Below are positions 1 through 64,000 of a stretch of 64,000 nucleotides of DNA, piece after piece (position 1 is the stretch's first letter; every line of letters starts with the position of its first letter). Source of the stretch: Eledone cirrhosa. Lineage: Eukaryota. Position numbers and translations under genes: made by a program. The DNA is taken from the NCBI GenBank assembly GCA_964016885.1, contig OZ024741.1, positions 41,788,001-41,852,000 on the forward strand, read 5' to 3'. The notes under the pieces were generated by a model, which saw only the letters and a list, made by a program, of their open reading frames with translations, ran no database searches and was not told where the DNA came from.

Positions 1-254
1 TGGTTAGTATAGCAATGTTAAGACAAACAAACAAAAAATGACATAATAATTATATATAAATCATTATTTTTATTTTAATATTTCATTACATTTTCTCTAA
101 ACAAAATATTTTGAAAATGTCTATCTACTGACAGATTTATTAATTAAATTCAATGTTTCAATTAAGAAAAAAAACATGGCTTTCCATTATTTATGATTTT
201 TTTATCTTATTTAATATATATATCGTTTCTGAATTTGTTTAGCAAGATTCTTTA

Positions 255-285
<31 letters not shown>

Positions 286-777
286 TTTTTCAAAGTATAA
301 ATAATTTATCAGCCTCAAGAGATTTTGCTTGGTCACCATTCTCTTATTGTCTTGACTGATATTGTTTGTGTAATTCAATTAAATAATCTCGAGAATACGT
401 CATGTTTATCTAGTTTGTTACTATCGCTTTTGGCTGGAGGAAGATCGCAAACAAAAACAAAAAAAAATGAGATATAGAAATTGATAAACCACAAGGTAAC
501 AAATCTATTATTTATCAACAGTATTGGTACTATTGAATAGCTCCAAGTCATTTCTTTTATCTGCTAGTATTTCAGCAAGTTAATCTTTATATGTCTGCAA
601 CTATATATTCTCTATTTACATCATGGAATGGTTATATTAACTATTCAAAAAAAACACAAAAAACTGTTCAATTCACTTTACATTTATCATTTATTTTTTA
701 TTATCAATATTTCTGTTGCATTATTTTGCGAACTAGTTACTGACATCATGAATTAAATCATAAAATTAAAGTGAATT

Positions 778-1218
778 TAGCCCTTTTGAAGCCAACCTAC
801 CCCAAACTGCCTCTGGTTCTATTAACCCTTTAGCATTTACATTACTCTATATTTACTATTGTATTTTCACGGTAAAGGGTTTACCTCACATATCAAATCT
901 ACGAGATTTTGATATTTATTTCGAGAACAATACCTTAACATGAGTAGCTGGTTACAGCCAGTGTGGACAGAAAGAGGTGAGAGAATTCTGGCGAGATACA
1001 GCTTGTTTAAATGCTAAAGGGTTAAATAATATAACCCGTTTTGATAGGTTCCAATTTAAATTAAAATCTTCCAACATAATTTAACATAAGAACCTTTTGT
1101 ATATTACAAACACCATATTAACAATGAAATAATTATTTTAGTTAATTCTCCAAATTCTTCATTAAATCATTCAAATACAGTGCATTTTAATTATAAATCT
1201 GATAATGAAAGGGTTAAC
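778..1218. mobile_element. Older piggyBac-like MITE (family B), interrupted by a family A MITE
   Basis: Begins ttag-ccctttt-gaagccaa and ends tgataatgaaaggg-ttaa. Similar decayed copies lie near 5661-5857, 26087-26460, 33614-34136 and 38760-38996. Confidence 0.55.
822..1025 (-). mobile_element. piggyBac-type MITE, family A
   Basis: TTAA target duplication with terminal inverted repeats ccctttagcattta...taaatgctaaaggg. The CCC/GGG ends with TTAA are piggyBac hallmarks. Confidence 0.85.
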
Positions 1219-1659
1219 AGTTTTTGTGTTATTAGCTAGTTAAATATTCTTCGACAGTGAAATAGCTTTAGTTTCAACACACTGTCTCAGATTAAGTTAC
1301 TTGTCAAACAAGTACAACCCTGATATTTTATGTTTGTTTAAGAGATTTAATCAATTCAGCACAGCCCAGCTCAACTCAGCTTAAATAAATTCATATTAAT
1401 AAGAGTGTAAGAATTCTTGTATTGTATACATTGTATAGCACAGGTATAGAACCTCAGCTCTTTAATCTATCTCATGTGGCTTATAGTTACTCTTGATTTC
1501 AGTTGTGCCATAGACATGACAACCTTCCTAGTGTTGGTGATCTATGGTAATGATAAACACACCCAGTACACTGTAAAATAGTTGATAATAGGAAGGACAT
1601 CCAGCATAGGAAACCTGCCAAACAAAGAATCAGAAGGATTCTTCAGCTATGTCAAAGAT

Positions 1660-1846
1660 ATAACTGTTTCTACTATTGGCACAAGGCCAGAAATTACCCA
1701 GTACATTACTGGTACTTTATTTTATCGACCCCGTAAGGATGAAAGGCAAAGTTAACCTCGGCGGGATTTGAACTCAGAATAGCAAGGGCCGTAACTCTAT
1801 GCATCAAAGCATGGCGTCCGACCCTCTACCGATACTGCCAATCCAC
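1660..1846 (-). mobile_element. tRNA-derived SINE, family 1 (Meta-domain-like centre)
   Basis: The minus strand has an A-box-like tggcagtatcgg and B-box gagttcaaatccc, then gcctttcatccttacggggtcgataaaataaagtaccag. Near-identical to copies at 3176 and 28549. Confidence 0.8.
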
Positions 1847-3175
1847 AACAACTTCCCAAGTGTTGAGGCCATGATAAACTGCACTTGGTAGAATGCAGGT
1901 TTGTCTGTTGGTTCACCTAGGAGCAATCAATAGAGTACAGAAACATATGTCAACAAGATGCATCCCTCTAGCCCACCTGGAGGTCAGTGGTTCTGCCGAG
2001 TACTGACTGGTCAGTTACATGTCCAACCCTTGTTAGGAAGGAAAACAAATGTTAAACAATGATATGATCCAGACATTAAAGCAACTTCAGATAAGACTCA
2101 AAGTATTTTTGGCTTTGAATAAGAAAAGCGTTAGTTAAATTCATCTTTTCTTTGATGTATTTTTGTACATAATATATTATGCAACTCTCATACTCTTAAT
2201 ATTATTGTATATTTTAGCAAAAAAATGGTTCTTAAAATTGAAAAGGCTTCTGAGTTCTGTATTTTTTTATGTGTCTATTAGAGAAGATAGAACAAAGCCC
2301 ATGAACTTTCAGATCTACCAGGCAATAGTATATTTAAGTAGAACAGCTAAACTGGTATATATATATAAATTGATACATATATTGCAATTATTTTAAAACT
2401 ATGTCATACACTTTATGACAGGTTATAAAGCGGACCACAAACACATTTTTCATCTTCGAACTATGCCTAACCTTACCCACATCAAAGTACACTTAAGATC
2501 TATAACTCTAATACTCTTTAAGCCCATTAAAAGAGCTATCAAAGGCCTAAGCAATGTAGGTTGAAGGGGTTGATGGTAAAATAAATCATGATGCACCTGA
2601 ACTAAGATGAAAGACAAACACTACAAATTGATCTGAGCTCAACAACTGGACAACAATAAACCTCACCAGTTAAAACAAGATAAATAAAGAGCACTTTCAT
2701 GTGTGGCTGCAGAGCCTACAAATTTGTGGAGAAATAGAACATGATATTAATATATATAGGGAAAGTCTCTACAGTTATCAAATTTGTTTGATATGTGCCC
2801 TACACCACAGAACTCCTGGCCTTTCAGACATTGGTATAGTTTCACAGCTATAATAAAATATACACCACTATACATCTACTGAGTTGTATTTCTTCTGTTT
2901 GTACAGCCAAACCTGTGTCTGTGTATGAATGTGTCTGTGTTTGTGTATGAGTGTCTGCGTATGTATGTGTGTCTCCGTGCATGTTTGTCTGACTGTCTGT
3001 GTGTGTCTGTTAGTCATGTCAAGGATAAAATTTCTCTAGTGCCACATGAAGATGTCTTATCACCTAATGCTGCAAAGGAAGCAAAAGGAACAAAAAAAGA
3101 CATGATAAAATGCACCCAATACACTCTTTAAAATGGGTGACATGAAGAAAGGCATCCAATCATAGAAATTATAGT

Positions 3176-3363
3176 AATAATTGTTTCTACTTTTGGCACA
3201 AGGCCAGTAATTACCCAGTACATTACTGGTACTTTATTTTATCGACCCCGTAAGGATGAAAGGCAAAGTCAACCTCGGCAGGATTTGAACTCAGATCGTA
3301 AAGGGATATAACTATGCTGGAAAGCATGGCGTCCGACCCGCTACCGATACTGCCAATCCACCA
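3176..3363 (-). mobile_element. tRNA-derived SINE, family 1
   Basis: Aligns end to end with 1660-1846. Confidence 0.8.
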
Positions 3364-3754
3364 ACTGTTTCTAGCATAGACATATGGCCAGAAATTCAAC
3401 CGAGACAGATTGATCAATGAAATAAAACCCAGTACAAACATTGTATTTTTTTTGTAACCCCCTTTCCCCACCCCCACACACACAAGAGGAAAGAACAAAA
3501 TCGACTTTGCTTTCTGAGTTCAAATCCTGCCAAAGAGCTAGAAAGTATACTACAAGGCATTTTGTCTGATGCTCAGATGATTCTGCTAACTCACTGCCAC
3601 AAAGACAAGGAAGATAATAATAATAATAATAATTTCTTTATTGGCTACAGGGACTGAATAATGGGTGCTTAAATATTGTGATATACAGTTTTATGAATAA
3701 ATAGCCAGAATATATGTGTGTGTGTGTGTGTGTGCACATATACACAAATATATA

Positions 3755-3786
<32 letters not shown>

Positions 3787-5097
3787 CACACAGACACACA
3801 CAAACGTGTATAAACACGAAAATATATATATATATATATATATACATACACACATATACACACACAAACATGTATAAACACATACTTATATATATATATA
3901 CACACTTGAGTACACATAAATGTGTGTGTATGTGTAGACAAACTACCTGGAATTAATAGGTTTTCCTATATAGATCTAGCTACTTATAGTAACTGCAAAG
4001 AGCTGTGGCTTGCATATATATATATAATATAATATATAGATATATAGATAGATAGATAGAGAGCGAGCGAAAGGGGAAAAATAACATCAACCGACATAGA
4101 TAGTAGTATTATGTGATTGTTTAATTCAAGCAGCCTTAAGGTTTCTTTTAACAGCAAGTTTGAAGTGTCTTCAGAGCTAAATATCTTTCCTGAAGCCAAT
4201 CATTACAAACAAAAGTGTTTTTCTGTTTCAATATACATAATAAACCTCCTTTTATTGGAAATATTTTCTGATAAAATAAGACAGGCTATGTGTGTGGAGA
4301 AGGGGTGCGTGCGTGTGTGTGTGTGTCTGTGTAATCTCTTATTAGTTTAACTGTTTGTTGTTGTTTTTTTTGTTTGTTCCTGTATTGTGTTTTTCATGCA
4401 TGCACAAGATCTTTTTCAATCTTAGGTAATAATGTGCATTCTCCAAGCTTTAAAAATTATCAATTCTTGTAAAGTAAATATATGAAATTAGTTGGCATTA
4501 ACACTAACACAGCGTGAGTGAGAATAAAACAATATACAACATCATCATTTAATATCTATTTTCCCTGCTCGCAAGATTGAACGGGTTTTCACAGACTGAG
4601 TCAGTACTGACATGGAGCCAGTGATTCCTCAGTTAGGAAAGTGGGGAGGACTATGATTGTTACATGTAATAAACATTTAGTCATGCTGTATTTAAAATTC
4701 TGCTTTATTTTTTGGGGGGGTGGGGACTTCAACATAAACATTTCTTCTCAATACATGTGTTTCCTCACAAAGTTGGCTTAAAAACCATTGATAATTACAT
4801 GAATATGAACAAGAAAGATAAAAACAAAATTAAGTAACGAAAGGAAGGGCAGATCTGGCTCTATGGGAAAGTAGAGGAAAGGACTATAAATGCCATAAAA
4901 CTGATCATGTGATAGTTACATCAGTACCAATAGAAAAGTGGTGTATAAATGTATTTCACTCTCTTTAAAGTTTGTCAGCAGTTGTTTACTTATCCCAAGA
5001 TACCAAGGTATGAAATGAAATATTGTCTCATAGGTTGGTAAAAAACTATTCTTAATGAACGTTTATTAACATATAGAGCAATCTTGACCAAGTAGTA

Positions 5098-5375
5098 TTA
5101 ACCTCTTCAGTGCCATAGACAAGATAACTCATCCTAACATGTTTGAGCTATTTTCCAACAGTTCATAACTTCAAAGTTATGAACTCGTTTCCAACAGTTC
5201 AAAACTTCAAAGCTAGATGGGGTTACCAGTTTATTGATGTGACATTTGTCAATCATTCAGATATGTGTTGTTAATAAATATTTGTTTAAAAAAAGGCATT
5301 TTACATAAAAAAAAATTTTTCAAATGGCACACCAACTGTAGCTGTGTAAAATATACATGGCAGTCAACAGGTTAA
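5098..5375. mobile_element. TTAA-flanked MITE with imperfect TIRs
   Basis: ttaa-cctcttcagtgcca ... tggcagtcaacagg-ttaa, with an internal short duplication of ttccaacagttca-aacttcaaag. Confidence 0.5.
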
Positions 5376-6477
5376 TTAGCAATAGCACCAACACAGATTT
5401 TACCAAGAATAACTTGTATAGAAAATCTATAAAGCGATACTGTTTTCCATACATCAGCATCAGGATTTAAGCAAGTGCTGATGTGAACTGTAAAAACAAT
5501 GAAATGCATGCATCACTCTTGTCCCAATGCTAAGAGGATTACAGCTTAAAATACTCACAGCAAAACAAAATATGTTTATTATATCTAAATATATTGAATA
5601 TGGGTTCATACATACCTTTATTATAAGCAACTCAACATTTTTTTTAAAAGAAAACTTGTATTTAATCCTTTTGATATAAATTTAACAGAAACTGTCTTTC
5701 ATGCTATGATAAAAAAAAATTGCTTATTTCCAAGTGTATATATTTATCTAAAAACCTTTATTGTGTTCCAAACTAACAATAAGAATGCTAGTTCTATTAC
5801 AAATTCTTGATTATATTCCAGTGTATATCATTAGAAATATTGTAATGAAAGGGTTACACTGCAGTATATAGAACCATCTTTGAAGCTATGATGCAATAAT
5901 ATCTCTACATGAAATATATACAGCGAAGGAATTTATTCTTTACAACTTCTTCACCAAGAAACAGCATCTAGTTACACACACTCTGGCTAACAGAGTTTAG
6001 TGCAGTAGTGTAGTTGGTGTTGGTAGTAGTAATAGTAGTAGTAGTAATGTTAGGTGAAGGAAGGCAACAAAGATTGCATTAATAATATTAAACAGTAGCA
6101 CATCTATCTATATATAATGGCGAAATAGCAGCTATCAAGCAAACAGATGGACAACAGTTATTAAGCTGCCACCATCAACATAATCATCATCATCATCATC
6201 ATCATATTTAAAACTGATGCCAGATGACAGAGAAGTGAGTGAGAAGAGGAATATCTGAGAAGCATGCATAACTGTATATATTATAAAACAGACCCTATTA
6301 TTGGCTATCATGCAAAGAAAACAGTTCTGCCTCGATAGTCAATAACTATAGTCTTATTGAAAACATTGTGATTATAGCTCTGTCCATTCACCAATTCCAG
6401 AACATTTTAAAAGAACCATATGTTCACACATATAATTACAATAGTTTTAACTTAAGAAACCAGTTTATAATAGGAAC

Positions 6478-6641
6478 AAGCATGACTGTGGTTAAGGAGT
6501 TTGTTTTGCAACTACATGGTCTCTGGTTCACTCCCAATGTGGGGCACACTGGGTATATATCTTCTACTAATAATCTCGGGTTGACCAATGTCATGTGACT
6601 GAAATCGAAATCTAGTAGATGGAAATGGCAGAAGGTTGTCA
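6478..6641 (+). mobile_element. tRNA-derived SINE, family 3 (decayed)
   Basis: Head gcatgactgtggttaagg...ggttcactccca and tail tagatggaaa running into (TA)n. Relatives at 11713, 36935, 45547 and 60300. Confidence 0.6.
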
Positions 6642-6661
6642 TATATATATATATATATATA

Positions 6662-7234
6662 TCATCATCATCATCATCGTTTAACGTCCATCTTCCACGC
6701 TTGCATGGGTTTGGACGGGAGTTTTCCCACTTGAGGCAAGAGTGGTTGTCTTGCTCGCATAGGACTGTCTGGCGGGTTTTCTACATTTGGATGCCCTTCC
6801 TAACACCAACCACGTTTACAGTGTGGACTGGGAGGTTTTTACAGTGTTACCTACACGGCCACATTACAGCGTGGACTGTGTGTTTTTTTGCCGTGACACC
6901 TACACGACCTCATTTGTTTCGGACTGGATGTTGTGGTACCAACATAACTTCATATTTAAGGGGGTGGTGTGGATGGGGTTGGGGTAGTGGGACGGGGTGT
7001 ATTATTGTTAGAGGTGCCTACTGACTGTAGTAGGTTTCACTTTATACTTAGGTAAGGCGGGTCTTCTGTATTACTGTGTAGCGCCAAAGATCTCGGTCCT
7101 GTGACATTGTCTTTGAGAGGTGTAAGTGTGTGAGGTCAGAATTTATCAAGTCGTCCCAGGTTTTTCTGGGTCTGCCTACTCCGTGGCTACCGTCTATCTT
7201 TTTAGCCCTGCACTGTTTTATACAGCTGTCGTCT
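6662..7234 (-). mobile_element. 5'-truncated RTE-clade LINE (ORF end, 3' UTR and (GAT)n tail)
   Basis: Encodes DDSCIKQCRAKKIDGSHGVGRPRKTW...KTRLT; 3' UTR matches copies at 30708 and 44040. Confidence 0.9.
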
Positions 7235-7282
7235 GTATAAAAAATATATATGACAACCTTCTGCAATTTCCATCTACCAGAT

Positions 7283-7402
7283 TGAAGGCGTGTGGCTGAA
7301 TGGTAAGAGAATTGGATTCACAATCGTGAGGTTGTAAGTTCGATTCCTGGACCGGGCGATGCATTATGTCCTTGAGCAAGACACTTCATTTCACGTTGTT
7401 CC
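7283..7402 (+). mobile_element. SINE head with CORE-like segment (3' truncated)
   Basis: tggctgaatgg A-box, gttcgattcc B-box, then gtccttgagcaagacacttcatttcac. Confidence 0.65.
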
Positions 7403-7749
7403 TTCTACCTGGAGTTGCAACCGATAGAAAGTAATAGCAATTGGAAAGACCAACCAAAGGATACATAGTTTCCTTGGTCCGATTTGACGAAAGTCGATCG
7501 ACTATATATATATATATATATATATTATGAATAAGGGAGACAGTTTTATATGTACATATTTTTATTATTATATGATTCTGTAATAAAAAGATGTATACAT
7601 AGAACCGTCTCTCTTATTCATAATATTGAAACTCTGGTTGACACCTTACAGAGAAAATCCTAAGGAATACAAATCGTAGAGTGCTTAACGTCTATTTACA
7701 AAAAAAGAGTCTGCAGATTATATAATCCACCAACTTTAATTAATTGAAT

Positions 7750-7784
<35 letters not shown>

Positions 7785-7872
7785 TGCTTAGTACAACACC
7801 AATATACCTACTGGAAACTATGCATCGAGTGCTCAATCTGGTGAACCTACAACATTGGATGTTACAATCCCT

Positions 7873-8209
7873 CATCATCATCATTTCATTTTACGTCCAC
7901 TTTTTCCCTGCTTGCAAGGGTGGGACGGGAACTGATTCGGGCTTGATTTCTACAGCTGGATGCCCTTCCTAACACCAACCTCATTTACAGTGAGTGCTGG
8001 GTGCTTTTTTGCCATGGCACCTCCACGACTACTTTGCAGTGAAATGATATGGACCCCAGTCCCTAGCATCTCATTTCTACAGCTGAGTAAACTGGAGCAA
8101 TGTGAAATAAAGTGTCTTGCTCAAGGAAACAACACATCACCCGGTCTGAGAATTGAACTCACCTTTCGATTGCAAGGCCAATGCTCTAACCACTAAGCCA
8201 TGTTCCTCC
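7873..8209 (-). mobile_element. CORE-like SINE, family 2, with RTE-derived tail
   Basis: tRNA-like head, MIR/CORE-like ccttgagcaagacactttatttcacattgctccagtttactcagctgtagaaatgag, tail shared with the RTE 3' UTR, and apparent TSD atccct (7867-7872 and 8210-8215). Confidence 0.85.
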
Positions 8210-8220
8210 ATCCCTATATA

Positions 8221-9139
8221 TCTATATATATAAAACTGAGGATGTCTCTCTGCGTGTGTGAGTTTGAATCCCTAAAACTCAAGAACCACCCAACCGACTG
8301 CTTTCAAACTTTAGACATGTAATACTTATGTTTCAGGGAGTGTTCTGAGCAAAATGAATTTCAAATTTTCAATGCCCTAGGGACCGCATTAGGCGATTTA
8401 GCAATCTCTCTCTATAATTCATAGTCTTCCTCTTTTTAGATAGATACATACATATAACGTTGCACCCTTATAATATCTGTCTGTATGTCTGGCTCTCTGC
8501 ATTACGTCACTTCCCTGAGGATGTGTGTCTGTGTGTGTGTTTGAATCCCTAAAACTCGAGAAGTACCCAACCGATCTTTTTCAAACTTTACATGTGTATT
8601 ACTTATGTTTCACGGAGTGTTATGCACATAAAAAAAACTTTTTGAAAAAAAAACTTTTTGATCCCCTCAGGCCCCGCATTAGGTGAAAAACTGCGTTTTT
8701 TCAGCTTTTTAGGTTTTTTTTAAGGTGTTACGTCAGACTGATTTCCTTGAAATTGTAACTATGTCAGTCTCTTCTTCATACCGTGAACAAAGAAAATCCA
8801 ACTTTTTTATGGCCTAGGGCCCGCATTAGGTGAAAAACTTCATTTTTTGAGCTTTTTAGGGCTTTTTGGAGGCGTTACGTCTAGCCAATTTTCCCAAAAT
8901 TTCAAGGATTATTATGCACATAAAAAAAAATTTTCTTGATCCCCTAGGGACCGCATTAGGTGAAAACCTGCATTTTTCCTGCTTCATCGAGGAAAATCTT
9001 AAAGATTATCCAGCCATCAGAGTATTCGGTTTATTTTCTTTACATATTGTCCAGGCATGCAGTTTTTCTACGATTAGGTCTGTTGGCAGCCCGCAGCCCA
9101 AAATACCTTATCCCGTGCAACGCCGGGTACTACTGCTAA
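8221..9139 (+). mobile_element. Non-autonomous Helitron
   Basis: Inserted A|T with no TSD. 5' end TCtatatatataaaa; 3' GC hairpin cccgtgcaacgccggg followed 8 nt later by CTAA. Four internal ccgcattagg repeats and a duplicated 5' subterminal block (about 8236 and 8514). Confidence 0.8.
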
Positions 9140-9599
9140 TATATTATATATGTGTGTGTGTGTTGTGTGGGTGTATGTATATATATGTGTGTCTGTGTGT
9201 GTGTATACATTTTCATGTTTGTGTTAACATTTTTAGTCCATATCTCTCACTCTGCTTAAAATTTAGCAGTTAAACAAAGAGATCAATGAAATACGTAATA
9301 GACTTGTGTAAAAAAAAAATGTAATACTGTGATCAATAGGATCGAAGACAATGCCCCAGCATGGCTACAGTCTAATGACTGATGCCAGTAAAACAATATA
9401 TAAAACAAAGCCTATTATTATCAAGTATCATGCATAGAAGACAGTTATGCCACAACAGTCAATAACTAAGCTCATATTGAAAACTTGTGATTTTCAGGTT
9501 TGTCCATTCACCTATTCTAGAATATTTTAAAGAATGAAGAATCTTATGTTTCATAAGAAAGAGACAGTTAGAGAGGCCTGTCCCTCCTGTCCACTTTCC

Positions 9600-10070
9600 T
9601 AACAACTCACTCTTTTTAAGGCCACATCTTAATACAACAGACCCTCTCCCATGGCAGTATGTCCTCCCCCCCCCACTCCTGTCAATACCTCACCAGTGAT
9701 GGTACCACAATAAAAATACACCCAGTCCACTTGGTAAAGTACCATGAAGAAAATCACCCAACCCATACTGTAAGGCAGTAGTGCTGGTGCAATGACAAAA
9801 GCACCCAGTCCACTCAGTAAAATGGTAATGCTGCAGTCATGACAAATATTCATAGTATACACTTTAAAGCAGTTCGTGTTAGGAAGGGCTCCAACAGCAG
9901 AAACTATGCCCGCAGTACATGCTATAAAGTGGTTGCTGTTAGGAAGGGGAATCAAGCCAAAGATAGGACACACGAGCAAGACATAATCACCTGACAAATC
10001 TATCCACAAAACGTAACAACCCGTTTGACCTATGCAAGTATGGAAAATAGGTGTTAAATGATGATGACTG
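9600..10070 (+). mobile_element. Old RTE 3' UTR / RTE-tailed element remnant
   Basis: Degenerate ~47-bp cacccagtccac repeats, ttaggaaggg motifs and a gtgttaaatgatgatga tail. Confidence 0.6.
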
Positions 10071-10111
10071 ATGTTCAAAGTTTTAACTTTAGAAATCATC
10101 TAATATATCTA

Positions 10112-10336
10112 TTAACCCTTTAGCATTTAAACCAGCTGTATCTGGCCAGAATTCTCTCACTTCTTTCTGTTCAAACCAACCATAACTGGCCACTCATACT
10201 GATGTTAACATATTGTTCTCAAAATAAATAATAGAAAAATCTCGTAGATTCGATATTATGTGGGATAATTATGTAAGATAAAGCCTTTACCACAAAAATA
10301 CAATAGTATATATATAAAGTAATATAAATGCTAAAG
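10112..10336 (+). mobile_element. piggyBac-type MITE, family A (right tip damaged)
   Basis: ttaaccctttagcattta left end; body matches other family A copies. Confidence 0.8.
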
Positions 10337-10856
10337 CTTTGAGCTACATCAACAATACAGAAATTTATGATGATCTGATAAGTTTAACTGAACACATAGC
10401 TCAGCAAAGATTGCAATAGGCAGATCACTGTGTGAGGCATATTAAAGAAATAGACTCAAATCTAGTGCTAGGATAGTCAATATATGAATGGATTAAATGC
10501 AGGATGCAAACAACTATCTTTATTAACATACTTCAAAATGACATGAAACTACTGACAGCATCAAAAATACCAACAATAAAAGTGGAGAGAGATGTCTGGC
10601 ATATGTATGTTTCCATGGTTTAATCAGAAGATTGGTTGAGTTGGAACCAGATGATGGCATAAAGAAAACATTAGCTAAGTCTCAATATTAGATTTTGTCA
10701 GCAGTCTAAGACTTACCAATATAGTTTCTATTAACTCTTTGCACCAGTATATTTTTATTATTATTATTGATAGAAAAGACAAAAGACAAAAAAATAAACA
10801 TGTCCATAAAACTGCTTATTCCATAAAAATGATAATTGTCAACAAAAAAAATATAC

Positions 10857-10893
<37 letters not shown>

Positions 10894-11384
10894 ACACAAT
10901 GTGAAGTATAAAGTGACAAATAGTTTATAAAACATAACATTGTAAAATGTGTCACTGCTTTGACAACAGAATCATACAATTGAATAAAGATGCATTTATA
11001 TATATATTTTTTTTTTTACACACACACACACACATATATATATACATACATACATATATATGCATATATGAATATACACATATATATATACACCCACATA
11101 CACCAAAAATAAAATAAAAAGTTTTATTTACATTTGCAAACTGTTAAAGTTAACTTAGTTCTGAACATTCTGGAAACTTTCAACAAATTTAATCTCTTTT
11201 TTTTTTTTTAGCTCTTTTATAAGTTTTGGGGTCCAACTTTCAGGGGTTTAGTCAGTCATATCAAGCCTGATATTTATTTTTTCTGTCTGGTACTTATTTC
11301 ATATCTATTTATTTATGAAATTATTGTTACATGACATATCTAACATCATTAGTTGTTAAATAGTATAGAGGTAATACATGAATA

Positions 11385-11535
11385 GATGGTGAATTGGTAG
11401 AGCTGTTACAACTTTAGATAGAATGCTTTGTGTTATTCATTCCAACTCTCTGAGTTCAAATCCCAACGAGGTCAACTTTGCCTTTTATCCTTTCAAGGTT
11501 GATAAAAAAAAGCACCAGTCTAGTACTGGGTCGAT
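11385..11535 (+). mobile_element. Diverged SINE family 1 relative
   Basis: gagttcaaatccc B-box followed by gaggtcaactttgccttttatcctttcaaggttgataaa. Confidence 0.6.
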
Positions 11536-11712
11536 TCGTCCTCTCACTGAAAGAAATCTGCTGTACTCAGGCCTAGAAAGGGATAGGCTCCGCTAGGCTT
11601 AAAATGCCCAAGAAATGCTATATGACAATGCGGCACCCCTACGACTATCAGGAGTTACAGGACAAGAAAGAAGAAAAAAGAATCCATATACACACACATA
11701 TATACACACATG

Positions 11713-11870
11713 ATGAGTTTCTGCACAGTTTTCATCTACCAAATTTCATTCACAAAGCATTGGTCAATTCAAGGTAGTAGAAGACACTTGTCTTATGTGC
11801 CATGCAGTGCGACTGAACTTGAAACCATGTGGTTGTGAAGCAAACTTCTTAACCACACAGCCATGCTTGC
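11713..11870 (-). mobile_element. tRNA-derived SINE, family 3
   Basis: Minus strand reads gcatggctgtgtggttaagaagtttgcttc...caagtgtcttctac...tttggtagatgaaaactg. Confidence 0.7.
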
Positions 11871-11954
11871 ATCTAACCACACTGCTATGGCTTCACCTTC
11901 AGAAATATTTCACTATGGCTACATACAATGTCAAATGGATTTAACCCTTTTAAC

Positions 11955-12620
11955 AACATGTGTAACATGTACTTAGATTGAATATTGTACTTAGATTGAA
12001 TTAGAATCAATTTATATAGCTTCTTTGAATTTGTCTAGCTTCTTATCAAGGGGTAATCACTTCTAATCCAACATGTACCACATGAATTTGTATAGCTTAT
12101 CAAGGGGGTAATCACTTCTAATCCAACATGTACCACATGAATCTGTGTAGCTTCTTATCAAGGGTTAATCACTTCTAATCCAACATGTACCACATGAATT
12201 TGTGTAGCTTCTTATCAAAAGGTAATCACTTCTAATCTAACATGTACCACATGAATTTGTATAGCTTCTTGTCAAGGGGTAATCACTTCTAAAATAACAT
12301 GTACCACATGGTTTTGAATAGCTTCTTGTCAAGGATTTAATCCTAACAATACACATGTAACATGTACCACAAAAATTTATATAGCCTCTTGTCACGTATG
12401 TAGCATGTGCCACATGAATTTGTACAGCATCTTGTTAAGGATTAAACATGAATTTGAATAGCCTCTTGTCAAGGAGTAATCACTTCTAATAACACACATG
12501 TAACATGTACCACATGAATTTGTACAGCCTCTTGTTAAGGATTTAATCCTAATAACTCATGTGTAACATGTACCACATGAAGTTGTATAACTTCTTGTCA
12601 AGAAGGTAACACTTCCAATA
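11955..12620. repeat. ~60-bp minisatellite, about 10 degenerate copies
   Basis: Unit aacatgtaccacatgaatttgtatagcttcttatcaaggggtaatcacttctaatcc. Confidence 0.9.
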
Positions 12621-12678
12621 ACCATTGTCATAAATGATGGTTCATATTCCATCTTCAAATACCAAAATTCAGTAATTA

Positions 12679-12884
12679 TTAACCCTTTAGCATTTAAACT
12701 GGCCATATCCAGCCAGAAATCTCTCACCTCTTTCTGTTCAAACTGGCTGTAACCAGCTGCTCATACTGATGTTAAGGTATTGTTCTCAAAATAAATAATA
12801 TAAAAATCTCATAGATTCGATATTAAGTGAGATAAAGCCTTTACTACAAAAATACAATAGTAAATATAGAGTAATGTAAATGCT
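12679..12884 (+). mobile_element. piggyBac-type MITE, family A (right TIR truncated)
   Basis: Left TTAA plus TIR intact; body matches family A. Confidence 0.8.
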
Positions 12885-13179
12885 TTGTGTATGTAAAAAA
12901 TAAAATAAGGTCATTAACTTCTAGTATCATCAGTAGAGTTATGAAAAGTCAGACAAATTTAGTCAAATGAAATCTGAGAAATTCCAAGGCTCCCAGAGAT
13001 GTGGTTCTGTGTAGAAATGGAATTTAATAAAAATTTATTACATTCTTTTGTATTAAAATAAAATTTTCTCTTTAACATTTTTCTTAAAAGATAGTTATTG
13101 ATGATGACTAAATGATGGTGATGACAACAATACTAATGTGGTGCAGATAATGAGGACAGTAACAATAGTGATGATAGCA

Positions 13180-13286
13180 ATAATTGTTTCTACTTTAGGG
13201 ACAAGGCCAGCAATTACCCAGTGCATTACTGGTACTTTATTTTATCGACCCCATAAGGATGAAAGGCAAAGTCAACCTCGGCGGGA
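13180..13286 (-). mobile_element. SINE family 1, 3' half
   Basis: Matches 1660-1766. Confidence 0.75.
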
Positions 13287-13287
13287 G

Positions 13288-13661
13288 CAATAATGATGAT
13301 GATAATGATAAATGATGGTAGTTGAGATGATAATGATGGTGGTGATGGTGATGGTGATGATGGTGATGATGGTGGTGGTGATGATGGTGATGGTGAAGGT
13401 GGTGGTGGTGAAGGTGGTGGTGAAGGTGGTGGTGGTGAAGGTGGTGGTGAAGATGGTGGTGGTGGTGGTGGTGAAGGTGGGGATGACAACTCTAGAGATA
13501 GTGGCTGATGAAAATGATGATGATGATGATTGTAATGGTTATAATGATAGTGTTGACAGCCATAACGATAATGACTGATGATAACAAGGAAGATAATGAT
13601 AGAGATGTCAACTATAATGATGATAATGATGATGATGATAATGATGATGATGATAATGATA

Positions 13662-13696
<35 letters not shown>

Positions 13697-14775
13697 AATG
13701 ATGATGATGATGATAGTGACAATGATGATGATGATGAAGATAGTGATAATGATGTCAAAGGGAAGGACCATACCAAGCAACTGTAACAATTTTGGGGACA
13801 ACGTGATAATCACATGGACACAGATAATGACGGTATTAAGAACACGATGACAATAACAACAACAAGGATAATTATGGACAACAATAATAATAATAACGAT
13901 AATGACAACAACAATAACAACAATAACGATAATGACAACAACAATAACAACAATAAAGATAAAGACAACAACAATAACAACAATAAAGATGACAACAACA
14001 ATAACAACAATAAAGATAATGACAATAACAATAACAACAACAATAACTAACAATAATAAAGATAATGAGGACAACAATAACAACAACAATAACAATAACA
14101 ATAATAAAGATAATGAGGACAACAATAACAATAACAATAACAATAACAATAATAAAGATAATGAGGACAACAATAACAACAACAATAAAGATAATTACAA
14201 AAATAACAATGATGACAATAGTGATGTGACTGATAAAATAATGCTAATAGTAGTAGTAGTAGTGGTGGTGGTGGTGGTAGTGGTGGTGGTGGTAGTGGTG
14301 GTGGTGGTAGTGGTGGTGGTGGTGGTGGTAGTGGTGGTGGTGGTGGTGGTGGTAGTGGTGGAAGTATTATTAGTTGTAGTAATAATAGTGGTGGTGGTAA
14401 TACTGGTGGTGGTAGTAGTAATGATAGTAGTAGTGGTGGTGGTAGTAGTAGCGGTGGTGGTAGTAGTAGCGGTGGTGGTAGTAGTAGCGGTGGTGGTGGT
14501 AGCGGTGGTGGTGGTAGCGGTGGTGGTGGTGGTGGTGGTAGCGGTGGTGGTGGTGGTGGTGGTGATGGTAGCGGTGGTGGTGGTAGCGGTGGTGGTGGTA
14601 GCGGTGGTGGTGATGGTAGCAGTGGTGGTGATGGTAGCAGTGGTGGTAGTAGCAGTGGTGGTGGTAGCGGTGGTGGTGGTAGTAGTAGCAGTGGTAGTTG
14701 CAGTCGTGGTAGCAGTAGTATTAGCAGTAGTAGTAGTAGTTACAGCAGTAGTAGTAATAGCAGTAGGAGAAGTAA
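13288..14775. repeat. Compound trinucleotide microsatellite (GAT/GGT, GAT, AAC/AAT, GTG/GTA)
   Basis: Visible directly; accounts for the homopolymeric ORFs in the track. Confidence 0.95.
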
Positions 14776-15105
14776 TATTCAATATTTGCCAATAATTTAT
14801 TTTCTCAAGCAGAATTACAATTCAAATTAGTTTGTTTTACTATCGTTTTATTGTTGTTTTTTATTCATATCTTCTTTGTTTACTAATTTAAAATATTTTG
14901 GTAATGCCAACAGGAACTAAATTCATGGCTTAATGAAACTAATAGAAAATTTATGACTTAATTCTAGACAAATACAAGCCACAAGGTGAAGGTAAATATC
15001 ATTTGAATAACTTACAAACAGCCAAGCTAAATGTGTGCGTATGTATATATATCCAGAAATAGCCGTCGAAACGGCTTGAGCTCTGCCGTCGGGGTCATAC
15101 TTTTT

Positions 15106-15139
<34 letters not shown>

Positions 15140-15380
15140 CCTCCATCATGGATCAACTAAGCCCCCTTGCTATATTAACCCATTTTGAACTGCTTATCTT
15201 CAAGAACTAATCCTGTAAATAACATTATTTTTTCTTTCACATTGCCTTATTATGCTCCACATTACGCCCCTTTTTTTCTTTTTTCTTTTCACTTCATAAA
15301 CCTTGTTTGTAAATAACATTATTCTTTCTGCACCATTTCTTTAACATGTCCAACACCACCATTCTACACCAATACATATT

Positions 15381-15428
15381 ATTATCATTTGATAATGCAT
15401 AAAAATGCTGAAACCGGTAATAGACAAT
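15381..15428 (+). ncRNA. Degenerate minimal type-I hammerhead ribozyme motif
   Basis: TTGATAA (for CTGATGA), stem II gcat/atgc, GAAA, palindromic CCGG, TA, and a partial stem I. Confidence 0.35.
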
Positions 15429-15641
15429 TATTAAATATATAAATAAATAAATAAATGCCATTGTTAATTAATAAATAAATCAACTAATACCTTAACACTT
15501 CACACAAAGTAAAATATTTCGTTTTAATCATTTTCTAACCCAGAAAAAAGAGAGAGAGAAATAAAAAAGGAAAAAAATATATTTTTCTTCCTAATAATCA
15601 TCTTTTTCTCCCTGTTTTCATATATATATGTATATATATAT

Positions 15642-15863
15642 ATCATCATCGTTTAACGTCCATCTTCCACGCTAGCATGGGTTAAATGGGAATTGTCCCA
15701 CTTCAGGCAAGATTAGTCGGGTGCCGTGTCTCGCTCGCTTCCTAACACCAACCACAATACAGCGTGAACTGTGTTTTTTTGTCGTGACACCTACACAACC
15801 TCATTAGTTTGGACTGGATGTTGTGGTACCAACATAACTGCTCCCCTGATCTATAGGTGATCA
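15642..15863 (-). mobile_element. Internally deleted RTE fragment
   Basis: RTE 3' UTR and tail joined to ~22 nt (tcccctgatctataggtgatca) identical to the endonuclease region at about 19314-19335. Confidence 0.8.
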
Positions 15864-15864
15864 G

Positions 15865-15896
<32 letters not shown>

Positions 15897-15942
15897 GTCG
15901 ATATGTATATGTATATATATGTCGATCGATTGGTTATTGATT

Positions 15943-16065
15943 AGGTGATACCTGCTGATGAAGCCGCATAAGCCGATTGTGCATTGTTGCATAATAAATG
16001 CAGACAGATGGTGCAGTGCACCTTACTGCTGCATTAGTGCTGCAGAAACTCGAGTCCGGGAACCT
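15943..16065 (+). ncRNA. Type-I hammerhead ribozyme-like motif with long stem II
   Basis: cctg-CTGATGA (15955-61) ... GAAA (16045-48)-CTCGAG-TC-cggg. Canonical GUC triplet and palindromic stem III; stem I extends through aggt/acct. The stem II closing position is an A-A mismatch. Confidence 0.55.
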
Positions 16066-16513
16066 TATAGGCACCCGTTTTACGTGTGTTGTGTTGAGGC
16101 AAATAACTGTGTATACTCTGGTAATGTATCTTACATTGCCCATTGAGTGCGTTGAGATACAACCGGTACTGGCATTGATAAATATGCTGGGTCCGTCAAC
16201 CCTTATTATATATGTATATATATATATAAAACCAATACATATATGTTTATAGAGAGAGGGAAAGAGCCATATATCATAAGATAAACACGGTATATTATAT
16301 ATATACCAAATACATTTTCTTCTATTGAATATACCATGTTTCTCTTACAATATATAGCCCTTTCTCTCTATATATATAAACATATATCTATATATATCTT
16401 TTAATTTGGTTATTATGGCACTAGATAAAGTCTATTGAGCACACTTATTGAGAAACACAAAATTCTAAGCTATCTGTTACGTTTTGATTTATCATTTATA
16501 TATATATAGACAG

Positions 16514-16559
16514 AGAAAAGAAATAGGATTTCGCTTAAGCGAAATCCTATTTCTTTTCT
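16514..16559. repeat. Perfect 46-bp palindrome centred on TTAA
   Basis: agaaaagaaataggatttcgctt|aagcgaaatcctatttcttttct. Confidence 0.95.
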
Positions 16560-16684
16560 GTTATAAGTTGAGCCAACTTATACAGCTTCATATGCAAATG
16601 AGATTAATCACCTCATTTACACAGAAGAGAAAAGTATATATTCTCGCCTGTCTTCTAGTCCAGCAGTCGCAAGCGGTGGGAGGG

Positions 16685-16728
16685 ACTGTCCCGAAGAAGG
16701 CCAGTCAAGCCTGAAATGCAGAGACGGT
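16685..16728 (+). ncRNA. Degenerate minimal type-I hammerhead motif
   Basis: Stem I actgtc/gacggt, CCGAAGA, stem II aggc/gcct, GAAA, palindromic TGCA, then GA instead of UH; two core substitutions. Confidence 0.5.
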
Positions 16729-16751
16729 TGTCCTCCTTACTTCTGCTGGAC

Positions 16752-19700
16752 ATCATTTATTTAGGACTGGATGTTGTGGTACCAACATAACTTTACAGAG
16801 AAAGGAGTGGTGTAGATGGGGGTGGGGGTAGGGGTAGTGGAATGGGGGTGTATTTTTGGTTAGGTGCCTACTGACTGTAGGTTTCGCTTTGTACTTAGGC
16901 AAGGCAGGTCTTCTGTATTACTGTGTAGCGCCAAAGATCTCGGTCCAGTGACATTGTCTTGGAGAGGTGTGTGAGGTCAGAATTTATCAAATCGTCCCAG
17001 GTTTTTCTGGGTCTGCCTACTCTGTAGCTTCCCTCTATTTTGATCGCCCTGCATTTTTTTATACAGCTGTCGTCTTTCATGCGCATCACATGACCATACC
17101 AACGTAGTCTTCTCTCGAGTAAACAGCATCTGATCCCTCTTATTCCTATTTTCTCAGTTCATTTATGCTTTGCCGTTCAATTATATTACTATTACACATC
17201 CAACAGAGCATGCATGCTTCGTTCCTCTCCAGTCTGCGCAGATCCTCTGCACACAATGCCCAAGTCTCACTGCCATGTCTCACATTGCTGTTCGTATACA
17301 GGCATCATACAGTCTAACTTTCATTTTTAAAGAGAAACCTTTAGCGGCTAATAGTGGTATAAGCTCTCTGAACTTTTTCCATCCTGTTCTGACTCTAGCT
17401 ACTGTACTTTCAGAGCACCTTCCACCACTGCTGATTTTGTCACCCAGTTAACGGAAGGTGTCCACTATTTCTATAGAATCATCTGGGCAATGGAAGGAGC
17501 TAGTATCCTGGGCACTTGCTACTACTTATTACACCTGAGCACCAGCCACATATAAAATCTATATTCTTAGTTAGCTTACCTGTGATCCCACTACATCTTT
17601 TTTATGAACCTATATTTTGCATTTGAGACATAAAATGGAGTTTCTGCCTACTCCTTTCAACACACTAAGCATGGCCATTTCCCAGAGGGGACCAGTGCCC
17701 TATTTTCCTTTCTACTTACTAGAACTTTAATTTTAGACAAGTTAATTTTAAGGCCTTTTGATTCTAGGCCATGCTTCCATGTTTGGAATTTCTTCTCTAG
17801 TTCAGCCATTGATTCAGCTATGAGCATTAGATCATCTGCGTATAGAAGTTCCCATGGGCAGCCAGTCTTGAACTCCTCTGTTATAGTCTGAGGGGCAATA
17901 ATAAATATGAGGGGGCTAAAGACAGAGCCCTGATGAACACCAACTTTTATGCTAAATTCTTCACGATATTCATTGTTAATTCTAACCTTGCTGACTGTTT
18001 CTTTATACATGGCTTGTATAGCTCTCATGAGCCATTCATCAACACCTAGTTTTCTAAGAGCCCACCAGATAATGGAGTAGGGGACTCTGTCAAAGGCTTT
18101 CTCCAAGTCAACAAAAGCTAAGTATAGGGGTTTACTTTTAGCTAGGTACTTCTCCTGTAGTTGTCGTACAATGAAAAGAGCATCTGTGGTACTTTTACCT
18201 GACACAAACCCAAACTGCATTTCATCTAGATCAATTCACTCTCTGATTAGTTGCACTATAGCTTTTTCTGTGACCTTCATGACCTGGTCAATTAATTTAA
18301 TGCCTCTATAGTTTCTCCTATCTAGGGCACCTCCTTTACCCTTGTAGCAGTTAATGATGATACTGCTACGCCAGTCGTTTGGTATGACCCCATTCTGTAT
18401 GACTTGGTTTACTATCCGGGTGACCATAGTGTGTCCCACTGATCCAGATGCTTTCAGCATTTCAGCAACTATCTCCGAAGGCCCAGCTGCTTTGCCTGTC
18501 TTCATATCTTTGATTGCCTTATTTATTATACTACCTTCAACTTGCACTGCTGGTCCCTCTATTGGATCGATTTGGGGCAGACTATCTATTTCCCACCTAT
18601 TCTCCTCATATAGTAGCCTCTCGTAGTGAAACTTCCAAGCTACCCTCTTATCAGTATCAGTGATGGCAAGTATACCATCATCATTACGGACACACTTCTC
18701 CCCGACAATATCACGGTTTTCCTTGACACATTGTCTAGCAATCCTGAACACCTCACGCTTTTGGTCATCGCGTTGTAGAACATGCTTGAACTTTTTTTTC
18801 TCTGCTTCCCTTCTTGCAAGGTACACTTGTCTCCTAGCTTCCCTCCTGGCCACATGATAGTGTTCTCTACTTCCCCCATCCCGCCATACTTTCCAAGCTT
18901 GCTTTTTGGCCTTGATTGACTCCTCCACCTTACTGTTCCACCACCATGTTACTCTCCTCCTGCCTATAGGTCTGCTCCAGCCACAGATTTCATCTGTCGC
19001 CTTCAGCAGGTTAACTTTCAGGAATTCCCACTGTTCCTCTATATTGTACGTCTCTAATTACTCTTCCTCACTGTCAAAAGCATCAAGTAGTATGCTTTTA
19101 AATTTGTTACTCGCTGTGGAGTCCTTTAATTTCCATATTCTTCATCTCAGGGTAGTCCTCCTCTGTTGTCGAGTACATCTCGTCCTGACTATGAGGTCAC
19201 TAACTATGAGGCTATGTTGGGAGGTGCATTCTTCGTGGGGGAGGGATTTACTGTTTACAACAGACACTCTGTCACGTCTTCTGGTAAGGATATAATCTAT
19301 CTGACTGGCGTGTTCCCCTGATCTATAGGTGATCAAGTGATTGTCTCGTTTTTTGAAATTTGTGTTACAGATAGTTGGGTTATTTGCGTCACAGAATTCC
19401 AGGATTCTGAAGCCTTCGTCATTTCTGGTACCAAACCTGTAGCGTCCATGGATTCCATCATAGCCGTCACAATGTTGTCAAACATGACCATTTAGGTTGC
19501 GCCAGCAATAATTATGTACTCACTGTCGGTTAGTTGGGAGGTAGTGGGCATTAGCGACTCATAGAATCTGTCTTTTATAACGCCAGGCATTTCAGATTGG
19601 GGTGCGTAAGCAGATATTATTGTCACAGTAGTTCTATTTAGGACAAGTCTTATTTTGATTATTCTGTCGTTCACTCTATTCACGTCAATTACCTAATCTA

Positions 19701-20170
19701 CCCATTTTTCTGCTAACATAATTCCTACTCCACCCAACCCATTTTCATTTCCCACCCAGAAAAGTTTATAGCATCGTTTTTTACCCACAATGAATCTAGC
19801 AGACCCACCCCTCCACTTAGTCTCTTGGACGCAACAAGCATCAACTTCCTTACATTCAAGCATCTCTACAACCTCGTTAGAGCGACCTTTTAAGGTGCCT
19901 ACATTCATGGTACCAACTCTGAAGTTTGGGATTTCGTTTGGTAGGTGGAAGGGATAGGTTGGAGGTGTAGGGAGGGGTGAGGGATATGGGGTTATGTTTG
20001 CCATCCTCGTCTGAAATAAAGAGAAATCCTTGCATTTTCGTCCGGCCACATGAGGTGAATTTATCTTTATCTTTGACATTGTCATTTGAGTGTCCAGATT
20101 CTTCGTACTCTCCAGAATTCTACAGTCCATCTAGCATATCAAAGGCAACCAGGTTTAAACTTAAGGAGTG
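16752..20170 (-). mobile_element. Near-full-length RTE-clade non-LTR retrotransposon (APE endonuclease + RT), pseudogenised
   Basis: Collinear ORF pieces: GTMNV...CVQETKW and ISAYAPQ (APE), QIDYIL, NYRGIKL, QFGF...AFVDLEKAFDRV, GVHQGS and LLYADD (RT), then GRPRKTW. Several frameshifts and stops; the distal 3' tail is absent. The 5' UTR may extend to about 20420. Confidence 0.95.
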
Positions 20171-20331
20171 AATAGCTGAGGCAGTGATTTTGTGTAAGAG
20201 ATTGGTAAGAGAAATGTATAAGCTACTGAATTATGATTGGACCATCTAATAATAGTGGCGAGTGGGGGTGGTGGGGAGGGATATGGGGAAATTAATGAGA
20301 AGGTTATTTTTTTTTATAATCTAAACATACA

Positions 20332-20422
20332 AACGAACGTATAACAGTAATCAGTGTTTAAATACGAGAAGGTTATTAAACGAACGTATAACAGTAATCA
20401 GAGTTTAAATACAAGAAGATTG
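20332..20422. repeat. Tandem duplication of ~47 bp upstream of the RTE ORF
   Basis: aacgaacgtataacagtaatcag-gtttaaatac-agaag occurs twice. Confidence 0.85.
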
Positions 20423-20636
20423 TTTTTGAGGGTCTGACAGAATTATCGAGTAAAATTGAAAGATTGGATTCTAAGTAAATGGACCATGTAAAACATAGAG
20501 ACCATATATATAGTAATAATAATAAATGTGAAGACTAAAATCCGAAGAGGGTTCGATAAGGATTATATATATATAAGTTTCAGAAGATCCTGCTACCGAT
20601 TCTTTGCTTAAACTTTAATCTGTTATTTTAATAACT

Positions 20637-20920
20637 ATCATCATCATCACCGTTTTATGTCCGTTCTTCCACACTGGCATGGGTTAGACAGGTTGTCCTG
20701 TTGTGGGCAGTGTCCGGTCGGCTGACCTTGTCTTGCTGATACGGGAACTGATTCTGGCTTGATTTCTACAGCTGGATGCCCTTCCTATCACCAGCCTCAT
20801 TTACAGTGAGTGCTGGGAGCTTTTTTCCGTGGCACCTACACAACCACTTTACAGTGTGGGCTGCGTGTTTTTTGGCCATGGCACCTCCACGACCACTTTG
20901 CAGTGGGAGGGTGTGGGGGC
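20637..20920 (-). mobile_element. RTE-type 3' tail fragment
   Basis: (CAT)n, tttctacagctggatgcccttcct and two ~47-bp units as in the RTE and SINE tails. Confidence 0.75.
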
Positions 20921-21519
20921 ATATTGTCTATATGCTTCAGCTTCGTATGTATTGTATATTTAACAGTATACAGTATGTTTATTTACAAATATTTTGAAGG
21001 CCTTTCGCTATGGATTTTAAGGTACATGAATTTTAAGGTACATTTAAGGTATGAACATCACATACCTAGCTTCAGCAAAGGCAGGGGGAAGTAATCGATG
21101 TAATCGATGATGTACTGTTTCTCACTTTTTAGTTATTATGAAGACTACATATCCCTCAGCCTTTGCTATGCTATCGAAACTGGATTATTATAGAATTCTT
21201 ATGTTTATGAGCTGTTGAAACTCATTTGCATACAAAGCAGTTGCTAGCCCAGCATCAATTAGAAATTTGTATTGGTGCTTCGAAATAGCGATAGACATAT
21301 GAATCTACATAATATGGCATGTCTATCTAACAATATATGGTATGTCTATTTAAAATATATATACATTATAAAAAGTCTGGACCCCGACAGCTGAGCTCTT
21401 GCTGATTCAGCAGCCAGTTTCAGACTGTATACACACACAAATACACATACTGCAGCAGGCGCAGTAAGTATTCGAAATAAAAGTAATTTCATTGAAGATA
21501 CTTCAGTACTGAGGATGAA

Positions 21520-22105
21520 TGAATGGACAGGCAGAGAGAGATAAAGAGAGAGAAACAGATGGAGACAGAGAAAGTGGGATAAACAGACAGACTGAGAAAG
21601 AGAGAGACAAAGAGAGAAAAACAGACATAGAAAGACAGACAAAGAGAGAAAGACAAAGAAAGAGAGAAAGACAGGCAGAATAAAAGAAGGAGAGAAAGAC
21701 AGGCAGAGAGAAAGAGAGAAAGACAGAGAAAGAAAGAAAGAAAGACAGACAGAGAAGGAAAGAGAGAAAGACAGACAGACAAAGAAAGAGAGAAAGACAG
21801 ACATAGAAAGAGAGAAAGAAAGAGAAAGACAGACAAAGAAAGAGAGAAAGAAAGAGAGAAAGACAGACAGACAAAGAAAGAGAGAAAGACAGACAAAGAA
21901 AGAGAGAAAGAAAGAGAAAGACATACAGACAAAGAAAGAGAGAAAGAAAGAGAGAAAGACAGACAGACGAATAAAGAGAGAAAGAAAGAGAGAAAGACAG
22001 ACAGACAAATAAAGAGAGAAAGACAGACAAAGAAAGAAAGAGAGAAAGACAGACAAAGGAAAAAAAGAGAGAAAGACATACAAAAAGAGAATAGAGAAAG
22101 ACAGA

Positions 22106-22161
<56 letters not shown>

Positions 22162-22536
22162 AAGAGAGAGATAGAGAAAGACAGTCAAAGAGAGAGAGAG
22201 ACAGACAAAGAGAGAGAGAGAGAGACAGACAAAGAGAGAGATAGAGAAAGACAGACAAAGAAAGAGAGAGACAGACAGACAGAGAAAGAAAGAGAGAAAG
22301 ACAGACAGAGAAAGAGAGAAAGACAGACAGAGAAAGAGAGAAAGACAGACAGAGAAAGAAAGAGAGAAAGACAGACAGAGAAAGAAAGAGAGAAAGACAG
22401 ACAGACAGATAAAGAAAGACAGACAAAGAAAGAGAGAAAGAAAGAGAAAGAGAGAAAGACAGACAAAAAGAGAGATAGAGAAAGACAGACAAAGAGAGAA
22501 AGAGAGAGAAAGACAGTCAAGAGAGAGAGAGACGGA

Positions 22537-22568
<32 letters not shown>

Positions 22569-23730
22569 CGAAGAGAGAGATAGAGAAAGACAGACAAAGA
22601 AAGAGAGAGACAGACAGACAAAGAAAGAAAGAGAGAAAGACAGACAGAAAAAGAGAGAAAGACAGACAGAGAAAGAGAGAAAGACAGACAGAGAAAGAAA
22701 GAGAGAAAGACAGAGAAAGAAAGAGAGAAAGACAGACAGAGAAAGAAAGAGAGAAAGACAGACAGAGAAAGAAAGAGAGAAAGACAGACAGAGAAAGAAA
22801 GAGAGAAAGACAGACAGACAGATAAAGAAAGACAGACAAAGAAAGAGAGAAAGAAAGAGAAAGAAAAAGAAAGAGAAAGAGAGAAAGACAGACAGACAAA
22901 GAAAGAGAGAAAGACAGACAGACAAAGAAAGAGAGAAAGAAAGAGAGAGACAAAGAAAGAAAGAAAGGGAGAAAGACAGACAAAGGAAAAGAGAGAAAGA
23001 CAGACAAAGAGAGAGATAGAGAGAGAAAGACAGACAAAGAGAGATAGAGAGAGACAGACAAAGAAAGAGAGAGAAAGACAGAGAAAGAAAGAGAGAGACA
23101 GACAGACAGACAGAGAAAGACAGAGAAAGAGAGAAAGAAAGAAAGAAAGACAGACAGAGAAAGAAAGAGAGAAAGACAGACAGAGAAAGAAAGAGAGAAA
23201 GAAAGAGAGAAAGACAGACAGAGAAAGAGAGAAAGACAGACAGAGAAAGACAGATAGAGAAAGACAGATAGAGAAAGCTAGAGACAAAGACAGACAAAGA
23301 AAGAGAGAAAGAGAGAAAGACAGACAAAGAAAGAAAGAGAGTAAGACAGACAGACAGACAAGGAAAGAGAGAAATACAGAGAAAGAGAGAAAGACAAAGA
23401 AAGAGAGAAAGAGAGAAAGACAAAGAAAGAGAGAAAGAGAGAGAGATAGACAAAGAAAGAGAGAAAGAGAGAGAGATAGACAAAGAAAGAGAGAAAGAGA
23501 GAGATAGACAAAGAAAGAGAGAAAGAGAGAGAGATAGACAGAGAAAGAGAGAAAGACAGACAAAGAAAGAGAGAAAGACAGACAAAGAAAGTGAGAAAGA
23601 CAGACAAAGAAAGAGAGAAAGACAGACAAAGAAAGACAGAGAAAAGAAGGATAAAAGGAGAGAGAGAAAGAGAAAGAGACAGGGACAAAAGGAGAGAGAG
23701 AGAGAGATACAGAGCAAGAGGGAGAAGAGT
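21520..23730. repeat. 2.2-kb purine-rich (AG/AGAC/AAAG) compound satellite
   Basis: Visible directly; source of the spurious S/L/F/C-rich ORFs. Confidence 0.95.
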
Positions 23731-24111
23731 CCTATTGATGTGTTCATTAAATAGTATTAGCCATTAGATCTTTACAAACTCTACATCCAATTTCTTCACA
23801 AATTTCTTTACATAACACACACAAAGTGAAAAAGACATCTTTACAAATTTCTATATATTAAATAACATATTTGAATTTAGTGTACTGAATTATAACTAAT
23901 TATCTCTCTCACATGGTGGAACTGGTGAAATTTCATAACCATAGTAATGGTTTTAATAACAATATTACTAGTTTGCAGGTTAGCTTGATGTTGTTGTTCC
24001 AGCACACACCTAGATAGCTACAGCTGGCCTTGTACAAGGCTGCAAAGCATAAGAGGTTTCTTGGGTGTTTTATGATTAGGGCTCCAGCTTTGTTATGGGT
24101 GGTTAACTTCT

Positions 24112-24284
24112 TTAACCCTTTAGGATTTAAACTGCCCATATCCAGTCAGAATTCTCTCACCTTTTTCTACTCAAACCAGCCATAACTGGCTACTCATACT
24201 GATGTTAAGGTATTGTTCTCAAAATAAATAATATTAAAATCTTACAATGGTAAATATAGAGTAATGCAAATGCTAAAGGGTTAA
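24112..24284 (+). mobile_element. piggyBac-type MITE, family A (internal deletion)
   Basis: Both TTAA and both TIRs present. Confidence 0.85.
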
Positions 24285-26206
24285 TTCTTCACATACCATA
24301 ATGATTCAGCAAAAAATATCTGAAAACTGTCTATAAATTCAAATGGTTATAGTAACTTTACAAGTGGACAGATTGCTGTGAAGACCTGGACAGATTGCTG
24401 TGTATTTAAGTAAAGAAAATTTTGGATGTGATGCATTCATAGTACTGTTTGACCTTTTCAAGAATGTCAATGTTAAGAGTTAAAAATAACTTAACTAGAG
24501 AACCTGACTGGTTTACTTCTTGGACTTGCAATTTCTACATCATATAGCTGCAGATTTATTAAAGGAAACATTTAGTCAGAGAAGGGAGAGAGAGTGTGAG
24601 CAATATAATATACGTCAGAAATAAGATTTCAATCTTCTGTAAGGTTGAAAGAAAGAGTATAATTAAGTCACATAAAAAAAAGAGTGCATGTGTGTGTGTG
24701 TATGTATGTGTATGTGTGATTATGTGTATGTGATATTTATGTATTCAAGAGTTCAAATTATAAACGTTTGTTGGAGATGTTCTCAAGGGAATGCATAAAT
24801 AACACTCATGATAATGTAGTAAATGTAGGAAAACAGTGATTCATCATAAAATAATCATCCCAGGTATTTTAGTACCTTATTTACGTAGAATTTGAAGTTG
24901 GTGAAAATCAGCAAAATATTGACCTTCAATATAAGTCGACACCCAATGTTACCTTTCATTATTTTAATCACATATTTCTTGGCCTATATACAAATATATA
25001 CAGTAAATACATTAAAACAAAGTTTTTTTATCATAAGAGCAAGGGCTGTTTCAGGCAGTTTGGCATCAAACAAATTAAGGTGTTAGAATAATGATCATAT
25101 TGGCATCATCAATCATGGATAAAGTAAGTTCAAAATTTCAAGAACTTAAAGAAACATGTACACACTACTTGGTATACATTTGTCTCTAAATATAAACATT
25201 TCTTTCATTTGATTCCTATTCTCAATATGAAACAGTTAGGAAGAATAACTGCAGCAGGGAAGTTAGTGGGCAAAATCCTTTAAATAAATATAGGTAATGA
25301 GAAGGTTAAGAACCACTGGTGTAGATATTTCACAGAAAGTTATTACAATTTGATTTCACCTGCTAAAGTAACATGTCTTGCCTGCCTGGACATAACACTA
25401 ACAAGGAAATAATTTCATGATACTGGTAACTGAGATTTTGTTGTAACCGTAATTCTATTTTCTGACAGTTTTAACTGATGTGAAAAAAACAAATTTAATC
25501 TGATAATGGCCATATATTCCTTTTTTGTTTCATTTTTTGTTCTTTACTATTTTTTTTACAGTACATTCTTAAAGACATGCAAAAAATTTGATATCTTAGG
25601 AAGAAATAAAAAAGATTTTGGCATACACATTTGTTTTCTCTTGTCTTAAAATTCCATCCGTCACTGTCAAAATTTCAGCAATCACTTCGATAATATTCAC
25701 AAACTGTCCCCTCATCCACACTGACAACAGGATTTTATTTCTAGCAGACATTTCTTTTTGCATTGAGAATTTTCTTCAAGTCAATAAAAATTGTCAGAAC
25801 ATTCTATGCCTTATGATAAAATAAAGTACACTGAATGTATATATATATATATATTTTTTGTGTGTATATATATATATATATACACACAAACACACACACA
25901 CAGAAATAAAACAGGACAAAGAGAAATTACAAATACAGTTTCATGCGACTTGACAATATTTCTTTATGACATGTCACTCCTCAAAGTGAGATTTGTTTGT
26001 AAAACTCAGCTTTCTCTGCTAAAGTCTCATTTCTGTTATAGATGATACATCAGATGAGGATTCTTGGCTAAAATCAAAGGAAGGAATTAATTCTTTTGAC
26101 ACCAAACTATCTAAAACCAACCCTGGTTCTACATCACAAAGCTGCTTATTTTTAAATGTTTATATTTATCAAAAAAACCTTCCATCATAATTTTATGTAA
26201 GAAACT

Positions 26207-26434
26207 TTAACTCTTTAGCATTTAAACCGGCTGTATCTGGCCAGAATTCTCTCACCTCTCTCTGTTCAAACTGGTCATAACTAGCTGCTCATACTGATGT
26301 TAAGGTATTGTTTTCGAAATAAATAACATCAAATCTCATAGATTCAATATTATGTGAGATAATTATGTAAGATAAAGCCTTTACCATGAAAATACAATAG
26401 TATATATAGAGTAATGTAAATGCTAAAGGGCTAA
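26207..26434 (+). mobile_element. piggyBac-type MITE, family A, nested in a family B copy
   Basis: ttaa-ctctttagcattta ... taaatgctaaaggg-ctaa. Confidence 0.8.
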
Positions 26435-26572
26435 GTTAGGTTCCAAATTCCAGCTTAACATTTTTCATACCAAATAGCCTGAAATCATACCTGGTTCTAT
26501 CTGATTGTTCCAAAATTAATACACGTTTTTAAACATTAATTTTAAAATAGTGTATCTCAGTCCAGAATAAAG

Positions 26573-27545
26573 TTATTGATCAAAATATAAGCTGTTAGAA
26601 TTTACACATTTTTGCCAATAAGTATCTAGTTTACTTATTTTGATAACTTAGCATTTTAAAGTTCTGGGGGCGAGGAATTCTTCAAAGGCATTTTTTGCAG
26701 CTGTTTGGTTTTTGAAGAGTTTCCCTTACAAGACATTGTTGAAATGATTGAAAAAGTGATTGTCGGTTGGTGAAATATCTGGTGAATATACTGCATGAAA
26801 CAGTTTTGTAGCCCAATGTGTTCAACTTCTCAAGTGATGGTTGTGTAATGTGTGATCAAATATTGTTCGACAAGAGGATGTGACGTTTATTGAACATTGC
26901 TGAACACATATGCTGCAATTTGTTTAATGTATTTGATCAATTTCATGACAAGTCTTCCCTTTTGTGATTGTTTCATAGGGATTCAGAAAGCTTTAGCAAA
27001 CCACCAAACAGTCAATATAACCTTTTAGCACAACTTTGGCTTTGGTTCAACCACTGTGCTGAATATCACAAGTTGTACAGGATGCACTTTTTATCACATG
27101 TCACACATATATATATATACAGTATATATAAGTGTGTTATATATAAGTGTTGCTTTGTTGTGCAAAAAAGTGAAGAGGAGATATCATAAAGGCAATTCTT
27201 CTTGTTCACATTCAATTCATATGGTATCTGTTTTTCACGTTTCTATGACTTTCCAGTTCGATTCAAATCTTCAGAAATTGTTCCAATACTTACATCTAGC
27301 TCTTCCTGCAAGCTTTCAAAGGGTTGTGCAAGGAATTGCTTCCACCAAAGCCTTCAAATCCTCATTGTTAATGGCAAAATGACATCTGCAATGTTGTTTC
27401 ACTTCGAGAGTGAATTTGCCTTGATGGAATTCTTGAAACCAGCATTGCTCTGTGCATTCATTGACACTTCCTTGACCACAAAACTTCACTGACATTTCTT
27501 ACCTGCTGCAGCTTAGGTTAAAACCATAGAAATTAAATTTGGCAA
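26573..27545 (-). pseudogene. Decayed mariner transposase
   Basis: Manual minus-strand translation gives YSPDISPTDNHFF (mariner YSPDL motif), C-terminal WQKCVNSNSLYFD, and N-terminal QCWFQEF...LKALVEA...QIPYEL (WVPHEL-like). Many stops and frameshifts. Confidence 0.85.
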
Positions 27546-27598
27546 AAACCTTGGTTTAACATCTTGATTTCAAAGATCTGACAAAGATTGAATCTGTA

Positions 27599-28150
27599 TT
27601 AACACTTTAACATTTACATTGCTATATATTTACTATATTTATTATATTTTCACAGTAAAGGCTTTACCTCACATAATTATCTCACATAATATAGTGGAGG
27701 CACATGGGTTAGTGATTAGAGCATTGGCCTTGCAATTGAAAGGTTGTGAGTTCAATTCTCAGACCGGGTGATGTGTTGTTTCCTTGAGCAAGACACTTTA
27801 TTTCACATTGCTCCAGTTTACTCAGCTGTAGAAATGAGATGATAGGGACTGGGGTCCCTATCATTCCACTGCAAAGTGATCGTGGAGGTGCCACGGCAAA
27901 AAAAAGCACCCAGCACTCACTGTAAATGAGGTTGGTGTTAGGAAGGGCATCCAGCTGTAGAAATCAAGCCAGAATCAGTTCCCGTCTCACCCTTGCAAGC
28001 AGGGAAAAAGCGGACGTAAAATGAAATGAAATGAAATGAAATATAGAATCTATGAGATTTTGACATTAGTCATTTTGAGAACAATACATCAACATCAGTA
28101 TGAGGAGCAAGTTATGACCGGATATGGCCGGTTTAAATGCTAAGGGTTAA
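27599..28150 (-). mobile_element. piggyBac-type MITE, family A, split by a SINE
   Basis: TTAA-flanked ends; the two halves join to give the family A sequence. Confidence 0.8.
27695..28039 (+). mobile_element. CORE-like SINE, family 2, with RTE-derived tail
   Basis: Near-identical to 7873-8209 and 54817-55161; (ATGAA)n tail; TSD aatatag (27688-94 and 28040-46). Confidence 0.9.
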
Positions 28151-28548
28151 AATAATCTTACAAATGATACCTAATTTTACACACCTTCAGTAAGTTTTTA
28201 TCCTTTAAAAAATGTTGAAACAGATAAAATCATAAAAGCTGCATTAATTTTTAAACAATAAAGCTGTTTATTTTAAAGTGTATATATCTATCTAAACACT
28301 TCCACCATATTGTTTTGGGAGGAACATGATGTCAAATTTTATGTAAGAACCTTTAACCTGTGTTATAAAAACCACTTTAATGAAAACGTGAGTTACATTA
28401 ATAAATCACTCCAAATTTGTGATTATTTTCAATAATCACTGAAAATAATAGATGCCCCATTTTCTAGGGAATATGTTAATGTACGGCTTAACCTTCATGA
28501 GATATGGGGCCAAAATAAATCTAAGACTTACATTCTATCTTCTGTATT

Positions 28549-28738
28549 TGGTGGATTGGCAGTATCAGTAGAGAGTCGGGCGCCATGCTTTGCAGCAAAG
28601 AGTTACGGCCCTTTATGGTCTGAGTTCAAATCCCGCCGAGGTTAATTTTGCCTTTCATCCTTACGGGGACGATAAAATAAAGTACCAGTAATACACTGGG
28701 ATAATTGCTGGCCTTGTGCCAAAAGTAGAAGCAATTAT
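28549..28738 (+). mobile_element. tRNA-derived SINE, family 1
   Basis: Reverse complement of the 1660 and 3176 copies. Confidence 0.8.
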
Positions 28739-29149
28739 TTGTCTACATAGTCACACACACTTATACTAGGTTTATAAAGTCACTGTGTACTTCTGCCAAT
28801 ATTACAATTCTATTTTCTTTACTTTCCCAGGAAATCCCCATTAATGCATAACATCAAAATAATGACAACTATGACATGCAATAAAAATCATAAGTAACAG
28901 GCAAAAAATGTTTCTTTTGTTTTGTTTTTCTCTAGTATATTGGTCAACTAACCCTTTTGTTATATTTCTCATGAAAGACATTGCCTATGATTTTCAAATC
29001 ATTTTGAAAATAATCATGAATTTATAAAAATTTAATAACATAACATTTTCTTTATTAAACTGGTATTTGGAATATAACAAAGATTATTATGCAGTTAATG
29101 AAGAGTTATACAGAAACTGTGTAGTACGACTGCAGCCTGATGATGTCTG

Positions 29150-29435
29150 TCACCTCATACCAATAATTGGAGCAGGCTGGATATTATTTGGCTGAGAGGG
29201 ATGGGGTATGATTTTCAAAGACATGTTTCCCCCTACATACAAAAAGAAGGCTGTATGACACCTGTGTGTGGTAGGCGATGCTGCATGGTAGTGAAACATG
29301 GGCTGTGACTGCAGAGGACATGCGTAGACTGGAGAGAAATGAAGCAACCATGTTTCGTTGATTGTGCAATGTAAATGTGAGAGGAAGACAGAGCTAAACA
29401 AGCTGAGAGAGAAGCTGGGTTTAAGGGGAAGATGC
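29150..29435 (+). mobile_element. Old RTE fragment (post-RT region)
   Basis: Encodes LYDTCV...MLHGSETWAVTAEDMRRLERNEA. Confidence 0.8.
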
Positions 29436-30189
29436 CGTGCTGTGAAGGACCCAGATTTGGTTTACATTCTAGTTAAAGGCATATAGTTTCAGTTATATAA
29501 AATTATGATGGGAATTATTTAGATAAATATAAATATTTTAAAAACAGCTCAGTATCAAAGAACCTGGGACAGTTTCTGGCTGTTTGGTATTAAAAGAGAT
29601 AATCCATAATATCAAAATGAAATGACAAATCTGACATGCAACAAAGCAATTTCCTTTTAGTCTGTAGGTATGGTGGTCACCTAATATGGAAGCTACTCTT
29701 TCTATTTAGACATGTGATGCATGTCTGCTCAGCAAATCTTATCTCTCTATACTACTATCTGTCTCAACCTCATTCTTTTTGTTTCTCACCCAACATAGCA
29801 AAGGTTGTCCCTTCTCTCTCTCAAGAAATATTCAGTTTCCTCCTACCATCCCTTCATACTATCTTGTCATTTTTTTTTTTGTTTCTGAGAACACACCAAT
29901 ACACATACACAAAAACATACATAACACATACAGAGAATTTACTCTTAATTTGGCCAGAGATTTACATTCCCAATTGCCTTTAAAGCGTAACCTTCGGTAT
30001 TTGCTGCGGTGATGTGATGTGGTTCGTTATTTTGGTATCACCTCTGTTTTTAGCCTAAGAAAATATCTATATGAGTGTGTAATTAATACACGCATACATT
30101 TATTTTTTTAATTTCAATTGAGTTCTTAACACGTTGGATTGATAATGTTTTTGAAAAAACTAATTAACCCGAGTGTATATTATTTTTTT

Positions 30190-30335
30190 CTTTTCTCGTG
30201 TCGTGGTTGTCTCCCCTCCCGCTTCGTGACGCTATGAAACTTCCTCAGTCAAAAGATTGCTGGAATTTCAAATTTGGCGGTCATTCGATGCGTGAAGGAG
30301 CAGCTTAGCGGACACGATTTTTAACTGCGATTTTT
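30190..30335. promoter_or_regulatory. CpG-retaining patch with adjacent E2F-like and CHR-like motifs (candidate promoter)
   Basis: About 11 CpG in ~140 bp against a CpG-poor background; minus strand ccgccaaatttgaaa at about 30266-30280; also an ETS-like acttcct and a tgacg half-site. Confidence 0.3.
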
Positions 30336-30574
30336 AACAGCTTGTGGAAAACTTATAATGAAACAATTATAATGAAACAATTGTTTGGAAAGAGAGATAT
30401 ATTTTAACTTTAATTATATCTCATAAAATAATACAACTGGCTTTCCACAAAATACATATAGTTAGCACCCCAAACACTAAAATTGGGTTATCCTAACATA
30501 TAACCTAATGTTTGTTGAGTGAGATGGTTACCAGTCGGAGTTTAGCGTTAAGCTATCTCTGTTATTGTATTAAT

Positions 30575-30707
<133 letters not shown>

Positions 30708-31866
30708 TCATCATCATCATCAACGTTTAACGTCCGTGTTCCACGCTTGCATGGGTTTGGACGGGGGTTTTCCCACTTGAGGCAAGAGTGATTGTCTTGC
30801 TCGCATAAGACTGTCTGGCAGGTTTTCTACAGTTGGATGCCCTTCCTAACACCAACCACATTTACAGTGTGGGTCTGGGAGGTTTTTACCGTGTTGCCTA
30901 CATGGCCACATTACAGCGTGGACTGTGTGTTTTTTTTGTCGTGACACCTACACGATCTCATTTGTTTCGGCCTGGATGGTGTGGCACCAACATAACTTTA
31001 CATAGAAGGGGGCGGTGTGGATGGGGTGGGGGTGGTGGAACGGGGGTGTATTTTGTTAGAGATGCCTACTGACTGTAGTAGGTTTTACTTTGTTTAGGTA
31101 AGGCGGGTCTTCTCTATTACTGAGTACCGCCAAAGATCTCGGTCCAGTGACATTGTCTTGGAGAGGTGTAAGTGTGTGAGGTCGGAGTTTATCAGCTCGT
31201 CCCAGGTTTTTCTAGGTCTGCCTATTCCGTGGCTACCGTCTATCTTTATTGCCCTGCACTTTGTTATACAGCTATCGTCTTTCATGCGCATCACGTGTCC
31301 ATACCAACGTAGTCTTCTCTCGAGTAAACAACATCTGATCCCCCTTATTTCTAATTTTTTCTTTAGTTTGTTTATGCTTTGCCGTTCACGTATATTACTA
31401 TTACACATCCAGCGGAGCATGCAAGCTTCGTTCCTCTCTAGTCTGCGTATATCCTCTGCACACAATGCCCAGGTCTCACTGCCATGCAACATTGCTGTTC
31501 GTATGCAGGCATCATACAACCTGCCTTTCGTTTTTAGGGAGAACCCTTTAGCGGCTAATAGTGGTATAAGCTCTCTGAACTTTTTCCATCCAGTTCTGAC
31601 TCTAGCTACTGTACTTTCAGAGCACCCTCCCCCACTGCTGATTTTGTCACCCAGGTAACGGAAGCTGTCCACTATTTCTATAGAGCGCTCTGCGCAGTTG
31701 AAAGAGCTAGTATTTGGTGGGCACTTGCTGCTACTTATTGCACGAGAGCACCGGCCACATGTGAAATCTATGTTCTTAGTTAGCTTACCTGTGATCCCAC
31801 TACATCTTTTATGCACCCATACTTTGCATTTCTGACACAAAATGGAGTTTCTACCTACGCCTTTCC

Positions 31867-31867
<1 letters not shown>
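30708..31867 (-). mobile_element. 5'-truncated young RTE LINE
   Basis: Open 248-aa ORF nearly identical to 42911-44035, full 3' UTR and (GAT)n tail; flanked by (TA)n on both sides. Confidence 0.95.
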
Positions 31868-31905
<38 letters not shown>

Positions 31906-32687
31906 TCCTTAAGTGATGGTATCACAGTAAAGTGCGGCTAATAAACTCTTTTATGTGATTTGTGTGAGGAAGGGCATCCAGTTATAGATATAATGTCAAA
32001 ACATGGAATGTGCAAGGGAGATGTCCTCTGAGCTGTCTACATGGGCAGCAACTCTTAATAAGAACTGACCAAATGAAAATATATAACACTGCTACATAAA
32101 ACCAATAAGAAAATAATTTTTTTTAACTGATGAAGCAGGTCAAGCAATTACGTAAGTTATCCTTTCAACCGAGTCTTGAAGTTCATTCTGTCCAGTATTC
32201 AGAGCACATTTATCAAATACTTCTGAGAAAGTCTCATTGAATGGTTTGTATAGAGAAGGAAATTGCACCAACTATTCATACAAATATCTGTAAATTCAAG
32301 TGTGAAAGAGCTGCCAATACAGAGACAGTACACCGACAGTACGCATATGCTGCCATGGAATAATAATAATATATATATATAACAAAAAATAATAATAACA
32401 GATAAGTAATTTTAATTTTCTCTCAAAACTATTGAACAGAAAAGGTGTATCTTGAGCAAAATATAAGATCCATTGTATTCTTGTTTACTTTCATTCCTGC
32501 CAACTAATATAGATGACTCCAACAAAAACCAGATGACCTTTGCAATGCTTATGTAGTACAAAGAATTATTTTAGAACAATAGACTAAACCAAGCAACACG
32601 TCAAAATACAAAATATCACACTCACACACCTGCCCTTCCCAAAAAGAAAGATTTACAAACAGAAACCTGAGATCCAAATATATTTCT

Positions 32688-32863
32688 TTAACCCTTTTAG
32701 CACTATGGCTTTTTGATTATAAAGCAAAACGCTATGGATTAAAATAGTCTAGTCAAAAGAAATACAAAAAAACAGTTACATTTTTAGGCTGGTATATCAC
32801 TCATGCAATATTTTTGGTTATGTTAAGTCTGATGTATTAACCTGGCAATGCTATAAGGATTAA
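32688..32863. mobile_element. TTAA-flanked MITE-like element abutting a family A copy
   Basis: ttaa-cccttttagcact ... aatgctataagga-ttaa; shares its right TTAA with the next element. Confidence 0.45.
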
Positions 32864-33005
32864 CACTTTAGCATTTAAACCGGCCATATGCAGCCAGAAT
32901 TCTCTCAACTTTTTCTGTTCAAAATGGCTGTAACTGGCTGCTCATACTGACGTTGAGGTATTGTTCTTAAAATAAATAACATCAAAATCTTGCAGATTCG
33001 ATATT
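32860..33005 (+). mobile_element. piggyBac-type MITE, family A (truncated)
   Basis: Left TIR and body present, then an RTE-type tail fragment to about 33235. Confidence 0.75.
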
Positions 33006-33817
33006 CTCTAGTATAAAATGCACCATGCACACTCTGCAAAGTGGTTGGCATTAGAAAGGACATCCAGTTGTAGAAAACATGCAGAAACTAGAATGCATGT
33101 AACTGAGATGTGGTGGACCCTATGGTCCATCTATGACGACAGTAGCTTTAAGTACTGATATGGTCTGTAAAGAAAGACCTGTCAAACCCACAACAGCATG
33201 GACAAAAATGATGATGATGATGACGATGATGATGTTGTTGACTATTGAGTATCAAATTGCACATGAACTATTGTTATTTATGTTTCAACATCAGATGTGA
33301 ATAGACAAATGGATATTAGACAAATGTCAAGCTACCATCTTAAATATGTTGATGTATCTCACACCTGCACAGGTTTCACCGATTTTCTAAGGGGCTACAT
33401 CTCATACGTAATATCGACTTCAAGTTTCTTAGGGGTTACATCTCATACAGAGTTTTCTGAGTACTTTTAAGATAAGGAACCCAGTTCTATCATGTTATTT
33501 TCCATTGAGAGAAAGTGAAATTTAAAATCAAATTCTCATAACCATTTAATGTATTCAAATATATTGAACATGGTTGGTTAATAGAAAGAAAAATAAATAT
33601 CTTTGATATCATATTTAACCCTTTTAGTACCAACTTGCCAAAACCTACTTGTTTCTACGAGACAAAACCACCTATTTTAAAGGGTTCTTATTTAAATTAA
33701 AATTGCCAATCAATTTGACATAAGAACCATATATTATGTTATAAATACCATCTTAATAATGAAATAGTTAATTTTAGTAAAACCTCAAAATTCTTCACAA
33801 ATTGAATTAAAATCATG

Positions 33818-34102
33818 AGAAGGGGAGAGATGCCATAATGAGAAAGACCCGTCCAACCCAAACAGATGTAAGAACTATGGTGATGATTGCTAGGTGAAGA
33901 TGTACCAAGAAATCCTAGTAAAAGGAAGCCACAGTAGAGGTAGACCAAGGAAGACCTGGGCAGAGTTGGTGAGAGCTGATTTCAAATTGCTTTGATTCGA
34001 TTCACAGAAAAGATGACGAAGGAATGTGGTAAGTAGAGAGATGCTGAAAAGGAACTATCCATCCATGGAAAAACAGACATAAAAACTTTGATGATAATGA
34101 TG
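33818..34102 (+). mobile_element. Old RTE 3' fragment inserted in a family B MITE
   Basis: agaggtagaccaaggaagacctgg (RGRPRKTW) and a gatgataatgat tail; MITE ends at 33614 and 34136. Confidence 0.6.
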
Positions 34103-35067
34103 TATTTAGTTGCAAATATAGCAATCAAAGGGTTAAACAGTATTCACTTTTATTAAGTTGAAGGCAGCCTCAACATATGTAGTAGTTGTTTCTAATGACC
34201 CTCATTAGTAAAACTCAAATTAACAAAGCAACAGGGAATCTACCATTGAAAAATTGATGAGTGATAATGATATTTTTTAATATTAAGCTCTCATTATTTA
34301 ATGATATTTTCTATTTACAGCAATACTGACTTTAAATATATATGTGTGGTGGTGGTGTGTGTGTGTGTGTGTACCATAGTGCATATGTATGTACATATGT
34401 GCCTGTATAAAAATATGACACCTGAAGATTACCATAGAAATCAGAAAATATAAAGTTAATTATCTCATCAATCTTCATTAGTCTCATAAATAACCTATGT
34501 GAAAAATAATATATTGGACTATAATAAAAGACTTATATTTAGAAGGTTTCATAAAGAAAACATACCTCAAATCTTTCTGAATGATTGCGAAAAAAAGAAG
34601 AAAAATTGAGATTTCGGAAAAAGTAATTGAGAGATCACAGCTCCAATACTATGGGCATGTGTTTACAACATTATAATGTCTCGGGAAAGAACTGGTGGAC
34701 AGTAACACAGCGATAATCAATGAAGGTGTCACGAAAATGTGTGACAAAAGAGCTTTGATTGACAAACATTTAAAAATATAAGTATAATTTCTCAATGATA
34801 AACATTAATTGCTAGCTAAATTATTTATGGAAATACAAAAAATGTATACTAAAACTGAAGCTATAACCAAACCAAACAGTGAGTCTGTTTTACTATATTT
34901 TGGCAATATTAGGACAAAATGACCCTCCCCAAATATAATTTGTTTCAACACACGATTTCATATAAAAAACCTTGCAAAACAAATACATCGCCGTTCTATA
35001 AATAGTGTATAAATAGTGTAAGGACATCAGTAAGAATATTCATAAATTCTGAAAACTTAGCACAATA

Positions 35068-35280
35068 TTAACCCTTTAGGATTTACATTACTCTATATTT
35101 ACTATATGTTCATGCTAAAGGCTTTACTTCACATAATTATCTCACATATCGAAGCTATGAGGTTTTGATATTATGCATTTTGAGAACAATACCTTAACAT
35201 AAGTATGAGCAACCAGTTACAGGCGGTTTAAACAGAAAGAGGTGAAAGAATTCTGGCCGTTTCAATGCTAAAGGGTTTAA
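35068..35280 (-). mobile_element. piggyBac-type MITE, family A
   Basis: TTAA/TIR at both ends. Confidence 0.8.
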
Positions 35281-36437
35281 ATTTGAGGGGCATAAATCAT
35301 TCATCTAGGATGTCACATACTGTGTTACTTTCTCTCTAGTGCCAAACTCATTTCTTCAGCCATAAACATTGATGCTGCTAACTGCAGAGGAAAGAGAATA
35401 TTACCAAATACCAGACATTGGCATACCATTTCTTTTTTGTGTCAGTAATTATTGAAACCTTTCTTGTGTTTGGTCCCTGGTCTAACATTTTCTTCTGCCA
35501 AATTGGGATGATAGTAACATGCTTGAGGGAAAAAGCCCCACAATGTTGAGAATCTCATGCAGTAGATGTCACTGGCTGTTCTCAGTGGCAATGCTTTCAC
35601 TATCTTGTCCACAACACTGCAACTGAGATATGCTTTTCAAATTCAGCCGTATAGTTTCCCTGTCTTTTTTCTTCTCTTTTATAATTGTGTTACTTTACTG
35701 AAGTATCATAAAGATATACCTTTATAGTGTCAATGTCTGTGGTTCCTCCTACACAAGTATTCTTCATAGACTGCAACAGACTGACATATGCCACCACATA
35801 CATACATACATATTGCTGTAGCTGTAAATAATTTACCATATAGAATGAACATGGACATTTCGAGAAAAGTGCTTCAGAAATTCAGTTCAGTTGGCAAAAG
35901 TCAAAACTTGAAATAGTAAATTATTAACCTTTACAGCAGAAAATCTAGAAGGAGAATTCACCAAGTTAAATATATTAGATTAGCCATGTCTATCAACAAA
36001 TTTAATATGCTGAACAGCTTTCCAAGCCAGATACTGGGACAGTTAATTATCTAATATATTACAATTCTAATGTCATTTAGGTTTTTAAATCTGCTTTATG
36101 ATGCTGCCATGAGTTACACAGGTCTATAATAGTTCTCTAGCTTCCTCTTTAATCATTTCTTCTGTTAATGTCATTCATACCAGCCCAAAGTTTTATTTGC
36201 ATATCTTAACCTCTGCTGTCCTATCATTATTCAATCTCATCTCATATTTTCCACTATACACTGCCTGTCTACTTTCAACTTTAAACATTTTATGTCCCAG
36301 TTTCCATATGAAAGCAGCCTAGTGTGTAGGGTAGTGAACTCATGGTTGTAAGCTTTTTGGTTCAATTGCTGTCGTATTTCTGCCTTAACTTTAGAAATAT
36401 TTCTCTATGTATTATCCTGGAATGGACTGCCACTGGT

Positions 36438-36665
36438 TTAACACTTTAGCATTGAAACCAAATATATCAGGCCAGAATTATCTCATCTCTTTCTGTTCAA
36501 ACTGGTTGTAACCAGCTGCTCAATTGATGTTAAGATATTGTTCTCAAAATAAATAATATCAAAATCTCACAGATTCGATATTATGCGAGATAGTTATGTG
36601 AGGTAAAGGTTTTACCATGAAAATACAACAGTAAATATAGAGTAATGTAAATGCTAAAGGGTTAA
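36438..36665 (+). mobile_element. piggyBac-type MITE, family A
   Basis: TTAA/TIR at both ends. Confidence 0.85.
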
Positions 36666-37659
36666 ATAATGAGTAATCGAATTGTTTGATCAACTGAACA
36701 GCCAGTTTGTGAAATTAACATGCAAGTAGCTGAGTATTCCAGACATGTGAACACAAAGTAACTCTCAGGAAGATTCAGTATGACGGTGTTAAACAAAGCT
36801 GGAACTTTAAATTACAGATACAGTCCGTCTTATATTATAATGTAAGTGGCTAAGTATTCCACAGATTTATGTATTCTTAATATAATTCTTAGCGAGATTC
36901 AGCATGGCACAATTACAGCTAAAATCAATGCAATGGGCTTCCAAACAGTTCCTGCCTATCAAATTTCATTTATAGGGCATGAGTTAACCCAAGATTATGG
37001 TAAATGACACTTGTTCAAGATGCAGTGGTATCGAACTTGTGACCACATTAATTTGAAATGAATTTATTAACAAATTGGTCATGATACATCAACATGCAAC
37101 ATCTTAATGGCTACATATTTATCATGGAATGGTAGACTTAATTTATACCCCAGTTTAACACCACCACCCAACATTGTTTTCATCCTTGTTCACTTAGTTG
37201 CAAGCATTTGGGACAGGCCCCAGTTTGAGATTAACTTCCTCCTCCACATTTGTCTTCAAAGCCCAAGAAGGTCACAAGTACTGCCCTTCCCTACCTGAGT
37301 AAGCATCAAAACAAAATACAGAAAGAGGGCCTGCAACATACAGAAGCTATGAGATGAATTTTTCTGTTAAATTTAACTAAATTTAAATTCCAAAAGATTA
37401 TCAAAACATAATTACACACATAATTTGTAATATATATATATATATATTGTGTGTATCTCAGTTTTTATAATAGATACACTAAGCCCTACATATCATAGGA
37501 GGTAACGGAAAGGGTTGGCATCAGGAAGGGCATCTGGTTGTGAAACATTCTCAAAACATCCCATGCCAGCATGGAAAAGTGGATGTAGAAACGATGTTGA
37601 TAATTATATAAATACATCATTGTTTTATGTCAGTTTTTCCATACTTGCATGGGTTAGAC

Positions 37660-38105
37660 ATCACACTGTAAAGAGGTCATATACGTGTCATGACAAAAAG
37701 CACCCAGCCCACACTGTAAAGTGTTCATGTAGGTGTCACAACAAAAATCATCCAGCCCACAGTGTAAAGTGGTCGTGTAGGTGGTACGATAAAAACACCC
37801 AACCCACACTGTAAAGTAGGTGTCACAACAAAAAGCACCTAGCCCACACTGTTAAGTAGTCATGTAGATGTCACAACAAAAATCACCCAACCCATGCTGT
37901 AAAGTGGCCATGTAGGGGTCACAACAAAAAGCACCAAGTACTCACTGTAAATGTGGTTGATGGTAGGAAGGGCAACCAGCCATAGAAATCAAGCCAGAAA
38001 TAGTTCTGTATGAGCAAGACATGGTCACCAGACCCAACTTGCCTCAAACAGGACAACTCGTCTAACCCATGTTAGTGTGGAAAATGGACGTTAAACGATG
38101 ATGAT
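37660..38105 (+). mobile_element. RTE-type 3' tail with an expanded ~47-bp tandem array
   Basis: About 6 units of cacactgtaaagtggtcatgtaggtgtcacaacaaaaagcacccagcc, then aggaagggc...ggacgttaaacgatgatgat. Confidence 0.85.
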
Positions 38106-38759
38106 ATATAATTTCAACAGAAATTATTGTCAATGTTATTATACATTCATTATTCATATACTATGAGAGTAAATTTCCGAAATGAAAGCAGGTAATTATG
38201 AACAGCTCTGTGAATTATAGTGTTGAACAACTACTAAAGTAGATTAAATAATCCACAAAAGCAACCTCAAATTCTAAAGCAAATATATATAAAACCCAGC
38301 AGTGCAGTAAATGACATCCTCTTGTCAAATTTTATATTCTTTCTATATCTCTCAGAATTCATCTATTGTATTTATTTCTTAAGCTTCCAATCAAAGTTAT
38401 TTGATACCAAAACCATGATAATATTTGGCTAACCTTACACATCACTACAATAATAACAAGCATTTTAACACTTTAGTTACCATATTGCTAATCATTTTGA
38501 AAATTATCAGAAATGAGAAGGGATTTAGTGATGTAACTAACTTTCTAATTTTTAAGCTGGTGTTTGAAACCTGATTCAACAAACGTGCTTGCATGTAATT
38601 AGAATAAATATTTCAGAATAAATGGATTTGTATGATATAATCAAGAGCAGTTTAAGGTTATTTGTTACCAAAAGGGTTAAGAACCCTATTCTTAGAAGGC
38701 CCTATGGGAGGCTGTTTCTAATTAAACTGTAAAATTTGCATGCTGTCAGCTAGTTTAGT

Positions 38760-38996
38760 TTAACCCTCTTGATACTAAGCCACTTGAAACCATCCTTGGT
38801 TCTGTGAAACAAAACTATTTCAGAGTTTTTACTTTTGTCCCCCAAAATTCCATAATATATTTTATGTAAGAACCTTTGTTATGTTCCAAATACCAGCTTA
38901 ATAATGAACAAGTAGGTTATATCACTAGAGTCCTCTGAAAATAGTTTGGAAATCATAAGTAGACTTTCATTAGAAATATGATAATGAAAAGGTTAA
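38760..38996. mobile_element. piggyBac-like MITE, family B
   Basis: ttaa-ccctcttgatac ... gataatgaaaagg-ttaa; an oppositely oriented relative lies at about 38466-38680. Confidence 0.6.
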
Positions 38997-39047
38997 CGTG
39001 CCTGACAACTGAAGAAATTAGCACTATAAGCATGTTATATTCTAAGT

Positions 39048-39350
39048 AAGCTTAGTGGTATGAAAGTTAGGTTTACAATCGAGAGGTTGTAAGTTTGATT
39101 CTCGAACCAGGTGATGTGTTGTGTCTTTGACATTACTCCACATTACTCAGCTGTGGGAATGAGTTGCGACCTCACTGATGGCAAGCTGTATTGGACATTG
39201 CCTTTCCTTTGAACAACATCGGTGGCATGGAGAGGGGAGAGTGGTATGCATGGGCGATTGCTGGTTTTTCATAAACAACCTTGCCCGGAGTTGTGCCTCA
39301 AAGGGGAACTTTCTAGGTACAAATCCCATGGTCATTCTTAACTAAAGGGA
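39048..39350 (+). mobile_element. CORE-like SINE with a different 3' tail
   Basis: Head resembles family 2 (cttagtggt...ggttgtaagtttgattctc...gtgatgtgttgtg...tactcagctgt); the GC-richer tail is unrelated to the RTE tail. Confidence 0.6.
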
Positions 39351-39956
39351 GTCTTAAGCATACTACCAGCAGTTCACAGATATTACAATTGTTGAAGGTC
39401 AAATTTGTGTTATTTGAACTTTGAATTTCTGTGTTATAACATCTGACTTTATATGATTTTGGCTTTAAGAGGGTTAAAAATCATAAATATGTCTGGATTG
39501 GAAAAACAAAATAATGAACTCTTAAAAGATTACTTTCAATGTGCAAATATCATGGGTTATAGAAGTCTTCCAGCACCAACCACCATTCACACATCCAACC
39601 AAGAGACAGGTTTTGTTTTGTTGTCTATTTTTTATCATAGAATGATAATTAGTCCATTGTAGGAGTGTTAAGTCTTCTGATAGCAACATGCCTGAAACCA
39701 ACCTTACTTCTACAATACAAACTTGTTTATTTCAAAATGTTTATATTTATCTAGAAACTTTACATAGTAATTTTATATCAAAATCTTAGCCAAGTGAGGT
39801 GGAGTAGCTGATACAGTGGGTGTCACTGGCTGTTCACAGCCATGCCTTCACCATTTTGTCCATGGGGCACATCTGATATACACAACATAGATTGGAATGT
39901 GGAGTCAACAACACAGTATACAATCAACTCACCCAGTAATGCTGATACTCCTTAGA

Positions 39957-40152
39957 CCCTTTAGCATTTAAACCAGTGGTGTCCGGCCAGAATTCTTTCC
40001 CCTTTTTGAAACAGCAGCTCATACTGATGTTAAGGTATTGTTCTTAAAATAAACAATAACATCATCAAACTCTCGTAGACTCGAGTGAGGTAAAGCCTTT
40101 ACCATGAATATACAAAAGTAAATATAGAGTAATGAAAATGCTAAAGGGGTAA
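39957..40152 (+). mobile_element. piggyBac-type MITE, family A (degenerate TSDs)
   Basis: ccctttagcatttaa ... aatgctaaagggg. Confidence 0.75.
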
Positions 40153-40774
40153 AGAATTACTAATAAATTGTCAAGACATAGGCATGGTTTTGCATTTGAT
40201 ATTGGTTGTGAGTTCGATTCCTTGTGGCGCGTTGTTTCCTTAACCACAAAGCTACGTGTCTTCACACTTTGATATGCAAAGAACTACCAGACCTTACTTA
40301 AAAAAACAAAAAACAGGGTGATGCCAGGAATTCTTGTTCACTTTATGCCAGCAGGGAAAAAAGAGGACATGGTGATGATGGTGATGGTGGTGATGGCGAT
40401 GATGATGATACAAGGAATTATCGTCCAACCTATACCAGCAGGGACAAAGAGGACATAATAATGATGATGGTGGTGATAGTGATGAGGAGAATAATGATGA
40501 AATCTGACACAAATGTTAAGAGTAAATTAGAATTAGAAAAGGGGGAGGGGTAGACTATATACAAAGAATATCATTAATTTTCTAATATCAATGAATTTTA
40601 TTTGAAGGGGTTCTTTTTCATTAATTTATTTGTTATATTATCATCTTTAAATATTATAGCAAAATTAATTTGGAATTCTGTGATAACATCTAATAAATAT
40701 CATGGAAGATGTTGATAGAAGATGCTAAGTAAATGGATAGGAATTGGTAAGACAGAGCTAAGACATATATATAC

Positions 40775-41290
40775 AATAGAGAGTAAGAGAGAGAGAGAGA
40801 GAGAGAAAGTAAGAGAGAGAGAGGGGAGGAGGTAGATAGAGAGGGTGAGAGAGAAAGGGAAAGAGAGAGAGAGAAAGGGAAAGAGAGAGAGAAGGGGAAA
40901 GAGAGAGAGTGAGAGGGTGGGGCGAGTGAGAGGGTGGGGCGAGTGAGAGGAAGGAAGAGAGTGAGAAGAAGGAAGAGAGTGAGAGGAAGGAAGAGAGTGA
41001 GAAGAAGGAAGAGAGTGAGAGGAAGGAAGAGAGTGAGAAGGAAGAGAGTGAGAGGAAGGAAGAGAGAGGAAGAGAGTGAGAGGAAGAGAGTGAGAGGAAG
41101 AGAGTGAGAGGAAGAGAGAGAGGAAGAGAGTGAGAGGAAGAGTGAGAGGAAGAGTGAGAGGAAGAGTGAGAGGAAGAGTGAGAGGAAGAGTGAGAGGATG
41201 GGCAGTGAGAGGAAGAGTGAGAGGATGGGAAGTGAGAGGATGGGAAGTGAGAGGAAGAGTGAGAGGATGGGAAGTGAGATGAGGGGAGAG
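40775..41290. repeat. GA-rich satellite (gaggaagagagtga-type units)
   Basis: Visible directly. Confidence 0.9.
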
Positions 41291-41783
41291 AGTGTGGATA
41301 TGTGTGTACATATATAAATATGTTTATAAAAATACTGATAGATAAAAGACTGGACCAATAAATGCACACACAAACATGCACACACACACAAACAAACATG
41401 TACACACACACAAACATGCACACACAGTCATTCACACACACAAACACACATACATAAACATGCACACAGTCATTCACAGACTCACACACACAGATTGATA
41501 TAGGGAAACACCACACTCAGTGACAGTGGGTGGCTATACATGATAGAATATATAAACATTGTTGACTAGTGAAGGTAATTTATTAAAATAATTTCCCAAG
41601 TGTAATTTCATAGAGAATATAATAGCAGAGAACATCAGTTTTAAATTGAATTTATTTAAAAATAACATTCTGACAGGCAAACAGATAGATATAGATTGAT
41701 ATATAGGTAGACAGATAGATATAGACTGATATATAGGGAGAGAGATAGATAGGTAGACAGATATGTAGGTAGAGAGATAGATA

Positions 41784-42772
41784 TCTTTCTTTATTTGCCA
41801 CAGGGGCGTACAAAAATGGGACATTACAAGACGTGACGGCGGGGGTTTTACATAAAAATAACTTTAACATTAATAAATAACAATAAACTATATATAATAA
41901 AATAACAATTGAAATCCCCAATAGGGGGGAACGTTACTGCAGGGTTGTTTTACACCCCGTGGATAGAACAACCCTCAACACCAGGAACACGTTTTGTAGG
42001 TGTTCCCGTCTTCCCTCTGTTTATCTTCCTCAACCTACAGGTTTATATACAGAGAAGGGCCATTCACTCGGGCCATTTTCTCCACATTCACCCACCTTTC
42101 AGCGAATTTACTGGGGTGTAGCACCTCTCTCTCCACTCTCACCTTCCTTCTGAAATGATACTTAAAGAAGGGGAGAAGTTGTTGTCCGGAGAGAAAGGTG
42201 TTTGACCTCAGTCCTTTTAACCTCGTCCACCATATTACCTCTTTCGCCATAGCCACCAGACAGAGGAACACCGCCTCTCCTTCGTTCTTAAATGAAGGCG
42301 GCGTGGTGATCCTCACGATGGTCTCGGCTGACAACTGGATGCGTCCCACACGTGACAGCAGCTGTTCGACATAATTCCACAGGTCGGTCACCCCTGGACA
42401 CGGAACAATTGCGTGCAGATTGGTTTCAATGTCCTGCTCGCATCTTGAACAGGTCCTTTTGGCAGGATCTCTGCCAGGGCGTCCGTGCCTGTAGATTTTG
42501 TCTCAAACTGATAGAGCTCCTCGGTAGCACTGCGAGGCCAGAGACCTCTGGAAGTTATCCATAGAGCCTGTTACTTCCAGAGGAACTTGAAGAGTAGGCG
42601 TTCCATTTTGGTAAGGTATTCACGGGGGCAAGGCATGACTGTCAAGTGGTAGTAGATGACGGACGCTATGTTAGTGTTTGCCACCTCCGCTTGACCTTTA
42701 AAAGAGAGTTTGCACTCAGCCTACTTCTGGGTGAGTGCAAGCACCTTTGCCATGGCCTCACTCCAGTTCTAG
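41784..42772 (-). mobile_element. Tx1/L1-clade LINE 3' fragment with internal deletion
   Basis: Manual translation: SFKGQAEVAN...LTVMPCP...MERLLFKFLW, jumping to DNFQRSLA...CSRCEQDIETNLHAIVPC (C-x2-C-x8-H-x4-C knuckle), then the 118-aa C-terminal ORF. Ends aataaagaaaga; flanked by GATA/GACA repeats. Confidence 0.8.
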
Positions 42773-42798
42773 AGATAGATAGGTAGACAGATAGGTAG

Positions 42799-44428
42799 TT
42801 AGCTTTTGTTGACTTGGAGAAAGCCTTCGACAGAGTCCTCCGTTCCATTATCTGGTGGGCTCTTAGAAAACTAGGTGTTGACGAATGGCTTGTGAGAGCT
42901 ATACAAGCCATTGTATAAAGAAACAGTCAGCAAGGTTAGAATTAACAACGAATATAGTGAAGAGTTTAGTGTAAAAGTTGGTGTTCATCAGGGCTCTGTT
43001 CTTAGCCCCCTACTATTTATTATTGCCCTTCAGGCTATAACAGTGGAGTTCAAGACCGGCTGCCCATGGGAACTCCTATACGCAGATGATCTAACGCTCA
43101 TAGCTGAATCAATGGCCGAGCTAGAGAAGAAATTCCAAACATGGAAGCACGGCCTAGAATCAAAAGGCCTTAAAATTAACCTGCCTAAGACTAAAGTTCT
43201 AGTTTGTAGGAAAGAAAATAAGGCGACAGTCCCTTCCGGGAAATGGCCATGCTCAGTGTGTAGGAAAGGCGTAGGTAGAAACTCCATTTTATGTCCCAAA
43301 TGCAAAGTATGGGTGCATAAAAGATGTAGTGGGATCACAGGTAAGCTAACTAAGAACATAGATTTTACATGTGGCCGGTGCTCTGGTGCAATAAGTAGCA
43401 GCAAGTGCCCACAAAATACTAGCTCTTTCAATTGCGCAGAGGGTTCTATAGAAATAGTGGACAGCTTCCGTTACCTGGGTGACAAAATCAGCAGTGGAGG
43501 AGGGTGCTCTGAAAGTACAGTAGCTAGAGTCAGAACTGGATGGAAAAAGTTCAGAGAGCTTATACCACTATTAGCCACTAAAGGGTTCTCCCTAAAAATG
43601 AAAGGCAGGTTGAATGATGCCTGCATACGAACAGCAATGTTGCATGGCAGTGAGACCTGGGCATTGTGTGCAGAGGATATACGCAGACTAGAGAGAAACG
43701 AAGCTTGCATGCTCCGCTGGATGTGTAATAGTAATATACGTGAACGGCGAAGCATAAGCGAACTAAAGAAAAAATTAGAAATAAGAGGGATCAGATGTTG
43801 TTTACTCGAGAGAAGGCTACGTTGGTATGGTCACGTGATGCGCATGAAGGACGATAGCTGTATAACAAAGTGCAGGGAAATAAAGATAGACGGTAGCTAC
43901 GGAGTAGGCAGACCCAGAAAAACCTGGGACGAGCTGATAAATTCCGACCTCACACACTTACACCTCTCCAAGACAATGTCACTGGACCGAGACCTTTGGC
44001 GGTACTCAGTAATAGAGAAGACCCGCCTTACCTAAATACATAGTAAAACCTACTACAGCCAGTAGGCATCTCTAACAAAATACACCCCCGTCCCACCACC
44101 CCCACCCCATCCACACCACCCCTTTCAATGTAAAGTTGTGTTGGTGCCGCGCCATCCAGGCCGAAACAAATGAGATCGTGTAGGTGTCACGTCAAAAAAC
44201 ACACAGTCCACGCTGTAATGTGGCCGTGTAGGCAACACGGTAAAAACCTCCCAGCCCCACACTGTAAATGTGGTTCGTGTTAGGAAGGGCATCCAGCTGT
44301 AGAAAACCCGCCAGACAGTCCTATGCGAGCAAGACAATCACTCTTGCCTCAAGTGGGACTACCCCCGTCCAAACCCATGCAAGCGTGGAACACGGACGTT
44401 AAACGTTGATGATGATGATGATGATGAA
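42799..44428 (+). mobile_element. 5'-truncated young RTE LINE (RT to 3' tail)
   Basis: AFVDLEKAFDRV, then after a frameshift a 374-aa ORF with GVHQGS, YADD, C4HC3 finger and GRPRKTW; full 3' UTR and (GAT)n tail. Confidence 0.95.
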
Positions 44429-44757
44429 GACAGCAGTTGTTCTGCGTAGTTCCACAGATCAGTTACGCCCGGGCAGTGTACAATTGCGTGCAAGATGGTT
44501 TCAATGTCTTGCTCGTATCTTGGACACGTCCTCTTGGAAGGATCCCTGCCAGGGCGTCCATGCCTGTAGATCTTGTCTCGAACTGGTAGAGCTCCTCGGT
44601 AGCACTGCCAGGCCAGGGACCTCTGGAAGTTGTCTATAGGTTCCGGGTGGAAAGTCCTACCAATCAGACTGGTGAGTTTGTTGTCATCGACGCCCAGAGT
44701 CTCTCAGAGCATGTCGTTGCCCTTGTGACTTACTAACCCTCTATAGTATGTCGAAGT
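44429..44757 (-). mobile_element. Second, diverged Tx1/L1-clade fragment
   Basis: Aligns with 42355-42565 (zinc-knuckle region); followed by GATA/GACA repeats. Confidence 0.8.
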
Positions 44758-45104
44758 GGAGAGAGAGAAAGATAGGTAGGTAGACAGAGAGGTAGATAGA
44801 TAGATATATAGGCAGACAGATAGATAGGTATAGAGAGAGAGAGAGATATAGGTAGGTAGACAGACAGACAGATGTAGAGAGAGAGAGCTTGTTACAGACA
44901 GAAATAGATAGATATAGATAGACAAATGAAGATAGAGAGAGAAAGAGAGAGAGATAGATACAAAGTGAGAGAGAAACAAACAGAGACAGGGAGAGAGACT
45001 ATGTACTTGCCACTGTATATAATGCTTAGAAACGGAGATAGTTATATGAATTAGATATCATCATCGCTTAATGTCCACCTTATATAGATGAATGTATGTA
45101 TAGG

Positions 45105-45545
45105 CTTCAGCATTCAGAAGAAGGGAAAGTAGGTGTAAAAACCAAACTTGCTATCTTCAATTCGGTATCCGTACCAACCCTTACCTATGGTTATGAATAT
45201 TGGGTAATGACCAAAGGGTCTCTGGAGTAATGTTACTTGATTGCGTGCATAGTTCAGAGATCAAAGGGTCACTCCAGGTAGAGCCACTACTTCTCCAAAT
45301 TGAGAGATCACAGCCTCGATACTATGAGCATGTGGTTAGAATGTCTTAGTAAAGAATCGCTGGACAGCTTTTAGGGGAAAAAGCAACTGGCAGGAGACCA
45401 AGGGGTAGACCCCGAGCAATATAGTTGGATAGCATCCATGAACTTGGTTAGTCTAACTTGGAGACGGTTGCTTCTGACAGGACCCACTGGAAGGAGTGTT
45501 TGAGGACTCTGCCCCCACGACCCTCTCAGAAATAAGTGGGCAAAG
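45105..45545 (+). mobile_element. Old RTE-clade LINE, second family, 3' fragment
   Basis: Encodes IFNSVSVPTLTYGYEYWVMT and RRPRGRPR; relatives at 34625 and 49270-49790. Confidence 0.75.
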
Positions 45546-46655
45546 ACATAGCTATGTGGTTAAAAGGTTAGCATTGCAACCATGTCATCTTGGGTTCAAT
45601 CTTATTGCAGTGTTGCATCTTGGGCAAAAATTAAAAATGTCCATCCAAACAAGAATGACTGAGTGGTTAAGGAACCTACTCTACAACTACTTATTTTTCA
45701 GTCCCTTGGGCAGGTGTATTCTACTTTAGACTTAAGTTGACTAATACTTTGTCAATTAAATTTGGTAGAAGAAAAACGTGTGGAAACCTAGTACCTGTAT
45801 GTGTGTGCATGATGTGTGAATACGTGTGTGTGCGCATGCACCCTGTGTTTATATTTACTGTTGTTTATGTACCGTAACTTAATGGTTTGACAAACAAAAA
45901 AAAAGAAAAACTATCAAGTAAATAAGTACCAGTCTTGGAAAAATAAGTACTGGTGTTGATATGATCAACTAAATCCCTTGAAGCTGGTGTCAAAGCATGA
46001 TTGCAGTATAATGACTAAAATAATATAACAATAAATACTTAAACAGCAAGGTTTCAGCTGGACTTCAGTTGATTTCTATAGTGGAATATGTAACAAACCA
46101 GCCAGAACTTAATGGCAATGCTCTAAAAGCTTGTAAAAGACTTAATAGGTGCAGAGATGAATAGTGTGGAGATAAATAAACCATAAATTAGAGACATGAG
46201 GGGGTAGAGAGGGAGACATAGAGACAAACATAGAGAGAGAGAAAGAGGGATAAAGAGCGAAATATATATACACATTACATTTATAGATAGATATACATAT
46301 ATATATGTCCGGGGGGGGGGGGGGGGGGAGGAGGAGTCTAGTACTCTCAGTCGCCATGAAACCGCGATAAGCACTGGCCAAATGATCCTTCTGGCTTAAG
46401 ACAGACTTTAGACTTACGGCCTGCCCGCCCAGCCAGTGGGATGGTGTCATCATATGGCTAAAACAGCACGTGCTGTGACCAGCGGCACCGAAAGGCACCC
46501 GACAGACTGGTCGGTCAAGGTGATGAAGGTGATATATATATATATATACACACACACACAACATATTTATATACATATATATATATACACACACACACAC
46601 AACATTTATATACATATATATATATACACACACATTTATAGATAGCTGTACTGAG

Positions 46656-46687
<32 letters not shown>

Positions 46688-47519
46688 GCATACACACACA
46701 CATATTTATAGATAGCTGTACTGAGATATATATTTATACATACACAACATATATATATATATATTTAGAGAGTCATTTTTTTGTATTCCTGAGTTGGTTT
46801 TGATTCCTTTATTAACTATATATATATATACACACACGCATACACAGAGGGACAGAGTGAGAGGGCAGAGTTACCGAAATGTAGAGAGAGAGTGGGAGGA
46901 GAGAAATTACAATTAATGCCCATCAGTAGAAAGGAAGAAATGAAGGAAGAGAGTGCGTTATCTCTGAATATAATCATCATTCCTGCATCAGACTAATTAC
47001 ATTCACCAAAAACTATATTCAGTGTGGCATGAGTGAATGAATATGTTTTATCTGCAACAATGAATTCTCCTTCTATAAGCTACAGCACAGCATGTGTTTA
47101 ATGTAATCAGGAAAAAGGGTGCAAGGAATAAATAATAAATAAATCTATCACAAGAATGCAACTAACTGTGTTACTAATAAATGACAAAGCCATAATAAAA
47201 ACCAATAAATGGCAGCTCTTTAAAAGACAATTTTTCTGTAGCACTTTTCACATCAATGTGGTTAACTAGTAACCAGCTTGCCTTTCCTTTCTTTGTTTCT
47301 TTTAGCAGCCAACAAACCAATAAGTTTAGTATAAGACAAAGAAGAGAAAGGAAGAAAAATAATGGTAGACTATAAATTTCCACCTTTTTTGACATGACAT
47401 TTGTAGTTTTTTTTATACAAGTGTAGGTTTGTATAGGTCAAGTAGGAAAGTAGCTCTGATTAAGTACTGACATGGTCTGTAAAGACCCATCCAAACCATG
47501 CCATCTTGGAAAATAGATG

Positions 47520-47755
47520 GATGGTGATGGTGTGATTGTGGGAGGAGGTAGTTGTGGTGGTGGTGGTGCTGCTGATGAAATTGATGGTGATTGTGGTGGT
47601 GATGGTGGTGGTGGTGATGATAGTGGTGGGGGTGATGGTAGTGATGATGATGGTGATGGTAATGGTGGTGGTGATGATAATGATGGTGGTGATGATGATG
47701 GATATGGTGATGATGGAGATGGTGATGATGAAGTTGGTGATGGTAATGATGGTCT
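47520..47755. repeat. (GAT/GGT)n microsatellite
   Basis: Visible directly; follows an RTE-type tail remnant. Confidence 0.9.
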
Positions 47756-47917
47756 TCAATGAGGTTTAAAACAATCAATGCAAAGAATCATTGAAAAATC
47801 AAAGAAGGAAATTTGAGAGAAAATTCTAAGCTGGTTTAAACTGGTCAATGATTCAAGAATCAGACAACAAGCTATGTTGCTCTGACAAGTAAAAAAAATA
47901 ATAGTAATTAAATAAGT

Positions 47918-48130
47918 TTAACCTTTTAGCATTTAAACCAGCCATATCTGGCCAGAACTCTCTCACCTCTTTCTGTTCAAACCAGCTGTATCCTGCCACT
48001 CATACTGACGTTAAGGTATTGTTCTCAATATATAACATCAAAATCTTATAGATCGATATTATGTGAGATAAATCCTTTACCAGAAAAATACAATAGTTTA
48101 TATAGAGTAATGTAATTTCTAAAGGGTTAA
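47918..48130 (+). mobile_element. piggyBac-type MITE, family A
   Basis: TTAA/TIR at both ends. Confidence 0.85.
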
Positions 48131-49267
48131 ATGTGTGAAAATTAAAATTATCCAGTATTATTAATGATAGTAACAGAAGAGTTATCTCTGGATGTTGGAA
48201 ATTTGAGTAAATAGCCATAAAGGATTAGATGTTTGTTGCTACAAAAGAAACATAAGAAAAAACATATGCTGCCCAAGAAAAACCTAAGACAAGAAAATAA
48301 TTTTACTTGCATAAAGAAGCACTGTAAGGGATACGGAAAATCCATGAACAGACACCAAGGCACAAAACTACTGGCAAGAAGGTGAAATAAAAATTTTTCA
48401 ACTAACACTAAGTATTCAATACAAGATTAGAAGACTGACTAAGATAAGATAAATTTTCTGTGAGCAATAACATTTTTTTTATAGAACAAATGACTTAAGA
48501 GGAAAAAATTTGGAAAGATTTATAAGTTGACTCTATTGACAGGCTAAAGTTGTTAAAAAATAAATAATGACATGTTCAAAGAAAGAAAGGAAAATAATCT
48601 ATAAAGAAAACAGAACCAGCAGATGCATACATGTCTGCATTCACATGCATAGAAACATACATGTACAATAAAGAAAATTACGCAGAGAGATACTCAAACA
48701 TAATGCAGTGGTTTCGATTCCTGGACAGGAAGCCATATAGTGTTCTTGATGAAAAAAAACTTCATTCCACATAGTTCCAATCAACTCTACTTAAAAGGAA
48801 TAGAAGCAGAAGCTGGATAGGCTTCCTATCCATGAGGAAGTATTTATTCTCAGTCTCTTAATGCAGCTAAACCAGAATAACCAGTGACCTGATAAGTCAG
48901 ACTAACATCTTTAACAATGAAAGAAAATATTCTATAAAGGACACAAACAATCTAACAGATGTAAATGAATGTATATACACAGGCATGTACTCTAAAGAAA
49001 AAATATTACACAGAGAGATACACAAAATTTAAAGTATTTAATACCAATAAATGTCATCTATAACCGATTCTGAGTTTCAAATAGCTGACAAAGATCTCAA
49101 AAGAAATATTGAGAAATTTCATTGAAAATAGTTTTAGAAAAGAAGTTAATCCATCACAGAAGGTAATTCTTGACAACAAATTATATTAGAGGCAACAACC
49201 ATTAGAATCATTTATTAAATACAACTCTACAATTGAATTGCTACAGGAAATAAATAAAAACACGTTT

Positions 49268-49793
49268 ACATCTTCTTTGCCTACACATTCCCGAGAGGGT
49301 CATGGGAGCTGAGTCCTCAAACACTCCTTCCTGTCAGAAGCAACTGTCTCCAACTGATCCAGCTGGATCCCCAAGCAAGACCAGCCAAGCTCATGGATGT
49401 TATCCAACCATCTTGCTCGAGGTCTCCTGGTTGGTTTTCCCCATAAAATATGTCCAACAATTCTTTCCTAAGACATTCTACCCATATGCCCATAGTATTA
49501 GAGCTGTGATCTCTCAATTCAGAGAATGAGCTGGTGCACTAATGTGCCAGCTTTCGCATTCGGTAATCAGAAGGGTGGTCAGTGTAAAATCCAAATTCAC
49601 TATCTTCAATTCAGTATTTGTGCCAACCCTTAGCTACGGTCATGAATCTTCGGTAATGATCAAAATAATACGATTGCAAATACAAATACAAGCAGCCAAA
49701 ATGAGTTCCTCTGATGGGTCTTTTAAGAATAACATAACTCGATAGAGTGCATAGCTTGGAAATCAGATTGTCTCTCCAAGTAGAGACGCTACA
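49268..49793 (-). mobile_element. RTE second-family copy with inverted 5' segment
   Basis: 49268-49527 matches the 3' part of 45105-45545 on the minus strand; about 49553-49793 matches its 5' part on the plus strand. Confidence 0.75.
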
Positions 49794-50949
49794 TTTACAT
49801 CTACAAATAAAAAATATAAACATTTTGTAGTGCGAGGACTAAAGGCATGAGGGGTTCAGGATTGTAAGACAGCGTGTCATGGAAAAGTATGATGTTGATG
49901 GAGAGAAGTGTGTCCAAGATGATAATGGCATACTTGCACCCAGTATACACTGTAAATGTGGTTGGCATTAGGGAGGGCATCCAGCCATAGAGATCAAGCC
50001 AAAATCAGTTTCGACAATATTATGTTGGTCTTTCTCTTGAACAACACTGGAGGCTTGAAGAAGAAAAGCTGGCATGCGTGGAAGATTGTTGAGCTTCCTC
50101 AAAACACCTTGCCCAGGCCTACACCTTGGAGAGAACCATTCCATATGCAACCCAATGGTCTGTCATATATATATGTGTGTCTTTCTCTATATATATGTGT
50201 ATATGTATGTCTAAACACATACACACAAGTATTCTGGTAAATCAAGAATGGAAAAAAAAAGAGTGAAAGAAATAGAAATGCTTGATATAAAAGTAATTTT
50301 TAAAAAATTAATAAATAGAAAACTAGGAGACAAAACTTGAACGAAATGTCATCATTTCACCTATTATAAAAACTTCAAAAAGTTAATTGCAATATAAAAA
50401 TATTTCATTACTATTTTTATATATGGTATTATTATTATTACTTCTATATCCTTATTACTATGGCTACTATCATTATTATTATTACTAAATCACATTAGTA
50501 TTATGTTTTTTTTCTACTAGCAGAAATAACAGAAGTAAAATTGCTATCATTAATAAGTCAACAAATTTTATTACAATTCATAATTTTTTTTATTTATTTA
50601 TTTGAACAACAAAAATTCTCTTCTTTCAATCTCATTTAAATAAAAGAAAGAAATAATTGAAAAAAAAATTGACTTCAAATAATTTATGGTTTACTGTTAT
50701 TCCACATTATAAAAACTTAATGGCTTAATGAAAATGAGTATCAAATGAAGAATCCAAGAATATGTGGAGATTACCAATAGGTGGAATTACATCAGACACA
50801 CATCTATACATACACATTTGCATATATATATACACACACACAAACATATGCAAGCACACACACAAACAGACACAAATATATATACATATATACACAAACA
50901 TATGCAAGCACACACAGACATATATATATACATATATATATATACACAA

Positions 50950-50992
<43 letters not shown>

Positions 50993-51054
50993 CACACATG
51001 TATATATATTCTTTCCTATTTATTTTTTAATAATAATATATAAGAAACAAGAGT

Positions 51055-51262
51055 TACTTGAAGAGAAATTGTGAGTGAGAAGATTTAAACTGAAATATGT
51101 CTACGACAGTGAAGAAGAGAAAACTGAGGTGATAATGCTGTGGCATGATCAGCTGGACTATCTAGGACAATTCTCCAAGGAACAGTGCAGGGGAGGAGAT
51201 AGCAGTGCAGACAGAGGAAGTTGCGGATTAACAACATAGCTGAGTGGACAAATCGGTGACCT
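51055..51262 (+). mobile_element. Old RTE/BovB-like 3' fragment
   Basis: Encodes RRRKLR...GLSRTILQGTVQGRR...NNIAEWT. Confidence 0.65.
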
Positions 51263-51736
51263 TGAACACATACAATCACAATGGTATAGGTGTTGATATA
51301 CTTATTAAGCTCCTCAAGGGAAAAGTAAGTAGTGAGTGTCAGTTTAGTGAGGTGAAGTTGTATAGCCTCCTTGGTTGAGATATTCCACTCTTGGTTCTGA
51401 TATCAGAGAAGGCTCGTCCAGCAAGATTTAGAACATCTTCATAAAAAGGCACTAAACCTTCCTCTGGAGCATGCAGGGACAGAAATTCATGGGCTCTAAC
51501 CATGGAGCTGTCATGTTTCCTATTATCAGAAATACTGGTGTTATGGAGAAAATAACTCCCACAACACCAGGGCCTCAGGTACTGAGAAGTGAACACTTAA
51601 AGAATTGTCAGTTTTCAGTGCTTTTTCACCTAGTGGAGAAACCAATCATCTGGTCAACAATAAGGAAACTCTGTTTCCATCAGTGGAGTACTGCACCTGA
51701 GTCCTGAAAAGTCATCACACACAGTTTGTAACCTAC

Positions 51737-52280
51737 CATGCTGGATATTTTTAACATTTCACCAACTATTCTTGATGTTCCAGCTGCTTTCCCTACCTTC
51801 ATATCCTAAATAGCTTTGTCTATCATACTGCCGTCAAGTTTTATGGTTGGTCCCTTGATTGGTTCTACAAGACGTAGGCCCTGACAATTCCATTTATTCT
51901 CTGCTCAACAGTCTCTCGTAACAGGACATCCATGCCTCTTTCTTTAATGGCATCAGTCAGGGTAAATGCTGCATCACTTCAAACATACTTTTCTCCAACA
52001 TCTCAACTTACTCTAACACACAGCTTCACAATCCAAAAGACTTCACACCTCTGCTCTTCACATCATACTAGATATGTAAACCTCTTTTCTGTTTCTCCTC
52101 TTGCTAAGTATACCTCTCTTCTAACCTCTCCTTTAGCTATTTAGCATTGCTCTCTATTATGCACTTCTTTCCAGTCTTTCTAGATGCATCTCTTTACTTA
52201 TGTGGCTCTATCTTCCCTATCATTCAACGCCCATGTCACTTTCCATCTTGCTATGACCTTGCTCCAGTTGCAAGTTATCT
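51737..52280 (-). mobile_element. Old RTE fragment (region between EN and RT)
   Basis: Resembles 18440-18980 (MKxGKAAG...IVGEM; VGEK). Confidence 0.7.
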
Positions 52281-52794
52281 TGTAAAAATTCCATATACAT
52301 AAGCACACACATGGTGACACCACTCAAGGCAAGGCAAATGTATGATAATTAATCATTAGTTTCCATTTATTTAATCACTTACAATCTCTATATAAATAGA
52401 AAAAATATTTATTATTTTTTAATCAAATAAGTTTAGACCAAAACATTTTAATTAGCATAATGCAATTATTGACAGTATTAATAAAGCCACAAAAATAAAC
52501 TAATTTAAATATATTTTTAAAGTATTTTAATTTTAATGTTCAAAATGACACTAAGAGCATTTATCAAAAAGAACTTTTGTGATGAATAAATAAATAAGCT
52601 TATCATTATAGCCATGATAAAGAATTATCTGAGTACATCACCATTAAACACCTATTTTCTGTACTTGCAGAGAGATTTCAAGTCATAGCTGCTGAACTTG
52701 TTCCAAAAGCTTACAAATGAGTGGACTCCTCCAATGGATGTCTCTAAAGACATCCAAGAGCCAAGTGGTAGTGTTAAACTTGGTGACTCATGAC

Positions 52795-53460
52795 AAAATC
52801 TACCACCCAAGAGAAAGTTCACTCCACCTACATGTTTAAGTCTACCGCCCATAATTATGTCTACAACACAAGAGTCTACCATCCATGAGTAAATCTACTA
52901 GGTATTATCAAGTCAACCACCCATGGTCAAGTCTATCGCCCATGGTCAAGTCTACCACGCATGGTCAAGTCTATCGCCCATGGTCATGTCCACCACCCAT
53001 GGTCAAGTCTATCGCCCATGGTCATGTCCACCACCCATGGTCAAGTCTATCGCCCATGGTCATGTCCACCACCCATGGTCAAGTCTATCGCCCATGGTCA
53101 TGTCCACCACCCATGGTCAAGTCTATCGCCCATGGTCATGTCCACCACCCATGGTCAAGTCTATCGCCCATGGTCATGTCCACCACCCATGGTCAAGTCT
53201 ATCGCCCATGGTCATGTCCACCAGCCATGGTCAAGTCTATCGCCCATGGTCATGTCCACCACCCATAGTTATGTCTACCACCCATGGTCAAGTCCACCAC
53301 CCATGATCATGTCCACCACCCATGGTCAAGTCTATCGCCCATAGTCAAGTCCACCAACCATGGTCAACTCCACCACCCATAGTCATGTCCACCACCCATA
53401 GTCATGTCCACCTCGCCTGATTATGTTTACCACCAACGATTATGTCTACCACTCATAATT
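52795..53460. repeat. 19-bp minisatellite with a homogenised 38-bp dimeric core
   Basis: Alternating ccatggtcaagtctatcgc and ccatggtcatgtccaccac; degenerate monomers at both edges. Confidence 0.95.
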
Positions 53461-54049
53461 AAATCACCTATGCAAAGACATGCCTACCGTCCAAACAACT
53501 TCTCTCCATAAAAGATTATTCTATCCATGCAAACACAGAAATTATATTAAAAGAAAAAAAAATCTAAAACAGTTTGATTGGCAAATAAAACAATGAAGAG
53601 GTTATTGTACATAAAATACCAGATTTTAATATAGAATTATTATATAGATTTTATTTAATCAAAATGGTAAAATTAAAGTCAATAACTTTTAAATTGTTTT
53701 CCCAGAGAAAGCAATTCACAATTAAAAAAAAAAAAAAATTGTTTTTGTTTTCCATTTTTTCCCCATGTTTTTTTCCTGAATGTCTCCTCTTTGTCAAACT
53801 GATAGGATAAAGTGCTTCTTTACTTCACTACTATATTACTGTTGAAACTTAGCATCAAGTGTCATTCAAGTTTAGAAATATTAAAAGTGCTTCAAATGTA
53901 TGTTGCTTGCAAAATTAAAAACTTTAAATTTAAATTTTTTTTTTATATACTGAAGTATCATAGATTTGCTGTTTTTCATATATATATATTTCTTTTTTCA
54001 AATTAGGAATTAATTTGCGATAACAAAACAACAGTGACAAAGGGAAACA

Positions 54050-54385
54050 ATGGTTAAGTAGTTAGAGCAGATTAAACTACTGTTTCAAACTATCTAGGTT
54101 AAGCCACAGTTTCAAACAAATTGTAGAGTTCAACAACTGTTTCAAACTATCTGTAAACTGAACTATTGTTTAAAAATATCTGAAGGCTGATCTAATGTTT
54201 CAAATTATCTGTAGGCTGACCCACCATTTCAAACAAATTGTAGGTTAAACAACAGTTTCAAACACTGAACGTTAATCAACAGGTTCAAACACTGAACGTT
54301 AAACTACTGTTTCAAACTATTACTTAAAACAATAAGCCGAACTACTATTTCAAAATATTTGAAGCTGAACTATTATTTTAAACTT
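54050..54385. repeat. ~30-bp degenerate minisatellite
   Basis: Repeated aactactgtttcaaactatctgtagg-type units. Confidence 0.8.
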
Positions 54386-54595
54386 AGAATCATTCTACAT
54401 GTACTATGTCAAGTTTAAACAATTAGAATTTGATTAAATCTTTGGTTGAGTACCATGAATAAAAGAATTTGAAAGGATTTAATAAAATAACTATCATATG
54501 TATTATCAAACTAATGCTTAGAACATAGCTGAACAAATGGTTCTTAAATAAAATGGCAACAGAACCTTTGAATTCAAAGCAGGATTTTTATTTAT

Positions 54596-54755
54596 TTATT
54601 AGGACCAGAGGCTGTTTGGGACAGACTGGTATCAAATTGATTTAGCATTTTATTAGGACCAAAGGCTGTTTTGCACAGGCTGGTATCAAATTGATTTAGC
54701 ATTTTATTAAGACCAGAAGCTGTTTTGGACAGACTGGTGTCAAATTGATTTAGCA
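54596..54755. repeat. Three tandem copies of ~55 bp
   Basis: ttattaggaccagaggctgttt...ctggtatcaaattgatttagca three times. Confidence 0.9.
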
Positions 54756-54816
54756 AACTCAATACAATATGAGGATCTAAGATAAAGTATAGAAATATAT
54801 TTTATACTTTTATAAA

Positions 54817-55161
54817 GGAGGCACATGGCTTAGTAGTTAGAGCATTGGCCTTGCAATCAAAAGGTTGTGAGTTCAATTCTCAGACCGGGTGATGTGTTGT
54901 TTCCTTGAGCAAGACACTTTATTTCACATTGCTCCAGTTTACTCAGCTGTAGAATGAGATGATAGGGACTGGGGTCCATATCATTCCATTGCAAAGTGGT
55001 CGTGGAGGTGCCACGGCAAAAAAGCACCCAGCACTCACTGTAAATGAGGTTGGTGTTAGGAAGGGCATCCAGCTGTAGAAATCAAGCCAGAATCAGCTCC
55101 CGTCCCACCCTTGCAAGCAGGGAAAAAGCGGACGTAAAATGAAAAGATGATGATGAAAATG
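54817..55161 (+). mobile_element. CORE-like SINE, family 2, with RTE-derived tail
   Basis: Near-identical to 27695-28039; possible TSD ataaa. Confidence 0.9.
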
Positions 55162-55227
55162 ATAAAACAATGTAAGTGCTGATATAGGAGTTAACCTTGC
55201 AAGACACCATGATAAGCTACTTCATTT

Positions 55228-55425
55228 TCAACTATCTGCTGCATTCTCTCCCCAAGATATTATCACTCCTCACACAATTTTCATTTTCTCCTCCATCATA
55301 ATTTGCCATATCTTTTTTGGTTTTCATCTTCCTCGACTTCCTTCCACATTCATTTCCCATCATTCTTCTTACCCAGTCACTTTCATCCTTTCGCAAGACA
55401 TGACCCAACCATCTCATTTCATTTC
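55228..55425 (-). mobile_element. Old RTE 3' fragment
   Basis: Encodes MRWLGHVLRKDESDWVRR. Confidence 0.7.
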
Positions 55426-55679
55426 TTTTCACAACATTCATAAAAAATTTATAATACTAAATCAATATGAAACAATTTTAGTGGAGGTTTCTTGTAGAGA
55501 ATATTTGTTTATCAGTCAGAAATTATATTTCTATCACAATGCCATACAGCAGCCATCTAAAATTGGTTTCTCGCTAATTTTTGTTAAGAAAATAAAGAAA
55601 ATACACAATATTTGTATTACAGAGATATCTGATCATTTTGTTGATGAATACTTCCAGAATATTTTCATTGTCTGTAGTA

Positions 55680-58320
55680 ACAGCACCAACAACAACAACA
55701 ACACCATCTTCAACACCACTATTGCCTGGAGTAACAACAACATTGTCAACACCACTATTGCCTGGAGTAATAACAACATTGTTAACACCACTATTGCCAG
55801 TATTAACAGCACCACCACTATCACTACCATTGTCAACAGCACTATTGCCAGTAGCAACACTACCACTGCCATCTTTACCATCGTCAACACCACTATAATC
55901 AGTAGCAACACCACCATCACTACCATCGTCAACACCACTACCATCATCATCATCAACATCACTATAACCAGTAGCAACACCACCACCACCACCACTACTA
56001 TTAGTAGTACCAGCACCACAACCAACATCTACTATTAGTAGTACCAGCACTACAACCAACCAACCAACCACAACAACACTACCACCTGTACCAACACAAC
56101 CAACCACAACAACACTACCACCTGTGCCAACACAACCAACCAACCACAACAACACTACCACCTATACCAGCACAACCAACCAACCACAACAACACTACCA
56201 CCTCTACCAGCACAACCAACCAACCACAACAACACTACCACCTGTACCAGCACAACCAACCAACCACAACAACACTACCACCTGTACCAGCACAACCAAC
56301 CAACCACAACAACACTACCACCTGTAACAGCACAACCAACCACAACAACACTACCACCTGTACCAGCACAACCAGCCAACCACAACAACACTACCACCTG
56401 TACCAGCACAACCAACCAACCACAACAACACTACCACCTATACCAGCACAACCAACCAACCACAACAACACTACCACCTGTACCAGCACAACCAACCAAC
56501 CACAACAACACTACCACCTGTACCAGCACAACCAACCAACCACAACACTACCACCTGTACCAGCACAACCAACCAACCACTACAACACTACCACCTGTAC
56601 CAGCACAACCAGCCAACCACAACAACACTACCACCTGTACCAGCACAACGAACTACTACAACACTACCACCTGTACCAGCACAACCAACTGCTACAACAC
56701 TACCACCTGTACCAGCACAACCAACCACTACAACACTACCACCTGTACCAGCACAACCAACCAACCACAACACTACCACCTGTAACAGCACAACCAACCA
56801 ACCACAACAACACTACCACCTGTACCAGCACAACCAACCAACCACAACACTACCACCTGTACCAGCACAACCAACCACAACACTACCACCTGTACCAGCA
56901 CAACCAACCAACCACAACACTACCACCTGTACCAGCACAACCAACCAACCACAACAACACTACCACCTGTACCAGCACAACCAACTACTACAACACTACC
57001 ACCTGTACCAGCACAACCAACCAACCACAACACTACCACCTGTACCAGCACAACCAACCAACCACTACAACACTACCACCTGTACCAGCACAACCAACCA
57101 CAACAACACTACCACCTGTAACAGCACAACCAACCACAACACTACCACCTGTACCAGCACAACCAACCACAACACTACCACCTGTACCAGCACAACCAAC
57201 TACTACAACACTACCACCTGTACCAGCACAACCAACCAACCACAACAACACTACCACCTGTACCAGCACAACCAACCAACTACAACACTACCACCTGTAC
57301 CAGCACAACCAACCAACCACAACACTACCACCTGTACCAGCACAACCAACCAACCACAACACTACCACCTGTACCAGCACAACCAACCAACCACAACAAC
57401 ACTACCACCTGTACCAGCACAACCAACCAACCACAACAACACTACCACCTCTACCAGCACAACCAACTACTACAACACTACCACCTGTACCAGCACAACC
57501 AACCAACCACAACACTACCACCTGTACCAGCACAACCAACTAACCACAACACTACCACCTGTACCAGCACAACCAACCAACCACAACACTACCACCTGTA
57601 CCAGCACAACCAACCAACCAACCACTACCACCTGTACCAGCACAACCAACCACAACACTACCACCTGTACCAGCACAACCAACTACTACAACACTACCAC
57701 CTGTACCAGCACAACCAACTACTACAACACTACCACCTGTACCAGCACAACCAACCAACCACAACACTACCACCTGTACCAGCACAACCAACTACTACAA
57801 CACTACCACCTGTACCAGCACAACCAACCAACCACAACAACACTACCACCTGTACCAGCACAACCAACCAACTACAACACTACCACCTGTACCAGCACAA
57901 CCAACCAACCACAACACTACCACCTGTACCAGCACAACCAACCAACCACAACACTACCACCTGTACCAGCACAACCAACCAACCACAACAACACTACCAC
58001 CTGTACCAGCACAACCAACTACTACAACACTACCACCTGTACCAGCACAACCAACCAACCACAACACTACCACCTGTACCACCACAACAACACTGTCACC
58101 TGTATCAGTACCACCACTAACACTACCTGCCAAACAACAGCAGCAGTAACAGCATCACCACTACTATCATTACCTGCACCATCACAACTACTTGTACCAG
58201 CACAACCATCACCACCAACAACACAACCACCACTAACACTACCTACACCAACACCACTTGCACCAGCACCACCTGTACCTTCACCACCACCACCACTGGC
58301 TGTACTAGAACCAACACTAT
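55680..58320. repeat. 2.6-kb AC-rich minisatellite (33-40-bp variable unit) with trinucleotide-like flanks
   Basis: Unit accacctgtaccagcacaacc(aacc)n-ac(aac)n-act repeated dozens of times. Confidence 0.95.
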
Positions 58321-58447
58321 TATGACTAGCAAAAACAATCATCACCAGTTTTATTTTAATTGACTTAACAGACTAGTAGTGGCTTGCATTTGAAAGAAAT
58401 CACACACAGTCTCTCTCTCACTCTCACACTTACACTTACACACACAC

Positions 58448-58495
<48 letters not shown>

Positions 58496-58811
58496 TCTCT
58501 CTCTCTCTCTCACAAATACACACAGTCTCTCATACAAACAGATATAAAACTGACCCAGATAACATTTTACAATTCTATGACCAGAGAGATTTCCTAATCT
58601 CTCTAGATCTTCTGCTTGTGTTAAATGTTAACTACAACTACAATCAACCTAAAACTGGCTAAGTGCTACCTACTATTGTTCTTTCACCATCTAACTATCA
58701 CCACTATTGCAACTAATCCCACCACCCACTCCTCTCATATATATATATGTCCCAAGGCTCTGATACCATCAGCACTATAAACACAGAGCTGGCATATCTA
58801 AGAACTGACTA

Positions 58812-58867
58812 ACTGCCTGATGAGGTCATAGCCATTCAATGGCTATCATCGAAATATATATAGCAGT
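58812..58867 (+). ncRNA. Minimal type-I hammerhead ribozyme with intact core
   Basis: Stem I actgc/gcagt; CTGATGA 58817-23; stem II ggtcatagcca/tggctatcatc closed by G-C; GAAA 58851-54; palindromic TATATA; UH = TA with predicted cut after 58862. Confidence 0.75.
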
Positions 58868-58909
58868 AAATAAAGGATTATGAGTTCATGCAATTGACTT
58901 ATGTTTCGT

Positions 58910-58954
<45 letters not shown>

Positions 58955-59116
58955 AGCAAATTATAAACGTAAACATGTAAGTATGTTTTTGAAACGGTGC
59001 GCGAGTTTGAAATTAGAAATTAGAAATTATAAGCTTTCACCGTATTTTAGACTAAAGAAATTTCTAGCCTGATCGTGGGGTTTACAACCCTCGGAGAAAT
59101 GGAAAAAGATGAGTGT

Positions 59117-59187
59117 TGCCGTACATGGGAGTCGAACCCACATCTTTGGTTATCCAGACCACTGTGCTTCCATTACACCAATACACA
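59117..59187 (-). ncRNA. tRNA-like Pol III unit (left arm of the foldback)
   Basis: Mirror copy of 59243-59313 with one D-loop substitution. Confidence 0.6.
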
Positions 59188-59242
59188 TTTATCATTCACT
59201 TACTAAATTCATAGTTTCTAATTCGAATGGAAGGAGACGGGA

Positions 59243-59313
59243 TGTGTATTGGTGTAATGGTAGCACAGTGGTCTGGATAACCAAAGATGTGGGTTCGACT
59301 CCCATGTACGGCA
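59243..59313 (+). ncRNA. tRNA-like Pol III unit (right arm); probably not a functional tRNA
   Basis: A-box tggtgtaatgg, D-stem gtgt/gcac, anticodon arm tggt-ctggata-acca, T-arm gtggg-ttcgact-cccat, bulged acceptor stem, and T5 at 59323-27. Confidence 0.6.
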
Positions 59314-59396
59314 ACACTCATCTTTTTCCATTTCTCCGAGGGTTATAAACCCCACTATCAGGCTAGAAATTTCTTTAGTCTAAAATACGGTGAAAG

Positions 59397-59436
<40 letters not shown>

Positions 59437-59558
59437 TAAATGTATCTATGTGTGTGCATATATATATATATATATATATGTATATAAATGTATGTATGTG
59501 TGTGCATATATATATATATAAATGTATGTATGTGTGTGTGTGTGTGTGTGTGTGTATA

Positions 59559-60027
59559 TCATCATCATACGTCCATCTTCCACGCTTGCATGGGTTTGGA
59601 CGGGAGTTTTCCCACTTGAGGCAAGATTGGTTGTCTTGCTTGCATAGGACTGTCTGGCGGGTTATCTACAGTTGGATGCCCTTCCTAATACCAACCACGT
59701 TTACAGTGCGGACTGGGAGGTTTTTACCGTGTTACCTACACGGCCACATTACAGCGTGGACTGTATGTTTTTTTGTCGTGACACCTACACGACCTCATTT
59801 GTTTCGGACTGGATGTTGTGGTACCGACATAACTTTACATTGAAAGGGGTGGTGTGGATGGGGTGGGGGTAGTGGGAGGGGGTGTATTTTTGTTAGAGGT
59901 GCCTACTGACTGTAGTAGGTTTCAATTTGTACTTAGGTAAGGCGGGTCTTCTGTATTACTGTGAAGCGCCAAAGATCTCGGTCCAGTGACATTGTCTTGG
60001 AGAGGTGTAAGTGTGTAAGGTCGGAAT
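59559..60027 (-). mobile_element. 5'-truncated RTE LINE (ORF end and 3' UTR)
   Basis: SDLTHLHLSKTMSLDRDLWR...KTRLT plus 3' UTR, between TG/TA repeats. Confidence 0.9.
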
Positions 60028-60614
60028 ATAAATGTATGTATGCATGTATAATATAAATGTATGTATGTGTGTGTGTGTGTATATAAATATATATATATGT
60101 GTGTATATGTATGTATGTATGTATGTGTGCTTTTCTGTATCTTTCTAAGTTGCACATTTTCAAAATAGTCAGGAGATCTATACAACCATTGTTCCAATTC
60201 TTTTGACATATGGCATGACGTAGAGGATTATTTACTAGCAAACCAATTTAAAAGCGATGCTGCTCATTAGAAATACAAAATAATATTACAGTGCAAATTC
60301 AAGCATCGTTGAGTAACTAAGCTGTTTGCTTCAGAACCTCATAGTTTTGAGTTCAGTCCCAATATGTGGTATCTTGGTTAAGTGTCTTCTACAAGAGCCC
60401 CACACCTTGTGTGTGTGTGTGTGTGGTAGGTAATTCCAAAGAAAAGGCAAAGGAAAAAAGAGTGCTCTATGTATAGAACAGAGTTATTTAATTAGAAAGT
60501 GAACGACACAATATATAACTACTTCAGATCATTCATCAGACAGACATTTATTAATGTTGTCTGGGGTCCTGAAACCTATTGTGTTGTTCACTTTCTAATT
60601 AAATATATATATAT

Positions 60615-61048
<434 letters not shown>

Positions 61049-61050
<2 letters not shown>

Positions 61051-61198
61051 AAACAGTTCCACAACAGTTCACCATACGGAGAACAAATGTTTCACCTTGT
61101 GTGGATCCTCAGCTCAGTCTGAATTCAGACTGAACTGAGGATCCTCATAAGGTGAAACATTTGTTCTCCGTATGGTGAACTGTTGTGGAACTGTTTCT
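61049..61198. repeat. ~150-bp spacerless palindrome centred on GAATTC
   Basis: Arms of about 75 bp with 3 mismatches by eye; each arm carries an outward-reading CTGAGGA...GAAAC motif. Confidence 0.9.
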
Positions 61199-61260
61199 AC
61201 CAAACTCGTCCAATGGACTGAGTGCTCTACTACTACAGATATAACCCTACAGTATTTATA

Positions 61261-61341
61261 CAGGGTGCCGCCCCCAAAAATGTATATTCATTTTAACAGC
61301 ATTCTAATAAAAGTGTGTATACCTTTTTTGGCAACACCCTG
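61261..61341. mobile_element. 81-bp Tc1/mariner-type MITE
   Basis: TA|cagggtg ... caccctg|TA with extended imperfect TIRs (ccaaaaatgtata / tataccttttttgg). Confidence 0.75.
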
Positions 61342-61345
61342 TATA

Positions 61346-61450
61346 TGTCCCAAATGCAAACTATGGGTACACAAGGGATGTAATGGGATCTGATGCAGGC
61401 TAGCAAAGAACACAGGTTTTACATGTGGTCAATACACAGCAGCAATAACA
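61346..61450 (+). mobile_element. Old RTE fragment covering part of the Cys/His finger
   Basis: Encodes CPKCKLWVHKGCNGI...FTCG. Confidence 0.75.
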
Positions 61451-61864
61451 ACTTTCAGATGCCCCAAAATTGTTGCACTGAGATAATTGTTGGCCTTGTG
61501 CCAAAAGTAGAAACCCTTATCAACAGGAGGATATTAGCAGAAACAGCAGTTTTATTATGAATCTGAAAACTGGGTATTTCGATTATTCAAGACACCCATA
61601 GAAATCCTTTCTATGCATGCTGTACATGCGTACGTGTGTGTCAAACTATCAAAAGACTTTGCAACTAACTGAAAAATGTCACTTATAAAAACGTGCAAAC
61701 AGGCATAATCTAATCCACTAATGCTAGCATAGAAAACTGGATATGAAACAAAATAAGAATTATCATAGTTACATTAATATAGCAACATATTAAGAAACTG
61801 TTTCAAATTGTTCTTAATGTCATATCTTTTTTTGTCATATACTTCATCACAAATGAATGATTAA

Positions 61865-63105
<1,241 letters not shown>

Positions 63106-64000
63106 ATCTGGTGGGCTCTTAGAAAACTAGGAGTAGATGAATGGCTTGTGAAAGCGGTACAAGCCATGTATAGGGGAACAGTCATCAAAGTTAGGATTAG
63201 CAATGAGTATAGCGAGGAATTTAGCGTACAGGTTGGGGTCCACCAGGGCTCTGTTCTTAGCCCTCTCCTGTTCATCATAGTCCTGCAGGCAATAACGGAG
63301 GAGTTTAAGACCGGATGCCCATGGGAACTCCTGTATGCTGATGACCTCGCACTCATAGCTGAATCTATGGTAGAACTAGAGAATAAATTCCAAACCTGGA
63401 AGCAGGGACTAGAGAGAAAGGGCCTCAAAGTCAACATGACAAAGACTAAGGTCCTTGTAAGTAGACGAGAAAACAGAACCCAGATCCCCTCAGGGAAATG
63501 GCCTTGCTCAGTATGTAGGAAAGGTGTAGGTAGGAACTCCATTCTCTGCCCCAAATGCAAACAATGGGTACACAAGAGATGTAGCGGGATCTCAGGAAGC
63601 TTAATTAAGAATTTAGGATTCACATGCAGCAGCTGTGCTGAAACAGCAAGCAAACAGCCACAGGAAACAAGTACCACCAATCTCTGGGAGGGCCCTGTAG
63701 AAACAGTAGACAGCTTCTGCTACCTAGGTGACCGAATTAGCAACGGAGGTGGGTGCTCAGAAAGTACAATAACTAGGGTAAGAATGGGATGGAAGAAGTT
63801 TAGCGAACTACTACCACTGCTAGCTGCAAAAGGCTTCTCCCTCAGAATGAAAGGCAGACTGTATGATTGTATGATGCGTGTATCCGAACAGCGATGTTGC
63901 ATGATAGTGAGACCTGGGCGCTGAAGGTGGAAGACTTACGTAGATTAGAGAGAAACGAAGCCTGCATGCTCCGATGGATGTGTAACAGTAATATACGTGA
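63106..64000 (+). mobile_element. 5'-truncated RTE LINE, diverged subfamily (runs off the window)
   Basis: [10 protein letters not shown]...GVHQGS...YADD...C4HC3 finger...FCYLGD. Many synonymous differences from the 42799 copy; frameshift near 63870. Confidence 0.95.

What the first reader, a model, noticed from the sequence alone, without database searches (positions are those of the whole stretch)
59028..59402. Foldback element made of two back-to-back tRNA-like Pol III genes
Seen: 161-bp arms (3 mismatches) around a 53-bp spacer. Each arm has a near-complete cloverleaf with A and B boxes pointing outward, a T5 terminator 10 nt downstream, then about 75 bp ending in aagctta-TA. The loop would read GGA, but position 37 is T and there is no long variable arm, so it is unlikely to be a real tRNA-Ser. 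Inference: a recent non-autonomous element, neither a standard SINE (no LINE tail) nor a standard MITE (TIRs are Pol III genes). It could make ~85-nt tRNA-like RNAs in both directions, act as a TFIIIC insulator, or give a 161-bp dsRNA for ADAR/Dicer on read-through.
Basis: partly seen in the sequence, partly recalled or inferred. Interest (0 to 1): 0.8.

Follow-up and report, generated by a model that had tools for sequence, protein, structure and literature searches.

The report
tRNA-headed passenger of Penelope retroelements
This palindrome is one of more than a thousand copies of a short, tRNA-headed mobile element whose insertions have the lopsided head-to-head shape of Penelope-like retroelements, so it is likely a SINE-like passenger copied by Penelope enzymes instead of by LINEs.

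Summary
The palindrome is real (161-bp arms, 3 mismatches, 53-bp spacer, tRNA-like heads with A/B boxes and T5), but it is not the mobile unit. The unit is a ~290-nt non-coding monomer (leader, tRNA-like head, body, tail); 1,200-2,550 exact motif matches, several subfamilies. The window insertion spans 58953-59402: a 5'-truncated arm with a 75-nt tail, head-to-head with a tail-less arm, inside (TA)n. In a position-ordered sample, 22 of 27 insertions are head-to-head, 21 of these with one long and one short outer end; inner ends are variable and partial tandems are common. An ordinary SINE of this genome is inverted in 2 of 70 cases. An abundant autonomous Penelope-like element (PLE) here shows the same anatomy. 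Best reading: a non-autonomous PLE passenger with a tRNA-derived, likely Pol III promoter and no hammerhead; the palindrome would be the by-product of reverse transcription primed on both target strands. Not shown: the partner PLE (not found), any transcript, Pol III use. Not a MITE, not a working tRNA. Closest precedents: retrozymes/Sm-alpha (have hammerheads), MRC1, TRIMp3. New variant of a known kind.

The parts
58953..59402 (.). Whole insertion: two 5'-truncated arms of the ~290-nt monomer, head-to-head, in a (TA)n array
   Evidence: L001: -[55-290], +[1-215] against natural monomer L021:1928-2217
58953..59188 (-). Long arm, monomer positions 55-290
   Evidence: 98% identity
58953..59027 (-).
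   Evidence: conserved tail motif counted
59188..59402 (+). Short arm, monomer positions 1-215
   Evidence: 98% identity
59189..59241 (+).
59241..59313 (+). tRNA-like head, right arm; D arm matches this genome's tRNA-Gln genes
59118..59188 (-). tRNA-like head, left arm
59250..59260 (+). A box, right arm (left arm: 59170-59180, minus strand)
   Evidence: sequence
59292..59302 (+). B box, right arm (left arm: 59128-59138, minus strand)
   Evidence: sequence
59323..59327 (+). T5 followed by C, a possibly leaky Pol III terminator (left arm: 59103-59107, minus strand)
   Evidence: context effect as cited in PMC4758252
58913..58952 (.). (TA)n target array, left
59400..59431 (.). (TA)n target array, right

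Best explanation
The element is a short non-coding retroposon with a tRNA-derived head that is likely copied and inserted by the reverse transcriptase and GIY-YIG endonuclease of a Penelope-like element (PLE), and the palindrome is likely the by-product of one such insertion. Shown: monomer of about 290 nt, variable 5' truncation, exact head-to-tail tandems, head-to-head arms with one long and one short outer end, (TA)n targets, both arms sharing rare variants. Inferred steps: (1) Pol III starts at the tRNA-like head of a tandem source copy and reads through the T5-C signal, giving an RNA that holds the tail internally and may span 2-3 monomers; (2) a PLE protein binds the tail region and nicks both strands of a (TA)n array; (3) each nick primes reverse transcription at one of two internal sites (about positions 215-231 and 289-290); (4) the two cDNAs stop early and are joined at their inner ends, often at a local palindrome, giving the inverted pair. 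PLE mobilisation alone I put at about 0.87; with the head as the working Pol III promoter about 0.62.
For: Architecture: 22 of 27 distinct insertions among the first 30 tail-motif matches by position are head-to-head, 21 of 22 with one long and one short end; 5 of 27 single-armed; (TA)n on both sides in 23 of 27 (L177 scored by eye). Young subfamily: 30 of 37 head-to-head insertions long+short, 6 long+other, 1 short+short. Control SINE: 2 of 70 inverted. Autonomous PLE in the same genome (L104, 1257 codons, RT plus C-terminal Cys motif and GIY-YIG-like domain, 40,514 candidates): 18 long, 11 short, 1 running on into the ORF among 30 3' ends, about 57 nt apart, into (TA)n; 6 of 7 inverted insertions resolved as long+short. 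These are the PLE features listed in PMC8557442; a purified PLE nicks and extends both strands and starts RT at two internal sites that define the tail (PMC11167929). Arms of one insertion share 9 of 108 rare variants against 28 of 8,853 between insertions, and sharing is often specific to one monomer of a tandem, as expected of a linear multimeric template. Head: A box, B box and T5 persist across subfamilies 75-86% alike while the anticodon loop varies.
Against: No autonomous PLE sharing 3' sequence with the monomer was found in 786 kb of loci and window; only a small part of the genome was examined. No hammerhead core on either strand, unlike canonical PLE pLTRs. A T5 sits upstream of both priming sites in every monomer, and L021 needs a template passing at least two of them. 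Inner ends do not pile up at the expected Pol III start; many lie at positions 93-135. B-box conservation in four of the six aligned monomers is by construction (found with a B-box pattern); within the young subfamily the boxes are no better conserved than the rest. Shared arm variants could also come from gene conversion. The window's own junction was not seen in four independent runs.
Confidence: 0.62

Rival explanations
1. PLE-mobilised as above, but the tRNA-like head is not the promoter of the template: the RNA comes from Pol II read-through (host introns or a neighbouring pLTR), and the head is a passenger or a processing signal (RNase P/Z cut) standing in for the hammerhead.
For: T5 in each monomer; templates of 2.5 monomers (L021); many copies extend 5' of the head into the leader and previous tail (8 of 27 cross the tandem junction); older subfamilies have a fully paired acceptor stem (alignment).
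Against: A box, B box and T5 kept across all subfamilies while the anticodon loop drifts; the young, most successful subfamily has a broken acceptor stem, poor for RNase P; T5-C is reported as leaky and occurs inside mollusc SINEs (PMC4758252).
Confidence: 0.25
2. An ordinary LINE-mobilised SINE whose inversions come from twin priming or from a microsatellite-targeting LINE.
For: tRNA head with A/B boxes; 5' truncation; RT fragments of LINEs are common in the window.
Against: Twin priming (recalled) gives non-overlapping inverted pieces, here both arms repeat the same 3' sequence; no simple-repeat or poly(A) tail; exact head-to-tail tandems and a leader 5' of the head; control SINE inverted in only 2 of 70.
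Confidence: 0.07
3. A MITE or foldback DNA transposon whose TIRs carry tRNA-like genes.
For: Long inverted arms, AT-rich targets, no ORF.
Against: Outer ends unequal in 21 of 22; arm length and junction differ at each locus; single arms and tandems; polarity (fixed 3', variable 5') is that of reverse transcription.
Confidence: 0.04
4. Assembly fold-back artefact.
For: The window's junction has zero depth in X1, X2, X5, X16.
Against: Arms differ at 3 private sites and in both inner and outer length; strand-switch joints at six position pairs and the 290-to-1 tandem joint occur in raw reads of X15, and many other head-to-head junctions in contigs of X1/X2.
Confidence: 0.02

Closest known systems
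Penelope-like elements (Neptune, Naiad, Poseidon) and non-autonomous PLEs such as MRC1 (PMC8557442, passages and section 7; PMC11167929, parts 1-2 of 4; PMC3846280, passages)
   Same: 5' truncation, partial tandems, inverted 5'-truncated copy, tail at one end, (TA)n targets; multicopy head-to-tail non-autonomous forms
   Different: No ORF, no hammerhead, tRNA-derived head; tail 59-75 nt rather than 30-40 (about 57 in the autonomous PLE of this genome); no 3' similarity to a partner found
Non-LTR retrozymes, in particular Schistosoma Sm-alpha (PMC7229834, PMC6765202, PMC2770079, passages; bioRxiv 10.64898/2026.07.22.740005, part 1 of 5 and passages)
   Same: Non-coding monomer of 170-400 nt in tandems, proposed PLE dependence; Sm-alpha is described as Pol III-transcribed, tRNA-Gln-derived, with the upstream copy transcribing the next
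   Different: Defining type I hammerhead is absent here; here the PLE insertion signature (inverted arm plus tail) is seen directly; no sequence comparison with Sm-alpha was made
tRNA-derived SINEs (mollusc MESC, Vhc, Snail, CORE; PMC4758252, passages)
   Same: tRNA head with A/B boxes, internal T4-T5 followed by C
   Different: No LINE-derived or simple-repeat 3' tail, leader 5' of the head, tandem and inverted insertions
TRIMp3: Cassandra, Helenus, Ajax (PMC10886601, passages)
   Same: Small-RNA-derived Pol III promoter captured by a non-autonomous element that is not a SINE
   Different: Those depend on LTR retrotransposons (LTRs, PBS, PPT, 4-5 bp TSD); this one has PLE anatomy

Membership tests
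Non-autonomous Penelope-like element | Variable 5' truncation with fixed 3' ends | tested here: met
Non-autonomous Penelope-like element | Partial tandem (pLTR-like) arrangement | tested here: met
   exact 290-to-1 junctions, 8 of 27 insertions cross it; also in raw reads
Non-autonomous Penelope-like element | Adjacent inverted 5'-truncated copy | tested here: met
   22 of 27; control SINE 2 of 70
Non-autonomous Penelope-like element | Tail extension on one end only | tested here: met
   21 of 22; 30 of 37
Non-autonomous Penelope-like element | Microsatellite/AT-rich target | tested here: met
   (TA)n on both sides in 23 of 27, on one side in all 27
Non-autonomous Penelope-like element | 3' sequence shared with an autonomous PLE | tested here: inconclusive
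   none in 786 kb searched; genome-wide search is swamped by the family's own copies
Non-LTR retrozyme | Type I hammerhead in each monomer | tested here: not met
   no CTGANGA core on either strand of young or old dimers; no Rfam ribozyme hit
Non-LTR retrozyme | Tandem monomer of 170-400 nt | tested here: met
   290 nt young, about 274 nt old
Non-LTR retrozyme | Abundant circular RNA | not testable with these tools
   no RNA holder listed
SINE (tRNA-derived) | tRNA-derived head with A and B boxes | tested here: met
SINE (tRNA-derived) | Element starts at the head and ends in a LINE-derived or simple-repeat tail | tested here: not met
   54-nt leader precedes the head; two internal end points; tandems
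SINE (tRNA-derived) | Transcribed by Pol III | not testable with these tools
   no RNA or ChIP data
MITE / foldback DNA transposon | Fixed, symmetric terminal inverted repeats | tested here: not met
   unequal outer ends, variable arms
MITE / foldback DNA transposon | Fixed TSD | tested here: inconclusive
   flanks are TA arrays; no empty site found
tRNA-Ser gene | Purine 37, long variable arm, stable anticodon | tested here: not met
   T37, short variable region; loop differs between subfamilies
TRIMp3 | Two direct LTRs around an internal part with PBS and PPT | tested here: not met
   monomers abut with no internal region; PBS/PPT not searched separately

The most novel reading that the evidence does not exclude
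This is the Penelope counterpart of a SINE: a ribozyme-free, tRNA-promoter parasite of PLEs that has renewed itself through at least five subfamilies, forming a third group of small-RNA-derived passengers beside SINEs (LINE) and TRIMp3 (LTR); many 'unclassified SINEs' and MITE-like palindromes in such genomes would be of this kind, and the 290-nt RNA would be a minimal natural substrate for dissecting two-strand PLE priming.
Probability: 0.45. Interest if true: 0.7.

Novelty: new variant of a known kind. Interest (0 to 1): 0.5.

Why it matters
PLE integration is poorly understood; the in vitro work so far defines two RT start sites but not how tandem and inverted structures arise. A young 290-nt passenger with over a thousand copies gives a short template and a large natural sample of junctions, ends and shared variants to test the two-priming model against self-priming. 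It also shows that tRNA-headed repeats need not be LINE-dependent SINEs, which bears on repeat annotation, and that most insertions create a ready-made long hairpin, a likely source of dsRNA and editing substrates where they are transcribed.

Tried and rejected
Partner search: BLAST of positions 140-290 and profile searches (nhmmer) over 509 kb and then 786 kb found only further subfamilies; the Neptune-like family of L104 has no 3' similarity; L088 looked like a subfamily with another tail but is a chimera with a separate hammerhead-bearing family. A protein search with the RT core returned only same-clade relatives and was not followed; Naiads are reported as long inactive in cephalopods. 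No RNA holder listed, so expression is untested. One search had a miscounted gap and a wrong spacer; both were repeated. The Rfam tRNA search of the genome sampled only Thr/Ile/Ala-like genes. Pfam gave no hit for the PLE proteins; PDB gave only a weak GIY-YIG match, E 0.52. Simple fold-back of one cDNA is unlikely for the window copy, since the short arm reaches further 5' and the long arm further 3'. A circular monomer template is disfavoured by monomer-specific shared variants but not excluded. A conserved hairpin in the tail is predicted for the old but not the young subfamily, so it is called a motif. miRNA hits in Rfam are far below their gathering scores. Earlier-findings look-ups returned nothing. 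Rows dropped before counts: L161, L171, L174 as duplicates; L060 and L062 as junction alignment artefacts.

Full report
Observation. The inverted repeat is as described: arms 59028-59188 and 59242-59402, 161 nt, three mismatches, 53 nt apart. ARAGORN calls tRNA-Ser(gga) on both arms and Rfam scores them 38.1 and 35.2 bits against a cut-off of 29. A box, B box, T5 and T37 are in the sequence. The host is a 3.0-Gb genome in 1,796 contigs; its repeats look cephalopod-like to me (recalled, not tested).

The unit. The genome search gave 174 matches from 40 of 1,151 candidates. Mapping 23 loci showed a 290-nt monomer: 54-nt leader, tRNA-like head, T5, body, and a 75-nt tail, with exact head-to-tail junctions. 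The window insertion is positions 55-290 on the minus strand (58953-59188) joined head-to-head to positions 1-215 on the plus strand (59188-59402), between two TA arrays. Exact patterns give 2,551 matches for the tail motif of several subfamilies, 1,313 for the head and 1,212 for the young tail; reversed controls 0. These count arms and tandem units, not insertions.

Architecture. The first 30 tail-motif matches by position are 27 distinct insertions after removing three duplicates; two pairs (L159/L162, L160/L163) are near-identical and may not be independent. Of the 27, 22 are head-to-head and 5 single-armed; 21 of the 22 have one long end (289-290 young, 270-274 old numbering) and one short end (215-237); 8 cross the tandem junction; (TA)n flanks both sides in 23. 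Among 59 young insertions gathered by several searches, some biased toward palindromes, 37 are head-to-head: 30 long+short, 6 long+other, 1 short+short. Inner ends vary widely. An ordinary tRNA-headed SINE from the same loci is inverted in 2 of 70 copies. All 30 head-pattern loci belong to the same family; natural monomers define at least five subfamilies, and L211 and L034 are still more diverged.

Comparison with a PLE of the same genome. A neighbouring ORF led to a young family with 40,514 candidates and a 1,257-codon frame with DKG-like, YVDD, Cys and GIY-YIG/CCHH-like motifs. These fit the Neptune/Nematis description in PMC8557442; Pfam gave no hit and PDB only a weak GIY-YIG match, so the clade name is inferred. 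Its 3' ends fall at two sites about 57 nt apart: 18 long, 11 short, 1 continuing into the ORF among 30, nearly all into (TA)n. Six of seven inverted insertions have one long and one short end, the seventh was not resolved, and one shows partial tandem plus inversion. This is the same anatomy as the tRNA-headed family. PMC8557442 (passages) lists 5' truncation, partial tandems, an inverted 5'-truncated copy, a one-sided tail and (TA)n bias as PLE features. PMC11167929 (parts 1-2 of 4) shows a PLE protein cutting and extending both strands and starting RT at two internal RNA sites that define the tail.

Template. The two arms of one insertion share 9 of 108 rare variants (8 of 35 insertions), against 28 of 8,853 between insertions. 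In L021, L020 and L017 shared variants are confined to one monomer of a tandem, which fits a linear multimeric RNA from a tandem source better than a circle; L014 is ambiguous and gene conversion is not excluded. The three arm mismatches in the window are private (1 of 45, 96 and 99 pieces) and young copies differ by 2.1% from the column majority, so the insertion is recent.

The head. Its D arm matches the genome's tRNA-Gln genes at 17 of 18 nt, 18 of 18 in L211; the rest is about 60-67% alike, and the search was built on the D arm, so the Gln origin is tentative. The anticodon loop differs between subfamilies, so it is not a working tRNA. Boxes and T5 persist, but B-box identity in four aligned monomers is by construction and within the young subfamily the boxes are not better conserved than other parts. 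T5 lies upstream of both end points, so a Pol III template must read through it; T5 followed by C is described as leaky and common inside mollusc SINEs (PMC4758252, passages). No hammerhead core is present.

Independent reads. Raw reads of X15 hold strand-switch joints at six position pairs (3-7 reads each) and the tandem joint (6 reads); contigs of X1 and X4 hold the tandem joint. Library chimeras could mimic strand switches. The window's own junction had zero depth in X1, X2, X5 and X16, while eleven other junctions were seen in contigs; this copy may be polymorphic, or the runs may be another species. No RNA run was listed.

What is missing. No partner PLE with matching 3' sequence was found in 786 kb. 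Transcription, Pol III use, insulator activity and dsRNA are untested. A strand excess of tail matches (860 against 352) hints at a long tandem array that I did not locate.

Known relatives and novelty. Non-autonomous PLEs are known (MRC1 in PMC8557442; short non-autonomous Penelope elements in PMC6685494, passage). Animal retrozymes are tandem, hammerhead-bearing and argued to be PLE passengers (PMC7229834, passages; bioRxiv 10.64898/2026.07.22.740005, part 1 of 5 and passages, with no mention of tRNA). Sm-alpha is described as tRNA-Gln-derived, Pol III-transcribed, tandem and hammerhead-bearing (PMC6765202, PMC2770079, passages), and is the closest precedent. TRIMp3 elements are the LTR analogue (PMC10886601, passages). 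Ten searches of the held library (listings, with passages read from 12 papers) showed no ribozyme-free tRNA-headed element with PLE insertion anatomy; the library lacks most subscription journals, Repbase and Dfam were not available, and supplements were not read, so the family may already sit in a repeat library as an unclassified SINE (PMC13282606, passages, lists many).

Verdict. Real and recent; works like a non-autonomous PLE; not a MITE, retrozyme, standard SINE or tRNA gene by the tests above. New variant of a known kind, interest 0.5.

Noticed in passing
window 58750-58912: 3' fragment of a different, young PLE-like family in the same TA array, with a minimal type I hammerhead (58812-58867). 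41 matches at 97-100% from 40 of 98 candidates; other copies carry a ~90-nt tail and inverted arms.
   Followed up: partly
L104:2721-6491 (G000:C3): Very abundant young Neptune-like PLE, 1,257-codon frame with an Asn/Thr-rich insert, hammerhead in the pLTR, tail coinciding with the ORF start.
   Followed up: partly
L106-L130: Another PLE-like family (1,956 candidates) with a long-stem-II hammerhead read by eye, a ~79-nt tail and frequent inverted arms; L088 is a chimera of it with the tRNA-headed family.
   Followed up: partly
G000, not located: Strand excess of tail matches (352 vs 860; 1,058 vs 1,493) but not of head matches (654 vs 659) suggests a long one-strand tandem array, possibly a source locus or satellite.
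   Followed up: no
L133-L146: A dispersed family of tRNA-like genes with near-identical body and varying anticodons (GGC, GAC, AGC, GTC, GGT), scoring 40-71 bits in Rfam; likely another SINE head.
   Followed up: no
window 56000-58350: Long C/A-rich minisatellite of 33-40-nt units.
   Followed up: no
window 17660-18235, 31097-31921, 42896-44032: RT and PHD-finger fragments of LINE-type retrotransposons.
   Followed up: no
L021 end region, L079, L109, L034: A short GTGAAAGC motif recurs 5-60 nt upstream of the short end in the young subfamily and in two or three PLE-like families; not conserved in the old subfamily, may be chance.
   Followed up: no
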